Positions 1 to 64,000 of a stretch of DNA of 64,000 bases are shown here, in pieces. How positions within the stretch are numbered: the first letter of the stretch is position 1; each line of letters begins with the position of its first letter. The stretch lies in IMG/VR virus record IMGVR_UViG_3300020112_000918, positions 69,796 to 133,795 of that record; one strand, 5' to 3'. The notes beneath the pieces are model-generated. The model worked only from the letters and a program-made list of their open reading frames with translations, did not search any database and was not told the origin of the DNA. Origin of the DNA: a virus. Lineage: Duplodnaviria > Caudoviricetes. The position numbers and the translations under genes are program-made.

Positions 1-308
1 CGAATACGAATGTCAACTTCTGGGTACATTCTCTTAACAGAAGCCCAACACTTTATGAATGAGGACTCGATAAGAGAATTGTAATGGAAGTTTTTGTCCT
101 TCTCGCTTACGCTAAACGACATCATCAGGTTAAAGGTAACGTTAATTGAAGAAGGATTTTTCAAAATTACTGTTGCAGGAAATTCGTTCTTCATAGTTAC
201 ATAACGCTGGATAACGAGTTCCTCTCTCATAAATTCTAAAAGACTTTTGACTTCTACCTTTGCTTGAGGTGCAGCCATTTCTTTCAGTACCCTAGGTTTT
301 CTAATCAT
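1..308 (-). CDS. hypothetical protein (runs off the window edge)
   Basis: ATG at 308 after an AAGGAG SD; frame MIRKPRVLKEMAAPQAKVEVKSLLEF... stays open to position 1. Confidence 0.7.
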   Translation of the reverse strand, partial: MIRKPRVLKEMAAPQAKVEVKSLLEFMREELVIQRYVTMKNEFPATVILKNPSSINVTFNLMMSFSVSEKDKNFHYNSLIESSFIKCWASVKRMYPEVDIRI

Positions 309-319
309 GGTTTACTCCT

Positions 320-1027
320 TTATTGAATACTCTCTAAAAGAGAACGGGTCTCTTTTATTTTCTTAACACAGGCATTTTCTTTAAAGAAAGGATCCTTGAA
401 AAGATTTTCATTCTCTTCATAGGTTTTGATTTTCTTCTCGAGAGCTCCTTCGCAAAGAATAAGGGCTTCCTCAAAAAAGTCGTTCACAATATCTTTAATA
501 ATCTTTTCTGAGTTCTGTAAAACAGGAAAGGCAACGGAACAAGGTGAAGACTTAAGCCGGAATTCATTATCCTGATATTCATCAAACATCTTATTGGTTA
601 TTATGTCTATAAGAGGTTGTCGGTTTCCTCGAGAGAGCTTTTGAATAAAATCACTTCTAGCATAGTAAGCTACTAAGATTTCTTCAAACACGCACCCCAT
701 TGTAAAGCCCGCAAAAAAGCAGCTTACGTTCAGGGACTTAATAAAATCGTGCTTTCTACGTTTAGCACAAAATCTTAAATCGACAGCAAGATCCTGATCA
801 ATCTTATCTATAGCACTACGCAAATCTTCTTTCAGGAAAGCATCATGTCTGCTTGCGTCAAGAACTTTTTTAGAACCACCTATGGTCAGACTCTTGAATG
901 AAATACCATAACTTGCAACGAGCCAAGCTACAGTTCCAACAACAATTACCAGTAAGCATCCTAATATGATTGCTTGAGGAATAGAAAGACCAGAATACGC
1001 TGTGATTACTTTATCAGCGTTTTCCAT
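320..1027 (-). CDS. membrane-anchored hypothetical protein
   Basis: 235 aa, one N-terminal hydrophobic helix, AGGAG SD. Confidence 0.7.
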   Translation of the reverse strand: MENADKVITAYSGLSIPQAIILGCLLVIVVGTVAWLVASYGISFKSLTIGGSKKVLDASRHDAFLKEDLRSAIDKIDQDLAVDLRFCAKRRKHDFIKSLNVSCFFAGFTMGCVFEEILVAYYARSDFIQKLSRGNRQPLIDIITNKMFDEYQDNEFRLKSSPCSVAFPVLQNSEKIIKDIVNDFFEEALILCEGALEKKIKTYEENENLFKDPFFKENACVKKIKETRSLLESIQ

Positions 1028-1037
1028 TTTTGTCTCC

Positions 1038-1481
1038 TTAATTCAAACTGTTTAAATAGGTTTTTACAGTATTCAGAACCTTTGCCCAGTCTACTTGTTC
1101 TGTATAATTAGGAAGTACAGGGCAGCCTACTGCACGGTCGTCGATGTAAAGATCAGCAATCATTTTTTGAGAACCTGAGCTAAACAGCTGTATTTCTTTT
1201 CCTGACAAACTTCTACACAAGAGCTTTCCGTTTACGTCGCTCATAGGAATAAAGATTTCTGTCAGGTCGTTTGCAGCTAAAAAGTCATAAACGTAGCTCA
1301 GTTCTTTTTCTTCGTTAAGATTTCGACAAGTCCAGAGAACTAAAACAACGCTGTGGCGAATACACCAGTCATAAAACTTACCGAAGCCATATGAAAGATG
1401 AGATTCTTCTATGGGAGTTCCATAAGCTGCTGGAAGTCGAATAGTTCCGTCAAAGTCTACGGATATAACTAGGTTTCTCAT
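1038..1481 (-). CDS. HAD-superfamily hydrolase
   Basis: VDFDGT motif I, LWTCR motif II, K..ADLYIDDRA motifs III/IV. Confidence 0.85.
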   Translation of the reverse strand: MRNLVISVDFDGTIRLPAAYGTPIEESHLSYGFGKFYDWCIRHSVVLVLWTCRNLNEEKELSYVYDFLAANDLTEIFIPMSDVNGKLLCRSLSGKEIQLFSSGSQKMIADLYIDDRAVGCPVLPNYTEQVDWAKVLNTVKTYLNSLN

Positions 1482-1497
1482 AAGATCTCCTTAAAAT

Positions 1498-1575
1498 AAG
1501 AACGGGGAGGATTCGAACCTCCACAATTCAGAACAGGCTACAAGTTCTAGTGTCTACCTTTTGCACCACCGTTCC
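1498..1575 (-). tRNA. atypical tRNA with a 9-nt anticodon loop (Tyr or Leu, ambiguous)
   Basis: Acceptor GGAACGG/CCGTTCT, D arm GTG-CAAAAGGTAGA-CAC, anticodon stem AGAAC/GTTCT with loop TTGTAGCCT, T arm GGAGG-TTCGAAT-CCTCC; no encoded CCA. Confidence 0.7.
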
Positions 1576-1587
1576 TGCAGTTAGTAT

Positions 1588-1917
1588 TTACGATTTTGCT
1601 TTCTTGACGACAATCGCCCCGAAGATAATATCCAGAATAATTACAACGCCACCAATAACGGATTCAATAATAGACCCAGAAATTCCGGCTACCGTTAAAG
1701 CTGCTACACCCAAAGTCATTAGTACTACAAATACCCAGCACTTCCAGCCTTTTACCTCATCTTTCATCAAGATGTCAAAGATAGAAGTTACAGCACCTGC
1801 AATAATGAGGGCAACAGCGATGATGTCTGCTACAGGCATCTTAACAAGGTATCCTACTACGATACCTGCTACCAAAAGAATAAGACCTACAATAGTCTTC
1901 CAAGAAAATTTAGTCAT
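1588..1917 (-). CDS. small four-TM membrane protein (possible holin)
   Basis: 109 aa, four hydrophobic helices, basic C-terminal tail, AAGGAGG SD. Confidence 0.65.
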   Translation of the reverse strand: MTKFSWKTIVGLILLVAGIVVGYLVKMPVADIIAVALIIAGAVTSIFDILMKDEVKGWKCWVFVVLMTLGVAALTVAGISGSIIESVIGGVVIILDIIFGAIVVKKAKS

Positions 1918-1952
1918 TTAGACCTCCTTGCTTTTCAGCTAAGAAAATAGGA

Positions 1953-1992
1953 GAAAAACAAAAAAGACCTGAAACTTTTTGTTCCAGGTCTT
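1953..1992 (-). terminator. intrinsic terminator at the end of the RNA cluster
   Basis: AAGACCTGGAAC/GTTTCAGGTCTT stem followed by a T-run on the minus strand. Confidence 0.7.
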
Positions 1993-2143
1993 CTAATACA
2001 GAGAAAACGAGAGCCTTTGGCTTTCGAACACTACCAATAGTCTACTCACCTTAGATACTCTCTAGTCGTGTCCTACTGCAGATAAGACTTTTACGTCCGA
2101 CTCAGACGGTCAAGATTTTTGGTAAGGCTCATTGACAGCACTT

Positions 2144-2210
2144 TAGGACCAAAGAGGAATTGAACCTCTAATTTCTTTGCCAAAGGAATCCTGAGACCTT
2201 GTTAGCCCTA
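2144..2210 (-). ncRNA. tRNA-like element with no D stem or anticodon loop (resembles a tmRNA TLD)
   Basis: GGGCTAA/TTGGTCC acceptor with G3.U70; perfect T arm AGAGG-TTCAATT-CCTCT. Confidence 0.55.
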
Positions 2211-2345
2211 TCCGAGTTTACGTTTCGAAAAACGAAGAGCCTTGCACTCTTGCGGAAGTTTTAGTAGCCACGTATGCGATTCTGTGGTATTTGTGCTACC
2301 CGTTCGACTTCTAAACTAGTTGTGACAAGCGACGCAGTCACATAT

Positions 2346-2410
2346 GCGGGATATCAGGTATCGAACCTGTTAGTAACTAAGTTACTCCGTAAGCCAACTA
2401 CGGTATCCCA
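2346..2410 (-). ncRNA. degenerate tRNA-like cloverleaf
   Basis: TGGGATA/TATCCCG acceptor, CCGTA/TACGG arm, AGTAAC-TTA-GTTACT arm, CAGG-TTCGATA-CCTG T arm. Confidence 0.55.
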
Positions 2411-2527
2411 AGAAAAATGCTCAAGCAAGTGGGAGAAGAGCTTGAACGTATAAGGGATGCTCCGGAGAGCACCTCCACTACTCTGTTTGTTCTTTTCCAG
2501 AAGCTGCAAACAGAGAAAAAAGCCTAG

Positions 2528-2900
2528 TGGAGCATAGGGGAATTGAACCCCTGTCCGAGAAATAGCAACGTAACTACTTTTATACGGTCGTAAGCAACCT
2601 GTTTTAGCAGATGGCATTGTTGCGTTGCCACGATGAATAACCCTGTAATTTCTCATCAGAGTGCAGGATCTGCTTAACTCACTTACTGATGATAGACCTC
2701 TCATGTTTCGCAGGATTCCCCTTAGGAAGTCTTGAAAAGGGATCTGCACCTGAGCTCACGCAGTCTCAGGGAAAGCACTGCTTACGCAGCAGCTTTCATT
2801 GAGTAATCGTTGTCGGTTACTTTAACTTGAACTGTTAAGGACGTTCTAGCCCTGACCGATAGCTAAATTCCTGATAACCCGTCGAAACCAAGAATGCCCC
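2528..2900 (-). ncRNA. ssrA: tmRNA, tag approximately (A)DNDYSMKAAA*
   Basis: 5' GGGGCATTCTTGGTTTCGACGGG, 3' GACAGGGGTTCAATTCCCCTATGCTCCA, 373 nt, internal tag frame GAC AAC GAT TAC TCA ATG AAA GCT GCT GCG TAA. Confidence 0.95.
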
Positions 2901-2907
2901 GTAGTAT

Positions 2908-3081
2908 TTAATTAGACCTGTAAGGCTTATTTCCTTCTTCTAAAGTAAGGTTACGAGCCTTTTCTTCGAATCCTCTTGATGCATTTGCATAAAAGACCTT
3001 AAGATTTCCGTCTTTTGTTTTGAGAGCTTTTGCAACGCACTTATCTCTCTGATCCATTAAGTGTTGGTAAACTGTTTTCAT
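2908..3081 (-). CDS. 57-aa hypothetical protein (not in the ORF track)
   Basis: MKTVYQHLMDQRDKCVAKALKTK..., GGAGG SD, bipartite promoter motif upstream. Confidence 0.65.
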   Translation of the reverse strand: MKTVYQHLMDQRDKCVAKALKTKDGNLKVFYANASRGFEEKARNLTLEEGNKPYRSN

Positions 3082-3097
3082 ACCGTTCCTCCAACTA

Positions 3098-3128
3098 TTA
3101 TAATTCCCCAGAGAGATAAAAAGGTTTA
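3098..3128 (-). promoter_or_regulatory. bipartite promoter motif TAAACCTTTT-N11-GGAATTATAA
   Basis: Motif recurs upstream of several genes on both strands (see findings). Confidence 0.7.
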
Positions 3129-3311
3129 ATTTTTAGCCAAAATTCTTTCCAGATATTGTGTTCTGCAAGCAAGACAAAAAGTTACTCCGTAGGTTAAATC
3201 TTTAAAGGCTACGTCTACTCGAGGAACAATTTTCTTTTCACAGTTATCACAAATTAACTCTTTTTCAAAGAATATGTTTTTAAGAGTTAATGTAGGTTTG
3301 TTTTCTGGCAT
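3126..3311 (-). CDS. small zinc-ribbon-like protein
   Basis: CDNC...CLAC. Confidence 0.55.
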   Translation of the reverse strand: MPENKPTLTLKNIFFEKELICDNCEKKIVPRVDVAFKDLTYGVTFCLACRTQYLERILAKN

Positions 3312-3314
3312 AAA

Positions 3315-3710
3315 TTAGTATCCTATGTACTGCTGAGGATTCATGCTTGGAGGTGGAAGACCCTGAGCCTTTGCATAAGCAAGGGCTACTGGCTTGTCCA
3401 TTGGAGTTTTAGGATCCCAGTAAAGTTTTCCAGAACCTGTCCAAGTAAGCATGAAAGAACCCTTGATTCCGAACTGCTGATAAATAGTCTGAAGAACAGC
3501 TCCAGCTGTCTGCATGTCAGGAACTTCTGCGACAACATTTTTCATAGCATTGATCTTTGTTTTAAGACCCATTGCAAGACAAGTGTCGTAAATGCTGTCC
3601 TGGCGAACTACATCAGTAATTTTAGGATTTACAACAGTTCCAGCTGCTTTAACGATGGCTGGAGCATCTGCTTCATGTAATCTCTGTTTTGATTCAGTTA
3701 CTCTAATCAT
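3315..3710 (-). CDS. hypothetical protein, possible internal head protein
   Basis: N-terminus MIRVTESKQRLHEA. Confidence 0.6.
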   Translation of the reverse strand: MIRVTESKQRLHEADAPAIVKAAGTVVNPKITDVVRQDSIYDTCLAMGLKTKINAMKNVVAEVPDMQTAGAVLQTIYQQFGIKGSFMLTWTGSGKLYWDPKTPMDKPVALAYAKAQGLPPPSMNPQQYIGY

Positions 3711-3713
3711 AGA

Positions 3714-4211
3714 TTATTCTCCTTGTGTATTTTCAACTTCTGAACGTTTAGCGTAGACAGAAGTATTTTCCTTGATACGATTAGGTAGAGTAAAAGACTC
3801 TGTAAATTCTTCGTCGTAGAACCATCCTTCAAAAGTTTCTGGGTTTTCTACAGAAGGCATCTTTTCAACGTCAATAAAATCCCCACAGAAAACTTCAACA
3901 GGAGTTACAAGATCTCCGTCGTAAAAGCTAACTGTCTGCATAGGAATCTCCGTGCCAATAGAAGCCAGAGCCTTAAAAATCCAGTCAAAGTCTTTACCTG
4001 CAAATTCAATAGAACGAGATTTACAGTAGATCTTGAACGTATCTGTTTCCGGAGAGTAAGATACAAAATCGTGAGTTTCTTTCTCGACCCCGTACTTGTT
4101 CTTTTCTGTTCTATAAATCTTAACAGAAGTAGGCAAAGCCTGTTTTCCTGAGTAGATTGTATTTTCCGCAGACTGCTGCTGCGCAAGTAATAATTTTCTT
4201 TGAGTGCTCAT
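3714..4211 (-). CDS. InlB B-repeat (Flg_new)-containing protein
   Basis: C-terminal TFEGWFYDEEFT...NTSVYAK. Confidence 0.7.
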   Translation of the reverse strand: MSTQRKLLLAQQQSAENTIYSGKQALPTSVKIYRTEKNKYGVEKETHDFVSYSPETDTFKIYCKSRSIEFAGKDFDWIFKALASIGTEIPMQTVSFYDGDLVTPVEVFCGDFIDVEKMPSVENPETFEGWFYDEEFTESFTLPNRIKENTSVYAKRSEVENTQGE

Positions 4212-4217
4212 AATTCT

Positions 4218-4224
4218 AAATAGG
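4218..4224 (-). promoter_or_regulatory. CCTATTT late-type promoter motif (representative copy)
   Basis: 6 nt upstream of an SD-less ATG; about 20 copies sit upstream of gene starts in the window. Confidence 0.75.
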
Positions 4225-4228
4225 CTTT

Positions 4229-5389
4229 TTAGTCTTTGAAAGCTCTAGTCTCAAGAATAGAATCCTTGACAGGTTTTACAGAAGTTCTACACAGAACCAG
4301 TCGAGTAGAAGGACGAGAACTTTCGCCGTTCCAGTTATGATAGCTCTGTTCAATAAGCCAGTTTCCTGAATAAAACTCAGACAGCTGTTCTTCTCCTTCA
4401 GCGTTTAAGCAGTTTACCTTAAGTTCTACAACTTTCCCAGCAACACAGTCAGCGTTAAAAGGAACTATACAAAGAGCCTTATCCAGAACAAACTTCATCG
4501 AAGATGAATAAAGTCCTACGTTGAGTTTTTCGTATTCTACAGCAGGATTAAACTGGCGACCGAAATAAACGTTATGGCACATTTTATTTTCAGACAGCAG
4601 AGGAATTTTGTCTACAGCATCTGCAGCAACTGATTTATCTTCTACTACGAATTCCTGATCAGCGTTAAACACTTTTCCGGAAGTTCGCATATACGGATAT
4701 ACGGAGTTACCTCGCTCATTAAACGGAAGGAAGCCCGTTATTACAGTAGATTCATCATCCTGCTCTGAAAGATTTGCCTTTAGTTCAAAAGAAGCAACTG
4801 CAGAGCTTGTTTCAAGTTTACTTACAGAGCAGAAATGAAGCACGCCTGTAAGATCTCTAAAGAATACATAAGGATTTACTTTCCCGTTATTTGCTGCAGA
4901 AAGAAGTAAATCTTTAGTAACTGCATAAGGGTCTTCAAAAGCGTAAGTAGAGATATTTCCTTTAGTTGCTTCTACATCTAATTCTGACTCGTCTGAAAAG
5001 AGTTCAGAAACACAGTCGCTTATAGGCTTTTCGATAAAAGACAACTTAGGGTTTTCCCGATTCTTAAAATAAGATTCGTGTAAAGCGTAGATCTTTAGAA
5101 CTCCGGACAAACGAGGAGCACTTCCTGCTTCTTTTATAGAGTCTCTACCGACAGAGCACCAATTAGTTTCAAGCAGCTTGTCTGAAGTTCCAAAAACGGT
5201 TTTTAGCTTTATTCCTTCCATAAAAGAGCCATACTCAAGAGCAAGCCCTGACAAGTCTGGATAAACTAGTTCAAAGTCAGGAAAAGGAGAGAAAATAGAA
5301 TCGTGAATCGAGAACCCTATCTCTTTTCGGGATAGGAATTCTGAACTTTCTTCAATAGAAACACTTACCTTAAATTCATCATCAGCCAT
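4229..5389 (-). CDS. baseplate hub / tail protein (gp27/gpD-like)
   Basis: YVFFRDLTGVLHF and C-terminal AGKVVEL...YSGNWLIEQSYH hub-type motifs; lies in the structural module. Confidence 0.6.
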   Translation of the reverse strand: MADDEFKVSVSIEESSEFLSRKEIGFSIHDSIFSPFPDFELVYPDLSGLALEYGSFMEGIKLKTVFGTSDKLLETNWCSVGRDSIKEAGSAPRLSGVLKIYALHESYFKNRENPKLSFIEKPISDCVSELFSDESELDVEATKGNISTYAFEDPYAVTKDLLLSAANNGKVNPYVFFRDLTGVLHFCSVSKLETSSAVASFELKANLSEQDDESTVITGFLPFNERGNSVYPYMRTSGKVFNADQEFVVEDKSVAADAVDKIPLLSENKMCHNVYFGRQFNPAVEYEKLNVGLYSSSMKFVLDKALCIVPFNADCVAGKVVELKVNCLNAEGEEQLSEFYSGNWLIEQSYHNWNGESSRPSTRLVLCRTSVKPVKDSILETRAFKD

Positions 5390-5399
5390 CTAAAGCTCC

Positions 5400-5705
5400 T
5401 TAAGTACGATTCTTAACGTAGAACGAATTTAGGTCACTGTTACTAGGAACATTTAGTTCTGTTCCTGGCGCCATTTCTCTACGAGAACTAATGTTGTTTA
5501 GCCAGAGTATAATATCTTCTGAGTTGTTATTGCCCCGTAAATCTGCAAAGAACAGATCAGGACGGTAGTAATTTTCTTCACGAACTATTACCTGTTCATA
5601 AGGGTCTTTTGCTACAAACTTATCTAAAGGAAGAGAAAGACAGTCGGGGTAAACAGTTCCGTCTGCTTGAGTTTGAGTAGTCATAAAATCGTAACGAGTT
5701 ATCAT
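5400..5705 (-). CDS. baseplate wedge protein (gp53/LysM-like)
   Basis: RPDL....G.....IILWLNNI......PGTELNVP signature. Confidence 0.75.
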   Translation of the reverse strand: MITRYDFMTTQTQADGTVYPDCLSLPLDKFVAKDPYEQVIVREENYYRPDLFFADLRGNNNSEDIILWLNNISSRREMAPGTELNVPSNSDLNSFYVKNRT

Positions 5706-6499
5706 TAGTTATCCTCCCAAGCTCTATTAGAAAAAATAGCCCCTACTGTTTCTTCAATAGGAATATCTTCGTGAATCGGAATTCCTGCGTCAGCTGCAAA
5801 ATCCAGCATAACTTTTTTAGTTATCCAGTAGCGATGACGGTCTTCATTCATTATCCAAGTTCCACAAGGTAAGTCTACTGTAACGGTCTGGATCCTGTTT
5901 TTCTCAAGCCAATCTCTATCTGTAAAGTCCGCATTCATATGCGTTGTTGTAGAGCAAACAACAATGTTCTTCAAAGTCTGTTCAGTTCCGTCTTCAGCTG
6001 TAGTGTCAATGAATGATTCAAGCAGTGTTTCATTAGAATCTGTCCAAAGCATCTTGGAAGTGATATATTGCAAGTCTACGTCTTCCTGACAAACAAGAAT
6101 TGCTGTATAGTTAAAGGTTGCTGGAGTTAAGCGAACTTTACGTCCAAGCTCTTCCATCCACATTCCTTCAACGTTCAGAGCTTGATTAAACCAAGTTCTT
6201 TCGTGACTTGTAGAAGCTGAATCCTGATTAAGCCGAAAAGCACAAAAAGGAAAGTCAAGAACTCCCCCATTTTTATTCCCTTTTCCCTGCTGAACAAGAG
6301 CGTTTACCTGCTGCTGACGTTTACGAAACATAAGGTCGGGAGAAGACCAGACTACTCGAGTCAAATCTCCTCCGAAGAAAGTGTCTGCAAAAAAGCGATA
6401 CACCGCAATGTTAGTAGAGAGGATATTGTTGTAAAACGGTTTTTCAAACCATCCTTTTCCCTTCTGCTGGAAAAAGCTGTCATCTCTTTTGTCAGCCAT
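5705..6499 (-). CDS. putative tail completion/terminator protein
   Basis: Size, position and DFPFCAF...TPATFNY pattern; inferred. Confidence 0.45.
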   Translation of the reverse strand: MADKRDDSFFQQKGKGWFEKPFYNNILSTNIAVYRFFADTFFGGDLTRVVWSSPDLMFRKRQQQVNALVQQGKGNKNGGVLDFPFCAFRLNQDSASTSHERTWFNQALNVEGMWMEELGRKVRLTPATFNYTAILVCQEDVDLQYITSKMLWTDSNETLLESFIDTTAEDGTEQTLKNIVVCSTTTHMNADFTDRDWLEKNRIQTVTVDLPCGTWIMNEDRHRYWITKKVMLDFAADAGIPIHEDIPIEETVGAIFSNRAWEDN

Positions 6500-6507
6500 A
6501 GGTTCTC

Positions 6508-6846
6508 CTAGTCAGCTAAAACAAGGTCGATTAAATCTTTCTTGTTCAATTCTGATATATCTCTCTTATCGTATCCTTTGTTAATCAGATAGATTTTAAG
6601 GTCAGCTACAGTTGCTTTTTCAACAAAAGCCTGACGATCATCTGGAGCTGCTTCTTCCTGTCTTTCCATAGGAGCTACTGTTTCATAAGCCCCGTTCTTG
6701 AATTCTGATACTTCAATCTGAGGATTCTTTGAACACTGCTTAAACAGTGAAGTTGAAACAAACTCATTCCACCTGTCTGAAATGAGCTTACCATCGATAA
6801 AAACTCCTCCAGGGATAGAAGTTCTTGCTTTAAAAATTGTTTCCAT
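6508..6846 (-). CDS. protein with a C-terminal HeH/Rho-N-like motif
   Basis: TVADLKIYL...G......LNKKDLIDLV. Confidence 0.55.
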   Translation of the reverse strand: METIFKARTSIPGGVFIDGKLISDRWNEFVSTSLFKQCSKNPQIEVSEFKNGAYETVAPMERQEEAAPDDRQAFVEKATVADLKIYLINKGYDKRDISELNKKDLIDLVLAD

Positions 6847-6847
6847 T

Positions 6848-7906
6848 TTAATCTCCTTGTGTCTTGCCTTTTCCAGCAGACTTTTTTGGCGTAGTTGTAT
6901 ATTTTACAGGTGCGGAAACATTCTGTCCCTGAGCCTGTGCCTGAACTACCTTCTTAGCAGAAGCATAATTAAAGGTGAATCCTGCATCGAGAATTCCCAT
7001 AGCCTTAAGCTGTTTAGATACCTTAGAGGTCATGTTGTTCAAGAAGAAATCAATGTTCATTATCAAAGCTGTCATATGCTTAGACAAGAAGTATTCTCCT
7101 CCGTGAATTTTATTCCAGTGCTTCGGAGGAATAGTAACTTCATAAATTGAAGCATCTAACTGACTTAGATTATAGGCGAATCCTTGCCAGTAAAGAGAAG
7201 GATCGTCATCCCACATCTTTATAGCACAAGCAAGCATCGCATCTTTTAGGTCTGCTGGTGTAAAAGGCTGACCATCTGGCATAGTATCTAAAAGCCATGT
7301 AAAGAACTTTTCCATGCGAAAAGTAATTCTGTAAGTTCCTGAAGGATTACGAATAAGGTTGAATCCGTTTGAAGGATCAGTTCTATATTTGGTTGTCCCG
7401 TCAGGAGTCACCTGAGACAAAAAGTCAAACTCAGCATAGTCATTAGCTCTATCTAAGTGGGAAGAAACTAATTTAACGTATTTTATTTCGTTTCCTCCCC
7501 CAAGGAGCTTTTTACGAGCTTTACGGGTTGCCTGAACTCTGGCAGAAACAGCTGCTGCTGACTTGAAATCTTTCAGATTCATGTCTTCTACAAGAATAGA
7601 AGAACTTTCTCTTAAGAACATCTGCTGGAATCTACCTGACAAGTCAATACGAATAAACAAAGCACCAAGAGGGTCTCCGTAGAATTGTTCAATAGGAAGA
7701 ATGTTTGTTAAAGACATTCTTTTTCCATAACGGAAAGGAATTACAGAAGCAAACTCATGTCTGTGACACGCTACAGAAGTAAGAGGAATGTCTGGTTTTC
7801 TACTATCAAAGAAAACAAAGTAGATACGAGTAGGAGCTCCTATAAGACGAGCGTAATATACCTTTTCAATGTTCTCTAAGCCGAGTTCCTGTTTGAGATT
7901 ATTCAT
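6848..7906 (-). CDS. hypothetical protein with a degenerate SWIM-like region
   Basis: WDDDPSLYWQG...LSKH resembles CxCxxF...CKH with the cysteines lost. Confidence 0.5.
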   Translation of the reverse strand: MNNLKQELGLENIEKVYYARLIGAPTRIYFVFFDSRKPDIPLTSVACHRHEFASVIPFRYGKRMSLTNILPIEQFYGDPLGALFIRIDLSGRFQQMFLRESSSILVEDMNLKDFKSAAAVSARVQATRKARKKLLGGGNEIKYVKLVSSHLDRANDYAEFDFLSQVTPDGTTKYRTDPSNGFNLIRNPSGTYRITFRMEKFFTWLLDTMPDGQPFTPADLKDAMLACAIKMWDDDPSLYWQGFAYNLSQLDASIYEVTIPPKHWNKIHGGEYFLSKHMTALIMNIDFFLNNMTSKVSKQLKAMGILDAGFTFNYASAKKVVQAQAQGQNVSAPVKYTTTPKKSAGKGKTQGD

Positions 7907-8417
7907 GCTTTTCTCCTTCGCACGCTTTCTGGATAGCTTCAGCTACGCTGTCGTCTACTTCCTTGAGCGAAGTAATTGGAGCACACATAAACTTACGCCA
8001 AATAAGTTCTGATGAGAAAGAACCTTTCTGGTCAAGAACTTTAAAGATAACTGGCATCTTGTTTCCGTATTCATCTGGAGTAGTGAAAAAGAAAATGTCC
8101 CCTGTCTCGATCTTATCTTCCCACTTGAAGTAGGCTTCAGTAGGAAGAATATCGTAAAAGTAAAGTGCCGAAGTATCTACGTCTGCAGAACCGTTAAGCT
8201 CTCTAAGACGAATCAAAGGCATCTCACCAGGAGGAAAATTCAAGACTGCGTTTGTAAACAGCGAGTCAATTACTGTGTCTTGCGATCCACCCCAAACATC
8301 ATACTCCCGATGGATTCTTACGATATCCATCTGTCTACCTTGTGTGAAAACATGGTAGTCGTGAAGTTTGCGAATTGCTTTTGCTTGAGATGAGTTAAGT
8401 TTTTCGTATGCACCCAT
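7899..8417 (-). CDS. putative neck / head-closure protein
   Basis: Size, structural context, ETGDIFFF motif. Confidence 0.45.
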   Translation of the reverse strand: MGAYEKLNSSQAKAIRKLHDYHVFTQGRQMDIVRIHREYDVWGGSQDTVIDSLFTNAVLNFPPGEMPLIRLRELNGSADVDTSALYFYDILPTEAYFKWEDKIETGDIFFFTTPDEYGNKMPVIFKVLDQKGSFSSELIWRKFMCAPITSLKEVDDSVAEAIQKACEGEKHE

Positions 8418-8441
8418 GTTATAAATAGGTGCTTACGATGT

Positions 8442-8672
8442 CTACAGAACTCCTGCTTTGCGCATAGCCTGTGCTGTTGCTTTAGGGTCTGCCATACCTT
8501 TGAAGTTCGTCTTTTCTCTTTCAAGATCTCTTAAAAGGGCTTTAATGTAGTGGGCTGGTTGAGAGCAAATCTCATTCCAAGTCCACCCAAAGTTTTTAGC
8601 CAAAAGATATCTTAGATTGTTTAGCCCTGATGGATTCCACCGATACAGTAGGGAAGAAATTGTAGGTCCGAA
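8442..8672 (-). CDS. startless +1-frame extension of 8596..9630 (gp51 / tail chaperone GT-like)
   Basis: 76-codon frame ...LRYLLAKNFGWTWNEICSQPAHYIKALLRDLEREK... with no ATG near its 5' end; begins at AAGGAG-C-TTT-CCC-TTT-CGG. Confidence 0.65.
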   Translation of the reverse strand, partial: FGPTISSLLYRWNPSGLNNLRYLLAKNFGWTWNEICSQPAHYIKALLRDLEREKTNFKGMADPKATAQAMRKAGVL

Positions 8673-9630
8673 AGGGAAAGCTCCTTACGACATTCTTGCC
8701 GAGCACCTCCGAATAGAACTCTACTTCATCCTGAACTCCAAAGTTTCCTTCGTTTTTAAGGAAATCATTGTAGATCATCCAGTGCTTAACCGAAATATCA
8801 GCCCCGTCCTGAATAGCTGCAACTCTTTCTTCAAAAGTGTTTAATGGAACTCCGTTTACTTCACAGATAAGCTGTGCTCTTGTGTAGATAAGATCTTTGT
8901 CTGCCTTACGGGCAAGGTAGTCTTTGTAGAGCTCTGCTTCTTCCAGAGAAATTTCCTTACGAAGTTCTGGGTCTTTCTGCTGTTCGTTCCATTTAACAAT
9001 CTGAGCTGTCTTAAAGAAACGCTGCTCTTCATCAGCAAACTCTTTTTTCAGAAGGTCTGCTACAATCGACGAGTTGCGAATTCTTGGATAAATGAACTTA
9101 ACAGTAACCCCGTCTGCCTCAATATTGATAGGCTCTTTAATTTCTGGAGCCAAAGGCTTAATTCGCTTACCAATGTTAGCGATTGGAATTTCAGCAATAG
9201 AGATGTTCTCTTTTGCAAAGAGCTTTTCACGGTCAGTAATAGTATCATCCAAAAGGTAACGATACCCTGAGAGATTAGCTCCCCACCATTTTACGTGAAC
9301 ATTGAGAAGAACTTCTTTGGCTTCTTCTAGATGCAGAAGTCCGCAATCGAAATCTTCTACGACCATAGAGTTCAGAATGTCGATAATCAAAGGCAGGTGC
9401 TCAGTTGCATTTGGCACTTCAGCAATAGCCTGTGATGCTTTCATAGTGTAGTCACGGAAGTGAAGCACAGGGGGAGCTGAAAGTCTACCCCCTGTGCAAA
9501 AACGAACTTCACAGACAGTGTCGTCTTCTACACGGTTAGGAGAAAGGTCTGTGACCTCTTGTGGAATCTTTGCGGTCAGTTCCGGCTTTTCAGGACCGAA
9601 AAATGAGTCTGCAGTAATTTCTTCTGTCAT
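8596..9630 (-). CDS. baseplate hub / tail assembly chaperone (gp26-like)
   Basis: VKFIYPRI, C-terminal FGV...V.F....P....NFF pattern; context. Confidence 0.55.
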   Translation of the reverse strand: MTEEITADSFFGPEKPELTAKIPQEVTDLSPNRVEDDTVCEVRFCTGGRLSAPPVLHFRDYTMKASQAIAEVPNATEHLPLIIDILNSMVVEDFDCGLLHLEEAKEVLLNVHVKWWGANLSGYRYLLDDTITDREKLFAKENISIAEIPIANIGKRIKPLAPEIKEPINIEADGVTVKFIYPRIRNSSIVADLLKKEFADEEQRFFKTAQIVKWNEQQKDPELRKEISLEEAELYKDYLARKADKDLIYTRAQLICEVNGVPLNTFEERVAAIQDGADISVKHWMIYNDFLKNEGNFGVQDEVEFYSEVLGKNVVRSFPFRTYNFFPTVSVESIRAKQSKISFG

Positions 9631-9658
9631 AAATTTTATCCTCCAAATTTATATTGAA

Positions 9659-10744
9659 TTATTCAATTTCTGGTTTCTTGTAATCTACTAAAGGCAGATT
9701 AAGCGTAAAGGAAACAGCCCCTCCAGATTCATAAGAGTAGTTGTCCGCAGAATAGGACTGAAGAGCTACTCGATAAATCGAAGTTGAAGTTGTCTTTTCT
9801 GTCGACGATGCCTTTGGCAGTTTACTCAGTATCTGGTCAACTTGTTTAGCACAGTCTTTCAAAGCCTTAGCCCCGTTTGCGGAGTCAAAAACAGAACGAG
9901 TTGTTTTCTTAGCTGTATTCTGTCCAGGCTTAGTAATCTTTGTTTTAGCTCCAGGACCTCCCCTAGATATTAGATTTGGCTTAGGAGTAAAGTTAAGAGC
10001 TTCCCCTACGATTGACTTAAGATTTAAGTTCAGACTTGTAGGAACTTCCATTAAAGGAGGAGGAATTACTATAGGAACAGAAATAGCTCTTCCTAGAGGA
10101 ACTCTCGAAGTAAGCTGATTAGTTACCATTTCTCCCATCTTAAGGAGTTTATCTACTATAGGAATCTGCTGCTTGTTTGTAAGAATGATGTTTTCTTTCT
10201 TTTTAACATTTTCCTGCAAAACGTTGTTTGCAAATTCCTTGGAGATTTCAGCAATAAAATCTTCCTGCTTTAAAGATAATTTAGTCCCCTTTAAAGAATC
10301 GATAGTTGTCTTTAAAGAGTATGCTACTGCATTTGAGATATCAATGGCTGCGTGTTCAAGATGACCTTGAATAGAAGTTTCGTAAGTAAGAGTTCGGAAC
10401 ATTATCTGACGGTAAAGATATGACTCTTTTTCTACGGCTCGGAAGTTTCCTTTTTCTATATCAAAAATACCCTTTTCTCCAAAAGCCCAGTCCAATAAGT
10501 ATTTTTCAAGATCTCTCTGGCGAGTTTCATACATAGACAAAGTAAGAGCGTCAGGTAAAGCCCATCCTTCGTATCCTCTACGAGTTCCAGAAGACTGGTC
10601 GTTTACAACAAATGAGAAAGTAGGATAATTAATAGACTGAACAAGTCCTTTTGTCCAGCTAAGTGGCTGATCGTCTGCATCATAGAGAACCACGTCGAAA
10701 AAAGGCTTTAGAGCATGGTCATCTTTCTCAATTTCTTCTATCAT
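9659..10744 (-). CDS. tail-tube-fold protein (tube initiator-like) with an insertion
   Basis: VQSINYPTFSF...LTLSMYET...W and C-terminal YSYESGGAVSFTLNL, typical of the gp19/gp54 fold. Confidence 0.5.
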   Translation of the reverse strand: MIEEIEKDDHALKPFFDVVLYDADDQPLSWTKGLVQSINYPTFSFVVNDQSSGTRRGYEGWALPDALTLSMYETRQRDLEKYLLDWAFGEKGIFDIEKGNFRAVEKESYLYRQIMFRTLTYETSIQGHLEHAAIDISNAVAYSLKTTIDSLKGTKLSLKQEDFIAEISKEFANNVLQENVKKKENIILTNKQQIPIVDKLLKMGEMVTNQLTSRVPLGRAISVPIVIPPPLMEVPTSLNLNLKSIVGEALNFTPKPNLISRGGPGAKTKITKPGQNTAKKTTRSVFDSANGAKALKDCAKQVDQILSKLPKASSTEKTTSTSIYRVALQSYSADNYSYESGGAVSFTLNLPLVDYKKPEIE

Positions 10745-10817
10745 AAATTAAATAGGGAATAAAAACGCCCTCTCACTTGCGCAAGAGGGCTGGAGGATAA
10801 AAGCCTAAGAAATGCTA

Positions 10818-12362
10818 TTAAATGAATCCCTTTGGCAATTTAAGATCTGAGTTAACCTGAGTTCCACGTCCTTCTTTGAGAGAAACGCTTAAGTCCTGGT
10901 TAGAGAACTTCTGTTCTTCAAATACTTTGTGGCTCTTATTTTTAAGGAAGTAAGACTGAGCTTCGAAGAGTGTCTTCTTTCTGAGAATTGCTTCACGCAT
11001 ATCCTGAACATTTTCACCACGAGCTACAAGGTCTTCGTAGTAAGAAAGAACTTCTGGATTTGCTCCATCTACGAGTTCACGTTCACGTGCTTCCTGAATC
11101 TTACGTTCGTTACTACGACGAGCTTCAAGAACTTTTTCCTGATGCTGTTTAGCAGCAGCTTCTTCTTTCATCTGTTTGTCTACAAGAGCTGCAAGACGTT
11201 TTTCACTCAGAGCAAGAGACTTCTGAAGATTTGAGTTTTCCATCTGGAGTTTACCGATTTCAGAACGCTTTTCACCGAGAAGTGTTACAGCTCTCTCTGC
11301 GAATTCACGAAGTTTAGCGTAGTTTTCATAAGCTACTTTTTTAGAAGCATCTTCTGTGAAGCTCTTGATAAGTTCACGATACTCTTTTATAGAAGCATCT
11401 TTCTTATCAGTTTCTTCGTTCTTTGCAGCCAACTGAGATTCAAGACTAGAGATAATTCTGTCTTTTTCTGCGCATTCTGCCTGAGCAGTTCCTGCATCGA
11501 ATTCAGCATTTTCTGCTCTGCGAATAGCGTCTTCTGCTTCAACTGCTTTTTCAATTGCAGCATCGCATTCTGCTTCAGCTGCAGTTACCAAGTCTTCAAA
11601 CTCTGTTTTGAGAGTGTCACAGTCCATTCCTTCATAAAAAGAAAGTGCTTCTTTTGCTCTAGCTAATCTTTCTTTTGGATTAGCAATAGCAGAAGTTTCA
11701 GCAAATATCTTTTTCATAGAAATTTCGTATTCTCTCTTTTCTCTAAGAGTCATTTCTTTCATAAAAGTCTCCTTATTTTCGGTTTTATGATTAGCTATTG
11801 CTGTATTTGTTTTTTCTACTGATTCACCGATTTTGTCGCTCTGATGACCGTAAACTTCATAAGAAGGTTGAAGAACCCAGTCGAAATATCTTTCCAACTG
11901 GAAAGTTTCTGGGTCAACTGTAATACCATCAGACATAAAGTCACCGTAACCACTAGAAGAAAGACCGAGGTCTCCTCCTGCTTCAAGAACTCCTAAAGCA
12001 CTTCTACCGTTTTCGTTATCGATGATGTAAGCATCTGCTGTGATAACTTCACGGTCTTCTGAGTACTGAGGATTTCTTACAACAGCCCATACATCTTTAG
12101 GATTTCCGGCTCCCTCAGAAGGATGATCCATAAGAGCCAAGGTTACGAGTCCAGCTGCGATTACTCTGTCCCACAAAGCGTAAGGATAGATTCTTCCATT
12201 CAGGTTTTTCTTTCCTGGACGTGTAAACTCAAAACGGTAAACGGCAAGAGCCTTATAAGGAGTGCCGTCTACTAAAAGATTCTGTTCAGACTCAGTTAAA
12301 GGTCTGTCAACCTTGTGATAAGCACTAGCCCGAACAATAATATTTTCTGTAAGTCTCTGCAT
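10818..12362 (-). CDS. prohead protease (gp21-like) fused to a coiled-coil scaffold
   Basis: NLNGRIYP, LMDHP (His), LGLSSSGYG (Ser), DWVLQPS; long Glu/Lys-rich helical C-terminal half; adjacent to the portal. Confidence 0.9.
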   Translation of the reverse strand: MQRLTENIIVRASAYHKVDRPLTESEQNLLVDGTPYKALAVYRFEFTRPGKKNLNGRIYPYALWDRVIAAGLVTLALMDHPSEGAGNPKDVWAVVRNPQYSEDREVITADAYIIDNENGRSALGVLEAGGDLGLSSSGYGDFMSDGITVDPETFQLERYFDWVLQPSYEVYGHQSDKIGESVEKTNTAIANHKTENKETFMKEMTLREKREYEISMKKIFAETSAIANPKERLARAKEALSFYEGMDCDTLKTEFEDLVTAAEAECDAAIEKAVEAEDAIRRAENAEFDAGTAQAECAEKDRIISSLESQLAAKNEETDKKDASIKEYRELIKSFTEDASKKVAYENYAKLREFAERAVTLLGEKRSEIGKLQMENSNLQKSLALSEKRLAALVDKQMKEEAAAKQHQEKVLEARRSNERKIQEARERELVDGANPEVLSYYEDLVARGENVQDMREAILRKKTLFEAQSYFLKNKSHKVFEEQKFSNQDLSVSLKEGRGTQVNSDLKLPKGFI

Positions 12363-12416
12363 AGTATAGTTCCTTTTCTAAGTTATATTACAAATAGGTT
12401 TTCCTGGAAGGAATTT

Positions 12417-14336
12417 CTATTTCTTCTCCGAGTCCGATCTATAGATACTCTCCTGTAAAAACTTACGTTCTTCGTCTTTATCAGAAAGAGCTTCAAACAG
12501 CTTACGGCTATTAATTGTTTCTGGATTCTGCTTAAGAGAAGATCGGAAATGATCTCCTCGTCCCTGTCCTTCTGTAATACGATCTTTAGCTTTGATACGA
12601 AGTGAGCTTTCAATAAGAACGTCAGAGGTAGTAGACTCCTGCCATCGGTTAGCAGCTCTTTGATAACTTTCCTGCTTAGTAAGTTTTCTTCTGGAACGTC
12701 TTTCACCGAAAGCAGAACCTATCTTGTTCAAATCTCCGAGAGGATCTACGTCTTTATTTCCTCCGTTATTTCCCCCGAATCCAAATCCGTTATCTTCATC
12801 TTCTTCAGGTTGATTTTCGTTTGCTTTCATAAGTTTATTTACATAGTAATCGACTTTATCCTGAGGAAGAGAAGTCATAAGACCGAAAGCGTCTTTTACA
12901 ATCTCTGGAGGAACGATGTCAACACCAAGAACATCCTTGATAGATTCAATAGTATCCTTTGCAAGAGTAAGCTCTTCGGCTTTGTGTTGTGTTCTTTCAG
13001 AAGTTTCTTCAATTACAGGGAAGTCCATAAGAAGTTCAAAAGGAGTATCCCATCCATCAAACTTACCTGTGATAGCAAAGTGAAGTTTAACCTTTTCTAT
13101 AAGTCCTGCAAGGTAGTCAGACTGATGAGAGAAGACCTTACGACCGAAAGGCTTGAACTGCTGTAAAAGAGACTGTCCTGAGGTTCCCCAACCTCCCTGA
13201 TCTACGATAAGATAGCCCTTAGGAATGAAAAGCCCGATAATCAGATTGTCTCTTAAGTATTCTACGTCCGCAATCTTGTCTAAGTCAAGATTGTTGTCAA
13301 GCTGCTGGTATTCAACAAGGTCTTTTGGAACGATAAGACGACTTCCGATGGAAGGAACTTCTTTGGAACCGTCATAAAGTCCAGCGTTGTCTAACTGTTC
13401 AGCAAACTCTTCAAGAGCTTCCCACTTCTCTGTAGAAGTGCTTCCTGGTTCTGTTTCTACAGAATAGAAGTCACGAGGGAAAGAAGAAGCTCGAGCTACT
13501 TCCATAAGTCCTTCCGCTGACATTAACTGACGGAATCCAGGGAGAACGTTAATAAACTGTGAACGTCCCCAAGGAGAAAACTCACGTAGCATAGAAAAAG
13601 TGCGGTAATGAGTAACTGCCCAAGGCGATACCATCTGCCCACCCTTTAGTTCAAAGCCGAGCAGATACTTCTTAAAGTAGTTAGAAGGATTTGTTCCAGA
13701 CTTTTCTAAGTCGTTCATAAGAGTCTGGAGCTTTGCTGCAGGACTTACTCCGTCGTTGTTTGCATAGAACTTAAGATGCTCTAAAAGTTTAGAAGGGTCA
13801 AACTCTAATCTGTCACTTACATCCCAAACAGACAAAGGAGTTACGGCTCGAATACCTTCTTTTTCATCTATATCGTTTGCATCAAAACTGTCCCCAAAGG
13901 CGACCTTGTTATAGATGCATTCACGTACTGTCTGCTGATTGATACCCCACTGCTCAAAACAGTCTTCAATAGCAGCTGCTACATCTGATTTAGCATTTAC
14001 ACGAACTGGGTCTCCAGAAACGTCGCACTGAGTTGCTTCGTCTGCATAAAGATCAGCTGCTGCTTGAATAAGGGAGTTGTTTTTAATCGCAAAATCGATA
14101 TCTGTATAACGATTCATACGGTTTTTTAAGGTTTCATAAGTATCATACTGCTCTGTTAAAAAGAAATTCCAAAGCATCGACAAAGGAGTATTCTCAGGGA
14201 GCTTAAGCCCTCGAGGTCCCTTACGTTTGCTTCCTGTAAGCAGAGGATTGTCTGGAACTATACGCCCGTCAACACTTCTTGTGTTGAACAAACCGAGCAT
14301 TTTATTAATAAAGTTAGGTGTTGATGTATTTGCCAT
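12417..14336 (-). CDS. portal protein (gp20-like)
   Basis: AAADLYADEATQ, VTHYR...PWGRS, IADVEYLRDNL...IPKGYL; ATG at 14336 preferred over the TTG at 14342. Confidence 0.9.
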   Translation of the reverse strand: MANTSTPNFINKMLGLFNTRSVDGRIVPDNPLLTGSKRKGPRGLKLPENTPLSMLWNFFLTEQYDTYETLKNRMNRYTDIDFAIKNNSLIQAAADLYADEATQCDVSGDPVRVNAKSDVAAAIEDCFEQWGINQQTVRECIYNKVAFGDSFDANDIDEKEGIRAVTPLSVWDVSDRLEFDPSKLLEHLKFYANNDGVSPAAKLQTLMNDLEKSGTNPSNYFKKYLLGFELKGGQMVSPWAVTHYRTFSMLREFSPWGRSQFINVLPGFRQLMSAEGLMEVARASSFPRDFYSVETEPGSTSTEKWEALEEFAEQLDNAGLYDGSKEVPSIGSRLIVPKDLVEYQQLDNNLDLDKIADVEYLRDNLIIGLFIPKGYLIVDQGGWGTSGQSLLQQFKPFGRKVFSHQSDYLAGLIEKVKLHFAITGKFDGWDTPFELLMDFPVIEETSERTQHKAEELTLAKDTIESIKDVLGVDIVPPEIVKDAFGLMTSLPQDKVDYYVNKLMKANENQPEEDEDNGFGFGGNNGGNKDVDPLGDLNKIGSAFGERRSRRKLTKQESYQRAANRWQESTTSDVLIESSLRIKAKDRITEGQGRGDHFRSSLKQNPETINSRKLFEALSDKDEERKFLQESIYRSDSEKK

Positions 14337-14389
14337 AAACAAATAGGCTCGACCCTTTCGAGCCGAGCCTGTAAAGTTGAAAACTTATT

Positions 14390-17233
14390 TTAGATAAGAG
14401 CCTTTACTAAATGGAGCAAAGGTTTTACAACTGCCTGAGGAACAGGAAGTTTTGACTGCAAAGCAGGATCTTCAACTGAGTTAATAAGCCAACGAATGTA
14501 GTTTTTGTTACATACGAAAACTTTTGTCATAATTCCAGCTGGAGTGTCTACTTTCATCTCACCGTTAAGTCCAACAGATTTAACTTCTCCGTTAGAGAAC
14601 TTTTTGATTGCTGGCTCCATAGCCTTAACAACAGGTCCTGGGAGACCAACGAATTCTTTGTTTCCACGAACAAGCATCTTTTTAATTTCAGGAGTTACAA
14701 TACCCCAGATAGATGAGTTGCCGTGCTTAGAGCAAAGTTCCATAAAGCCTTTCATAACGGAACGGAAAGGTCCGAAAGAAGCAACAAGTTTATACATGTC
14801 GTTAGACATCTGTTTTCTTACTGCGATTCCACCTACAGGAGCATTTGGGTTATTGTCGTTAGGAGCATCACCCATAAAAGTCCAGTTATCTGCACGCCAG
14901 TCAAAAGCCGAGCGAGAGAAAGCTGCACCAGTTGCTTTTTCATAAGTATCTTTGAACTCATCAAAAAGTCTGTCCTGTTCTTCTGGAGAAAGATTTCCGT
15001 AGTAGAATTCCTGTTCTTCCAAGCTCATTTTTGAGTTAGGTCCATAAAGGAATTCGTTGAAAACTGTATTGAAGTCTAAGTCTACAGAAGCCTGCTGCTT
15101 GCCTAAGTTGTAAACGGCGAGGTCATCATCAGAGTCATCGTCGTCGCCAATAATAGCAGTAAGCTGCTGAGCAGTAAAGGCTGTATTTTTATACTTCTTA
15201 GCCAGAGTTCCTGCAGTTTTTGCAAGGTTCTTGCCAGACTTTTTAGCAGCTGCCATAAGGTCTCTGTATTCGCCTGACTTAAGAGCGTCGATAAGAGCAG
15301 GAATATCTTTCCAAACAAGGTAAGCACCCTGATCCATAAGAGTTGCTTTTCCGTTAAGAAGAATAGTTGTCTGAGCGATAACCTTAGAAGTTCCGATAGT
15401 TGCTCCTGGAATAAATTCAGCTACCCCGTTAGACCACTTACATTTTGCAGCGTCCCAAGTTCCACCGAACCATTTACCCATGAACTGTCCTTCTGTGTAG
15501 ATTCCTGCACGGAATTCTCCTTCGAACAAGTTGTTTCCTTTTACGACACCTCCGTTGATACAAACTTTATTTGTGTAGTAATCGAAACAAACAGTTCCTA
15601 CTGTCAAGCTACCTTCTTCAAGAACACATCCGTTATTGTCAGAGAAAGCGATTGTTGGAATATTTCCAAACTTAATCTTTTTCCAGAGCCAGTCGTAGTG
15701 TTCACGAATGTATTTAAACTTGTCTGCTACAGAACCAGAAGGTCCGTAAGAGTTAGAAACAACAATCTTTGCTCTGTAAGGAAGAGAGTCTTCCAAGTTT
15801 TCTGCCAAAGGTTTTGTTGGATCTACGAAGTTTTTAGTTCCACCTGGAGTTGCCTGAAGTGCGAGTTTACGCTGAACCCATGCTTCTGGTTCACAGTCGA
15901 GTGGGTAAACTTTTCCTTCATATTCAATAAAGTGGTTTGGAGAAGAAACGAACTGAGCATTTTTACCCCATACAGCTTTTGGTGAGTATTTCCAGAGACC
16001 TCCGTTAAAGATTCCTTCAAACTGTCCTTCCTGGAAAACGCCACCGTAAAGGTTTCCGGCAAAGTATCCCCCCAAGAAAGTTCCTCTGTGCCACTCAGGC
16101 ATGTAGCTCTGATTGTCCAAAGGCTTACCGATAATCTTTTCGGCTTCACCGATACAAACTCTGTCACCTCCGAAGTAGCCAGAGAAGTTGCCCTGAAGCC
16201 ACTGACCTCTGAAAATTACAGAAGGCTTTGAAGGACTCATAGGAACTGCGCATTCCAGAGCTGTAAAGCCGTTTAATGAGTTTTTGAGCCAAGGAGCAAT
16301 CTGAGGAAGAGAATCTGTAATCTTGTCTACGTTGTTAAGGTTCATTCCTTCAACGTAAAGAGTATCTACGGCACCTCTTTTTGAGATACATTTCTTTTCA
16401 GCTGCCATGTCTACGATAACGGTAGCGATATCTGCTGCAGATTTAACTCCGTCACAAGGATGCATTGGAACGATCCACTTAGATGGGTTTCCTGGATCTC
16501 CTGGATCAGAAATACCCCACATAAGAGGTTTTACTTTTGGAAGTTTGTACATAACGATAACGTTACCGTCATGGTTTCCAGAGAATACAATTCCGTTTAC
16601 TCCTCTGAACTTGTCGAAGTTTTTGTATTTGTTAGCAGTCCAAGCAGCGTGGATATAAGCGTCCACCATATCTTTGTCGATGCTCTTAAGACCTTTTGCA
16701 AGCTGTGGGATGTTTCCACCTTTCATAATTCCCTGAACGAAAATCTGATAAGCACGGTCTGCGGAGATTGTTCTGTTTCCTCCACCGAAAGAGCTTTCCA
16801 AGTCTACAGAAAGAACCTGGAAGATTTCTGGGACTTTGTTAGCCTGGAAAATTCCGTAGCGAACCAGCTGATCTTCAAGAGAATAAGCTGGCATTCCAGA
16901 TTTTCCTAAGCCTGTGCCGAAAAGCAAAGCAGAAATATTGTAGTCAAAGATCAGAACTCCCTGAACCGGAACGAGAAACTTGATAAGACCTAAACCGTAA
17001 GAACTGATGTTTGCTGGATTGAAAGAACTCTTACGGTCAGTTGTACCGTACATTCCTACTCCATACATATCTCCAGATCCTGGTTTGAATCCTGTTTTCA
17101 AGATACTGTCAATAGTTTTTTCACAGGATGCAGGATTTCGTCCTCCTGTGCGATGATAAAAGGTGAAGCCCTGTTTTGAAACACCATCGGCTCCAATAAC
17201 ACGCTCACCTAAATATTTAGATTCACGACGCAT
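14390..17233 (-). CDS. large protein with an N-terminal ADP-ribosyltransferase (PARP-like) domain and Gly-aromatic repeats
   Basis: FYHRT...SILKTGFKPGSGDMYGVGMYGT...SSYG; GxFxGxFxGG repeats. Confidence 0.6.
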   Translation of the reverse strand: MRRESKYLGERVIGADGVSKQGFTFYHRTGGRNPASCEKTIDSILKTGFKPGSGDMYGVGMYGTTDRKSSFNPANISSYGLGLIKFLVPVQGVLIFDYNISALLFGTGLGKSGMPAYSLEDQLVRYGIFQANKVPEIFQVLSVDLESSFGGGNRTISADRAYQIFVQGIMKGGNIPQLAKGLKSIDKDMVDAYIHAAWTANKYKNFDKFRGVNGIVFSGNHDGNVIVMYKLPKVKPLMWGISDPGDPGNPSKWIVPMHPCDGVKSAADIATVIVDMAAEKKCISKRGAVDTLYVEGMNLNNVDKITDSLPQIAPWLKNSLNGFTALECAVPMSPSKPSVIFRGQWLQGNFSGYFGGDRVCIGEAEKIIGKPLDNQSYMPEWHRGTFLGGYFAGNLYGGVFQEGQFEGIFNGGLWKYSPKAVWGKNAQFVSSPNHFIEYEGKVYPLDCEPEAWVQRKLALQATPGGTKNFVDPTKPLAENLEDSLPYRAKIVVSNSYGPSGSVADKFKYIREHYDWLWKKIKFGNIPTIAFSDNNGCVLEEGSLTVGTVCFDYYTNKVCINGGVVKGNNLFEGEFRAGIYTEGQFMGKWFGGTWDAAKCKWSNGVAEFIPGATIGTSKVIAQTTILLNGKATLMDQGAYLVWKDIPALIDALKSGEYRDLMAAAKKSGKNLAKTAGTLAKKYKNTAFTAQQLTAIIGDDDDSDDDLAVYNLGKQQASVDLDFNTVFNEFLYGPNSKMSLEEQEFYYGNLSPEEQDRLFDEFKDTYEKATGAAFSRSAFDWRADNWTFMGDAPNDNNPNAPVGGIAVRKQMSNDMYKLVASFGPFRSVMKGFMELCSKHGNSSIWGIVTPEIKKMLVRGNKEFVGLPGPVVKAMEPAIKKFSNGEVKSVGLNGEMKVDTPAGIMTKVFVCNKNYIRWLINSVEDPALQSKLPVPQAVVKPLLHLVKALI

Positions 17234-17246
17234 AAATTTCTCCTAA

Positions 17247-17263
17247 AGGGAGCCGAAGCTCCC
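17247..17263 (-). terminator. UUCG hairpin / terminator
   Basis: GGGAGC-TTCG-GCTCCC followed by TTT on the minus strand. Confidence 0.55.
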
Positions 17264-17268
17264 GTTAA

Positions 17269-18780
17269 TTAGATGTTACCACGAACGGCTTCACCAACAG
17301 CTGCGTAAGGGTTCTCTCCTAAGAGTTTTGCCAAACACCATGCCTGGAGACAAGCATTCATAGTACGGAAGTTTACGTTCTTAGCTACGCCCTTTTCTGT
17401 TGCAGCAGAAAGGAGGTTATAGACCTTGAGTTTGTCTGCGTCTGTAAGAATTGGGTCATCTGCCATCAAGCCATTCAAAGCGTCTTTGATAAGCATGAGC
17501 ATTTCTTCGTCTGTAAAGTCGAAGTTGATTGACTCAATACGAGACTTCCAAGCTCCGTCAAGAAGAGTAACATCTTTGTTAGTACAGAAGATGAACTTAA
17601 CTTCTGAAACATCGATTTCTGTTCCTGCAGGAATATCACGACCCTTTGGAGATTTGATTCCAGCCTGATCGATGTGAACAACACGCTGACTTGCTTTATC
17701 TGCAAGAATGTGAAGCATCCAGTTACGGTACTTATCTGTAAAGATAACGTCACAATCATCAAGAATGATGAACGACATACCGTCTTCTACAGCATCGTAA
17801 ACCTGTCCGATGAATACTTCTACGCCACCTTTAAGGTTGTCGATAGTACGGTAGTTTACTCCGTTAGACATACCTTCTGACTGAAGAGAAGTTTCAGCAT
17901 GGTGAGTTTTACCTGTACCACCTTTACCCCAAGCAACAACTCCGGCTTTTGTATATTCTGGAGCGTTAGCCATGGCTTTAATGTATTTTTTGTAACGGTT
18001 GATTTCAGCCATTGGATTTCCCTTGGCTTTTGGAGAGTCGAGGTTACCGAAGAAGTCGTTAAATCCTTTTGCGTCTCCACCCGAATATTTCTGAATAAGT
18101 TCGTCATCTGTTGGAATAGGCTTTGAAGGAGCACCTGGAACAGCTAAAGGAATAGCTACGCTCTTAGCAGCTGATTTTCCAGCAGAGCCTGAAGCACCAG
18201 AAGCAAGAGTTGCCTGAAAAGTCTTCATAGCGTATGAGATAGGACCTGGATCGCCAGGAATTCCGTTTGTCTTACAGAAGTCTTTGTAAGTCTTGAAGAA
18301 AAGAGCCTGATCCATAGTTCCAGTCTGACTGTCTTTAATCCAGTTTGGCTGTGCCTGAAGGAACTGAGCCATAACATCGTTCCATTTTCCTTCGTGAAGG
18401 GCTACACTTTCTTTGAAGCCATTTGCAGTAAGTGCTTTTCCGTTTCCTCTCATCCAGTCAAGAACACAGTTGTAGATCTGAACGATGTTGTATCCTTCAA
18501 AGCTCAATGTTTCCTGAGGAGTAATACGTTTCTTGTCTCCCTTAGCAAACATATCAAGGCTTACTACTTCTTCAGAGCTTGCGTTTACGATGAAGTTAGC
18601 ACGATAAACTTTTCCTGTGTTGGAAACAACAAAGTATCCTACAAACTTTCCATACTTGTTCTGGTAGATTGTCGGAATATGACAAATCTGATAAGTTTCG
18701 CCTGTTCTTTTAGACAAAACTTTGAAAAGGCGATCCATCATTACAATGCCTTTGCCTTTAGACCATTCTTGTAATTTCAT
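17269..18780 (-). CDS. AAA+ ATPase with a long N-terminal region
   Basis: Walker A GKGGTGKT, Walker B IILDDCD, IFCTN sensor, AWKSR arginine finger. Confidence 0.85.
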   Translation of the reverse strand: MKLQEWSKGKGIVMMDRLFKVLSKRTGETYQICHIPTIYQNKYGKFVGYFVVSNTGKVYRANFIVNASSEEVVSLDMFAKGDKKRITPQETLSFEGYNIVQIYNCVLDWMRGNGKALTANGFKESVALHEGKWNDVMAQFLQAQPNWIKDSQTGTMDQALFFKTYKDFCKTNGIPGDPGPISYAMKTFQATLASGASGSAGKSAAKSVAIPLAVPGAPSKPIPTDDELIQKYSGGDAKGFNDFFGNLDSPKAKGNPMAEINRYKKYIKAMANAPEYTKAGVVAWGKGGTGKTHHAETSLQSEGMSNGVNYRTIDNLKGGVEVFIGQVYDAVEDGMSFIILDDCDVIFTDKYRNWMLHILADKASQRVVHIDQAGIKSPKGRDIPAGTEIDVSEVKFIFCTNKDVTLLDGAWKSRIESINFDFTDEEMLMLIKDALNGLMADDPILTDADKLKVYNLLSAATEKGVAKNVNFRTMNACLQAWCLAKLLGENPYAAVGEAVRGNI

Positions 18781-18850
18781 TTTATTCTCCTTAAGGAATG
18801 AATTTCATAAGATAAAACAAATAGGCTCGTAACGAGCCTTATTTTCCGAT

Positions 18851-19600
18851 TTAGTGCATTACAACCAGAGGTTTACGTGCTTTCCATTTATCTTTTAAGA
18901 TGTCCTGATCTATCTGATCAGCTCTTGAGATAAATGCTGAGCCGTCGGCTGTAACTCCTGTATTTGGGTCTGTCTGATTTCGGATTCCTCCGATAAAACG
19001 TAAAGCGTACATCTTTGCTATGTCAATTACGTCAGATTCATGCTCAAAACGAACCTTACTCCAATCTCTTGAGAACTTAGCCCAGTTGATTACTAAGTTT
19101 CCCTGGATGTTCGAGTATCCCCAGAATCTTCGGTTTTCAATGTCAATGTTAAAGTTTCCAGCTTTCGATAAGTTTATGTAACTCTGACTTTCAGCGTATT
19201 CTGAAATTCGTAAAGCTGTTGTCTGATAAGGATCTCTACCATAGGGAGTTCTTCCATAAGAACGAGAAGAACTAAACTTGCGAGTAATTGTTTCATTTAT
19301 AAACGGATTTTTGCCGAGTTTAGTCCCGTTCTGTAACGTAGCCACACGTGCCATAGCAACGTTGAAAACGTCATCATCAGGGAACTCAATGTCTACGTTT
19401 CCTACGATAGGATATTCTTTTTTGAGAATAAGAGGATAGTAGCCCCAGTAAAGTCTAAGTGCTGGGACTAACGCAAGATTAATGAGTCTTTCTTTAGAAA
19501 GACCCAAATCTTCTAATTCAAGGATAGGCACACCCAAGTCGGATGCTACCTGATCCACAATAATGTCTGGAATATTAAATTCGCCTACTGAAAAGTTCAT
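18851..19600 (-). CDS. neck protein (gp13-like)
   Basis: LGVPILELE, ALRLY, C-terminal IGGIR...G.T.DG....A pattern. Confidence 0.6.
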   Translation of the reverse strand: MNFSVGEFNIPDIIVDQVASDLGVPILELEDLGLSKERLINLALVPALRLYWGYYPLILKKEYPIVGNVDIEFPDDDVFNVAMARVATLQNGTKLGKNPFINETITRKFSSSRSYGRTPYGRDPYQTTALRISEYAESQSYINLSKAGNFNIDIENRRFWGYSNIQGNLVINWAKFSRDWSKVRFEHESDVIDIAKMYALRFIGGIRNQTDPNTGVTADGSAFISRADQIDQDILKDKWKARKPLVVMH

Positions 19601-19624
19601 AAAGAAATAGGTAGGCGAACAGGG

Positions 19625-21499
19625 TTATTTTCCAGCAAGAATTTTTCGGCATTCTTCCAGAGACAGAGGAGAGTCCAGATCGGCTGTGTCTTCTGGTTTG
19701 ACTTTTTCCATCCACACTTTGGAGTTAAAGTCAAGACGCTTGTTTAATTCCGTATCTTGTTCTTCTTCAAGGGAACCTACGAAAATAAGAGGATTTACCA
19801 CAACCTTTTCTGTCTGTCCTAAACGGTGAGAACGCTTAAGAGACTGTGCAAAAGTTTCAGCATCCCAAATTCTATCCCAGTAGATCTGACGAGGAGCTTC
19901 AACAATGTTTACTGAAGTTTTCAAGCAAGAATAGTTAGCAATTAGAAGCCAACTATCTTTACTTGCCTTGAAAGATTCTACTACAGCATCGTTACGGGCT
20001 GCTACGGATTCACCTTTGTTGATCACAACTCCTGCGTGCAGCTTAAACGGATGATACTTCTCGAACTCGATAGCCAAAGCGTCAATAATAGCAGGATGTC
20101 CTGACCAGAGAATTGTTTTCTTTCCTTCGGCAACGTTCTTTTCTATTATACTCTTTGCTACATCGAACTTTCCGTTTTCTGTGATTTTCCACTTTTTCAG
20201 GTTTGCTACAAGTTCGGCAGAAGAGTATTCTTCGTCAAGATGTCCTTCTTTGATAACAGTAGGGTCGTGCAAAGCAAGAGCCAAATAACTGTATTTATTC
20301 TGAAGAGCACGCTTGGTAACCTTTCCTTGTTCTTCTTTAATTACAGAAACGACTTTAGTCACAATGTTCTGATAAAGAGTCTGCTGAAGAGGTGGCATCT
20401 TACAGTAAACAGGCTTGATTAAAAGTTCCGGCAATTCTACCCCTGAGCTCTCAACAGTTTCTCTATCTACTAAGTAGCTAACTCCATCCAAGAAATTCTG
20501 AACTTTGTCTTGGTAATAGTAGTTTATTGCTGACTGCGAAAATCTATTACCAATGTTAGCAATCATTCTTAAGAATGTCAAGAATTCTGTCGGAACGCTT
20601 GACTGCTGCAGAAAACGGAACTGTGCCCACAAGTCTTCTGAATACTTTGGAGCTGGAGTCCCTGTTAGTATGTAACGGTATTCAAAAAACTTTTTAGACT
20701 TATCTACGATCTTAAAAGTCTTTCCTGTAGGATTTTTAATTGCTGGACTTTCATCGAGAATTAAAGCAAGGTTTTTTCCGAGCTTGTCCCAAGGAATATA
20801 GTTCTTCATAACTCGGGAAGTTGCTTTCTTTCCCTGAGCTTTTTTATAAAAATCATCGTGAAGCATGATTACATTTCTGTAAGTCATAACGATAACTTTC
20901 TTAGAAGCTGCCTCTTCAGAGAAGGGATTACGGTTTATAGTATCCACAAAGTAAATATCATCCCATGTAAGCCCGAAAGTATTAAACTTCACACATTCAC
21001 GAGCAATGTTCATAATTCCTTCTGGAGGAGAAACAATGACGTATTTGTCTACTTTGCCCCATGCAACTAAATGATTCAAGATTGTCTGGATTTCAAAAGA
21101 TTTTCCCAGTCCCATTTCGTGAAAAAGAGCAAGCCTGTTCTGACTGATACCTTTCTGAACGGCTCTACGCTGATAGTCGCCCCGAAAAGTTCCCTTTACA
21201 AGTTTAGGGTCGATACAGGCTCTAAACTTTTTAAACTCGGCATCTTTTTCCGGAGTTGCAGCTACAACGAATTCTGGAATTACCGTGTGTGGCTCAATTC
21301 TCAAAAATGCTTCAGACAATCCAGGACCTACTAAAGCATCAAACTCCCAAACCTTAAGAAGAGGATTGCCTTCGCTGTCGTAGGCTGAATTATTGAATTT
21401 TCCCCCGAAGTCTTTACATACATGTAAAAGTTGAGTAAAGTTTTCTCCTAATATGGAAACTAAAATCTTGTTTCCTTCGCCTTCATAAAATTTAATCAT
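19625..21499 (-). CDS. SNF2-family helicase
   Basis: EMGLGKS, ILDES, LTGTP, DLWAQFRFL, QSLKRSHRLGQ. Confidence 0.9.
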   Translation of the reverse strand: MIKFYEGEGNKILVSILGENFTQLLHVCKDFGGKFNNSAYDSEGNPLLKVWEFDALVGPGLSEAFLRIEPHTVIPEFVVAATPEKDAEFKKFRACIDPKLVKGTFRGDYQRRAVQKGISQNRLALFHEMGLGKSFEIQTILNHLVAWGKVDKYVIVSPPEGIMNIARECVKFNTFGLTWDDIYFVDTINRNPFSEEAASKKVIVMTYRNVIMLHDDFYKKAQGKKATSRVMKNYIPWDKLGKNLALILDESPAIKNPTGKTFKIVDKSKKFFEYRYILTGTPAPKYSEDLWAQFRFLQQSSVPTEFLTFLRMIANIGNRFSQSAINYYYQDKVQNFLDGVSYLVDRETVESSGVELPELLIKPVYCKMPPLQQTLYQNIVTKVVSVIKEEQGKVTKRALQNKYSYLALALHDPTVIKEGHLDEEYSSAELVANLKKWKITENGKFDVAKSIIEKNVAEGKKTILWSGHPAIIDALAIEFEKYHPFKLHAGVVINKGESVAARNDAVVESFKASKDSWLLIANYSCLKTSVNIVEAPRQIYWDRIWDAETFAQSLKRSHRLGQTEKVVVNPLIFVGSLEEEQDTELNKRLDFNSKVWMEKVKPEDTADLDSPLSLEECRKILAGK

Positions 21500-22462
21500 T
21501 TACGCTCTCGGAAATTTTTCTGCACCGAAGAAGTCTTCTGTCTTGACTTCTTCTACTTTAGGAACAAATCTGGAATCCAGCTTTTCTGCATTGAACTTCA
21601 AAGTTCTATAAAGCATGCCAAGAACCTTTTTGTTGAAGACAGTAACTTCTGTAAATTCACGAGTTTCAGAAACAGTAAGCTCCTGAAAAGAAACAAGCTG
21701 ATAGTTAAGGAGAACACGTCCCTTGTTTTCTTCAAAAGCCTGTTTCCACTTGTCTGACAAATCTAATTCCGCAAGATGGATATAAAGGTTTTCTACAGAC
21801 TGTGCCTGTCGGATAATGCCAAGCACGGTTTCAGTTTTAAGGTTCTTTACGCCTACAGGGATATTGTCGGAGTCATCTCCCTTAATTGCTTTAAACAAGC
21901 AGACAGTATCGTTGGAAGGAACGAATCCGAATTTCTCTTTGTATGTTTCCCGAGTGTAGATAACGTCTTTTTTGGTTGCGTGATCTCGAATCATCCAGTG
22001 AACCTTTTCTGACATAGAACGACTCCAGTCAAGGTCGTTGCTTATCAAAAGAACGTTATAGCCCTTATCTCCAAAAGACTTGAGCACAGGGTAAACAAGG
22101 TCGTCTGCTTCAGAACCTGGACGACGAATAAGCCTGTCTCCATCGTTTAGAACCTGAAGAACAAGATAAAGGTAGTCAAGCCCTCTGTAGAAAACTGGGT
22201 CTTGCTTAGCTCTGTTTGCTTTGTATTCCGGATCAATTTCTTTACGACGCTGATCGCTTGAAGTAGCGTTGTCAAACAGATAGAAGATTCTTCCATTTTC
22301 AGCAAGATAGGTTTCTCTAATTCTCTTAAACATCTTGAGAACAGTGTAGATACCTCCTGTAGACATAAGTTCTCCGTCTACTTCTGCTGTCAAGTTCTGA
22401 GATACAGAAAATGCTCTGTAATACATGTTTGAAACGTCAATTAAGATTCTATCATACTTCAT
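21500..22462 (-). CDS. 5'-3' exonuclease / flap endonuclease (T4 RNase H-like)
   Basis: LIDVSNMYYRAF, RKEIDPEYKANR, EADD, SNDLD, GDDSDNIP. Confidence 0.92.
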   Translation of the reverse strand: MKYDRILIDVSNMYYRAFSVSQNLTAEVDGELMSTGGIYTVLKMFKRIRETYLAENGRIFYLFDNATSSDQRRKEIDPEYKANRAKQDPVFYRGLDYLYLVLQVLNDGDRLIRRPGSEADDLVYPVLKSFGDKGYNVLLISNDLDWSRSMSEKVHWMIRDHATKKDVIYTRETYKEKFGFVPSNDTVCLFKAIKGDDSDNIPVGVKNLKTETVLGIIRQAQSVENLYIHLAELDLSDKWKQAFEENKGRVLLNYQLVSFQELTVSETREFTEVTVFNKKVLGMLYRTLKFNAEKLDSRFVPKVEEVKTEDFFGAEKFPRA

Positions 22463-23027
22463 GGGTTATTTCCTTTATAGTGCTTTTTGCTGTAATGTAT
22501 TCATATCGCTCTGCGGGAGTCATTTCGTTTAAAGTGCTAAGCACCCTCATCAAAGGCTGCTTAAACTGTGCTAAATACGTTTCCCCACTTTCACGCTTGA
22601 TAATCATAGTCATCGAAGGAATAGAAATTCGGGCTATGTAAAGTGTAGATACTTTAAGGTAAGTTGCCCTGTTCTCTATTTCCTCCAGGGATAGTCCCTG
22701 TATTAGATACTGCTTTCTCTCTTCAATAGAAAGCGTTCTGCTTGAGACCGTAGTTTTTTCCAGCGTAGGATAAATCGAAGTCTCGCACAGAACAGCTAAA
22801 TCGTGAATATTGTCTTTTACACTCTTGTCAGACTGTAAAAAGTATTCAACCTCTTTAAAAGTTGTGGGAACCTTAATTAGAACAGAATCTGCTTTAATAA
22901 CAAGGTCTACTTTTACAGGAGCTGAGTCCATAAAGTAATGTCTCAACTTCCTTTGAAAATCAGCGTGATCGAATTCTACATTAAGGTTTCCCAACATTTT
23001 ATTTACTTCCTTCGGAAGCCTGTTCAA
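22452..23027 (-). CDS. hypothetical protein
   Basis: 191-aa ORF overlapping both neighbours in the operon; start may be 22997. Confidence 0.6.
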   Translation of the reverse strand: MNRLPKEVNKMLGNLNVEFDHADFQRKLRHYFMDSAPVKVDLVIKADSVLIKVPTTFKEVEYFLQSDKSVKDNIHDLAVLCETSIYPTLEKTTVSSRTLSIEERKQYLIQGLSLEEIENRATYLKVSTLYIARISIPSMTMIIKRESGETYLAQFKQPLMRVLSTLNEMTPAERYEYITAKSTIKEITHEV

Positions 23028-23217
23028 AGGCTTTCATTTCTTTTCTCATACGAAGTCTTTCTTTTTTAGAAAGTCTTACACGAGGAACAACGTTCCCCGT
23101 TGCTGGATTTATACGAACCATAGTTCCTTTAGAAGTATGTCCGTACTGACGACCGTCCTGAGCAAAGTTTCCAATGCGTCTAGGAACAATCTTGTTTTCT
23201 TTTTTCTTCTCGTTCAT
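22999..23217 (-). CDS. small basic hypothetical protein
   Basis: 72 aa, TAATG-coupled to the clamp gene. Confidence 0.6.
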   Translation of the reverse strand: MNEKKKENKIVPRRIGNFAQDGRQYGHTSKGTMVRINPATGNVVPRVRLSKKERLRMRKEMKAFEQASEGSK

Positions 23218-24290
23218 TAAACTACCTCTGAAAGTTTTGAATAAACAATGTGAAGACTTGGTTTTTCTTCTGTGAAGAAGTTAAGAGCAGCTGATGCAGG
23301 ATCTACCTGGATTGTAACTGTTTCCCCATCAAGTGAAGAAAGAATTGTCTTAATCCAGTCATTGCTTACCCAGATCTTTTCACCGTTGAATACACCTGCT
23401 GAAGCATCTTCAAGAGTAATTTTGCGGGAAATACGCTGTCCGTTGTCTTCTGTTTTAAGTTCAAGTTCATCGTTTGTGATAATCATCTGCATACGAGTAG
23501 CTGCTGCTGATGATACAAAAGGAGCCATAAAGGAAACAATCTGAGAGAAAGCTCCCTTGTTCACTTTTACAAAAGTTGGATGGTTGTATTTTTCAATAAA
23601 GCGTGGATCCATGATCGGTGGGTTCTTAAGCACAGAAGAAGTTGCAAACTGAATTGTAATTTCATCTCCGTTAGCAATAAAGAACTTGTCTGCTGAAGTA
23701 TTGTCGATTGTAAGGTTGTCACCGAGAACTTCAAGAGCCATTGTTTCCCAAACAGGACGTGGGAGGTTAAGGTCTACGCCTACGAGTTCCGGAATCTTTT
23801 CTTCACAGAGACGAGACTTGTTTGTTCCAGCTACAGAACCGTTAATAATGAATACTCCGTTTAACGAAGCATTTCCGTCAGGGTCTGTGTAAAGTCCTGC
23901 ACGTTTGATAGCTGCGATAATTTCTTTAGAGCAGCTGAAAGGCTTTGTAGAGATTGTGTCAAACGAAGGATATTCGAAATCATCGTCAAGGTGAGCAATT
24001 TCGAATTCATTGTTTGAACCACTTTTGAAAGTATAGCCGTCCAGTTCCAAAACAGGGAATTCACTTACAATAGCAAGCAAAGCCGACAAGTTTACCAGGA
24101 AAGGTTTCTGACTTCCGTCATATCCTGTAACTGGCATTTTGATAGTTCCGAAGCCTTTCTGTGAACCGAAGATTGCTCTCTGGTTGGCAAAGTCGAGCTT
24201 GATGGAATCGAAAACAGGCTGATTAGTGTCCTTCAGTCTGTCGCAGATTTTTGTGTACTTTCGGATGAAAGTGCAGTCTACTGTCATCAT
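23217..24290 (-). CDS. dnaN: DNA polymerase III beta-type sliding clamp
   Basis: 357 aa; DFEYPSF, SLNGVFI, VAGTNKSRL beta-clamp motifs. Confidence 0.8.
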   Translation of the reverse strand: MMTVDCTFIRKYTKICDRLKDTNQPVFDSIKLDFANQRAIFGSQKGFGTIKMPVTGYDGSQKPFLVNLSALLAIVSEFPVLELDGYTFKSGSNNEFEIAHLDDDFEYPSFDTISTKPFSCSKEIIAAIKRAGLYTDPDGNASLNGVFIINGSVAGTNKSRLCEEKIPELVGVDLNLPRPVWETMALEVLGDNLTIDNTSADKFFIANGDEITIQFATSSVLKNPPIMDPRFIEKYNHPTFVKVNKGAFSQIVSFMAPFVSSAAATRMQMIITNDELELKTEDNGQRISRKITLEDASAGVFNGEKIWVSNDWIKTILSSLDGETVTIQVDPASAALNFFTEEKPSLHIVYSKLSEVV

Positions 24291-24315
24291 AGTATTTTCT
24301 CCTATAAATTAAGTT

Positions 24316-25431
24316 CTATTTAGTTGGTGCAAAAGTTGGTCTTGTTCTGGGAGCTGGAGTTACTGAAGCTGCAGGCTTTGTAAGGAAGTCTGTTAAGCGA
24401 ACTCTGCAGTAGGAGTCCTTAAAGTAAGCACCCATTTTCAAGTCAATATCTGCATACAGATAATATAATTCCGCAACTTCTTTAGAAAGGCTACGCAAAC
24501 TTTCATACTGGTTCTTTTTCCACTCTGCGCTGCAAAGCCCCGTACGTAAATAAACCAAGCAGTCAGCCAGAAGTTTATTTGACTGGTAGAAAAAGTCTTT
24601 CAAGTCAAAATCCTGAATCATCTTAAAGGCTTCTGGCTTTCTGCCTAGAAGAGTTGTAACTACGTTCAAGAGATTGTCAGAACTGATGTATCCAAATTCC
24701 TGCTGAATCTGTTCTGGAGTCCAGAGCTCTGCTGTAAGACAACGTTCAAGGGTCTGAACTGCCATACGAACTGAGCCTTCACAGTTTTCAGCAACTGTAA
24801 AAATTCCCTTTTCAATAAAGTCATCAGGCACGTCTACATTTTCTTTTTCGATCAAAGAAAAAAGGTAGGCAGCGATGTCTGAAGAGCTAGGAGACTTAAA
24901 CTGATAATACTGACCTCTACCTCTGATAGACTTGTCAAAAACTTCAGGATTCATTGTGCACAAAATGATGCAAACGTCTTCTCTCTTCTTCTCAAGGAGC
25001 TTAAGAGTTGCTCCTTTTGAATGACGGGAAAGCTCCTGTGCCTCATCGATGATAATGACTTTCTTACCACCGAACAAAGAACGTGTTCCTACTACATCTT
25101 CAAGAGCCAGAACATCTTCTTTACCCATTTTAGAAGCATCATAAAAGCATACGTTTCTATTGTATGCTTCCGAGTAAACAGCCTTGTACTCAGGGCTGTC
25201 TGGATTTGGGTCGCAGTAGCCATCCCTTTTAAGAGGGTTTGGATCATTCATCAAAGCCCCTAAAATAAGAGCCATGGTTGTCTTACCTGTTCCAGAATCA
25301 CCACCGAAAATCATAACGGATGGGAATTCCATAGTAAGTGAACGTTTCTTCATCTCTGCAACAATTGTCTTCTGTCCGCACATTTCATCTAATGACTTCG
25401 GACGCAAACTTAAAGCAAAATCTGTTGTCAA
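24316..25431 (-). CDS. dnaX: clamp loader, DNA polymerase III gamma/tau-like
   Basis: LRPKSLDEMCGQ, GDSGTGKTT, IIDEAQEL, LLKLLE-like, EGSVRMA; probable TTG start after GGAGG. Confidence 0.88.
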   Translation of the reverse strand: MTTDFALSLRPKSLDEMCGQKTIVAEMKKRSLTMEFPSVMIFGGDSGTGKTTMALILGALMNDPNPLKRDGYCDPNPDSPEYKAVYSEAYNRNVCFYDASKMGKEDVLALEDVVGTRSLFGGKKVIIIDEAQELSRHSKGATLKLLEKKREDVCIILCTMNPEVFDKSIRGRGQYYQFKSPSSSDIAAYLFSLIEKENVDVPDDFIEKGIFTVAENCEGSVRMAVQTLERCLTAELWTPEQIQQEFGYISSDNLLNVVTTLLGRKPEAFKMIQDFDLKDFFYQSNKLLADCLVYLRTGLCSAEWKKNQYESLRSLSKEVAELYYLYADIDLKMGAYFKDSYCRVRLTDFLTKPAASVTPAPRTRPTFAPTK

Positions 25432-25466
25432 TTTTATCCTCCACAGTTTATAATTCCCTTGAAAAA

Positions 25467-25497
25467 ACAAAAAGCGACTCTTTTAAAGAGTCGCCTT
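25467..25497 (-). terminator. intrinsic terminator
   Basis: GCGACTCTTT/AAAGAGTCGC stem plus T-run. Confidence 0.65.
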
Positions 25498-25521
25498 AAA
25501 TTTCATTTCCAAGCAAATCGC

Positions 25522-26181
25522 TTATTCTTCAATAGTATAAGCAGCTTCAAGCACAGCAGAATTTGTCATGCCTTCTTTAATAGCAATAGCCTTGATAGTT
25601 ACAGCTTCAGAAACAACGATAGCTTCTGTGAACTTTGTTGATTCTGCAGTAGGCTCTGTTCCATCTGATGTGTAGAAGATTTCAGCACCTTCTGTTTCCG
25701 TAGTCAACATTACTTCTGTGTTAGCAGCAATTTCACCCGCAGCAGGAGTAGCTACAGGAGTAGCTACAACCTCTGGCTCCGGAGTAGGTTCGTCACTTGG
25801 AGTCCATTTTGCATAAAGCGTAATGTTTGCTGTAACTTCTGAATTTGCTGTAAATTCCTGAGTGAAGTCACGATCTTTGAACCATCCTTCAAAAGTGAAG
25901 CCATCAGCTGTCATTTCTGGAAGAGTAATTTTAGCATTTGCCAAAACATTTCTTACAGGCTGAGGAACTGTACCATGTTCCATTCTGTCGAACAGAACTG
26001 TAAATCCTCCATGTGGTTTTTCAACAGCACCGGAAACAGTAAGAATCAAAGTACCGTTCTTTACTGCTTGGTCAAAAGAAGGATTTCTCTGGTTCTTAAC
26101 GATAGAGCCTTCTGGTTTAATGAAGACATCTCCAATCCATACTCCTTCTTGTTTAGAAGGATTTGTGTAAGTGAAAGTCAT
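25522..26181 (-). CDS. virion surface-type protein with an InlB B-repeat and an Fn3-associated/chitobiase-C Ig-like domain
   Basis: GFTFEGWFKD...NITLYAKW; TEGAEIFYTSDGTEPT...TIKAIAIKEG. Confidence 0.8.
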   Translation of the reverse strand: MTFTYTNPSKQEGVWIGDVFIKPEGSIVKNQRNPSFDQAVKNGTLILTVSGAVEKPHGGFTVLFDRMEHGTVPQPVRNVLANAKITLPEMTADGFTFEGWFKDRDFTQEFTANSEVTANITLYAKWTPSDEPTPEPEVVATPVATPAAGEIAANTEVMLTTETEGAEIFYTSDGTEPTAESTKFTEAIVVSEAVTIKAIAIKEGMTNSAVLEAAYTIEE

Positions 26182-26207
26182 TTTATACCTCCAATTTATT
26201 TAAATCC

Positions 26208-26738
26208 CTAAAGTTCGTCGGGATTATTTTCATCGACTTGTTTTTCTGCCTCTATGGTCTGTGCAGCTTTCTGAACGCTTGCTTCCTGGATAACACGAAT
26301 TGTGTGCATAGTCTTTTCGATAGCCTGAAGCTCTTCAGAAGAGTAGTTGGCAAAGGCTTTTGCAATGTCATTAGACTCTCCAGCAGGACGAACAATTTCT
26401 GTAAGAGTTGACTGTCCGTTAGCAGTAGGTCGGAACATAGAAATAATCGAATCAGCAGAGTCGTTTGAACCGTTATCCAATCGGGCAAGAACCATCATCA
26501 ACTGATCAAATTCAAGTTCGCCCCCTTGAATCTTAGATTCAAGCTGATTGTATACAAGTTCCTTTACAGCTTCAGAACGTTTAATAGCTGCAATCTTTGT
26601 CTTAAAGAAGCTCAAGACTTCTTTCTTAAGCTCTTCCATAGGGTCTTCATTCTGAATACGAGATACCTGACTCTGGAGAGTAGGATTATCCATCTTCTTC
26701 AGCATCATGCTTGCCTGTGTTTTCATATCCTCATTCAT
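26208..26738 (-). CDS. hypothetical helical protein
   Basis: 176 aa, ATGA-coupled. Confidence 0.6.
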   Translation of the reverse strand: MNEDMKTQASMMLKKMDNPTLQSQVSRIQNEDPMEELKKEVLSFFKTKIAAIKRSEAVKELVYNQLESKIQGGELEFDQLMMVLARLDNGSNDSADSIISMFRPTANGQSTLTEIVRPAGESNDIAKAFANYSSEELQAIEKTMHTIRVIQEASVQKAAQTIEAEKQVDENNPDEL

Positions 26739-27169
26739 TTTTTATCCTCCTGAGGTTTTTCCTGCATAAAGTTTTTAAGTTCCTGTCGCATAGCTGCGTT
26801 CAGAGATTTGATTTTGTAAGAAATTGAAATTGAATTAAAGCTGTAAGGAACAAGGTCGTGAATTTCTTGCCAGTCTTTGTTTTCTATTTCTCTGTAGTAA
26901 AAACAAAGAGCTAAAATAATCGCATCCTTAAGCTCTGTAGAAGTTGGAAAACGAACGGTGCGTCCGTCTAGAAGTGAGATCAGCTTAATAAAGTTATCCA
27001 AGCCCAGCAGTTTGTAGATGTCGTGTAAATCAGTAATCTTCGAATTATGATAGAATACTAATGACAGAATCGAAAACAGAGAGGTCTGTTCCTTGTTTTC
27101 TGTTGGCTTGAAAATATCCCGTAGCTGCTGCTCAAACACTGAACTGCTTTCATCAAAAAGATTTGTCAC
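26735..27169 (-). CDS. hypothetical protein (Mor-like activator pattern)
   Basis: LGLDNFIKLISLLDGRTVRFP resembles the Mor-family N-terminus. Confidence 0.45.
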   Translation of the reverse strand: MTNLFDESSSVFEQQLRDIFKPTENKEQTSLFSILSLVFYHNSKITDLHDIYKLLGLDNFIKLISLLDGRTVRFPTSTELKDAIILALCFYYREIENKDWQEIHDLVPYSFNSISISYKIKSLNAAMRQELKNFMQEKPQEDKK

Positions 27170-27181
27170 AATATCCCCTTT

Positions 27182-28087
27182 TTACTGCACTAAGTTCTTA
27201 AGATAACTATAAACCACAAGTTCTCCCTTTTCAACGAACTTCTTAGTCTGCGCCCCCGCAACACTATAGAAGTCGATCAAGGCTTTTTCGTCTTTAGACT
27301 TAAACTTCAGGTTCATACCTAATAAAAATAGGAGTGGCTCTTCTGGGCGAAGAGTGTTAGACCAGATAGCGTCGGATGACTTGGCTACAAGGTCTGTGAG
27401 CTTTTCTGGCAAATCTTCTTGTTCATCAAGATTGAGTTCGTTAGTGTTGTTAAATCGAATCTCTCCGGAACTTTCAGAACTTTTAGAAGCTACGTCTACC
27501 CCTCCTGTCTGAGACTCAACAACAATTGTATCCCCGAACTCTCGTTCTCCATCACCTAAAATTGCATTAAGTGAATAAGTTTGATCGTGGTCTTTTGACC
27601 CGTAAGTAACAGATTTACACAAGCGTTTAAGATACTCCCCGAAAGACCATTTCATCGAGTGATTAGAATCTTTCAAAATTACTTCTATCAGCATAGTAGC
27701 TGCGTCGTTGGCTTTTTCATCTAGATCATCTGAGTCTAGAGTAGTATTTCCCTTGATAAGTCCCTGAATAAGATTCTTAGCGTAGTCAAGAATAAGAGGA
27801 AACATTTTCTCGCCTAAACGAGAAGTATCTGGCCATTCCTTCACAAACTGATCTTGCTCTACAAATAAAAAATGTTCCAAAGCTGGTTTCTGCCAATGAG
27901 TATTTCCACAGTGAGGACACGTTTTCGGAGCCTGACCCCATCCCCACTCAACAGGTTTTCGACAGCAAGCAGTTTTTTCTATGTAGTACATCTTTCCTGC
28001 GGGAGTGTCTTTTTTCTGAGTAAGAGTGCTGGCAACAAATGCCTGTTTGTCTTCTTTGGGCAACGCTAAAAATTCGTGACCTGTCAT
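27182..28087 (-). CDS. putative phage sigma-factor-like protein with an N-terminal Zn ribbon
   Basis: CC...CPHCG; DDLDEKANDA..., SFGEYL (region 2-like), YSLNAIL...FGDTI (region 3-like). Confidence 0.5.
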   Translation of the reverse strand: MTGHEFLALPKEDKQAFVASTLTQKKDTPAGKMYYIEKTACCRKPVEWGWGQAPKTCPHCGNTHWQKPALEHFLFVEQDQFVKEWPDTSRLGEKMFPLILDYAKNLIQGLIKGNTTLDSDDLDEKANDAATMLIEVILKDSNHSMKWSFGEYLKRLCKSVTYGSKDHDQTYSLNAILGDGEREFGDTIVVESQTGGVDVASKSSESSGEIRFNNTNELNLDEQEDLPEKLTDLVAKSSDAIWSNTLRPEEPLLFLLGMNLKFKSKDEKALIDFYSVAGAQTKKFVEKGELVVYSYLKNLVQ

Positions 28088-28572
28088 ACTTTCTCCTCTG
28101 GCAAAAAGTCTATTCGCTTTTCTAAGAGGAGCTCAGGAGTAAAAGGCTGTTTCCATCGGGTGTCAATTGTGTACCCGTTGTCTCTGTACCACTGAAGTTC
28201 CTTTCCAAGAATAGACTTTCTCGTACTTTTTAGATTAAATAGAAAAAGTGGGTCAAAGACAAAAAAGTAGTAATCCTTTCTAGGAATCCAAAATCCCAGA
28301 AGGACAGCAGTGTTGGCACCAAGCTCTTTAAGTTGCAGAAGATTTTCATACTGATGGTCTTCTACTCGGCTTAAAGAAAAGGCTTGAAGTTTGTGCTTAT
28401 CTAGTTTAGATTCAAAATAGAAATTGCCAAATTCCTTGAAGTAAGCAAGTCCATCAAAGGGACGTTTACTACTAGAAACGGCTGCTTCCTGAGAAGGATC
28501 TGGAATTTTATAAGCCCACCCTGCAGTTTTGAACAAAGCCACTAAATCATGATTTAACTCTTTTTCTAGCAT
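28084..28572 (-). CDS. RecU-like Holliday junction resolvase
   Basis: AYKIPD, RPFD, FESK, VEDHQYENL PD-(D/E)XK motifs; ATG start MLEKELN. Confidence 0.75.
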   Translation of the reverse strand: MLEKELNHDLVALFKTAGWAYKIPDPSQEAAVSSSKRPFDGLAYFKEFGNFYFESKLDKHKLQAFSLSRVEDHQYENLLQLKELGANTAVLLGFWIPRKDYYFFVFDPLFLFNLKSTRKSILGKELQWYRDNGYTIDTRWKQPFTPELLLEKRIDFLPEEKV

Positions 28573-28699
28573 GAAGTACCTCTTTAAAATAAAAAGGGGC
28601 AACCTCCTAAAAATTAAAATTCCGCAACTTCTCTAGGAAGCTACGGAATCTTAAAAAGAGTTACTATAATGGCTTAAATAAATAGGTTTAATTTCTTAA

Positions 28700-29238
28700 T
28701 TAAATAGCCTTGATGCTGATTGACATAGAGTCAAAGATCGGAAGTGGCTGCTCAGAGTCATCAGATCTTTCGTCATCAGCATGTTTCATTTTAAGCAGGA
28801 TAGCAAGAAAATCGGTTTCCCCTCTTAGAGTGCGAACATGAGAGTAGGTAAAGTCTACTACATCTGTTGCTTCTGAGTAGAGTGCCCAGTCTCCTGGGTA
28901 TTTTGGTGTCTGGTTTGCGTAAGCAAATATCCAGTCTTTCTTGAAAGCGATGTTAACAGTTTCTTTTCCTACTGTGAATGAAATTACGGGGCAAGGTTCT
29001 CCCCCACGAACGGAAGCTACTCCCAAAGTAGCCTTAACATTGTTAAAGCTAAATGGAGTATTTTAATGCAGTTCATTCCTTCATCGTCCCAGAGCATAAA
29101 ACAGCCCTTTCCGGAAACGAGAATTTCGTATCTTTTTGAAGGAAGACTTAAAATCTTCTTGATGTCATCAAGACATCCTGAGTTAATAAGGTTAACAGCT
29201 TCTTTTAGACTGTTTTTAGATTCTCTGATGGTGATCAT
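28700..29238 (-). pseudogene. probably one gene broken by a -1 frameshift near 29062
   Basis: MITIRES...MNCIK would continue as NTPFSFNNVKATLGVASVR... if the A4 run were A5. Confidence 0.5.
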
Positions 29239-29297
29239 TTAATTCTCCTAAGTATTTTTGCCAGGGATAATTCCCTGGCTTTTTATAAATAGGAGTC

Positions 29298-30251
29298 TTA
29301 CTCTCCACAAACTGTTTTCTTAAGCTGTGTAAGAGTTTTACAAGCGTTGATCTCTTTTCCTGCAGCGTGAGCTTTTCCGAAAAGAAGTCTTGCAGCGAAC
29401 TTGCGCAAAGCGTTTTTCTGATTCTTAGGCAGCCCCGTAATGTCTTCTGGAATGTTTCTTTCTTTTACATAAGCATCAAACTTTCCGGCTTTGTCGAGCT
29501 CTGCAACAATTCCCTTTGCTTTGTTAAGTTTAGTTGACTTCTTTTTCTTTGTTTTTGCGACAGCTAAAGGCTTAATATTTTCTCCGTTTTCAGGTTCAAT
29601 AATTCCGATAACTGTGTAACGACAAACACGCATTTTTGCGTTGTGATAGTCTACAGGAACGGCTACTACGTCTTTAGGATTTACTTTTACAACTACTGTG
29701 TTCTCTCCGTGGAAAGAAGCAAGATAGCTTCTTGAACAAACGTGAAGCCCTGTGCTGCAAGTATTGTAACGACTTGGATCAACGTCTTTGCGATCCATAG
29801 TAACTGTCTGACCTACAGAGTTATCCATTTTTCCTGTGCGACAGTCTTTAAAGTGCTCGTTTACACGCTTGTAAGCTAAGAAGCAGCCATCTTCAGTGAT
29901 AGGCAAGTCACATGCTTCCAAAAATCCATAAAGATCTTTCTTAGAGTCTTCCGAAGGATTTTCCTCCAGATTCTTGATAAAACGGTTTATCGATGTAAGT
30001 GGTAAGCCGTTTTCTTTAAGGAACTCGATACGCTTTGCGAGAGCAGAAGAAAGATTGCTATCAGTTTTTTCTTCTGGAACTTCAGTTTGAATGTCTTTGT
30101 AGTCAAGCAAATCCTGAATGTCCTCGTCAGAAGCTCTATCACGCAGAGCCTTTGCGATCTTGTCAAAGCGTTCATCCTCTTTTACAATAGTTACAGGCTT
30201 TCCTGTAACAAACAACGAAATTCGGTCCTCGTTAATGATATAAGGGATCAT
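29298..30251 (-). CDS. rIIB: rIIB-like protein
   Basis: NLEENPS, LYGFL...LPITEDGCFLAYK.V, CSTGLHV, VKVNPKDVVAVPVDY. Confidence 0.92.
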   Translation of the reverse strand: MIPYIINEDRISLFVTGKPVTIVKEDERFDKIAKALRDRASDEDIQDLLDYKDIQTEVPEEKTDSNLSSALAKRIEFLKENGLPLTSINRFIKNLEENPSEDSKKDLYGFLEACDLPITEDGCFLAYKRVNEHFKDCRTGKMDNSVGQTVTMDRKDVDPSRYNTCSTGLHVCSRSYLASFHGENTVVVKVNPKDVVAVPVDYHNAKMRVCRYTVIGIIEPENGENIKPLAVAKTKKKKSTKLNKAKGIVAELDKAGKFDAYVKERNIPEDITGLPKNQKNALRKFAARLLFGKAHAAGKEINACKTLTQLKKTVCGE

Positions 30252-32551
30252 GCCGATTTCTCCTCGCTACTTTCTTCTGTAGCAGCTTTTGATAGTTTTA
30301 ATTCCAGATATTCAATAAGGTCGCTGATAATACCAGAATCTCTTCTAGCTGAGTAGCTTTCCACTAAAAGTTTTACCAAAGGGTATTTTTTATAAAGTGG
30401 ATAAACTATAGAACTTTCCAGCTCAATGCTATAAGCATTTGTGGAAGTGCTCTGTAAAATAGACTGAACCTTTGCTTGATAAGCAGCATCCAGTTTAATG
30501 TGATCCATGCTTACAAATGGTCTGAGTCGTTTTCCTACCTTGAAGTTCGATTTAGACCAAGCTGTAAGACGGTCAAGAGTTTCCTGTTCAAGCCCTATGC
30601 GAGTTATCAAGTTAGCTGCAAAAAGCTCTTTGATGAAAGGAATATACTGCTCACTAGAATAGTCTGTGTTCCACTCCAAGTGGGCTTCATAAGAATCGAT
30701 GTAAGCCTTTGCTCCTTCTACGATAATGTCTTCAAACTTAGGAAGAATATTTCTGTAAGGATGCTTTTCTGGCAGGAGAAGAACTCTTGCTGTTCCATAA
30801 AAAGACTCGTTTGTTTCTTCAACGTGCTTAGAAACATATCTTTCTACAACAAGCCCGTAACGATCCGCAAACTGAGAACGTCCTTTCTTGTATTCAAAGT
30901 CATAAAGCTGTCCTTCAAACTCAACTTTATAGGCTTTGTCTGCTGGAATCCAGAAAGTATAGTCCAATTCACTCTGAGTCGGGTTATTTGTGTCATCAAA
31001 GATTCTTGATGTTCTCTGAACTCCCCCTCCTGGAAGAGAGATTGTTGTCAAAGCAGAAGTAGAAACAGCTGCGTTGGACTTCCAGCGTGTTTGCACTCCT
31101 ACGGAACTCTTTGGCAAATCGTTTACATTCTTTATGGCTTTTAAGTCCTCTTCTGAAAGAAAGGCTGTTGAATCTCGGAACAAGATGTATGCTACAGGTC
31201 CTATCTGGATTGGTGCTCCTAAGTTCTCAAGAATACGGCACTTCTTTTCGAAAGAAAGATAAGCCCCGTCCCAGTAAGAGAAAATCGGGAAATTGTTAGA
31301 AATAATAGCAGCTACTGTTGTTTCCTTAATCAAGACCACAGATGCCTGACTGCAGTGATTTGCTATTTTTACGCAGCGAACGTTCTTTACAAGAGATTTT
31401 GCCCAGTCCTTAAAAGCAAGGTGGTTCAAATACCCCTTGAAATGCAGATTGTCAAACTTGGAGTGGTTCTTGATAATCGTTGGTGCTGATACCCAGAGGT
31501 TGTAGAGTTTCAAATAAGAATTCTGAGCCTGACGGAACATGTCATTGATAGAGTCAACTACTTTGTGACGATATGTAAGACACAAAATAGAACCGAGCTT
31601 TTCCTTAGTTTCTGACGTAAATGAAAGTCGTTCACGAGATGGCTGAGGCATAAAAGTTCCGTTTGGAACTTTGATAAATCCTTCAAAGCAAACATTACGG
31701 GGCAGATTTTCCTTTACTTTAAAAGAGCCGGAATCTTCTTTTTCAATAAAAGATTCAAAGGCTTCTTTACATTCATCCTGAGAGATTGTATAAAGCACGT
31801 TTCCTTGAACTACTTTAAGGTCACTTCCCCAAGACTTGTCAGAAACAGTCAGGTCTATTTCTCCGAAGTTCTGTCCAAGATAGTCAGCTGTAGACCAGTC
31901 TGTGTTTGAGTTTTCAAGGTCGCTAAGCCAGTAAGACTCTGCGTTCAGAACTTCAACACGGTCTTTCATCCACTTGAGAATGCGTAAACTTTTTGAACGG
32001 AATTCGTCTATGTCAGAAAGTTTTACAGCATAGAAAACTTCAAGACCACTTGGTTCGTCTGTTTCACATTCAGTTAAGAGAGTTTTGCGAGGTTTACCGT
32101 TTTCTACAAACATTGTGTAGTAGTAAGCCTTTCCCTCATAGTAAGAAGTTACATTAAAGGTGTTTGTGTATGCGAAAGGAGATTTAGCTCCAATACCAAA
32201 AGCTCCGATGTAAGCGTTACTTCCTTCTTTAGAAGAATACCCGTAAGTAGTATACATAGTCATCTGATCAGGAGCAAGTCCTTTTCCAAAATCTCTTACT
32301 CTGAATTCAGGTTTTTCATGAGACGGGATTGTTACCTGGAACTTACGTGTCTGTCCTGCTTCTACGTGAGCATCAAATGCGTTACAAGTTATTTCACGAA
32401 TTCCAGCTGCAGTTTTATCTGCGTAAACACTATCAGACAAAAGCATAAATAGCTTTTCATCTGCCTTTATCTGGAACTCATCAGAAGTTCCGACTGAATT
32501 TTCGACATGTGTGCCTTTCTCTGTATTAAAAACCATATGTGGTTCCTCCAA
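30248..32551 (-). CDS. rIIA: rIIA-like protein (GHKL ATPase N-terminus)
   Basis: IREITCNAFDAH, VRDFGKGL, GAFGIGAKSPFAY; adjacent to rIIB. Confidence 0.92.
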   Translation of the reverse strand: MEEPHMVFNTEKGTHVENSVGTSDEFQIKADEKLFMLLSDSVYADKTAAGIREITCNAFDAHVEAGQTRKFQVTIPSHEKPEFRVRDFGKGLAPDQMTMYTTYGYSSKEGSNAYIGAFGIGAKSPFAYTNTFNVTSYYEGKAYYYTMFVENGKPRKTLLTECETDEPSGLEVFYAVKLSDIDEFRSKSLRILKWMKDRVEVLNAESYWLSDLENSNTDWSTADYLGQNFGEIDLTVSDKSWGSDLKVVQGNVLYTISQDECKEAFESFIEKEDSGSFKVKENLPRNVCFEGFIKVPNGTFMPQPSRERLSFTSETKEKLGSILCLTYRHKVVDSINDMFRQAQNSYLKLYNLWVSAPTIIKNHSKFDNLHFKGYLNHLAFKDWAKSLVKNVRCVKIANHCSQASVVLIKETTVAAIISNNFPIFSYWDGAYLSFEKKCRILENLGAPIQIGPVAYILFRDSTAFLSEEDLKAIKNVNDLPKSSVGVQTRWKSNAAVSTSALTTISLPGGGVQRTSRIFDDTNNPTQSELDYTFWIPADKAYKVEFEGQLYDFEYKKGRSQFADRYGLVVERYVSKHVEETNESFYGTARVLLLPEKHPYRNILPKFEDIIVEGAKAYIDSYEAHLEWNTDYSSEQYIPFIKELFAANLITRIGLEQETLDRLTAWSKSNFKVGKRLRPFVSMDHIKLDAAYQAKVQSILQSTSTNAYSIELESSIVYPLYKKYPLVKLLVESYSARRDSGIISDLIEYLELKLSKAATEESSEEKSA

Positions 32552-32593
32552 AAATTAAAATTCCGGAGGAAACCAAAAAGGTTTAATTTATTT

Positions 32594-34852
32594 TTAAGAA
32601 AAACTCTTTACAGTTAATCCAAGTTTAGCTAAGTTCTTTTCCATAGACTTCTTGAAGGCTTCGTCGTAGTCGTCTCCCTTAGGGCTTTCTACAATAAGAC
32701 CTTCTCCCAGATAGTTATTCTCAAAAGGAACATCCAGTTCACGATTATAAATGTACCGAGGAACAGTAAGCTCTTCGTGAACAAGAGTGTATACGTTTTC
32801 TGCACAAACGTCTCCAACGTCCTTTGCGTTGGTTCCCATCATCGACAGCTCCCAGTCATTAGTATCAAGAACATTAACTACCTTACCGATTGTATGATCA
32901 ATCTTTTTACGCCCCTTTTCTGTAGAAGATTCCTGAATACACTTTAAGTTGTTTTTCAAGAAAATATTTCTTCCGGCTTTTACGTTTCCGATGTTAATCA
33001 GAGCTACGTAAGTAAGGTAAACATTTATTTCAGTATCAGCAGAAAGGTTAGCTACATTAAAGTTCTTTTCCTTTAGATAAGCAATAGTTGCGTGAGACTG
33101 GAAATTATCGAATGTAATCTTGAAAAGATTAATAGAACCCTTATCTCTCAGATCTTCAGGGAAAGTTCGGATGGCATCCAAATTGATACGCCCCTTTCCT
33201 GGAGAAATAGCGATAGTAAAATCGTGAACAGCAACTTTTTCATTATTTACTGCATCCCATTCCCAGTGAGACATACCAATACCGAGAACGTCTCCTGTTT
33301 CCGCAAGGTCGAATGAAAGAACTCGAAGAGCTTTTGGTGCACGGTAAAACTCGTAACGTTCCCCTACCTTTATAAAGAACTTATCACGAATCTGATTCCA
33401 GATAAGCTCGGCTGCTGGCTTAGTAGAAGGAGCCATGATATAAGTAGGAATATTCTTAAGCTGCGGAGTAAAGATATCTTCAATAAGCTGACGCTCACGA
33501 ATAAGTTTATCGAGAGAACCACTTGGCCAACCACCTGTGTTCTTAACAGCACGAGTAGTCGATTCCATGTATTCTCGTTTAAGGTCGATTGGAACCCAAA
33601 TAACTTCTTCTTTAGGATAAAGAGCAAGATTGTCTTCGTTGAGAACTTCTGCAGGAGAGGATGCTGATCCTCGGAATACTGGAAACTTTTCGCCAGTTTC
33701 AGCGTAAATCGGATAAAGTTCCCGCACACGCTTTCTGCTCGGATCTCGCTCATACATTTCCCACTGACTTCCTGTGCTGACGAAGTTTTCAGGGTCTTTC
33801 TGAGCCTGCCCCGTAAATATGTATTTATCGATAGGACTGACATCAAGGTCGTTAGGAGAAGAGTCAAGAACCGTTCCGCACAAATACTTATTACCGAAAC
33901 GAGACTTAATACGTTCCTTAGAATCCATGTAAATACGCCAGATATAATCAGTAGAGAACCCACGATCGATAAAGAAAGAAATTTCTGACATAGTTGACTG
34001 AATCATGTTCAAACCGAGCAACTGATGAGGTCCGGAAGCAACAATGTAGTGAATGTCATTAGGGAACTGCAAAACACCGATGCGGGATGCTGTTGTCCAA
34101 CAAATCTTGTCTGGGTATTTTTTCTGATGATTTTCAAGCTGCTCTTCTACTTTTACACGATGGAATTTCGGAGCAGTTGTCAATATCTGAATAAATGGCT
34201 GGAGCAAAAGCTGCTTAGCCTTATCTTGAGAGAACGAAATAAATGCTTGAACTATCGAAGTAGAAGCTGCCAAGCCAAAGTACTTCTTCGGATTGCGCAT
34301 CAAGAACAGGTTAATAGTAACAAACAGGTTGTGCATTGCTGAGATAGTCGAATTGTGTGTAATAAGTCCATTGTTTGTAAAATATAGTCCGTCTTTTGAG
34401 TCTACAGAAATGCAAGAGGTTTCTTCCTGATAAAGAGCTTTTCTTATGCAAAGAATAGTAACTCCTTCATCTTCTGCTGTTAAGAGTTCATCAGAATCTG
34501 AAATCGCAGGGTCTTTTACATAAGCATCGTAGCAGTGTTCATTTTCTGGATAAGAAGTCATCCAAATAAATTTTAGAAAAGGAACTCTTTCCCTCAGCCA
34601 CTCAGTAGTAACGCTTTCCCAGAATAACTGCCCATTAAGTTTTCTAAAAGAAACGACATTTATGTGGTCTTTATGAGTTCTTAGAACTCTTCCATCAGAG
34701 AGAAAAATATTATATACGTCTGTCAAGCCTTGAGGAAAAATAGCTTTTATGGGACGTTTACCTTTAGGAGTTAGAACTTCATCTCCTATAGCCAAGTCCC
34801 CATTACGCTTATAGACAAAACGCTTAGATTCTTTTACGGAAGATATTTTCAT
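32594..34852 (-). CDS. terL: terminase large subunit, C-terminal part, preceded by most of a split intein
   Basis: Intein blocks up to ITHN, then ST completing Walker A; nuclease motifs SFDLAETGD, ITFDNFQS, KDVGD. Confidence 0.88.
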   Translation of the reverse strand: MKISSVKESKRFVYKRNGDLAIGDEVLTPKGKRPIKAIFPQGLTDVYNIFLSDGRVLRTHKDHINVVSFRKLNGQLFWESVTTEWLRERVPFLKFIWMTSYPENEHCYDAYVKDPAISDSDELLTAEDEGVTILCIRKALYQEETSCISVDSKDGLYFTNNGLITHNSTISAMHNLFVTINLFLMRNPKKYFGLAASTSIVQAFISFSQDKAKQLLLQPFIQILTTAPKFHRVKVEEQLENHQKKYPDKICWTTASRIGVLQFPNDIHYIVASGPHQLLGLNMIQSTMSEISFFIDRGFSTDYIWRIYMDSKERIKSRFGNKYLCGTVLDSSPNDLDVSPIDKYIFTGQAQKDPENFVSTGSQWEMYERDPSRKRVRELYPIYAETGEKFPVFRGSASSPAEVLNEDNLALYPKEEVIWVPIDLKREYMESTTRAVKNTGGWPSGSLDKLIRERQLIEDIFTPQLKNIPTYIMAPSTKPAAELIWNQIRDKFFIKVGERYEFYRAPKALRVLSFDLAETGDVLGIGMSHWEWDAVNNEKVAVHDFTIAISPGKGRINLDAIRTFPEDLRDKGSINLFKITFDNFQSHATIAYLKEKNFNVANLSADTEINVYLTYVALINIGNVKAGRNIFLKNNLKCIQESSTEKGRKKIDHTIGKVVNVLDTNDWELSMMGTNAKDVGDVCAENVYTLVHEELTVPRYIYNRELDVPFENNYLGEGLIVESPKGDDYDEAFKKSMEKNLAKLGLTVKSFS

Positions 34853-36171
34853 TTAATCCTCTTGACAGTCCAGCCTACTCTAAATCCTTCAGGGACAGGT
34901 TCATCTTTTCGTATATAAGTGTTTATAGTGCCATTCGTTATACCAATTTTTCCTTTATTTTGAGAAGATTGTCCTTTGTGGGAGTCAGAAAGTTTTTTCT
35001 TATATTCAGGCTGCTGGTATAAGGCTTTCATAGTTTCGCTAGATTTTCGTTTAGCTTCTTGGTTTGGAAGTCTCCCTGCCTGAAAACCTTCTGGACAAAT
35101 TTCACAAAGAATTTCTGTTTCTCCATCTGTAAACCAATGGTATCTATCTAGGTTAGATTCCTTCCACTTCCAAGACTGCCCAGCAACTGTTTTACTAGCA
35201 GAGCCTAGTTCCCAGCCTTCTTTAAGAAATTCTTCTACTTGTTCGATTTTAACACATTTTCTTTCTGAACCTTTATGCATCCACTTAGTTCCTAAGGTAG
35301 AATGAACTACTCTTGTTTTCATAGATTTTCTAAAAATGTCAGAAACATACATCCCTAAAGAGTACCCTGCTTCTAAGTATGAATTAATTTCATTAGGATA
35401 AACATAGATATTCTTTGTCCCCTTATGCATCCACTTCTTACCAGTAGGGTCTGAAAAAACTCTGCCCTTTTTCCAACCAGCTTTTTTGTAAAATTCCCAT
35501 TCATCTATAAAAATCTTTTTAGATTTCTCTCCTTTCTTAGAAACGAAAAACATCTCTTTTTGTAGAGAATTACTTAATTCAAAAGACTCCATAGCTATAT
35601 CCAAATTCGCATAAAATTCTGTATCGCTTTTCAGAGAATCTAAATTATCAAACTCTACTAGACCAGAAGTTCTGTAAGCTGCTAGATAGTTACAGTAAGC
35701 GTATCTTAATTGTCCTTGTTTATGTTGTTCCTTAGCTCTAAGATAGTGAGCCTTAATGTGAAAATACAGGGGCAAAGAAATAATATTCTCTTTTAAATCC
35801 TGCCCTCCTTCACATCTAGGAATTATATGATGTCTATTAATAAAGATTTCGTTTTCTCTATAGAAGTCTTCTGAAAACTGCTTAAAAAAGGAAATCAGTT
35901 CTTCATAGTTCTCAATCTCAAAAGCCTTTTTAAACTCGCTAAAATGGTTTGCCCGATATTTCATCATACATAAATAGGCTATTTCATAAGGAAAGTCTAT
36001 AGTGTCTAATTCCCTATTCCTAATTTCTCTTGCCCTGATTACCTGCCACTCAGAGTTTTCCTGAATAAGAATCTTTTCTTCTGGGCGGAAAATAAGACTT
36101 TCGCAATTTTCGAAATTGAACTCTAAAACGTCTTCTTCATCTACTGCTACGGGTGTAGATACAGGGAGAGC
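34352..36171 (-). mobile_element. split Ala1 (class-3-like) intein with an HNH endonuclease, inserted in the TerL Walker A
   Basis: GIGK|ALPVSTPV ... GDLAIGDEVL ... THKDH ... SCISVDSKDGLY ... ITHN|ST. Confidence 0.85.
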
Positions 36172-36555
36172 TTTTCCAATACCAATAGCGTTAGCAAGAA
36201 CTAGATGACGGTAAGGAGAGTCATAGTTCCAGAACGCTTCAAGAATCTCTCTTGCATGAACGAACAAACTTTCTGCCTGAGGACCGAGCCACTCTTCTGA
36301 AAGAAATTCATGGATTGTTGGTGGCTTAGACTTGTAGTTGATCCTCCAAGAGTCCAAGAGTAAAAGTTCTTTCATATTGCTAGAAAGCATAGGATTATTC
36401 AATATAAGCTGCAAGCCTTTCTGGATCTCAGGGTCGGATAAACGTTGAAAGTCCTGTCTATCAGCGACAGAATCGTCTCCCTGGATCAAGTCTTTTATGA
36501 GAAAAGGATTGTCATTTGGATTTTCATAGTCTGTCTTAGGTACAATTATTTCCAT
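34849..36555 (-). CDS. terL: terminase large subunit N-terminal part + intein N-fragment + HNH endonuclease with NUMOD-like repeats
   Basis: PPTIHEFL...LVLANAIGIGK; RHHIIPRCEGG...NIISL...HIKAH; repeated KWMHKG/WFTDG/ITNG units. Confidence 0.85.
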   Translation of the reverse strand: MEIIVPKTDYENPNDNPFLIKDLIQGDDSVADRQDFQRLSDPEIQKGLQLILNNPMLSSNMKELLLLDSWRINYKSKPPTIHEFLSEEWLGPQAESLFVHAREILEAFWNYDSPYRHLVLANAIGIGKALPVSTPVAVDEEDVLEFNFENCESLIFRPEEKILIQENSEWQVIRAREIRNRELDTIDFPYEIAYLCMMKYRANHFSEFKKAFEIENYEELISFFKQFSEDFYRENEIFINRHHIIPRCEGGQDLKENIISLPLYFHIKAHYLRAKEQHKQGQLRYAYCNYLAAYRTSGLVEFDNLDSLKSDTEFYANLDIAMESFELSNSLQKEMFFVSKKGEKSKKIFIDEWEFYKKAGWKKGRVFSDPTGKKWMHKGTKNIYVYPNEINSYLEAGYSLGMYVSDIFRKSMKTRVVHSTLGTKWMHKGSERKCVKIEQVEEFLKEGWELGSASKTVAGQSWKWKESNLDRYHWFTDGETEILCEICPEGFQAGRLPNQEAKRKSSETMKALYQQPEYKKKLSDSHKGQSSQNKGKIGITNGTINTYIRKDEPVPEGFRVGWTVKRIK

Positions 36556-36571
36556 AAACTAAATAGGAAAA

Positions 36572-36596
36572 CAAAAAAGCCCTCCGAAGAGGGCTT
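36572..36596 (-). terminator. intrinsic terminator
   Basis: AAGCCCTC-TTCG-GAGGGCTT plus T-run. Confidence 0.8.
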
Positions 36597-36605
36597 GCAA
36601 TTTCT

Positions 36606-37523
36606 TTAAAAGTTATTAGTAAATTTTTGTCTACAATAACCTCGTTTGTATTTATGGAATTCGCACAACCAGTGCTCAACATCTAACATAAGAGGATGTG
36701 AAACTAGTAAGATTAAATCCTGGCACCCTTCTTGTTTGCATAAATGTGAAATCTGTTCTCTAGAAATACCTGTAGAGTTTTCTATAGTTTTTAAAATGTA
36801 TTCTGAGTTTTCATTCCAAATTTCTCTAAGCTCTTTAATCAAAGGTACATAGTTTTTAGAACTTACTTTAAGGTCAGGATAGACATCTTTTAATCCTCTA
36901 AAAGCTCCTGGACCGTAGCTTGTCCAAGTTAGTAGGTCTGAAAACTTGTCAGGGTCTGAATAAATCCAGTCACTAACTATGCAGTAAGCTGTAAAATCAC
37001 CTATAGCTGCCTCTTTTGACTTCAAAGCGGAAACTGCAGCTTGCGTACTAGTTATATCTCCTGAAAGGACTTTGCTCCATACGAGTTTTACCTGAGAATA
37101 AATTTTCTGCATTTGATGTAAATCATCTTTTTGTCTTCTGTTTACTATAAAAGACCCTGTAGCTAAATTAAACTTTTTATTTTCTGGGCGAGAATTTTCA
37201 AATAGAAATTGAATAAAGGCATTAGGATTTCCTTTATCTGCTTTTTTCAAAAGTTTTTGAGCTAAAGGGTTGCTCTTTAAGTAAGACAAAAGACTAAAGG
37301 AAGAAGACCACCTAAGAAGTCCGATAAGAGCTTTATTCGACAAATTTAAAGACTGAATAAGAAAATAAGTCTTGTCTAAGCATCTGTGCACGTTACAGAA
37401 CTTGTAAGTTGCTAATACAGGGTCGTCTGTAAAAGGAGCCAGAGTTTTCAAAAGGCTTTTTTTTACAAAAATGCTTTCTCTTTCAGAAACTAAGTCTAAA
37501 AATTTCTTTTCTTCATCTGTCAT
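36606..37523 (-). CDS. alpha-glutamyl/putrescinyl thymine pyrophosphorylase-like (aGPT-Pplase1 / amino acid:DNA transferase)
   Basis: ERESI...PFTDDPVLATYKFCNVHR.LD, IGDFTAY.IVSD, GPGA.RGL, DVEHWLCEF.KY. Confidence 0.82.
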   Translation of the reverse strand: MTDEEKKFLDLVSERESIFVKKSLLKTLAPFTDDPVLATYKFCNVHRCLDKTYFLIQSLNLSNKALIGLLRWSSSFSLLSYLKSNPLAQKLLKKADKGNPNAFIQFLFENSRPENKKFNLATGSFIVNRRQKDDLHQMQKIYSQVKLVWSKVLSGDITSTQAAVSALKSKEAAIGDFTAYCIVSDWIYSDPDKFSDLLTWTSYGPGAFRGLKDVYPDLKVSSKNYVPLIKELREIWNENSEYILKTIENSTGISREQISHLCKQEGCQDLILLVSHPLMLDVEHWLCEFHKYKRGYCRQKFTNNF

Positions 37524-38191
37524 TACATAAAGTCCTTTGTGCTTAAGTACATTTCCGAATAAGCATAAGCCTTCGGATAAGTTTTATACATATACTCTTG
37601 TATCTGTCCAGGTGTAAAATTCGGTTTTACTTTGTTAAAAAGCAAGTTCAAGTCAATCGAAGGTGTTGAAAATTTTTCTTCTGACAAAGCAATAAGTTTA
37701 ATGTACTTACTGAAAGGGTCGTCTTTTCCTTCTACTTCGATTTTCCAACCTGCTGTCATCCAGTTTTTAGCCATGGACTTAGTAAAGGCTACCTGTTCAA
37801 GAAGTTTAAAGTCATAGCTTTCCCAATCATCTCCAAGACCGGAGTAGCTGTCAAAAAGTTCTTTTTCAATTTTGTCCTGTTTAGGAGAAGCTGGAGCAAG
37901 GTCTGCAAAGCAATCATAAAAGTCTGCTGAACAGACGTCAAAGTAGCCTTTAACGTTTTTAGGTAAAGCCCCCTTTGCCACAAGAGCTTTGTACTTCGCT
38001 TCAATTACAGACTTTTCTCCGATTTCAAGAAAGCTGTACCCCAGTGTGTCTTCGAAGCAAGGAATTTTCAAACTCTGAAAAATGTTTGCGTGCAATCCTG
38101 CCATAGCATCCGCAGGAGCCATAGGCTCTCCACCTAAGGTAAAAGGCACATAAAGTCGATATTTTGTTGTTTCTTCTCGCAATATAGTCAT
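37523..38191 (-). CDS. hypothetical protein, possible internal head protein
   Basis: N-terminus MTILREE; AAGGAG SD; CCTATTT upstream. Confidence 0.6.
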   Translation of the reverse strand: MTILREETTKYRLYVPFTLGGEPMAPADAMAGLHANIFQSLKIPCFEDTLGYSFLEIGEKSVIEAKYKALVAKGALPKNVKGYFDVCSADFYDCFADLAPASPKQDKIEKELFDSYSGLGDDWESYDFKLLEQVAFTKSMAKNWMTAGWKIEVEGKDDPFSKYIKLIALSEEKFSTPSIDLNLLFNKVKPNFTPGQIQEYMYKTYPKAYAYSEMYLSTKDFM

Positions 38192-38222
38192 AGAATTCTC
38201 CTTCTAATAAATAGGCTTGGCA

Positions 38223-38858
38223 TTACGATAATCGGAGAATCGCTAGGTTGTTCATCACACAAGGAACATAATCCTGAGCCGTGCTTGTAGGAATCTCCCT
38301 TGAGAAAACTCTTCCTGCTCCACAGTTGTAGGCAGCTGCGATGTTTTCATATGCTGTTATTCCAAAAGTTCTGGTCAAATCATCGATAAGCCGAACAGCT
38401 ACGTAAGAATTGTGTTTCCAGTTCATCGGATCAAAGTCTGGAAAATCTGCTGGCCAGAACATCTCAAGAAAGCCCCCTTTCTGAAACAAGCAACGATCAT
38501 TTAACTGAAACAAGCCTAGATCTACTGTTCCATTTTTATTTGGCTTTCCTACTACGTCGGATATCAAAGTAGGATTTTCTTTCATTAAAATGGCTACTAC
38601 TAGATCACTGTTAACGGAAAAATCTTCACAAAGTCCTACAATAAACTGGGCTTTTTCATCGTCCAAGAAAAAAGAATACTTGTTCTCGAAGTTTTCCACT
38701 TCTACAGGTTCTTCATACACTGTTAGAAATTTGTCTGACACAAGTCCAATTTCTCGTAAGGTTGCTTGACGAGTATAGAAGCTACTCAAAATCATTGAAA
38801 GCCCTATAGCCAGTAAAAAGTTTCCGGCAATGATACAAACTTTTTGCCACGTTTTCAT
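38223..38858 (-). CDS. SLT-family lytic transglycosylase with an N-terminal membrane anchor
   Basis: AILMKENP (catalytic Glu), DLGLFQLN, AAYNCG. Confidence 0.85.
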   Translation of the reverse strand: MKTWQKVCIIAGNFLLAIGLSMILSSFYTRQATLREIGLVSDKFLTVYEEPVEVENFENKYSFFLDDEKAQFIVGLCEDFSVNSDLVVAILMKENPTLISDVVGKPNKNGTVDLGLFQLNDRCLFQKGGFLEMFWPADFPDFDPMNWKHNSYVAVRLIDDLTRTFGITAYENIAAAYNCGAGRVFSREIPTSTAQDYVPCVMNNLAILRLS

Positions 38859-38877
38859 TCTTCCCTCCCCTAAAGGT

Positions 38878-39102
38878 TTAGTTATCTTTCTTTTTATTTC
38901 TTTGCAAGATCATACGATCTGCTATGCAATAAGAAATAGCTGCGATATTGTCATAAGACATTTCTCCATCTTTTGTCTGAAGTAAAGTCTGCATTGCAGC
39001 CATAGCGAACTTATCCCTCGCAGAAAGCTCACATTCATTCTTAAAAAATCTGATAGCTCCTGCTATCGCCTGTTCTTCATCTCTTCTTAGAGCGTGTGGC
39101 AT
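38878..39102 (-). CDS. hypothetical protein
   Basis: LSARDKFAMAAMQ...SY.IADRM pattern; ATG after GAGGAGG. Confidence 0.6.
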   Translation of the reverse strand: MPHALRRDEEQAIAGAIRFFKNECELSARDKFAMAAMQTLLQTKDGEMSYDNIAAISYCIADRMILQRNKKKDN

Positions 39103-39466
39103 GTTTCTCCTCCTCAAAAGACTTAATGCTGTCCCAAGTAGTTCCGTAGCGTGACATTATACGAAGTCTTAAAAGACGTTCGAGCTCATTGTCCTTAAAG
39201 GCTTTAGTCTTGTAGTAGCTACTAAACGGGTTGATCCCTAAAAGGTCGCCTGGAGCTGAAGCAAAAACAACTCTTGGTAATGTCCAATTTCTAAAATAAA
39301 ACTTCCGTTTTTCTTTTTGAACTTCTTCAGAGAAGTCTCCTAAGAATTCAACGGAATCACAAAGCACAACAAAGCTCATATTCTGTAAACTTAGAGCTCT
39401 GGATTTCTTAAGTTTCTTATACTCTTTTTTAACTGACTTCAGAAACTTGTGCACACTTCTTGACAC
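39077..39466 (-). CDS. hypothetical protein
   Basis: GTG start after GGAGG. Confidence 0.5.
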   Translation of the reverse strand: MSRSVHKFLKSVKKEYKKLKKSRALSLQNMSFVVLCDSVEFLGDFSEEVQKEKRKFYFRNWTLPRVVFASAPGDLLGINPFSSYYKTKAFKDNELERLLRLRIMSRYGTTWDSIKSFEEEKHATRSKKR

Positions 39467-39641
39467 TGTTCACCTCCGCAGCGTATTCATTCAAGGTTTC
39501 TGCGAATATCTTACACAAGTCTTCATAAAAGTAGCCTTTAGAAAGGCAAACTTTTATAGCTGTTTTAAAGTCTTCTTTAGCTTGCTTTTTAGTAATCTTC
39601 GTCGATGCATTCATCGGCTTCTGTGTAGTATTCTCCATCAT
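39429..39641 (-). CDS. hypothetical protein (uncertain)
   Basis: Small ORF in an overlapping chain. Confidence 0.4.
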   Translation of the reverse strand: MMENTTQKPMNASTKITKKQAKEDFKTAIKVCLSKGYFYEDLCKIFAETLNEYAAEVNSVKKCAQVSEVS

Positions 39642-39777
39642 AGCCTTTCTCCATAAGTTTGTCGTAGCAGTCTGCGCAAACTAAACGAAAAAGAATTCCG
39701 TGGCAGTCGTAAGTAAAGCTCATTGAACTACGTGGGAATTCTTTTTCACAGTGAGCGCATTGTCTTGTGTCGCCCAT
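39589..39777 (-). CDS. small Zn-binding protein
   Basis: CAHC...CADC; ATG after AGGAG. Confidence 0.55.
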   Translation of the reverse strand: MGDTRQCAHCEKEFPRSSMSFTYDCHGILFRLVCADCYDKLMEKGYDGEYYTEADECIDEDY

Positions 39778-39785
39778 ACATTCTC

Positions 39786-40166
39786 CTACTGATTGAACCA
39801 CTGACCAGAATGCTGCATCCAGTACCAGCTGTTACCGTTTTCTTCTCTATCAGGAACTGACGGAGACAGGTTGATACCTACGTTTTCCTGAAGATAGATT
39901 TTGTCTTCTTCAGAAAGAGTAAGCCCCGTAATGTATTCACAGTAGGTTTCAAGATACTCTTTGAAAGCGTCTTTAACCCGTGTTACGATTTTTGTTCCTT
40001 CTTCATCAGTAGGGTATGTTTCCTTGTTTAACAAGTTCATAACCTCTCCCGTAGAAGAAGAATCGTAAACGAAGTTAGTGAAAACTTTCATAAAGTTGTT
40101 CATAATGTTTTTGCAGTCTAACTTTGTAGCTGCGCAGTCTATGTAAAGATTTACGACCATACGCAT
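39786..40166 (-). CDS. hypothetical protein
   Basis: GGAGG SD; bipartite promoter upstream. Confidence 0.65.
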   Translation of the reverse strand: MRMVVNLYIDCAATKLDCKNIMNNFMKVFTNFVYDSSSTGEVMNLLNKETYPTDEEGTKIVTRVKDAFKEYLETYCEYITGLTLSEEDKIYLQENVGINLSPSVPDREENGNSWYWMQHSGQWFNQ

Positions 40167-40205
40167 ACCTCCACTTATTCTAATTCCGACGAATTTCTAA
40201 AAGGT

Positions 40206-40358
40206 TTATTTTAATTTATAGTCGTATTGAACAAAATTTAGGGCAAAGCCTGTAGGAGTTATTTCCAACTCTTTCCAGTCGCTCTGACCTTTGTGAGCTA
40301 CAAGAATCTTCTTTCCAGATTCAATACTCTTTACAGTTTCTATCGGTGTAAGTAGCAT
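40206..40358 (-). CDS. 50-aa hypothetical protein (not in the ORF track)
   Basis: MLLTPIETVKSIESGKKILVAHKG..., AGGAGG SD. Confidence 0.55.
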   Translation of the reverse strand: MLLTPIETVKSIESGKKILVAHKGQSDWKELEITPTGFALNFVQYDYKLK

Positions 40359-40360
40359 GA

Positions 40361-40819
40361 CTAATAGTCCTCCTGATTTACTTCTATGTGAGCTTCATTA
40401 AGCAGCTCAAGCCCGTCTGAGTTTTTATAAGGTTCGCTATAAACAACCCGAGCAATTCCTGCAGCAATGATCAACTTAGCACAGGCTGAACAAGGAGCAG
40501 TTGTTGAATAAAGGGTGCAGTCTTTTGTAGCAACTCCATTTTTGGCAGCAAAAGCCAGACAATTCTGCTCTGCGTGGATTTCGTATTTCTCAGAAAACTC
40601 ATGGTGTGAAATAGTTTTTCGATTTAGAATTGCTGTTAAAGTTCTAGACGCAAAAATATCTGAACAATTGCAAAACCCCTTAGGAGTTCCGTTGTATCCT
40701 GTGCTCAGAATTCTTAAGTCCTTAACTAAAACGGCTCCAACCTTTCGTTTTGAGCAGCTTGATCTTCCAGCAAAAAGATCAGCTACCTGCAAAAAAGTTT
40801 TATCCCAGTCTTCCTTCAT
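40361..40819 (-). CDS. dCMP deaminase
   Basis: RSSC.KRKVGAVLV, STGYNG, HAEQN, PC..CAKLI. Confidence 0.93.
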   Translation of the reverse strand: MKEDWDKTFLQVADLFAGRSSCSKRKVGAVLVKDLRILSTGYNGTPKGFCNCSDIFASRTLTAILNRKTISHHEFSEKYEIHAEQNCLAFAAKNGVATKDCTLYSTTAPCSACAKLIIAAGIARVVYSEPYKNSDGLELLNEAHIEVNQEDY

Positions 40820-41001
40820 TAGTTATCTCCCTGAAACAATTCATCTACATGCCAGTAGCGAATTCCTTTGGGGATGCTTGTTCCGTCTTCGATGTGCTGT
40901 TTAATTTCTTCTGCAGAAAGTCCAAAAAACTTTTCTGCTTCTTCCAGGGAAAGACGCTTACCCTCGAACTCGTTCCATGCTACAATCATAAAATTCTCCA
41001 T
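40819..41001 (-). CDS. hypothetical protein
   Basis: 60 aa, TAATG-coupled to the deaminase gene. Confidence 0.5.
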   Translation of the reverse strand: MENFMIVAWNEFEGKRLSLEEAEKFFGLSAEEIKQHIEDGTSIPKGIRYWHVDELFQGDN

Positions 41002-41488
41002 TTCGTTTTTTATAAATCTTCTGATTAGATGACCCTCTGAGCTTCAAGGAAGAACTGCATAGATCTTTCTGAAAAGGACCATCTATAAGAACATCGGTCA
41101 GCTTAAGAATCTCGGTTATAAAAAGTTTGTCTTTTCTTCTGTGAGTTAATTCCTCAAGCTGGAATCCTGTCCACAAATAGACCTTAGTATCCGGAAGTTT
41201 AAACTTAATATAGGTTAATAAAGAGTGAACCAGAGATATGTTCTGTTCACACATCGGTTCACCCCCTAAAATAGAAAGATTTCTTTTAATTCCATCTTTA
41301 TTCAAGGCTGCCAAAATCTGTTCCTTAAAGTCTGGAGGAAGTTTCTTACCTCCGTTGTAGTCCCAAGTTTGTGGATTATGGCAACCCGGACAACGGAATG
41401 GGCATCCCTGTACCCAGAATGATACAGAGATTCCATCGTCGCTGTCTACAAAATCATTTTCAATAATTCCAGCGTAGCGGTTATTCAT
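40958..41488 (-). CDS. nrdG: anaerobic ribonucleotide reductase activase
   Basis: GCPFRCPGCHNPQTW, LGGEP, DVLIDGPF, RGSSNQ. Confidence 0.95.
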   Translation of the reverse strand: MNNRYAGIIENDFVDSDDGISVSFWVQGCPFRCPGCHNPQTWDYNGGKKLPPDFKEQILAALNKDGIKRNLSILGGEPMCEQNISLVHSLLTYIKFKLPDTKVYLWTGFQLEELTHRRKDKLFITEILKLTDVLIDGPFQKDLCSSSLKLRGSSNQKIYKKRNGEFYDCSMERVRG

Positions 41489-42080
41489 TGTTATATCCTT
41501 CAGTCTTCCACCCCGTCAATTCATCTGAGTGCTTATGACGATCGTTAGACTCCTTACGTTTTCCTTCATTAAAATACTGAAGGAAGGAACCTGTTAAGTA
41601 TCCTGTTACACGACGAAGTCTTTCAATAAATCCTGTAAGGACACGCTTAATCACATTTCCCTTTTCGTCCTTTTCTTCAGTAAACTCTTTTGCTCCGCAG
41701 TTAGGACAAGTATCTCCTTCAATTACTCCTTGATAACCGCAGTTCATACAAGTATCAATAGGAACATTGATAGCAAAATAAGGAATATCGTGAGCCATAG
41801 CGTAGTCAACTATCTGCTGAACAGCTTTTACATTATGGCGAGCATTTTCATCCAGCTCTACATAAGTGATACACCCCGCAGATGAAAAGCCTGTAAGTTT
41901 ACTTTCAATATCGATTTTCTGGAAGGGACTTAGTTCCTTCCAAACAGGAACGTGCATTGAGTTTGTAAAGTAACCTCTTTCTACGAGTTTTCCTTTCTCG
42001 TTACGATAAGCTGTTACGTTCTCAATAAGACCATACTTAGCTACGAACTTTTTGTAAGCTGTGAAACAAAGATTCTCTGC
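41481..42080 (-). CDS. nrdD: NrdD C-terminal fragment, exon 2 (glycyl-radical domain)
   Basis: AENLC, YFTNSMHVPV, CMNC...CPNC, RRVTGYL. Confidence 0.92.
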   Translation of the reverse strand, partial: AENLCFTAYKKFVAKYGLIENVTAYRNEKGKLVERGYFTNSMHVPVWKELSPFQKIDIESKLTGFSSAGCITYVELDENARHNVKAVQQIVDYAMAHDIPYFAINVPIDTCMNCGYQGVIEGDTCPNCGAKEFTEEKDEKGNVIKRVLTGFIERLRRVTGYLTGSFLQYFNEGKRKESNDRHKHSDELTGWKTEGYNNE

Positions 42081-42372
42081 CAAAACTCCACTGATTTTCA
42101 CCAGCAGTCAGACTATATTTTCAACTTCTATTTCTGTCACCAAAATAAAAGTGCCTCTCATTTCCAGCTGTTAAGCTGTACTCTACTCATTTATTCACTC
42201 AAGTCTTTCTCTTGAGCTATACTTTCGATAGTCGTTAGAGACATCCTCAATGAGGACTTCCTACGGGGTTAGCTTGCCTTTCAGTTTAGCCTTTCTTATC
42301 AGATTATTACTCTTCGCCCGTTTAGAGAGGGATTTTCATTTACTGTCACCAGTAAAGCACCCACTAGAATCT
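42081..42372 (-). mobile_element. group I intron (292 nt, no ORF)
   Basis: 5' exon ends ACACCU and pairs with intron GGGUG (U.G); R element CTAACGACTATC; S element AAATATAGTCTGAC; terminal G; splicing restores YYTP|AENLC in frame. Confidence 0.9.
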
Positions 42373-42465
42373 AGGTGTGTAATATACGCCAAAATTTAAT
42401 CGATGTGCGGATTTTTCTCGTAGCTTCTTATAAGCTAAGTCGTACTCCTTCTTTAAGTTCTCCAT
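42373..42465 (-). CDS. nrdD: NrdD C-terminal fragment, exon 1 (31 codons; not in the ORF track)
   Basis: AAGGAGG SD, then MENLKKEYDLAYKKLREKSAHRLNFGVYYTP. Confidence 0.85.
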
Positions 42466-43324
42466 TTAGTATTATCCTCCTTAGAGTTTCTTTTATAGAG
42501 TCTTGATTTGCTAACCAAGAGCTCTCTTTTATCCGAATAAGAAAAATTCCTTTTTCTTCACAGATTTTATCCTTTTCTTTATCTCGTTCTAAAGATTCTG
42601 GCAAATTATGCCAGTAGTCCCCATCATATTCCACTGCTATTTTTAATTCCGGTAAATATAAATCAAGCTCCATCGGAAAAATTGCAGCATGATCTGTGTG
42701 TTTAACAGAAGAGTAAAAAGATTTCACATACTCGTAAACCTCTATTTCCCCTTTAGAAAAATGAAAAGGTTCCACCAAATGACAAGGAGCATCTACTCCA
42801 TATCGTTGTTTTAAAGTTTTCATGGCTTTTTCCCTTACTGTCTTATTCTGAAAAGGATTTTCTACTCCATACTTCTCTAGATTTACTTGTTTAATCTTTT
42901 CTTTAATAGCACTGCTTTGAAAAGGATTCTCCACACCGTACTTCTTTAAGCAAGTTTCCTTAAATTTCTGAATTCCCCTTTCACTTAAAGCTCCATTTGC
43001 CACACCATATCTCTTCAAATTTGTGCTCTCATTTTTTAATCTCACAGAAGAATCTAGTTGAGTACATCGACAAGAACAGTGTAAATTATAGCCTTTTCTT
43101 GCATTAATAAAAGACTTTATAGGTCCTTTACAGATCGGACACTCAGGATAGTCTTTTAAATTGAATTTTAACCAATAAACTTTTTCTGCTAAAGTTGCTG
43201 GATTTTCAGGAAATTCTTTTTCTAAAGCCTTGATTAAATTCTCTTTACAAGATAAGCGTGCCTGCCACCCAAACGTAGAGGACTCAAATATACTAAGAAT
43301 ATCAGTTTTCACAGTGTTTTCCAT
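42428..43324 (-). CDS. free-standing homing endonuclease (Vsr/DUF559-like PD-(D/E)XK domain, KYGVENP repeats)
   Basis: CPIC...CSCRC, about four KYGVENPFQ-type repeats, ELDLYLPELKIAVEYDGDYWH. Confidence 0.85.
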   Translation of the reverse strand: MENTVKTDILSIFESSTFGWQARLSCKENLIKALEKEFPENPATLAEKVYWLKFNLKDYPECPICKGPIKSFINARKGYNLHCSCRCTQLDSSVRLKNESTNLKRYGVANGALSERGIQKFKETCLKKYGVENPFQSSAIKEKIKQVNLEKYGVENPFQNKTVREKAMKTLKQRYGVDAPCHLVEPFHFSKGEIEVYEYVKSFYSSVKHTDHAAIFPMELDLYLPELKIAVEYDGDYWHNLPESLERDKEKDKICEEKGIFLIRIKESSWLANQDSIKETLRRIILNGELKEGVRLSL

Positions 43325-43340
43325 ACAGAAATAGGGGTAC

Positions 43341-46300
43341 TTAAATTCTCTGCTGGGGTACAGAGTTTACATAATTCTGAATCTCAGTAAGTTCATTATC
43401 TGATAGTGGTCTCCGATACTTTTCTTCTAAAGAAAGACGCATTTCTTTTATAATGGCTTCCTTCGTCGGCTCAGCATAATGAACTTGTTCTTTGTAAGCA
43501 TCACACTTTTCTTTAAAAAGAGTTTCTATACGAATAGCAAGATTCATACCCTTTTCTTCTGTATGGTCACATCCTATAAGGATCTGAAGACACTCTGCTA
43601 AGCCTAACTGTCCAATAGCTAAAGTTCCGTGCTTAAGGGCTGAACGAATTCCTTCTTCTGGAACATAACCTTTCATAGTATTGTTCTGATACATAAACTT
43701 TGCAGAGTTTGGACTCTGAGAAGCAATCCACTCAAAGCGTTCAATAAGAGCGTCTTTTGTTTCGTCTATGTATTTTTCAAGCAGCTTCATAAACACGTCT
43801 ACTACAGCATCTGGATCAGATTTACTCTTCTTCTTAGCAAGCATAGCTACTGTTGGAAGAATGATGGTCTGCGGAGCAATATTTCCTCTTCCATCTCTCT
43901 GCATTGCTGAGCAAAGATAACTATCAGGAACGTCGCCTGTTTCCAGAATCTTTGTAAGCAAATCCAAAAAGTATTCTTTAGAAAAGTTGATATCGTAACC
44001 GTTATTTGTACGGCAATTATGCATAATGATATCAGAGCCAATGAAAGTTCCTGTCTCGGTTCCAATATCATAAGAGTCTACTGGCTCCCAGTGCCAGCTA
44101 ATATCCTCTACTTTTAGACGCAAACCATCTGCTCTGGATAGGAAATCTCCTACTTTTAGGTCTGCTGCTTTAGTAAAAGTCTCTCCCGTCCAAAGAGGGT
44201 GGTCTTCTGTACAAGAAAGACAATAGTGTTTTCCTTGTTCTTCGTAATAGATATGCATCATAAGCGGAGTGTTCAGCTTATCATTTTTGAAAACGTGGCG
44301 TACTTTAACCCATCGATTTTCTCTATCTAAAACTTTTATGTCTTCAGAAGATAAGTCAATTAAGTCCTGAGCAACTGAAGTATCGTGCTGAAATTGAGGA
44401 CGTTTATAAACTTTCTGTCCCTTAACAGTAATAGTCTTAAAGTATTTCTGAGAAGTGCCCTTAAAATTTACGTTAGGAATAGTTTCAATAAACCGTTTTT
44501 CTTCTGCTTCATAGTCTTCTGTATAAAGAAGAACTTCGAATATGTAGTGGGATAAATCTGAGTCACCGAAAGAAATTCCTGCGTCTAAACTTCCTTTAGT
44601 GCGAATATTTCCCCTATGCTCTGTAAGTCTTCGATTTACGTCTTTGCTACTTCCGATATAAGTTACATCTTCAGGAAGATAAGTAATTGCGTAGACTCCT
44701 GCTCCTACTTTTATCCCAGATTTGTGCTGTACCTTTTTATTTCCTGGAATTCTTAACTCTTCTTTATTGAAGAAAACCTTACAAGGTCGTGCTCTTAAAA
44801 CTCCAGTTTTACAGTATTCGTAAAAATCTTTTATAGAGATATCGTAAATACCTTGAGGAAGTTTTACGTACAGATGTTCTTTTCCGTCCAAAGCTCCCAT
44901 TGTAGAAAAGTCTTCTGTTGGCTGAACCTTTTCAGTAACAATAAGTTCCTCATTGTTTACTTCTACGTTAATCTTTTGTCCGATATCAGGATGCTTTTTG
45001 AAAATCTTTACAAGACCTTCGTAGTTTTCTGGAGAAAGGGTTCTGATAACTTCTTTCTTCAAAGCACGATCTTTTTTAATTCCCTCTGACTGAACTGACC
45101 AGTTACAGTTTGCATAGTTCGGATAAAGACGACGAACTGTAGAGTTAAGAGCCTTTTGATAAAATTCGTAATTAGGAGTTCCTTCCTTACCGTTCACATA
45201 TTTATCATACTGAAAAATCTGACAAGGGAAAATAGAAGTTCTTCCATATTTTCCTATACCAAGAATTGATGCACGATAAAAAGTCTCATTAAGAAGTTTT
45301 CCCTCTGGAGAAGTGTTTTTACCAAAGTTAATAGAAGAGAAAGGCAACTGATCCCCACTTCTTGAGAGTAGAGTGTTCAGATTGTGGTAAAGACCTTCGG
45401 CAGCCTGTTTTGTTTCAATGATAGTATCCAGCAAAGCACTCTGATACCATTTGCGACTAATTTTCTGAATTGTTCTACTTCCGAAATAGAAGTCGTCAAA
45501 AGACACATTCCAGTTTTTGAGGAATACCTCTTTATTATCCTGGAGCCACTCTTCAAAGGCATTTCTTACAATGCCGAAATCATCGACATAATCGTCAAGC
45601 ACAAGCTGTAAAAGGTTGAGACTTTTGAAGCTCTTTGAATCTTTAAGGGAAGCAATAATAAAATGCTTCATAAACGATTTTCTTACATAAATCTCAAGAG
45701 TGAAGTCCAGATGAGTGCAAGATACGCCCCCAAACTGCTGTAAAGACTGTGTCTGAACAAGAACTTGAATAAGCTGTTCTGCAGAAGAAATACTTCCAGC
45801 TGGACGGCAGTCTGAATTCTTTACAGTGAATCCGTTTGCTAAAGACTGATCTACAGGAAGACTTAAACAGTTATGTTCTCCAACACACCACTCAGACAAG
45901 TCATGCTCATAGGAAATATTGTCTCTGTGATTTTTTGCTGCCTTAGGTGATATGTAGTAATTCAGAGCAATTTCTTTATTAAGGGAGGAAGCTGCTTCAT
46001 TGTTTCTTCCCCCAAAAGATTCCTCATCTACATTCGCATTCTGGCGTTCATTTTTCTTCGCATCCAGCTTTTCACGATAGTTAGTAATCTCGTCTGTTGC
46101 TCCAAGACGTTCCCGATCTCTACGAGAACGGAATTCAATGTAGCTGCGAGCTACGTCATGCAGTTCTGCTCCCATAAGAGCGTTTTCCACGATTTTGTGA
46201 ATACCTGCAATTTTTATAGGCTTTGTGTCAGACCTTCTGTCTTCTAAACCAAGCCAAACCAATTTCATTACTCTCGCAACGTCTTCGTCGGAAAGTTTAC

Positions 46301-46397
46301 TCTCTGGAACTGTAGAACTTGCTGCTTTCTTGATTGCATTTACAATCTTCGCTTCATCAAAATCCACAATTCGTCCATCTCTTTTCTTTATAGTCAT
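43341..46397 (-). CDS. nrdD: NrdD N-terminal fragment (ATP cone) containing an intein
   Basis: IKKRDGRIVDFD ATP cone, HNCL, QFGG, PFSSINFG, TSIFP, MG|CRT, GRGNI, GQLGLAECL. Confidence 0.93.
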   Translation of the reverse strand: MTIKKRDGRIVDFDEAKIVNAIKKAASSTVPESKLSDEDVARVMKLVWLGLEDRRSDTKPIKIAGIHKIVENALMGAELHDVARSYIEFRSRRDRERLGATDEITNYREKLDAKKNERQNANVDEESFGGRNNEAASSLNKEIALNYYISPKAAKNHRDNISYEHDLSEWCVGEHNCLSLPVDQSLANGFTVKNSDCRPAGSISSAEQLIQVLVQTQSLQQFGGVSCTHLDFTLEIYVRKSFMKHFIIASLKDSKSFKSLNLLQLVLDDYVDDFGIVRNAFEEWLQDNKEVFLKNWNVSFDDFYFGSRTIQKISRKWYQSALLDTIIETKQAAEGLYHNLNTLLSRSGDQLPFSSINFGKNTSPEGKLLNETFYRASILGIGKYGRTSIFPCQIFQYDKYVNGKEGTPNYEFYQKALNSTVRRLYPNYANCNWSVQSEGIKKDRALKKEVIRTLSPENYEGLVKIFKKHPDIGQKINVEVNNEELIVTEKVQPTEDFSTMGALDGKEHLYVKLPQGIYDISIKDFYEYCKTGVLRARPCKVFFNKEELRIPGNKKVQHKSGIKVGAGVYAITYLPEDVTYIGSSKDVNRRLTEHRGNIRTKGSLDAGISFGDSDLSHYIFEVLLYTEDYEAEEKRFIETIPNVNFKGTSQKYFKTITVKGQKVYKRPQFQHDTSVAQDLIDLSSEDIKVLDRENRWVKVRHVFKNDKLNTPLMMHIYYEEQGKHYCLSCTEDHPLWTGETFTKAADLKVGDFLSRADGLRLKVEDISWHWEPVDSYDIGTETGTFIGSDIIMHNCRTNNGYDINFSKEYFLDLLTKILETGDVPDSYLCSAMQRDGRGNIAPQTIILPTVAMLAKKKSKSDPDAVVDVFMKLLEKYIDETKDALIERFEWIASQSPNSAKFMYQNNTMKGYVPEEGIRSALKHGTLAIGQLGLAECLQILIGCDHTEEKGMNLAIRIETLFKEKCDAYKEQVHYAEPTKEAIIKEMRLSLEEKYRRPLSDNELTEIQNYVNSVPQQRI
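44016..44894 (-). mobile_element. Ala1 intein with a GIY-YIG endonuclease (293 aa)
   Basis: MG|ALDGKE...GVYAITY...YIGSSKDVNRRLTEH...CTEDHPL...SYDIGT...MHN|CRT. Confidence 0.9.
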
Positions 46398-46505
46398 TAT
46401 TTCCCTCTTTGTATAAGCTACACTAAAATAGGATTTTTACAAGAGTCCCTTACTTCATATAATTCCGAAAAAAGTAGAAAAGGGTATACTTACTCCTATT
46501 TTTGT

Positions 46506-46934
46506 ATGGAAGAAAACTCAATCACTGTAATAATTGTAAATCCTCGTAACGACCGTCTTTATAATTACTGGATAAATGGCTCTCTTGAAAAGCGTTGTAT
46601 GTTAAAAGAACGAATGAGAGAGTTCTGTCTAAATTTGTGCCCTTCGAAAGCCCGTGACATAAATCGTTGTATTGACGACATTCTTCCTTTCGTAGTTTAT
46701 GTAGAACAGGGATTCTTTCAGGAGCTAGAAGAAGAAGCCCCTCCTCCTACTCCGAAAGCTACTCGTCTGTTCCCTATGAGAAAAGCAATCTACTCAGGAA
46801 AAAATGTTTCTGTAGAAAAAGAAAAAACCCTTGCAGAAAAGCAAGGGCATAAGTTTAATATCTGGGAAAAATATAATATTCAGCTGGATAATCGTAAAAC
46901 CAAAGAAAGCGTCTTTAAAGAGCGAAAACTCTAG
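46506..46934 (+). CDS. hypothetical protein
   Basis: 142 aa; CCTATTT 4 nt upstream of the ATG. Confidence 0.65.
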   Translation: MEENSITVIIVNPRNDRLYNYWINGSLEKRCMLKERMREFCLNLCPSKARDINRCIDDILPFVVYVEQGFFQELEEEAPPPTPKATRLFPMRKAIYSGKNVSVEKEKTLAEKQGHKFNIWEKYNIQLDNRKTKESVFKERKL

Positions 46935-47187
46935 TAAAGAGCTCTTTGTCTTTCGAATCTCTCAGTTTGTCATAGTAAGACTTCATCAGATCCATAAAAG
47001 CCTTTCTGTCCAGATGCTGGATTTCCTGATAGGTGTAATCCCAAAGGTCTAGAACGCAAGAAATCTGATGAACGAGCTTTCCTACTTCAAGGTCATCTGC
47101 CTCAGGTTTCTTATACTTCTTCACAAACACAATGAGTCCAAGCTCTATGAGACGCTGATTTGTTTTTCCTTCTTCAAGTCTTACCAT
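46915..47187 (-). CDS. hypothetical protein
   Basis: MVRLEEG; GAGG SD. Confidence 0.55.
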   Translation of the reverse strand: MVRLEEGKTNQRLIELGLIVFVKKYKKPEADDLEVGKLVHQISCVLDLWDYTYQEIQHLDRKAFMDLMKSYYDKLRDSKDKELFTRVFAL

Positions 47188-47189
47188 GT

Positions 47190-47387
47190 CTATCCTCTGT
47201 TCTTAACCTTGTCCAAGTCAGAAATGTAATAAGTATCTGTTCTTCCTGGAAGTCTTTCTAATGCAGGGAATTCAACTGTTGCTACGTCGCCCCGTAATTT
47301 TGTGATAGTTCCTATACGGCAGTTTTTATCAAACTTTCGAACAACCTCATCACCTACAGAAAGAGAACTTTCGTGAATAATCGTCAT
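47190..47387 (-). CDS. small SH3/KOW-like protein
   Basis: MTIIHESSLSVGDEVV...GTI......ATVEF; GGAG SD. Confidence 0.55.
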   Translation of the reverse strand: MTIIHESSLSVGDEVVRKFDKNCRIGTITKLRGDVATVEFPALERLPGRTDTYYISDLDKVKNRG

Positions 47388-47469
47388 ACTTTCTCCAAAA
47401 AGAAAGGGACTTATCCTCGTCAGAGTCAAAGTCCCTAAGAATTCGAGTTAACTAAATAGGCTAACTGTA

Positions 47470-48963
47470 TTAGTTGATTTCTGGCATAGGTGCTACCATG
47501 TCAGGAGGGAAGCAAGTTCCGTCAAACGGATCTACGTGAGCACAAGCTGGAGAAGGGAATCCAGAAGATGCACCTTCATAAGTTTCTCCGGCACGTTCGT
47601 CCCAGATAAATTCACCTGTTTCCATGTTTACGTCAAGGACAAGAGCCTTTTCTTCTGGAGTCATAAGTTTGACACCTTCGTAAACTCTTCCTGTAAGGGA
47701 TCCGTCCATAAGACCGTTCCATTTTTCTTCTGTCATTTTAGACAAAGGATTTGAAACAGCTTTTGGTTCTTCTTTAGCTGGAGCGAAAGAAGGACGTGTT
47801 TTTGGTGCAGCCTGAGTAGGAGCTTCTGGTTCAGGAGCTGCCTGAGGTTCTGGCTGTGTAACTGGCTGTGAATAAGGATCGAGATTGTCTTCTGGGTCAG
47901 GAGCATAAGCTGCTTCTTCTTCTGGAACAGGAGTATCAGCAAGAGTTGGTTTTGCAGGAACAGCAGTTGCAGGAGCATTTTCTGCTCTACGTTTTGCTTT
48001 TTCTGCTTCTTCAACTTCTACAAGTTCACACAGTTCTTCATACCAAGGCTTACCGAAAATCTTGCCAACCTGCTGAACGAAGATTCCCAGATGGTCTTTG
48101 ATACGTTTGTATTCTGTATCACGGAAGAGCTGATCCAGGTTCCAAGGTTCCCAAGAGCGTTCTTCATCTGTGAGAGGTCCTGCTACTACAAGTTTCTTTG
48201 CTTCTTCAGAAATGCGTTTAGCATCATCAAGACCGTGATAAACCTTATACCAAGGGTCATCAGAAAGTTTCTTGATAACGATATCGTAGTCATTCCAGTC
48301 TGTGTTGCCGTCCATTGAAAGAATGTCGTCAACAATAAGGTTGTATACAGTTGGAGGAACCCCGTAGTCGAACCAGACCTTTCCTTTTGAGTCAGGAGCT
48401 CCAGCTTTCTTTGAGAGTAAGCGAAGTTTCTTCTGATCTCGGTGCCAGTCCATTGCGCCACGGTCAATTACGTTCCAAATAATAGAAGGAGAGAATTTCC
48501 ATCCGTCTTCGTAAGGATTGCTTACGTTGTTGTTTTTGAGAACACGGTTAAATACATCAGGATGTGATTTAGCGTGATGATAAATACGAACACCTTTGCG
48601 TCCGTCTGGTCCAATTCCATCTGGATCCCAGTCATAAGAAAGAACTTCTTTCATAATCTTGTGAAGAATCCAGTTTTTCTGCTCTTTTGGATCCGGAGCA
48701 AATACACGGAACTTTTTGTCGTCATCGCCAAGAATCATTGCTGTAAAGATTTTCTTAGCGTCTGTTGGTTCACGTCCTTCAATACAAGGACCACCGATCA
48801 AACGGATAACTTTTTCTCCGTTTGGAACAAGAGCTGACCAAGGAAGTTCTGGGTAACTTCCACCCCCATTACCACCGTTTGCTTTACGTGCTGCTTCTTC
48901 TGCCTTTTCTGCATTACGGGCAGCCATTGCTCTAGCAAACTTGCTTTGTGATTCGTTAGACAT
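47470..48963 (-). CDS. single-stranded DNA-binding protein (gp32-like)
   Basis: VIRLIG, NVIDR, YDIVIKK OB-fold pattern; Pro/Ala/Glu-rich tail. Confidence 0.6.
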   Translation of the reverse strand: MSNESQSKFARAMAARNAEKAEEAARKANGGNGGGSYPELPWSALVPNGEKVIRLIGGPCIEGREPTDAKKIFTAMILGDDDKKFRVFAPDPKEQKNWILHKIMKEVLSYDWDPDGIGPDGRKGVRIYHHAKSHPDVFNRVLKNNNVSNPYEDGWKFSPSIIWNVIDRGAMDWHRDQKKLRLLSKKAGAPDSKGKVWFDYGVPPTVYNLIVDDILSMDGNTDWNDYDIVIKKLSDDPWYKVYHGLDDAKRISEEAKKLVVAGPLTDEERSWEPWNLDQLFRDTEYKRIKDHLGIFVQQVGKIFGKPWYEELCELVEVEEAEKAKRRAENAPATAVPAKPTLADTPVPEEEAAYAPDPEDNLDPYSQPVTQPEPQAAPEPEAPTQAAPKTRPSFAPAKEEPKAVSNPLSKMTEEKWNGLMDGSLTGRVYEGVKLMTPEEKALVLDVNMETGEFIWDERAGETYEGASSGFPSPACAHVDPFDGTCFPPDMVAPMPEIN

Positions 48964-49103
48964 GTTTTTCTCCTTTGCAACTTTTTCATTGCTTACCGTC
49001 GTGTAAGCTCGTCGTGTTGCTTGTTTTGTCTATGAGATATAATTCCCAACAAAAATAGGAAAGTGGGAGAGAAGCAAAAATTTTAGTAAGCCTTTTTGTT
49101 TTA

Positions 49104-49556
49104 ATGAAAGAACGAGTTTTATTCTTTAATCCAATTCTTCTGAGAGAAGACTTTGTTAAGGGTGTGAAAAAGCGACTTACATACGACAAGAGCAAGGTCA
49201 TTCTATTGAAAGAACTTTTGGCTAAAACAAAATCGCAGTTAGTCCTCATCTGGTTCTCCCTTCAGGATGAAAGGGATCTAGAGCTAATCCCTTTTCTTCA
49301 GGAACAGGGAATAGTTCCTATAGACTACATCTCTTCAGACGAGTATCTCTACCTTAAATACAAAGATAAAACTCCTTCAGAATTCAACCTAGAGAAACAG
49401 AAACATCAGGAAGCCGTTCGAAATTATCCTAAAGAAAATCTAGACTTTTTCATAGTAGATACTGTTCTTACAGGATGCGGAGAGCGTTCGGCTGTTTTAG
49501 GTAGAAATTACTTTACTCAGGAATCTTTTAGGACTATAGTTTCTCGATTCCGATAA
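49104..49556 (+). CDS. hypothetical protein, degenerate HAD-like
   Basis: 150-aa ORF followed by a hairpin terminator at 49556-49580. Confidence 0.5.
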   Translation: MKERVLFFNPILLREDFVKGVKKRLTYDKSKVILLKELLAKTKSQLVLIWFSLQDERDLELIPFLQEQGIVPIDYISSDEYLYLKYKDKTPSEFNLEKQKHQEAVRNYPKENLDFFIVDTVLTGCGERSAVLGRNYFTQESFRTIVSRFR

Positions 49557-49584
49557 CTATACTTTCGTATAGTATTTTTCTCGT

Positions 49585-49690
49585 TCGAATCTATCTCTAG
49601 ACCTATCTCTTATTCGAATCTCTTTATCTCTATCTCTCTTTCCTATCTCTTTTTCTCTAAATCTTATTCTTAAGTCTTTATCTCTAAGGG
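49585..49690. repeat. pyrimidine-rich tract of imperfect TATCTCT repeats
   Basis: About six TATCTCT copies in roughly 100 bp. Confidence 0.7.
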
Positions 49691-50230
49691 TGGTGGAATC
49701 GGAAGGACACAACCCTGCCCTCGAGTCGATAGAGAAAAATCTCTAACTAAGCACTGATGATGCTTAGCAAACTCGAGAACTGGTGTGTCCTGTTTTAAGG
49801 GAATTTAAACCCCTAAGTAATGGAGCCAACCATCAGGACAGTGAAATCGGCAAGTCGTTTCACCTCTGTATCCTTTCTCTAAACTTCACGGGTAGGAGGT
49901 ACTTATTTCCTAAGTTCAATGTCAGTCCTAAGCAGCTTTTCAGCACGCCAGTCCTATCCCCGTTATTCCTTCCGGAATCTTGCGTTGTAGCTCACAGGCG
50001 ATATCATTCACCTCACCTGTCCTCAGCATTTCTAATGAAGGAAAAGCGTTTTCTTTCATTAGAACGCCCTCAATCGTACAAGTACCATCACGGCTTGTCG
50101 TCTGCACGATGTCTTGGGTAAGAGTTGCTAACTCTTGTCTGTTGGTCTTTTGAGCAGCCCCCATGTAGACCAGGATTCGCAAAAACTCGCCCATGGTGTC
50201 AGATTGTATTCTGCGTCATTCGAGTTTTTA
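49690..50230. ncRNA. putative large structured RNA or origin region
   Basis: GC-richer than its flanks, many nested helices, no convincing ORF. Confidence 0.45.
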
Positions 50231-50252
50231 AGTTTCAAAGTTCTATAGAAAG

Positions 50253-50336
50253 AAAAAGCTCCTTTATCAAGAACTGAAAAACTTTGCACCCACGGGAATA
50301 AATGCATCGTTAGACAGCCCTTGATAAAAGAGCCTT
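50253..50336 (-). ncRNA. small hairpin RNA with loops complementary to upstream sites (c4/CI-antisense-like)
   Basis: GCTCTTTTATCAAGGGCTG/CAGTTCTTGATAAAGGAGC stem; loop TTCCCGTG complements upstream TACGGGAA. Confidence 0.45.
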
Positions 50337-50743
50337 AACAATAAAAATAGGGTTCCCGTAGTATGTAGCTCAAAATCTAAATCGTTATCTTATCTAGACT
50401 CTGGCGAAGGATTACTCCCTCGACTTAAGCAGTTCGAAGCGATTTGCTGTTTCTCATTTCGTTCTTCGTTCTACCCGAAAGATTTTTGATTTTTCCATTA
50501 TAAACCGTTTTGCTGAAAAAGGCAAGTGGTTTACAGAAAAAACTTCTTAACACATAAATAGGGGATAAAAATCCACTAACTCGTGTCTTTCCCTCATTAT
50601 AATTCCGTCAAGTAAAAATAAAGTTAGGGAAAGTTCAAACCTTTTTCTAAACTCACGGAATTAAATTAAATAGACACAAGAAAGTAGACTTGTTCAATCT
50701 AACAAGCACTTTGATCAGTATTATTAACTTTGAGGAGACCCCT

Positions 50744-52480
50744 ATGAAAACTTTAAGGGACTATCAGGAAGAAATTGTAAGCAAAGTAGTTGCATCAGAC
50801 AAGGATCAGATTATTTGTCTGCCTACAGGAGCCGGAAAAACAGTTATAGCATCAGCCATTATGGAACGGCTTCCTCAGAGAGTTGTTTTTGTTGTTCCTC
50901 GGCTTGAACTTATTAAACAAGCTCGGGAAGAGTTTGGTGACGTAGATATTATTTGGTCTGACAAGACAGAAATCACAGGAAAGAAAATTGTTGTAGCTTC
51001 GAAGGACTCTCTTCGAACTCAGCACGAGCTTGTTTCTCAGAACGTAGTTCTCATCTTTGATGAAGTTCACGTAAGCCTGGAATCGACCTACAAGCTCGTT
51101 CAGTTGATCAAGCCTGTGCGTGTTCTAGGTCTTACAGCTACTCCGGAAAGAATGGACGGTCAGGCTTTGCTCAAGGGAACAGACTCTATTCATAAGTTCG
51201 GCTGCTTTGATGAACTTATTCAACAGGAAACAGTTCCTTCTCTTATAGAGAAAGGCTACCTTACAAAGCTCCGTTACTACACTCGTCCGATTGAGGGAAT
51301 CACAGAAATTAAATCAACCTCTACAGGTGAAGAACTTTCTGACGAGCAGATGACAGAAATCTTCGATCAGAACGCTGTTTGGGGAGATTTGGTTAGCTCT
51401 TATGAACAATACGGCAAGGGTCGTCCAGCTCTTGGATTCACAAATACTATCGCAATGGGTGAAAAAGTAGTAGCCCTTTTCAAAAACGCTGGATACGATT
51501 TCCGTATAATCCACGGTGATATGTCTATCCGTGAACGTGAATCTCTTATTGAAATGCTCCGCACACACAAAGTAGACGGGCTTGTGAACGCAGCTTTACT
51601 TACTTACGGATTTGACTGTCCTCCTGTTAGCTACGCTTTCAGCTGCCGTCATATAAAATCTCGTCCTCTTTGGTTCCAGATAGTAGGAAGAATTCTTCGC
51701 TTGTCCCCTGGAAAAGAAGACACAATCTTTGTGGATCATGGTGACAGTATCTCTGAATTTGCTGAGCCAACTTGTTCTTTACCTATTCTTGATCCTTTTA
51801 TCCAGTGGCGTGTAGATGGAGAAAACAAAGAGCAGAAGAAAGCCCGTAAAGTTGAGCTTAAGAGAGTTCAGGAAACAATGGCTCTTCTCCAGGAGCTTGA
51901 TCCACTTCCAGTAAACATGGTTGAAGTAACTCCTGATAATACATGGGACAGACTTATTAAACTTCTTCAGAAATTCCAGAAAGAAAATGGTCAGTTAGCA
52001 CAGCTTGTTCAGAATCTGAACGCTGCTAACCAGAAGCTCTCCCATGAAAAAGAAGAGATGAAAGAAAAGCTCAAGACAGCTGGAGCTGAAAAGTTCATCG
52101 ACTCACAGGCTACTTTTGACTGGTGTCGTAAGAACTATCCATACATTCGTGGTATGATTCATGACGAGATGAAGATGAGCAAAGGCTACTGGCAGATGAC
52201 TCCGGAAGCCCGTGTTGAAGCAGAGCATGAGAGAGTAATTCAGGCTCTTAGAGAAAAGACCGACAAGCTCAAGTTCCTTATTGATGAGCATACTTTTCAG
52301 AACTCTACTAAGTGGTGGAAGGAACACTGGCAGCCCCGTAATGATGGTCCTGTAAGTAGTTCTTTTGCTCCTACAAAAACTCAGGATACTAAGACAGGAA
52401 TTAGAGAACTGTTTGCAAAAACAGCTCCTACTATGAGTAAAATCTTAAGCGATGCACGTCAGGGCAGCTTGCCCTTCTAA
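50744..52480 (+). CDS. SF2 DEAD/DEAH-box helicase
   Basis: LRDYQ, LPTGAGKT, DEVH, GLTATP, QIVGRILR; ATG at 50744 after GAGGAG. Confidence 0.92.
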   Translation: MKTLRDYQEEIVSKVVASDKDQIICLPTGAGKTVIASAIMERLPQRVVFVVPRLELIKQAREEFGDVDIIWSDKTEITGKKIVVASKDSLRTQHELVSQNVVLIFDEVHVSLESTYKLVQLIKPVRVLGLTATPERMDGQALLKGTDSIHKFGCFDELIQQETVPSLIEKGYLTKLRYYTRPIEGITEIKSTSTGEELSDEQMTEIFDQNAVWGDLVSSYEQYGKGRPALGFTNTIAMGEKVVALFKNAGYDFRIIHGDMSIRERESLIEMLRTHKVDGLVNAALLTYGFDCPPVSYAFSCRHIKSRPLWFQIVGRILRLSPGKEDTIFVDHGDSISEFAEPTCSLPILDPFIQWRVDGENKEQKKARKVELKRVQETMALLQELDPLPVNMVEVTPDNTWDRLIKLLQKFQKENGQLAQLVQNLNAANQKLSHEKEEMKEKLKTAGAEKFIDSQATFDWCRKNYPYIRGMIHDEMKMSKGYWQMTPEARVEAEHERVIQALREKTDKLKFLIDEHTFQNSTKWWKEHWQPRNDGPVSSSFAPTKTQDTKTGIRELFAKTAPTMSKILSDARQGSLPF

Positions 52481-52489
52481 GGAGAACTT

Positions 52490-52873
52490 ATGAAACTGAA
52501 TTTTAGATGTTTCCGGATTGAAGGAGTTTCCAGAGGTAACTTTTTCAACGTAGTTTGCAAAAATGTTACACCCCTCTTGGAAATAGCAGAGATGGCTGTA
52601 GTTTTCGGAACTCAGGATGCAGAACCTACTACAGAATCTGTTTGGGAATTTGCAGGAAATAAATTTCGCTATGATGCAAGCAATGACCTTACAAAGCTGG
52701 AAGAACTTTACAAAGAGGACTTCACAAAGTTCTGCCACCCTGTAGACATTAAAAAGGTGTCTCCCGTTAATTGCTTTTCTTGCGCAGAATACGGTAATGC
52801 AAAAATCCATAAAAAGATTATGTGTGACTGGTTGACCGTTTGTTCTAACGGTTCTCATTTCAAAAGAATATAG
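52490..52873 (+). CDS. hypothetical protein
   Basis: AAGGAG SD; Cys-rich C-terminus. Confidence 0.6.
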   Translation: MKLNFRCFRIEGVSRGNFFNVVCKNVTPLLEIAEMAVVFGTQDAEPTTESVWEFAGNKFRYDASNDLTKLEELYKEDFTKFCHPVDIKKVSPVNCFSCAEYGNAKIHKKIMCDWLTVCSNGSHFKRI

Positions 52874-52882
52874 GAGAAAAAT

Positions 52883-53275
52883 ATGAATTTTTATGAAGTT
52901 TTAGAAAAGACTGACTCAGCAGATTTTGACGTGTGTGATAACGTGTATGACATTCTCTACACTTTCTGCTGGGACAAAGAAATGTTTAGCACGGTTGAAG
53001 AATACAATACTTTCTGCAAGGAGCTTTTTAAGAGAACGGAAGTAGAAAAATTTATTTCTTCTAACCACGTATGTCTTAAGCTCACAGATATGATTAAGGC
53101 TAACGTAGGCTTGTTCAAACAATACATGATAGACCACTGGCGTTTTCAGTATGATGACGAATCAGATTTTGAATACGAATGGTGCAAGGAACTTCTTTTA
53201 TTTACCTGTGGTTACGGCTCTGAAGGACAGTATCGTTCTCTCAGGGAAGAAGTTCTTGAAAAGATAAGTGTTTAG
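52883..53275 (+). CDS. hypothetical protein
   Basis: AGGAG SD. Confidence 0.6.
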   Translation: MNFYEVLEKTDSADFDVCDNVYDILYTFCWDKEMFSTVEEYNTFCKELFKRTEVEKFISSNHVCLKLTDMIKANVGLFKQYMIDHWRFQYDDESDFEYEWCKELLLFTCGYGSEGQYRSLREEVLEKISV

Positions 53276-53370
53276 ATGGGAGAAGGGAGAATGAAAGAAG
53301 TAACAGTCTGGGATAATAGACCACGTTGGATGTGGTGCTGGGAACTCTCCCGAGTTTGAGGAGTAAAAAG

Positions 53371-53571
53371 ATGATATTTCCTGAAGAACCTACATGCAGA
53401 TGTGGAATCTATTATGAAGAACAAATTACCTATAGAGCAATAGATGACCTGCCTCCTGCTATGTTATATCCTCCACGATGCACTAAATGCGGAGGGTTAA
53501 TTACCCCGTATCAAGCAGAGGAGAGGGCAAAGCACATGGGTAGAGCTTTGGAGATTTTGAATGTTAGATGA
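53371..53571 (+). CDS. small Zn-ribbon protein
   Basis: CRCG...CTKCG; ATG after GAGGAG. Confidence 0.5.
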   Translation: MIFPEEPTCRCGIYYEEQITYRAIDDLPPAMLYPPRCTKCGGLITPYQAEERAKHMGRALEILNVR

Positions 53572-53962
53572 AGAAAAAATAAAGAAAGCAAGAGGCATAT
53601 TATGTCACAATTGCAGATGGAATGAATGTGATAATGATTCTTGCCCTACGCTACTAGAAACAGTAAAAGCAATAGAACTAGGACTTGCAGAAGGAAGAAA
53701 GGAAGGGTACGAGCAAGGCTATGAAGCCTGCAGACACTATGCTCACGACTATTATAAACCTAAGTGGCACGAAATTAAGTGTTGCTCTCAAGACTTACCG
53801 TCAAGAAGTAAAGACAATTATTTACACTCTGTTATTGTATCAAATGAATACGGAGAGCCGATTTATTACAATTACAATACTGATGAATGGTGCGATATGG
53901 AAGGTGACGTAGTAAGTGATAGCTACAAGTATTGGTGCGAACTTCCAACATATAAGGAGTAA
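53561..53962 (+). CDS. hypothetical protein (DUF551-like C-terminus)
   Basis: KWH....DLP...YWCELP. Confidence 0.55.
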   Translation: MLDEEKIKKARGILCHNCRWNECDNDSCPTLLETVKAIELGLAEGRKEGYEQGYEACRHYAHDYYKPKWHEIKCCSQDLPSRSKDNYLHSVIVSNEYGEPIYYNYNTDEWCDMEGDVVSDSYKYWCELPTYKE

Positions 53963-54108
53963 GAGAAAAATATGAAAACAATACACATCAAAAATGCAGA
54001 TGACTTTTTCATTACAGTTTCCTAAATTAAATAAATGTTTGGAAAAATTAGTGTGAAAGAAGAATTTAAGGGTCGTTGAAAAACGACCTTTTTACTTGGA
54101 GGATAACT

Positions 54109-54315
54109 ATGGCTAAAGCAAAGACTGTTGCTAAGATTGTTTATGTAACGAATAAAGAATATACAATCTCATTTTCTATTGGAGGGAATGAAGTTCTTGA
54201 TAAAGAAGCCCTTAAACAAACTCTTGCTAAAAAAGAATTAGAACTGCGAAATAATTATGGAAAGAAATTAAAAAGCCTTGAAGTAATTTATACAGAAGGA
54301 GTTGAGAATGTTTAA
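54109..54315 (+). CDS. hypothetical protein
   Basis: GGAGG SD before MAKAKT; terminator-like hairpin at 54068-54093 upstream. Confidence 0.55.
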   Translation: MAKAKTVAKIVYVTNKEYTISFSIGGNEVLDKEALKQTLAKKELELRNNYGKKLKSLEVIYTEGVENV

Positions 54316-55216
54316 GCAGACTTTTTTAACTACAAGAAAGCGCGGACCAAAAATTCTTGTATTAAGTGGCATTCACGGAGATGAAACTCAGGCAGTAAAA
54401 ACTGTTCTGAAATTCGCAGAAGAAATCAGTAAATCTGTTAATTCTCCTGCTTCTGCTTTGAGCAAGGTAACTTCTTATACTTTCTTACACGGAGTAAACG
54501 ACTATGGTCTTTTAACTCATCAGCGAGAAAATACTTTTCAAAAAGAAACTGTTCCTTCTCAAAATTTAAATCGTCTTTTTACTCCTACTTACCAGACTCC
54601 TCAAGAAGTAAAAGATTTGATTACTCCGGAAATTGAAGCAGCAGATATTGTGATCGACGTGCACAATTCTCCTGTTTGTAAAAATTGCTTTTTAGTGGAC
54701 TATGATTCATACGCTGAAAAATGTCTTTCTCTTACAAAGAAAACAGCTTTGACTCCGTTGCTCAGGGTTGCTAATGTAAGTGCAGGAACTGTAAAAAGCA
54801 AGGCTCTTTCTCTTGGGAAGATTGGTTTTACAGTAGAATTAAATGGAATGGGATTCTTAGGAAGTGACCCAGATCGAGGAGCAACTTTGCTTCAAGACTT
54901 CTTAATTTCTATTATTGATTCCTATGAAAAACCCGTAACTCCTCTAGACAGACTAGAAGATTATCTTTCTGTTTTCTTATTTTCTAAGATATCTGGAATC
55001 TTGGAGTGGAATTGTTTAGACCCTTTTATGAAAAAATATAGTAAAGGAGAAATAATTTGTACAGTGACTTCTTTAGACGGAAAAGAAGTACAAGAAATTA
55101 AAGCTCCTTTTTCAGGTGGATTTGTTTACGATATCCCCGATTCTCTTTACATAAGTAAAGGTGAGCCGTTTATCGAATACGCTAAGAACCCACAAGAACT
55201 TTTTAATAAAGTCTAA
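54308..55216 (+). CDS. succinylglutamate desuccinylase/aspartoacylase-family (M14) metallohydrolase
   Basis: GIHGDE, NLNR.F, IDVH, FTVEL, C-terminal IKAPFSG. Confidence 0.85.
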   Translation: MFKQTFLTTRKRGPKILVLSGIHGDETQAVKTVLKFAEEISKSVNSPASALSKVTSYTFLHGVNDYGLLTHQRENTFQKETVPSQNLNRLFTPTYQTPQEVKDLITPEIEAADIVIDVHNSPVCKNCFLVDYDSYAEKCLSLTKKTALTPLLRVANVSAGTVKSKALSLGKIGFTVELNGMGFLGSDPDRGATLLQDFLISIIDSYEKPVTPLDRLEDYLSVFLFSKISGILEWNCLDPFMKKYSKGEIICTVTSLDGKEVQEIKAPFSGGFVYDIPDSLYISKGEPFIEYAKNPQELFNKV

Positions 55217-55248
55217 CTTTTAGAGTTCTGTTCGGAATTATAAAAGAC

Positions 55249-57432
55249 ATGAGTGATGAATTTGATGATTTCTTTGGGGAAGAAGCCCCTAAAGTAAAAA
55301 ATGCAGAAGTAAAGGAAATCGTAGAGAATCCGATTCTATTTGATGAGCCTGACGCTAATGTTAATGTTCTTTTAGCAGACAAGCTGTCAGACCATCAGAT
55401 AGCTTACCTTGTAAAACTTGCTCACCAGAGCGACGCAAAGGTTCGAGTTATCTACTGTTTTCCTTTTGTAGCTAATGAAAAACACATGGTTAAGGGTATG
55501 GCACGTTTCTTCGTAGAAAATGTTCGTTCAGACCTTAAAAACTTTATTATGCGCAATCATCCTGTAGTGACTGTGGGACGTGCGATTTATGCAACCACCT
55601 TTGATACAGATGTTCAGATTGACGCATTTTATGATTCTATTTTTAATCATACGTATTTTTATTCTCCTTTTGTAGACAATCGTGTTTATCCGATTGACAA
55701 TGCTTTCCGTATTTGTGGATTCGGTCAGCCTGACCCAAAGTCTGGGGAGCCTATCTACTTTTGGGACCGTTTTGAAACAGCTTTTGCTAGGGAACAGTTT
55801 AAACGTGCAGCAAAAGCCGGAAACTGTTCTCTCATGCGTAAACGAAGTATTTCTATTAAAGAAATTGAAAACTGCAATGAATGGCTTCTGGCTCATTCTG
55901 AAAATATTCCTGAGCATGAGCTTTGGGTAGCTGTCGACTCAGAAACAGGTGGTTTCAAGAAACTGGAAAATCGTATTGGAAATATTTCTCTTGCGTTTAA
56001 CGGGTATGAAGCTCTTTACTTGGACTGGAAAAATATCAACCCTAGAATTTTTTCGAAGTTCTTAAATGCTCATAAACTTATTTTCGCAAACGGTAAATTC
56101 GATATTCTGTTCTTCGCTTATCACGGTTGTGACTTACACAAGCTCGATTGGGATACAATGGTTGCTGGACACTTCTTAAATGAGATGCGTTCTAATTCAT
56201 TGAAGACCCACGCTTTCTGGTATACCAATTACGGTGGATATGATCTTGACCTTGAACGTTATAAGTGGAAGTATCCAGGAATGATTGACTACACCAAGAT
56301 TCCTAAGTCTATCCGTATGCCTTACGCAGGAATGGATGCTGCGATTACTTATCAGGTTTGGCAGCGTGAAAAAGAAGACATGATGAAGGAGCCAGAGCTT
56401 TATGAATACTACATTGAGACAGCTGTTCCTATGATTAACGTGTTTGCTAAAGCAGAGTATAAGGGCTTCTGCATTAACTGGGCTGCTATTTCTAAAACAG
56501 GTGACGAGCTTCAGGAAAAACTTAAGGTATGTAAAAAAGCCGTTAGGGATGCTTACAATGAACCTGACCTTGATGTAAACTCAAAACAAGCCGTAGGCGA
56601 TATGCTTCAGGCTCACGGATATCCTGCAATCGATATCGGAAAAACAGGACATTACAAAGTGTCTAAAGTTGAACTTAATGAGTGGAAAAAGCTCGGATAC
56701 AAAGAAGTTGATACTTTGCTTGAACTGTCTAAATGGACTGCTCTTTGGCAGACCTTCATCGGAGAAGATGCTTCTTCAGAAGAAGATCTTACTTCCGAAA
56801 ACGAAGCTGAAGAGTCAGATTCATTCTTTAATGAAAGCTCGACTACTGCTGACAAGTTTAATAATGACTCAACAGGCTTGTGGAAATACAAAGCTCCTGA
56901 CGGATGCGTTCATACAACTTTCCATCCGTTCATGGCTCAGTCTCACAGACATCGCTCAAGTGACCCTAACCTTCAGAATATTCCTAAAAAGAATTATGAA
57001 GCAACCCGTCTTGTGCGAACTGCCTACACAACTCCGGACACAATTCCTTGTAAGCCTGAAGAAGCAGATAAGATTAATCTTCTTTGTAAGGACAGTGGCT
57101 ACGTTTCACTCTACTCAGGAGAGATGATCAATATCGGTGGAAATGTTTGCATGGGAAGGGATATTCCGTCGCTCGACCTTGACTCCCTCGGAATTAGAGC
57201 TGAATATGAGAAGTTTTATAATTCCGACTTCGCAAAAGGAACAGAAAGCTATCTTGAGATTCAGGACTCAGTACGGGGCAAGCTCATACTCCCTATCTAC
57301 GAAGATTCAGCAAAGAAGAAGTTTGTTGAAATCTTCGTTAAGCGTAATGGTTCTGTTCAGAAAGTTTTCACAAAAGACTTACAGGAAGGAGACGAGCTTG
57401 TAGAAACTGATGCAGTTAAAACAGCTTGCTAG
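55249..57432 (+). CDS. polA: family A DNA polymerase, part 1 (3'-5' exonuclease and thumb)
   Basis: VDSET, NGKFD, DTMV, YAGMDA, SSDPNLQNIP. Confidence 0.9.
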   Translation: MSDEFDDFFGEEAPKVKNAEVKEIVENPILFDEPDANVNVLLADKLSDHQIAYLVKLAHQSDAKVRVIYCFPFVANEKHMVKGMARFFVENVRSDLKNFIMRNHPVVTVGRAIYATTFDTDVQIDAFYDSIFNHTYFYSPFVDNRVYPIDNAFRICGFGQPDPKSGEPIYFWDRFETAFAREQFKRAAKAGNCSLMRKRSISIKEIENCNEWLLAHSENIPEHELWVAVDSETGGFKKLENRIGNISLAFNGYEALYLDWKNINPRIFSKFLNAHKLIFANGKFDILFFAYHGCDLHKLDWDTMVAGHFLNEMRSNSLKTHAFWYTNYGGYDLDLERYKWKYPGMIDYTKIPKSIRMPYAGMDAAITYQVWQREKEDMMKEPELYEYYIETAVPMINVFAKAEYKGFCINWAAISKTGDELQEKLKVCKKAVRDAYNEPDLDVNSKQAVGDMLQAHGYPAIDIGKTGHYKVSKVELNEWKKLGYKEVDTLLELSKWTALWQTFIGEDASSEEDLTSENEAEESDSFFNESSTTADKFNNDSTGLWKYKAPDGCVHTTFHPFMAQSHRHRSSDPNLQNIPKKNYEATRLVRTAYTTPDTIPCKPEEADKINLLCKDSGYVSLYSGEMINIGGNVCMGRDIPSLDLDSLGIRAEYEKFYNSDFAKGTESYLEIQDSVRGKLILPIYEDSAKKKFVEIFVKRNGSVQKVFTKDLQEGDELVETDAVKTAC

Positions 57433-57442
57433 GGAGAAATCG

Positions 57443-58210
57443 ATGATAACATCTATAAAAACAATTACAACCATGCCAGCATACAACATTCTTGAGTGTG
57501 ATGGTGAAAACTTACAGGCTCATATTGCTGCGTCTATGTCGCTTGATCCTGCTCTGTGTAAATTGTTCTTGGGTGGAGGAGACTTTCACTCAAATAATGC
57601 GTATTCTATTATGGCTAAGTATCAGTTGTTTACTCCGTTCGAAGTAACTTTCGAAGACGGCAGTAAAGAAGAAATAATGGAGTGGAAGTCGTTTGACTTG
57701 CCTCGTGGAAAACACATAGCCATAAAAGACATCCAGGAAGGAGATGAAATACACGGTAAAAAAGTTTCTTCTATTAAGTTCCTTCCTGCCCGTAAAATCT
57801 CTTACGAAGAATATTATGCTGATGCCAAGCAAGGTCGTCTAAAAGAACTGCGAACAACGGCTAAACTTTGTTTCGCAAGAGGAACAGAAATTTTTACAAC
57901 AAAAGGTTGGCTTCCTATTGAAACAATAGCCGAAAACTCTATAAAAGATTTTGGTCTTTTGTACGAGGGAGACTTAAAAGTCATAGGAAGAGATGGAAAG
58001 CCAAAAGAAATTTATGGCACGATTAATAATAATCCGTCTCCTATGCTGGAATTTGAACTAGAGGACGGAACTTTACTAAAAGTAACGGAGGATCACGAGC
58101 TTTTAGTAAAACGGGATGGAAAGGAAATAAGAATTCTTGCAAAAGACGCTCAAGAAGATGACGACATCCTTGATTTTGAGCATCCTAAAATAAAACCTTC
58201 TGTATTTTAA
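57443..58210 (+). CDS. polA: family A DNA polymerase, part 2 (motif A, DFH, start of motif B) + N-intein
   Basis: ILECDGENLQAHIAASMSLDPAL, GGDFHS, RTTAKL|CFARGT; AGGGAG SD before ATG 57443. Confidence 0.88.
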   Translation: MITSIKTITTMPAYNILECDGENLQAHIAASMSLDPALCKLFLGGGDFHSNNAYSIMAKYQLFTPFEVTFEDGSKEEIMEWKSFDLPRGKHIAIKDIQEGDEIHGKKVSSIKFLPARKISYEEYYADAKQGRLKELRTTAKLCFARGTEIFTTKGWLPIETIAENSIKDFGLLYEGDLKVIGRDGKPKEIYGTINNNPSPMLEFELEDGTLLKVTEDHELLVKRDGKEIRILAKDAQEDDDILDFEHPKIKPSVF

Positions 58211-58430
58211 GAGACCCTGTAAACGTAGTTAAGTTTTCTTCAGTGAAAATTTTGTCTGGAAAAGGTGCTGCCTTTACAGTACTCATGGAATTAAAACTAA
58301 GGGAGCTAGGAATAGAAGTATGAAAATTAAAAAGATTAGAAAAATAGAAGATCAGGAGTCTTTCTGCCTGAATGTTGAAGACCATCTGCTTGTAGTGAAA
58401 ACTAAAACTACACCCGTTGTCGTGCCGAAC
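57869..58430 (+). mobile_element. naturally split intein in PolA motif B
   Basis: IntN CFARGT...VTEDH (113 aa), stop; IntC MKIKKIRKI...VVPN|C (37 aa). Confidence 0.88.
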
Positions 58431-59144
58431 TGCGGATTCGGATTTTTGTTTGGAATGTCTGCCCTTACTTTTGCTTCGTCAACTCTTCGTATGGAATGGT
58501 CTGCAAGTAAGTGTAAAGACTTCATTGTGGAATATCACCTTGAACGTTTGGAAGCTAAACTTAAAGCACAGTATCGTAAGCAGACCGATGATGAGATTGC
58601 TTACCTTACAGTTGCTACGTTCTTCCGTGATGAGTTCTTCAAGATGTATCCTGTTCTTGAAAAATGGATTCTTCAGCAAGGTGCTTTGGCTGCTAAGCAA
58701 GGCTACGTAAGATCTCCTTGGGGAGCAAGACGTCTTCTTCCGCAGCTTACCTATCAGGGACGTCACTCTGACTCTAAGGTAATAAAGAATCTTTCCAACA
58801 TTGCCGTAAACTCACCTGTTCAGAACTATGAAGCAGTGTACATGGCAAAAGCGATGGTAGGAACTGCTAGAGACATGGAAGCTAACGGATTCCACTCTTA
58901 CATTGCGGGAACGGTTCACGACTCTATTGTTCCTTTTACTTTTGTAGAAGAACAGGATGAAGTTCTTAAAATTATGCTTACTTACTTCGCTACAGATTAT
59001 CCTGCTGCTAAGGGAATTCCTTATGCTGGAGAGTGTAACGTAGCTGTTGTCAACGAAGGAGAAATCTGGGGATATGGTTCTTCAGAATGGCACTTAAAAG
59101 AAGTTGCTGATGTTCAGATTAAGCCCCGTAATTATTTTGCTTAG
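58320..59144 (+). CDS. polA: C-intein + family A DNA polymerase, part 3
   Basis: CGFGFLFG, GYVRSPWGARR, AVNSPVQ, TVHDS (motif C). Confidence 0.9.
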   Translation: MKIKKIRKIEDQESFCLNVEDHLLVVKTKTTPVVVPNCGFGFLFGMSALTFASSTLRMEWSASKCKDFIVEYHLERLEAKLKAQYRKQTDDEIAYLTVATFFRDEFFKMYPVLEKWILQQGALAAKQGYVRSPWGARRLLPQLTYQGRHSDSKVIKNLSNIAVNSPVQNYEAVYMAKAMVGTARDMEANGFHSYIAGTVHDSIVPFTFVEEQDEVLKIMLTYFATDYPAAKGIPYAGECNVAVVNEGEIWGYGSSEWHLKEVADVQIKPRNYFA

Positions 59145-59180
59145 TTAACGCTTTTTACAATTTTTTCGGAATTATAAAGC

Positions 59181-59612
59181 GTGAGGGAAATACTTACAGG
59201 AGTTGGAATTATGGACATTATTCGTGAAAAAATCTTGAAAAACTGGATGGACTTTCTAGCAGAGTCTACCAAAGCTCGAGAAAAACTTATGCGTGATTTT
59301 GATAAAGCCATAAGTAAACTCGACAATACTGTAGCTGAGCAACGTCAGGCTACGATCCTTCTTCTTAAGAAAGCTCTTAATCTTAAGGACGGGGATGAAA
59401 TCAGACTTTATAGTAATGGAAACTATGAAATTATCAGGAGGAATTCTATGGAAGACAACAAAACAGAAGTAACAGAAGAAAAAGTTACACTGAATGGACG
59501 TGAAGTATCTCAGGAAGAACTTCAGCGACAGAAAGAAGCAGCTGCTGCCCAGAAAGGTGCTAAACTCGAAGAAGTTAGCAAGGGCAACTACCGCATGAAG
59601 CTCGAGGGATAA
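59181..59612 (+). CDS. hypothetical protein (possibly two genes; internal SD and ATG at 59448)
   Basis: AGGAGG precedes MEDNKTEV. Confidence 0.55.
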   Translation: MREILTGVGIMDIIREKILKNWMDFLAESTKAREKLMRDFDKAISKLDNTVAEQRQATILLLKKALNLKDGDEIRLYSNGNYEIIRRNSMEDNKTEVTEEKVTLNGREVSQEELQRQKEAAAAQKGAKLEEVSKGNYRMKLEG

Positions 59613-59615
59613 GCC

Positions 59616-59957
59616 ATGACATCAGCCACAGAAAGAAAAGCAATCAACGATACTCGTCTTCTTTTCGGAAAGTCATCGACTGAAACTAAAGAATTTTTTG
59701 AGTCTATCGGAATTTCTGCTGTTCTGGCTTATATGAAAGGAGAGTCTATAGAAATTCCTTACGTAGGAACTATAGACATCCTTTATGAAGGAGATCAGGT
59801 AACTTCTAAGGGACGCACAGCAAATCTTAAAGCTACTTTTACTCCTGCTGAGTTTTTGGTTCGTAATATCGGACAGGTTGAAGATGAAACCAAAACAGAT
59901 GCAGAAGAAATCCTTTTAAGCCGTCTTAAACAGATTTTTAAAAATAAGATAAGTTAG
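59616..59957 (+). CDS. HU/IHF-like DNA-binding protein
   Basis: GESIEIPYVGT...GR......FTPAEFL. Confidence 0.55.
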   Translation: MTSATERKAINDTRLLFGKSSTETKEFFESIGISAVLAYMKGESIEIPYVGTIDILYEGDQVTSKGRTANLKATFTPAEFLVRNIGQVEDETKTDAEEILLSRLKQIFKNKIS

Positions 59958-59982
59958 CTTGTCTTAGGAATTCGAGGATTTT

Positions 59983-60765
59983 ATGTCAACAGAAGAAATT
60001 ATTAAATACGGCACTCCCATTGAGAGTGCTGTTGGCTCTTTTAAGCCACAAGACGTTTTTGTCTGGGGAGGTCGTCAGCTCCCTAAGTTCAAATACTACG
60101 AGTACCAGGGAGAAGACTATGCTGTTCCTACTAAAGAATACAAGGCTTATCTCAAGGAAAAAGAAGACGCTCGTCTTGCTAAGGTCGAAGGAGAGTTCAA
60201 GAGGACTCTTGATGACTATTTAGGTAAAGACGTTGCCGGAAACATTCCTAAACTTCGTAGATACGTTCAGGAATTTGAAACAAAGTATTTCAAACATTCC
60301 CTGTATATCTGGTCAAGATTTAATTCTACTCAGAAGACTACAACAGCCCGAGCTGTCTTAAAAGGACTTAAAGATACTTACGGCGAAAAGTTTTCTTGTT
60401 CGTTTGTTTTAGCAAACACTTTAATGAACAACTTAAAGAATTACGACTTCAGTGATGAAGCTAAACAGAAAGTGGAGTTTTACAAGGACGTAGACTACCT
60501 CATTATCGATGACGCTTTTACAGGGGACAAAGTAACCAAGTACAGCTCTGGCTATCAGACTTCTTTCTTGGATACCTTTTTAAGAGAACGCCTTGAAGTT
60601 AAGCGTCGAGCAACTTGTTTTACTTCTAATATTCCTATAGAAGAAATTGGTAAATACTGGGGACCATCTATTGAAGCTCTGGTTAAGCGAACTTCTTTTG
60701 CTATGGAGTTTAATGATGTGCTAGGTAAAGAAACAGACTTTGACATCAATCATATTTTTGACTAA
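59983..60765 (+). CDS. DnaC/IstB-like helicase loader
   Basis: SLYIWS..STQKT (atypical Walker A), VDYLIIDD, TCFTSN; directly upstream of DnaB. Confidence 0.75.
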   Translation: MSTEEIIKYGTPIESAVGSFKPQDVFVWGGRQLPKFKYYEYQGEDYAVPTKEYKAYLKEKEDARLAKVEGEFKRTLDDYLGKDVAGNIPKLRRYVQEFETKYFKHSLYIWSRFNSTQKTTTARAVLKGLKDTYGEKFSCSFVLANTLMNNLKNYDFSDEAKQKVEFYKDVDYLIIDDAFTGDKVTKYSSGYQTSFLDTFLRERLEVKRRATCFTSNIPIEEIGKYWGPSIEALVKRTSFAMEFNDVLGKETDFDINHIFD

Positions 60766-60776
60766 AGAGGATAAAG

Positions 60777-62198
60777 ATGGCATCACCACTTTCATCAATT
60801 ACTAACGAACTTCAGATACTTCATTTCTTGTTAGATGAGCCTGAAAGAGTTGTCGCTATAAAAGATAACTACTTTATTTCATCTGACGGGCATGACTTGT
60901 ATGAAGTTCTTTTCGACTTATACCAGAAAGGTGTTAAGCCAACTAAAGAAAACCTTATAGGAGCAGGAAACTGTGTAAATGAAAAGATTACTCCGGAGCT
61001 GATCGATAAGATTAATTCTGTTGAATACGATCCAATGGCATTTGATCATTATCGCTATTTGCTTCAGGAAGCATACTCTCAGGACCGTATTCAGTCTTAC
61101 ATTCTTAAAGAATGTTCTAAGTCTGTGACAACTAAGGGTCGTCTTGACGTTGAACGGATGGAAGATCTTGTAAGCGATCTGCAGGAGTGTATCAGCTTAG
61201 CAAAACATACAGACAGCGAGCTTAAGTTTTCTGACGCTTTGTTTACTACTTACGAAAAGACTATTGAGCAGCGTGTTGAAGGAGAAAAGTTTTATACCAC
61301 GGGCTGCTCTAAGCTGGATGCTGTTCTTCCAACGGGCTTTGCTCCAAAAGAGATGACTACTATTTTCGGTTCTACGGGTGTTGGTAAATCTACTTTTAAA
61401 ATGTACCTCAAGAATCGTCTCGTAAATCGTGATGTTCCTTGTTTGGATGTTACTCTTGAAATGTCGGAAACAGCAGAAATGGACAGATGGATGGCATCTC
61501 GTCTTCGTATTCCTATGAGCAGCTTAGTAGGAACTCCAACGGAGCCTGTTGATGACTGCGTTCTTCAGATGATTCATAATGAAAAAGAAAAGCTGCTTAA
61601 ACGTAAAAGATATGCTATGCTCGATAGCTCTAAGCTGTCAATACCGGAATTAGAGAAAACGATCATTCAGTTTAAGCTAAAAGCCAAAGTAGACTACGCA
61701 GTTGTTTTAGTAGACTTGGCAACTATGCTGGAAGAGTTCGGTTCCGGAGAGGCAAAGGACTATGAAAAAGCTGTAAACCTTTTGCACCCTGTAGCTAAGA
61801 GAACAAATACACATATAGTTCTTGTAGTTCAGGCAGTTCAGAAGTCTCTGGAAAACCATAGACCAACAACTTTGCAGGGAATTAATCTTTTCAGACCTTC
61901 CCTTGCTTCTATTAAGAACTCTTCTGCGATTGCTGAACGTAGTAGAACTGTTTTGTCTGTATTTCGTGCGAAATACTACGCAACTCGTTTCTTCCCAGAT
62001 GATCCAACAGTTGATGACCTGGAAGACGTTGTTGAAGTTCAGGTTCTTAAGTCTAGTAACGGTGCAGTAGGACAGCGAGTTCAGTATCTGCACGATGAAG
62101 GAATGTTCCGTCTTTTCGCTATTCCGGAAGAATACATTCCTAAAACAATATCGAATTTAGCATCGTTTGCCTCTGGCGATGACGATGATGAATTATAA
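60777..62198 (+). CDS. dnaB: DnaB-like replicative helicase
   Basis: TGCSKLD, GSTGVGKS, TLEMS, VLVD, VLVVQ, IKNSSAIAE. Confidence 0.9.
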   Translation: MASPLSSITNELQILHFLLDEPERVVAIKDNYFISSDGHDLYEVLFDLYQKGVKPTKENLIGAGNCVNEKITPELIDKINSVEYDPMAFDHYRYLLQEAYSQDRIQSYILKECSKSVTTKGRLDVERMEDLVSDLQECISLAKHTDSELKFSDALFTTYEKTIEQRVEGEKFYTTGCSKLDAVLPTGFAPKEMTTIFGSTGVGKSTFKMYLKNRLVNRDVPCLDVTLEMSETAEMDRWMASRLRIPMSSLVGTPTEPVDDCVLQMIHNEKEKLLKRKRYAMLDSSKLSIPELEKTIIQFKLKAKVDYAVVLVDLATMLEEFGSGEAKDYEKAVNLLHPVAKRTNTHIVLVVQAVQKSLENHRPTTLQGINLFRPSLASIKNSSAIAERSRTVLSVFRAKYYATRFFPDDPTVDDLEDVVEVQVLKSSNGAVGQRVQYLHDEGMFRLFAIPEEYIPKTISNLASFASGDDDDEL

Positions 62199-62222
62199 AT
62201 AATCTTTTTGGAGGATAAAAAG

Positions 62223-62330
62223 ATGCCTAAATCACATCACACAAGAAAGGGAGTTACAAGAACTCACACAAGACACAATGCGGGAAGAATTTCTCGCAGT
62301 CGTACAAAATGTCATGGAGGTAAAAAATAA
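62223..62330 (+). CDS. 35-aa highly basic peptide (not in the ORF track)
   Basis: GGAGG SD; MPKSHHTRKGVTRTHTRHNAGRISRSRTKCHGGKK; TAATG-coupled to dut. Confidence 0.65.
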   Translation: MPKSHHTRKGVTRTHTRHNAGRISRSRTKCHGGKK

Positions 62331-62800
62331 TGGAAGAAGTAAAAACAAAATCAGCCAAGACTACCTCTAAAAAATTGGTAGTTCCTTACACATCAGAAAA
62401 CAAGGGCTTCATTCCTACTTACGCTACAAAGGGATCAGCTGGATTTGATGTTTACGCTAATGAATCTTTCTGGCTTGCTCCTGGAAGTTGGAAACCTGTA
62501 AAGACTGGATGGAAGTTTGCTTTGCCAGAAGGATATGCTTTCTTGTCTTGCTCACGTTCCGGAAACTCTGTAAAGCGTGGTCTTATTTCTCACATTGCAC
62601 CTGGAATTCTTGATGCTGACTATCGTGGAGAATGTTTCGCCTGTGTTCGTAATGTTTCACGCTGGTGGAAAAAAGTAAACAAGGGTGACAGAATTCTTCA
62701 GTTCGTAATCGTAAAAGTAGAACAGCCTACTTTTGAATTGGTAGACAGTCTTTCGACTACTGAACGTGGTTCAGGTGGATTTGGTTCAACAGGGAAGTAA
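62330..62800 (+). CDS. dut: trimeric dUTPase
   Basis: SAGFD, RSG, GILDADYRGE, GDRILQ, RGSGGFGSTG. Confidence 0.95.
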   Translation: MEEVKTKSAKTTSKKLVVPYTSENKGFIPTYATKGSAGFDVYANESFWLAPGSWKPVKTGWKFALPEGYAFLSCSRSGNSVKRGLISHIAPGILDADYRGECFACVRNVSRWWKKVNKGDRILQFVIVKVEQPTFELVDSLSTTERGSGGFGSTGK

Positions 62801-62810
62801 GGAGACCTTT

Positions 62811-63362
62811 ATGACAGAAAAAAGAGAAGCAATTTTTGAGGACAAAGAAGAAGTTTGCATGGAAGAAGCCTGTGACGTAGAAGAAGCTATCGAGCAGTTC
62901 GATGAAAAAGCCTTTTACGAAAAGAAAAAGGAATACTTTAAGAAAATCTTTGAAAGAGAAGAACTTCGTGAAAAGCAGCGTGAACTGACTAAAAAGGCTC
63001 GTGAAGAAGTTTTGAAAGAACTTGGTAAAGAAGTCGTAGAAGATGATTCTCCTATTCGGTATGAATGCTGCTCTAAAACTTCGGAAGTAAGCGATGAATA
63101 CTACAAGCAGCTTGTAGAGGACATAAGTCGTCTGACTGCTCGTAATGTTCAGATAATTGCTATCTTTACAGACAAGAAAGCAATTAAGGACGCAGCTGAA
63201 AATGGATTGTCAGGAACTATGGTAGAAGAATACCTTAATAATGAAGCAACTTTGCACACTCTTCTTGACCGTATTCAGTCGATCAATATCGATATTCACA
63301 TCGGTGAAAACTTCAGGAACTCAGTATTCGGTTCCGTAAGTAAGAGAATGTCAGACCGTTAA
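62811..63362 (+). CDS. acidic coiled-coil hypothetical protein
   Basis: AAGGAG SD before ATG 62811. Confidence 0.6.
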   Translation: MTEKREAIFEDKEEVCMEEACDVEEAIEQFDEKAFYEKKKEYFKKIFEREELREKQRELTKKAREEVLKELGKEVVEDDSPIRYECCSKTSEVSDEYYKQLVEDISRLTARNVQIIAIFTDKKAIKDAAENGLSGTMVEEYLNNEATLHTLLDRIQSINIDIHIGENFRNSVFGSVSKRMSDR

Positions 63363-63376
63363 AAAAGAAGGATTCT

Positions 63377-63802
63377 ATGGAAAGAAATTTAGATTTAGAA
63401 GCTCAGGGTATTTTCCCTGAAGGAGATGTCAAGATGGCTACAGAAGAAAAGCCTATTGAAGAAAAAGTTCGTTACGAAGTTATCCAGACTCATTCTGGAC
63501 AGATATTCGTAATTCGTGGTGGTTGGAAATCGTCAGGAAACAAAGTTACTGATATCTATTCATTAACTCCTATTCCTGCAAAAGACGGCAGCGTAACAAT
63601 TACAATTACAAGACTTGATCAGGCAACTCTTTTGTCCGATTCTGACGGAATAGTTCGCATCAAAGAACACGTAATTGATATGTGCTACTACCTTAAGGAT
63701 GATGCCCAGCTTATCTGTAAAGTAGGTGAAGCAGATAAAATCGCTGGAGCTAAGAACTCAGGAATTATTCTTCCGGAAGACACTCCAGGAGTGATCAGAT
63801 GA
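63377..63802 (+). CDS. hypothetical protein (possible Sm-like fold)
   Basis: Beta-rich, ends SGIILP. Confidence 0.5.
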   Translation: MERNLDLEAQGIFPEGDVKMATEEKPIEEKVRYEVIQTHSGQIFVIRGGWKSSGNKVTDIYSLTPIPAKDGSVTITITRLDQATLLSDSDGIVRIKEHVIDMCYYLKDDAQLICKVGEADKIAGAKNSGIILPEDTPGVIR

Positions 63803-63993
63803 CAAATCCAGCCTTACCGACTTATGTAAGGCTTGTTCACGATCGATTTATCTACCGATGGCGAAAAGTTCCTTTTAATAAGAATCTTTTCGTCTTGGCT
63901 TACAACCAGAAAACAGCTTTGGTTGCTTCCCGAGAAAACGGTAGAACTTGGGTCGTAAAGTGGAAAGACCTTAGAGTAACACAGTTCGATTAG
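63799..63993 (+). CDS. hypothetical protein
   Basis: ATGA-coupled. Confidence 0.45.
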   Translation: MTNPALPTYVRLVHDRFIYRWRKVPFNKNLFVLAYNQKTALVASRENGRTWVVKWKDLRVTQFD

Positions 63994-64000
63994 TCTCAAA

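What the first reader, a model, noticed from the sequence alone, without database searches (positions are those of the whole stretch)
55249..59144. Family A DNA polymerase encoded in three pieces
Seen: the exonuclease and thumb, then motif A to half of motif B, then the rest of motif B to motif C, lie in three ORFs in three different frames. Break 1 sits in a ~130-aa insertion just before motif A and has no splicing residues; part 2 has its own AGGGAG SD. Break 2 is a split intein. Motif A is divergent (DGENLQ) and motif B has Phe at the usual Tyr (FLFG). Inference: the mature enzyme is a heterodimer of part 1 and the spliced parts 2+3. Caveat: deleting one A near 57418-57421 would fuse parts 1 and 2.
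Basis: partly seen in the sequence, partly recalled or inferred. Interest (0 to 1): 0.8.

Follow-up and report, generated by a model that had tools for sequence, protein, structure and literature searches.

The report
Three-piece phage polymerase, intein and clasp
This large phage encodes its only detectable DNA polymerase as three genes: two pieces are most likely rejoined by a true split intein, and the third is probably held on by a splicing-dead half-intein that acts as a clip. That makes a 2010 idea about how broken genes stay functional directly testable.

Summary
Three ORFs (55249-57432, 57443-58210, 58320-59144) in three frames together encode one family A polymerase.

**Break 1 is real, not an error.**
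- Six independent related contigs have it, with different stop codons, spacer lengths and relative frames.
- Three of them carry whole genes between the halves, one of which is a homing endonuclease.
- Close relatives also exist as fused proteins of about 1040 aa.

**The new ends at break 1 look like the middle of an intein.** The last 70 aa of part 1 and the first ~10 aa of part 2 match the middle of this gene's own intein (hhalign E 3e-7). They fold like the middle of a Hint domain, with inteins filling the top of two structure searches. They lack every splicing residue, so they most likely form a non-covalent clasp.

**Break 2 is a genuine split intein in motif B.**
- It has Cys1, TEDH and a terminal Asn followed by Cys.
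- Relatives carry no intein, a contiguous mini-intein, or split halves flanking a TnsA-like endonuclease gene.
- The window's 109-nt spacer is the decayed 3' end of that endonuclease gene.

The predicted enzyme is part 1 plus a spliced 379-aa chain. Nothing was tested biochemically. The scan has noted similar clasps in at least 18 other genomes.

The parts
55249..57432 (+). Polymerase part 1 gene (727 aa): conserved N-terminal domain, 3'-5' exonuclease, thumb and the first palm strand, then modules D1 and D2; TAG stop
   Evidence: ORF. Pfam PF01612 at aa 221-372 and PF00476 at aa 545-597. Orthologues of 714-728 aa end at the same point.
57043..57219 (+). D1: in-frame ~59-aa beta module at the tip of the palm hairpin before motif A. 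Fused relatives have it too. It is weakly similar to the middle of the intein.
   Evidence: Alignment. hhalign against the family intein scores 23.7 (E 1e-3), against column shuffles of 11.0 +/- 2.1. In relative L005 the fracture lies inside this module.
57220..57429 (+). D2: 70-aa C-terminal tail of part 1, present only in split forms. It is the N half of a splicing-dead half-Hint clasp; the block B position reads YEDS instead of TEDH.
   Evidence: Absent from fused forms. hhalign of D2 plus head against the motif-B intein gives E 2.8e-7, probability 93%, 37% identity over 38 columns; shuffles score 11.5 +/- 2.3. The AF2 model's top structural matches are inteins. dN is 0.14 while dS is saturated.
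57430..57442 (+). Gene boundary: TAG stop, AGGGAG ribosome-binding site overlapping it, 6-nt spacer
   Evidence: L002 has TAA, GGAG, a 5-nt spacer and ATG, so its two ORFs share a frame there, unlike in the window.
57443..58210 (+). Polymerase part 2 gene (255 aa): head strand, motif A, D3, first half of motif B, N-intein
   Evidence: All relatives start with MITS(I/V)K and have 15 aa before the motif A strand.
57443..57484 (+). Head of part 2 (MITSIKTITT...): the C half of the clasp, equivalent to the first strand of a C-intein
   Evidence: Global hhalign places it on the C-intein start MKIKKIRKI. AF2 predicts a strand there in both models. Intein matches extend to model residue 85-88.
57488..57517 (+). 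Motif A (ILECDGENLQ): the catalytic Asp is present, with Gln where Pol I has Glu
   Evidence: Gln at this position is family-wide, including fused and outgroup forms.
57638..57787 (+). D3: in-frame ~50-aa half-Hint-like module in the fingers, between motifs A and B
   Evidence: hhalign against the family intein gives E 1.6e-6, score 36.8 against shuffles of 10.7 +/- 2.0. It is related to D2. In distant relative L008 the polymerase is fractured inside this module.
57869..58210 (+). N-intein (113 aa): Cys1 (CFARGTEI), block B TEDH. Its last ~9 aa are read from the endonuclease remnant.
   Evidence: Orthologous N-inteins occur in 7 clusters. dN/dS is 0.06 against L006.
58184..58323 (+). Decayed 3' end of a free-standing TnsA-like endonuclease gene. 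It is frameshifted, and its old TGA stop overlaps the ATG of part 3.
   Evidence: tblastn with the L007 endonuclease matches 82 aa at 59% identity in the L006 spacer and 40 aa at 35% in the window spacer. The intact 353-aa gene in L007 hits PF08722 at 2e-9.
58320..58430 (+). C-intein (37 aa): MKIKKIRKIE..., block F NVEDH, ends VVVPN
   Evidence: dN/dS is 0.01 against L006.
58431..59144 (+). C-extein (237 aa): Cys+1, second half of motif B (CGFGFLFG), motif C (VHDS at 58908-58931), end of the palm
   Evidence: Pfam PF00476 at 6.9e-15. One search gives the coordinates. Intein-free alleles have the same junction.

Best explanation
The phage makes its family A DNA polymerase from three adjacent, probably co-transcribed genes. 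They are what two different mobile endonuclease cassettes left behind.

(1) At motif B, a split intein should associate and trans-splice. The N half is the last 113 aa of part 2 and the C half is the first 37 aa of part 3. Splicing would join 142 + 237 aa into a 379-aa chain identical in layout to the intein-free part 2 of relatives. The endonuclease gene that once lay between the halves has decayed to about 140 nt.

(2) Before motif A, the gene is permanently cut. Part 1 ends in a 70-aa tail (D2) and part 2 begins with a ~10-aa strand. Together they reconstitute the middle of a Hint fold, running from block B to the first C-intein strand. They have no Cys1, no TxxH, no blocks F or G and no terminal Asn. 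They therefore cannot splice. They most likely dock the two chains non-covalently so that the palm hairpin carrying motif A is rebuilt.

Shown here: the gene structure, its conservation, the homologies, the fold and the purifying selection. Inferred: actual splicing, clasp-mediated assembly and polymerase activity.
For: Break 1 is conserved in L002, L003, L004, L006 and L007, and at a nearby site in L005. Stop codons, spacers and relative frames differ. Genes lie between the halves in three relatives: a homing endonuclease in L004 (phrog_314, 4e-27), four genes in L005 and one in L007.

Fused relatives of about 1040 aa lack D2 and the head. Fused and split states interleave on the tree, with at least 4 changes forced.

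D2 plus head matches the family intein at E 2.8e-7, and 0 of 80 column shuffles reach that score. An AF2 model of D2 plus head was built from an alignment that held no intein. Its 15 best matches among 48,161 PDB representatives are all inteins or other Hint domains (Z up to 7.0), and Foldseek's top 12 are inteins. D2 is under purifying selection.

A read-through model of the L003 two-gene enzyme folds as a complete Klenow-like polymerase: pLDDT 87.5, TM 0.83-0.87 on the target.

For the intein, the catalytic residues are present. Alleles at the same site are intein-free, contiguous or split. An endonuclease gene lies between the halves in L007, with remnants in L006 and the window. The halves are unlinked by more than 6 kb in L009. 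dN/dS is 0.01-0.06. Intein and extein identities are decoupled: 96% extein with 57% intein in one pair, 72% extein with 96% intein in another.

This is the only DNA polymerase detected on the 133.8-kb record.
Against: There is no biochemical evidence. The intein has Pro, not His, before the terminal Asn. The window's N-intein carries a short foreign C-terminal extension from the endonuclease remnant. The isolated D2 plus head model has only moderate confidence (pLDDT 65.6), and the structural Z scores (7 or below) lie in a range where common folds can match by chance. No coordinates were available, so pairing of the head strand with D2 could not be verified. D modules match only this gene's own intein, not the family's second intein (E 0.02-0.2), and Pfam sees no Hint domain in part 1. 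In Aeh1 NrdA the comparable tails were not needed for heterodimer formation (PMC3045599), so the tails may serve another step of assembly.
Confidence: 0.7

Rival explanations
1. Break 1 is a sequencing or assembly frameshift, or the gene is a decaying pseudogene.
For: Deleting one A at 57418-57421 would fuse the two frames.
Against: The same boundary occurs in six independent contigs from different samples. It is marked by TAG or TAA, a conserved GGAG and ATG or TTG, and 5-12-nt spacers that put the ORFs in the same frame in some contigs and different frames in others. Whole genes sit in the gap in L004, L005 and L007. Selection on both sides is strongly purifying. This is the only polymerase on the record.
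Confidence: 0.02
2. Parts 1 and 2 are joined during translation by programmed frameshifting or ribosome bypassing.
For: The ORFs overlap or abut, and the frame offset in the window is +1.
Against: The offset is not conserved: L002, L003 and L006 are in frame with a stop codon between the ORFs, while the window is +1. Up to 1.6 kb of other genes separate the halves in relatives. A conserved ribosome-binding site and start codon precede part 2. No Rfam element matches the region.
Confidence: 0.02
3. The tail and head are inert leftovers of the endonuclease cassette. The two chains assemble through the polymerase's own interfaces, and the half-Hint fold plays no part.
For: In Aeh1 NrdA the tails were not required for heterodimer formation (PMC3045599). 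Relative L005 splits the gene with only a short tail. The break lies at a surface hairpin.
Against: D2 is conserved, with dN/dS far below 1, over lineages in which synonymous sites are saturated. The head is exactly 15 aa before motif A in every split form. Fractures at three different sites (D1 in L005, D2 here, D3 in L008) all fall at the same point of the module, after the GDxI turn and before the last strand. That point is the canonical split site of inteins. The charge pattern mirrors the live intein: tail -3 and head +1, against -5 and +3.
Confidence: 0.2
4. The window's split intein no longer splices, so the enzyme works as three non-covalent pieces.
For: The penultimate residue is Pro rather than His. 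The N-intein end was altered by the deletion that removed the endonuclease.
Against: Pro-Asn-Cys is conserved in every allele, including the contiguous ones, which must splice to give a polymerase. Cys1, TEDH, block F, Asn and Cys+1 are all intact. dN/dS is 0.01-0.06. Motif B is cut in the middle of its helix, so an unspliced product is unlikely to be functional.
Confidence: 0.08

Closest known systems
Fractured genes: split inteins flanking a free-standing endonuclease gene (Dassa et al. 2009, PMC2677866)
   Same: Break 2 has the same layout. An N-intein ends one gene and a ~37-aa C-intein starts the next. An endonuclease gene of the restriction-enzyme (PD-(D/E)xK) type lies between them in relative L007. 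The stop and start codons overlap. Loss of the endonuclease is the late step of that paper's model.
   Different: The host gene is a phage family A polymerase, cut inside motif B. Dassa et al. list gp41, NrdA/J, IMPDH, DnaE and others, and I found no PolA among them. The endonuclease hits Pfam TnsA-like_N; I did not test whether it belongs to their Vsr-like family. The window shows the decay stage, with a ~140-nt pseudogene remnant. Contiguous, split and empty alleles coexist on nearly identical exteins.
Aeromonas phage Aeh1 nrdA-a / mobE / nrdA-b, with essential tails (Crona et al. 2010, PMC3045599; Friedrich et al. 2007)
   Same: Break 1 is an intein-less fracture of an essential replication gene by a homing endonuclease cassette. 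[quoted passage not shown] The product is assembled from separate polypeptides.
   Different: The Aeh1 tails had no detectable homologues, and their origin from a degenerate intein was only suggested. Here the tail and head are demonstrably similar, in sequence and predicted fold, to the middle of an intein, and a live relative of that intein sits 150 codons downstream in the same gene. The endonuclease has been lost from the window.
Split gp43 family B polymerases of T4-related phages (Petrov, Karam and co-workers, as cited in PMC2677866 and PMC3045599)
   Same: A phage replicative polymerase is encoded as two genes, in one case with a GIY-YIG endonuclease gene between them.
   Different: The polymerase family and the break site differ. 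I did not examine whether the gp43 ends carry half-Hint modules.
Naturally split polymerases joined by inteins (cyanobacterial DnaE; Nanoarchaeum equitans PolB)
   Same: Trans-splicing restores a polymerase catalytic chain.
   Different: Those have a single break and unlinked genes. Here the halves are adjacent, and a second, non-spliced break exists in the same enzyme.

Membership tests
Family A DNA polymerase (Pol I-like, with 3'-5' exonuclease) | 3'-5' exonuclease domain with the Exo I DxE motif | tested here: met
   PF01612 at 3.9e-11, 43.5 bits against a cut-off of 23.6. VAVDSETGG lies at aa 227-235.
Family A DNA polymerase (Pol I-like, with 3'-5' exonuclease) | Polymerase domain recognised by the family profile | tested here: met
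   PF00476 is above its cut-off in part 1 (39.2 bits) and part 3 (55.3 bits). Part 2 scores only 14.1 bits.
Family A DNA polymerase (Pol I-like, with 3'-5' exonuclease) | Motifs A, B and C with the two metal-binding Asp residues and the motif B Arg/Lys | tested here: met
   Asp is present in ECDGENLQ and in VHDS. Arg and Lys are present in RTTAKL, followed by CGFGFLFG after splicing. Variants are Gln for the motif A Glu, Ser for the motif C Glu and Phe for the motif B Tyr. All three are family-wide.
Family A DNA polymerase (Pol I-like, with 3'-5' exonuclease) | Complete Klenow-like fold when the pieces are put together | tested here: met
   This was tested on relative L003, read through its stop codon. 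AF2 gives pLDDT 87.5. Foldseek matches 1kfs at E 3e-25 with a target TM of 0.83, and Bst Pol I at up to 0.87.
Split intein (break 2) | Nucleophile at intein position 1 and block B TxxH | tested here: met
   CFARGTEI follows RTTAKL directly. TEDH is conserved in all alleles. Pfam Hint_2 and Intein_splicing hits are weak, at 0.007 and 0.0014.
Split intein (break 2) | C-terminal Asn followed by a Cys/Ser/Thr extein residue | tested here: met
   VVVPN | CGFGFLFG.
Split intein (break 2) | Penultimate His (common but not universal) | tested here: not met
   The residue is Pro in this lineage and Arg in the distant P0129 group, and it is conserved as such. From general knowledge, some active inteins lack this His.
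Split intein (break 2) | Homologues without the element have an uninterrupted host sequence at exactly that point | tested here: met
   Intein-free part 2 proteins of 379 aa read RTTAKLCGFGFLFG (P0100-P0102, P0106). The predicted product is 142 + 237 = 379 aa.
Split intein (break 2) | Related to contiguous inteins | tested here: met
   L002 and P0105 carry a 145-aa contiguous mini-intein at the same site. It matches the solved CDC21-1 intein at E 0.0015.
Split intein (break 2) | Protein trans-splicing activity | not testable with these tools
   This needs co-expression and mass spectrometry.
Fractured gene in the sense of Dassa et al. 2009 | Free-standing endonuclease gene between the two intein halves | tested here: met
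   The gene is intact in L007 (353 aa; PF08722 at 2e-9). An 82-aa remnant lies in L006 and a ~40-aa remnant in the window. The window itself holds only the remnant.
Canonical intein at break 1 | Position-1 nucleophile, block B TxxH, blocks F and G, terminal Asn plus nucleophile | tested here: not met
   D2 starts with N, K, D or E after EYEKFY. The block B position reads YEDS. Only ~10 aa precede the extein in part 2, and no Asn-Cys/Ser/Thr junction exists.
Hint-fold derivative (half-Hint) at break 1 | Sequence and fold similarity to the central part of inteins across the split site | tested here: met
   hhalign gives E 2.8e-7 with shuffle controls. Inteins dominate two independent structure searches: Z 7.0 to 3.5 for the top 15, and Foldseek probability up to 0.99. 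The model's confidence is moderate.
Intein-less fractured gene with assembly tails (Aeh1 NrdA type) | Homing endonuclease in the gap, and unique tails absent from unbroken homologues | tested here: met
   L004 has an endonuclease in the gap (phrog_314, 4e-27). Fused homologues lack D2 and the head.
Intein-less fractured gene with assembly tails (Aeh1 NrdA type) | Tails required for enzyme assembly or activity | not testable with these tools
   This needs deletion mutants and assays.

The most novel reading that the evidence does not exclude
The half-Hint module may be the travelling 'bandage' of a mobile endonuclease cassette, and this one gene may preserve the cassette's whole life cycle. The stages would be: a live split intein whose endonuclease has just decayed (motif B); a splicing-dead clasp left at a permanent fracture (D2 plus head); and two older clasps healed in frame into permanent polymerase domains (D1 and D3). 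In relatives L005 and L008 those same two modules are still fractured, with foreign genes in the gap. If this is right, dead inteins are a general source both of subunit interfaces for broken genes and of new insertion domains in replication enzymes.
Probability: 0.4. Interest if true: 0.85.

Novelty: new variant of a known kind. Interest (0 to 1): 0.7.

Why it matters
Mobile endonucleases often cut essential phage genes in two, and how the pieces stay functional is known in detail for only one enzyme, Aeh1 NrdA. Its authors suggested in 2010 that the interaction tails might be degenerate inteins but could not show it (PMC3045599). Two searches of the held paper library found no later demonstration.

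This gene carries a live split intein and a splicing-dead copy of that intein's middle part side by side. The live intein therefore serves as an internal control, and the idea can be tested with three small constructs.

The gene also gives a natural series of alleles at one site: empty, contiguous mini-intein, split with endonuclease, and split with decayed endonuclease. That series documents how split inteins arise.

Two practical products follow: a new Cys-type split intein pair of 113 + 37 aa, and a small non-covalent docking pair of 70 + 10 aa.

Tried and rejected
- **Cultured phages.** Megablast found no near relatives. tblastn gave only ~25% identical PolA genes, which say nothing about the breaks.
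- **Exhaustive HMMER search with the D2 profile against 1.84 billion proteins.** It returned two fragments of the same family and one chance beta-propeller repeat. It did not show how widely the module occurs.
- **My first idea, that D2 is a tandem duplicate of D1.** It is only partly right. D2 resembles D1 (score 16.8 against shuffles of 2.8 +/- 2.2), but it is closer to D3 and closest to the intein. Common descent from an intein explains this better.
- **D modules against the family's other intein (HRHR|C site).** Not significant (E 0.02-0.2). The two real inteins also match each other only at 2.4e-4, so this test has little power.
- **crAss-like origin or a recoded stop codon.** Rejected. 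The genome has rIIA, rIIB and NrdD. Reading TAG through in the window runs into a TGA within 20 codons.
- **Introns.** No Rfam family matches 54800-59600 at E 0.1 or better.
- **Promoter and terminator scan.** Counts are no higher than in shuffled sequence, so there is no sign of separate transcription units.
- **Model coordinates.** They were not available, so I could not measure contacts between the head strand and D2.

Full report
**1. The observation**

One search lists three + strand ORFs in three frames:
- 55249-57432 (727 aa)
- 57410-58210 (266 aa); every relative starts at the ATG at 57443, giving 255 aa
- 58320-59144 (274 aa)

Pfam places a 3'-5' exonuclease domain and the start of the polymerase domain in part 1. 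The end of the polymerase domain is in part 3. Part 2 has weak polymerase and intein hits.

The first junction reads TGC TAG GGAG AAATCG ATG: stop, ribosome-binding site, start.

The window is the last 64 kb of a 133.8-kb IMG/VR virus record that is 79% complete. The record carries rIIA/rIIB-like, NrdD and helicase genes. It has no other family A and no family B polymerase.

**2. Break 1 is a real, old gene boundary**

A contig with 89% protein identity (L002) has the same boundary, but with TAA, a spacer one base shorter, and therefore both ORFs in one frame.

Five further contigs from different samples are also split:

| Locus | Arrangement at break 1 |
|---|---|
| L003 | Halves 12 nt apart; part 2 starts with TTG |
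| L006 | Halves 9 nt apart |
| L004 | 267-aa homing endonuclease gene (phrog_314, 4e-27) on the opposite strand between the halves |
| L007 | 129-aa putative membrane protein gene between the halves |
| L005 | Four genes (1.6 kb) between the halves; cut about 15 residues earlier |

This excludes a sequencing error, frameshifting and bypassing.

Close relatives also exist as single proteins of about 1040 aa. On a tree of the shared N-terminal region, all 7 members of the window's clade are split. In the sister clade, fused and split forms interleave, with at least 4 changes forced by well-supported branches. The split state is therefore gained or lost repeatedly, as expected for a mobile cassette.

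**3. What lies at break 1**

Fused forms have about 60 extra residues (D1) at the tip of the palm hairpin before motif A. More distant relatives lack D1. Split forms keep D1, add a 57-70-aa tail (D2), stop, and restart with a head that always lies 15 residues before the motif A strand.

D2 plus head aligns to this gene's own motif-B intein:
- Local hhalign gives score 43.4, E 2.8e-7, probability 93% and 37% identity over 38 columns.
- None of 80 column shuffles scores above 17.8.
- The aligned stretch runs from block B to the split site.
- In global mode, the head MITSIKTIT falls on the C-intein's first strand, MKIKKIRKI.

The block B position reads YEDS instead of TEDH. There is no block A, no block F or G, and no Asn-nucleophile junction.

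An AlphaFold model of D2 plus head was built from an alignment that contained no intein (L002 read through its stop; 88 aa; pLDDT 65.6). It was then compared with 48,161 PDB representatives. The 15 best matches are all inteins or other Hint domains:
- PI-PfuI, Z 7.0
- PolII mini-intein, Z 6.1
- KlbA, Z 5.2
- gp41-1, Z 5.0
- also hedgehog Hint and the NrdJ-1 split intein

The matches cover the middle of those domains and reach the head strand. Foldseek's top 12 are also inteins, though none reaches E 0.001. The Z values alone are modest. The agreement of the sequence result with two structure searches is what carries the case.

D2 evolves under purifying selection: dN is 0.14 where synonymous sites are saturated. 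Its charge pattern (tail -3, head +1) parallels that of the live intein halves (-5, +3).

**4. The other two modules**

D3 is an in-frame 50-aa insertion in the fingers (57638-57787). It also matches the intein middle, at E 1.6e-6 and score 36.8 against shuffles of 10.7 +/- 2.0. D1 matches weakly, at E 1e-3.

- In relative L005 the polymerase is cut inside D1.
- In the distant relative L008 it is cut inside D3, with a 362-aa gene in the gap.
- All three fracture points fall after the GDxI turn and before the last strand of the module. That is the usual intein split and endonuclease-insertion site.

I infer that D1 and D3 are older clasps fused in frame. This is not shown.

**5. The two halves make a whole polymerase**

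In L003 the two ORFs share a frame, so I read the locus through its TAA stop. The resulting chain folds with pLDDT 87.5 and superposes on Klenow fragment and Bst Pol I, with a target TM of 0.83-0.87. In that model D1, D2 plus head, and D3 show the same order of four strands, a short helix or loop, and a fifth strand.

**6. Break 2 is a genuine split intein**

The N-intein starts with Cys directly after RTTAKL and has TEDH. The 37-aa C-intein has NVEDH and ends in Asn, followed by Cys.

The same site in relatives takes four forms:

| State at motif B | Examples |
|---|---|
| Empty: 379-aa part 2, some reading exactly the predicted ligated junction | P0100-P0102, P0106 |
| Contiguous 145-aa mini-intein | L002, P0105, P0107 |
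| Split intein | 7 N-half and 6 C-half clusters, plus a divergent C-half group (P0129-P0135) |
| Halves more than 6 kb apart | L009 |

In L007 a 353-aa gene with a TnsA-like endonuclease domain (PF08722, 2e-9) lies between the halves, with overlapping stop and start codons. This is the 'fractured gene' arrangement of Dassa et al. (PMC2677866).

The L006 spacer still encodes 82 residues of that endonuclease's C-terminus at 59% identity. The window's spacer keeps about 40 residues in a shifted frame, and the old stop codon overlaps the ATG of part 3. The window therefore shows the late stage of that paper's model, after the endonuclease has decayed.

The intein halves are under strong purifying selection, with dN/dS of 0.06 and 0.01.

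Intein and extein histories are decoupled:
- P0141 and P0105 have 96% identical exteins but 57% identical inteins. One intein is split and the other contiguous.
- P0142 and P0146 have 72% identical exteins but 96% identical inteins.

The intein allele therefore moves between polymerase genes.

One departure from the textbook pattern is Pro before the terminal Asn. It is conserved in all alleles, including the contiguous ones, which must splice.

**7. Mechanism**

The most likely reading (confidence about 0.7) has three steps:
1. The three genes are co-transcribed. There are no terminator or promoter signals above background.
2. Parts 2 and 3 associate through the intein halves and trans-splice to a 379-aa chain.
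3. That chain docks on part 1 through the half-Hint clasp and the palm interface, giving a two-chain polymerase.

Motif A Gln, motif B Phe and motif C Ser are family-wide, including in fused forms. They are not signs of decay.

**8. Comparison with what is known**

- Break 2 is a new member of the fractured-gene class, in a new host gene and at a decay stage.
- Break 1 works like Aeh1 NrdA-a/NrdA-b, whose tails are essential. Crona et al. suggested that those tails are remnants of a degenerate intein, having found no homologues for them (PMC3045599).
- Here the homology is detectable, and a live relative of the intein lies in the same gene.
- Two searches of the paper library found no description of such dead half-intein clasps.

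**9. Earlier notes of this scan**

I had formed the half-intein reading (note) and run the hhalign comparisons and shuffle controls before I looked at earlier notes. I then found that a first-stage note on this same window (e1-5914429) proposes a half-Hint clasp. About 19 findings in at least 18 other genomes report similar clasps. These are not independent evidence. They did lead me to the Crona paper, which I read myself.

The same genome is also noted to hold a fractured recA, a fractured terminase and a fractured NrdD.

**10. Limits**

- There is no biochemistry.
- I had no coordinates to check strand pairing.
- The D2 model has moderate confidence.
- The healed-clasp reading of D1 and D3 is an inference.

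Noticed in passing
window 43341-46397 (- strand): A 1017-aa NrdD-like ORF matches the anaerobic ribonucleotide reductase profiles only at aa 2-437 and 834-972. About 400 aa between them are unexplained.
   Followed up: no
window 32594-36555 (- strand): Two adjacent ORFs: the 751-aa one has a partial terminase large subunit hit and the 567-aa one a weak homing endonuclease hit (phrog_655).
   Followed up: no
window 55249-55850 (part 1, aa 1-200): A conserved N-terminal domain precedes the exonuclease. It has no Pfam hit but is confidently folded in the model of the L003 orthologue (pLDDT above 90). Its function is unknown.
   Followed up: no
L007 4601-4990: A 129-aa gene with predicted membrane segments sits exactly in break 1, between polymerase parts 1 and 2. 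It has only a weak LemA-like hit.
   Followed up: partly
L005 5956-7510: Four small genes fill the gap between the polymerase halves, including a GNAT acetyltransferase. The polymerase is cut inside D1, about 15 residues earlier than in the window.
   Followed up: partly
L008 3379-6844: A distant relative (32% identity) has its PolA cut inside the fingers module D3. A 362-aa protein rich in Trp-Gly repeats is encoded in the gap.
   Followed up: partly
L009 6001-6831: A divergent C-intein plus C-extein gene (P0129) has no polymerase N-part within 6 kb upstream. The split-intein halves are unlinked there.
   Followed up: partly
P0012, P0023, P0029, P0036, P0041-P0043 (relatives): The same polymerase family carries further inteins at two other sites: in SHRHR|C...N|SSxPNLQN, with an HNH-type insert or as a mini form, and in the exonuclease domain with a LAGLIDADG-type insert. 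The gene is an intein hot spot.
   Followed up: partly
window 57488-57517 and 58908-58931: The whole family has Gln where Pol I has the motif A Glu (the residue that discriminates against ribonucleotides in Pol I, from general knowledge). It also has Ser where Pol I has the motif C Glu. Sugar selectivity may differ.
   Followed up: no
window 54302-55216: The 304-aa ORF just upstream of the polymerase has no PHROG hit. It is conserved in L002.
   Followed up: no
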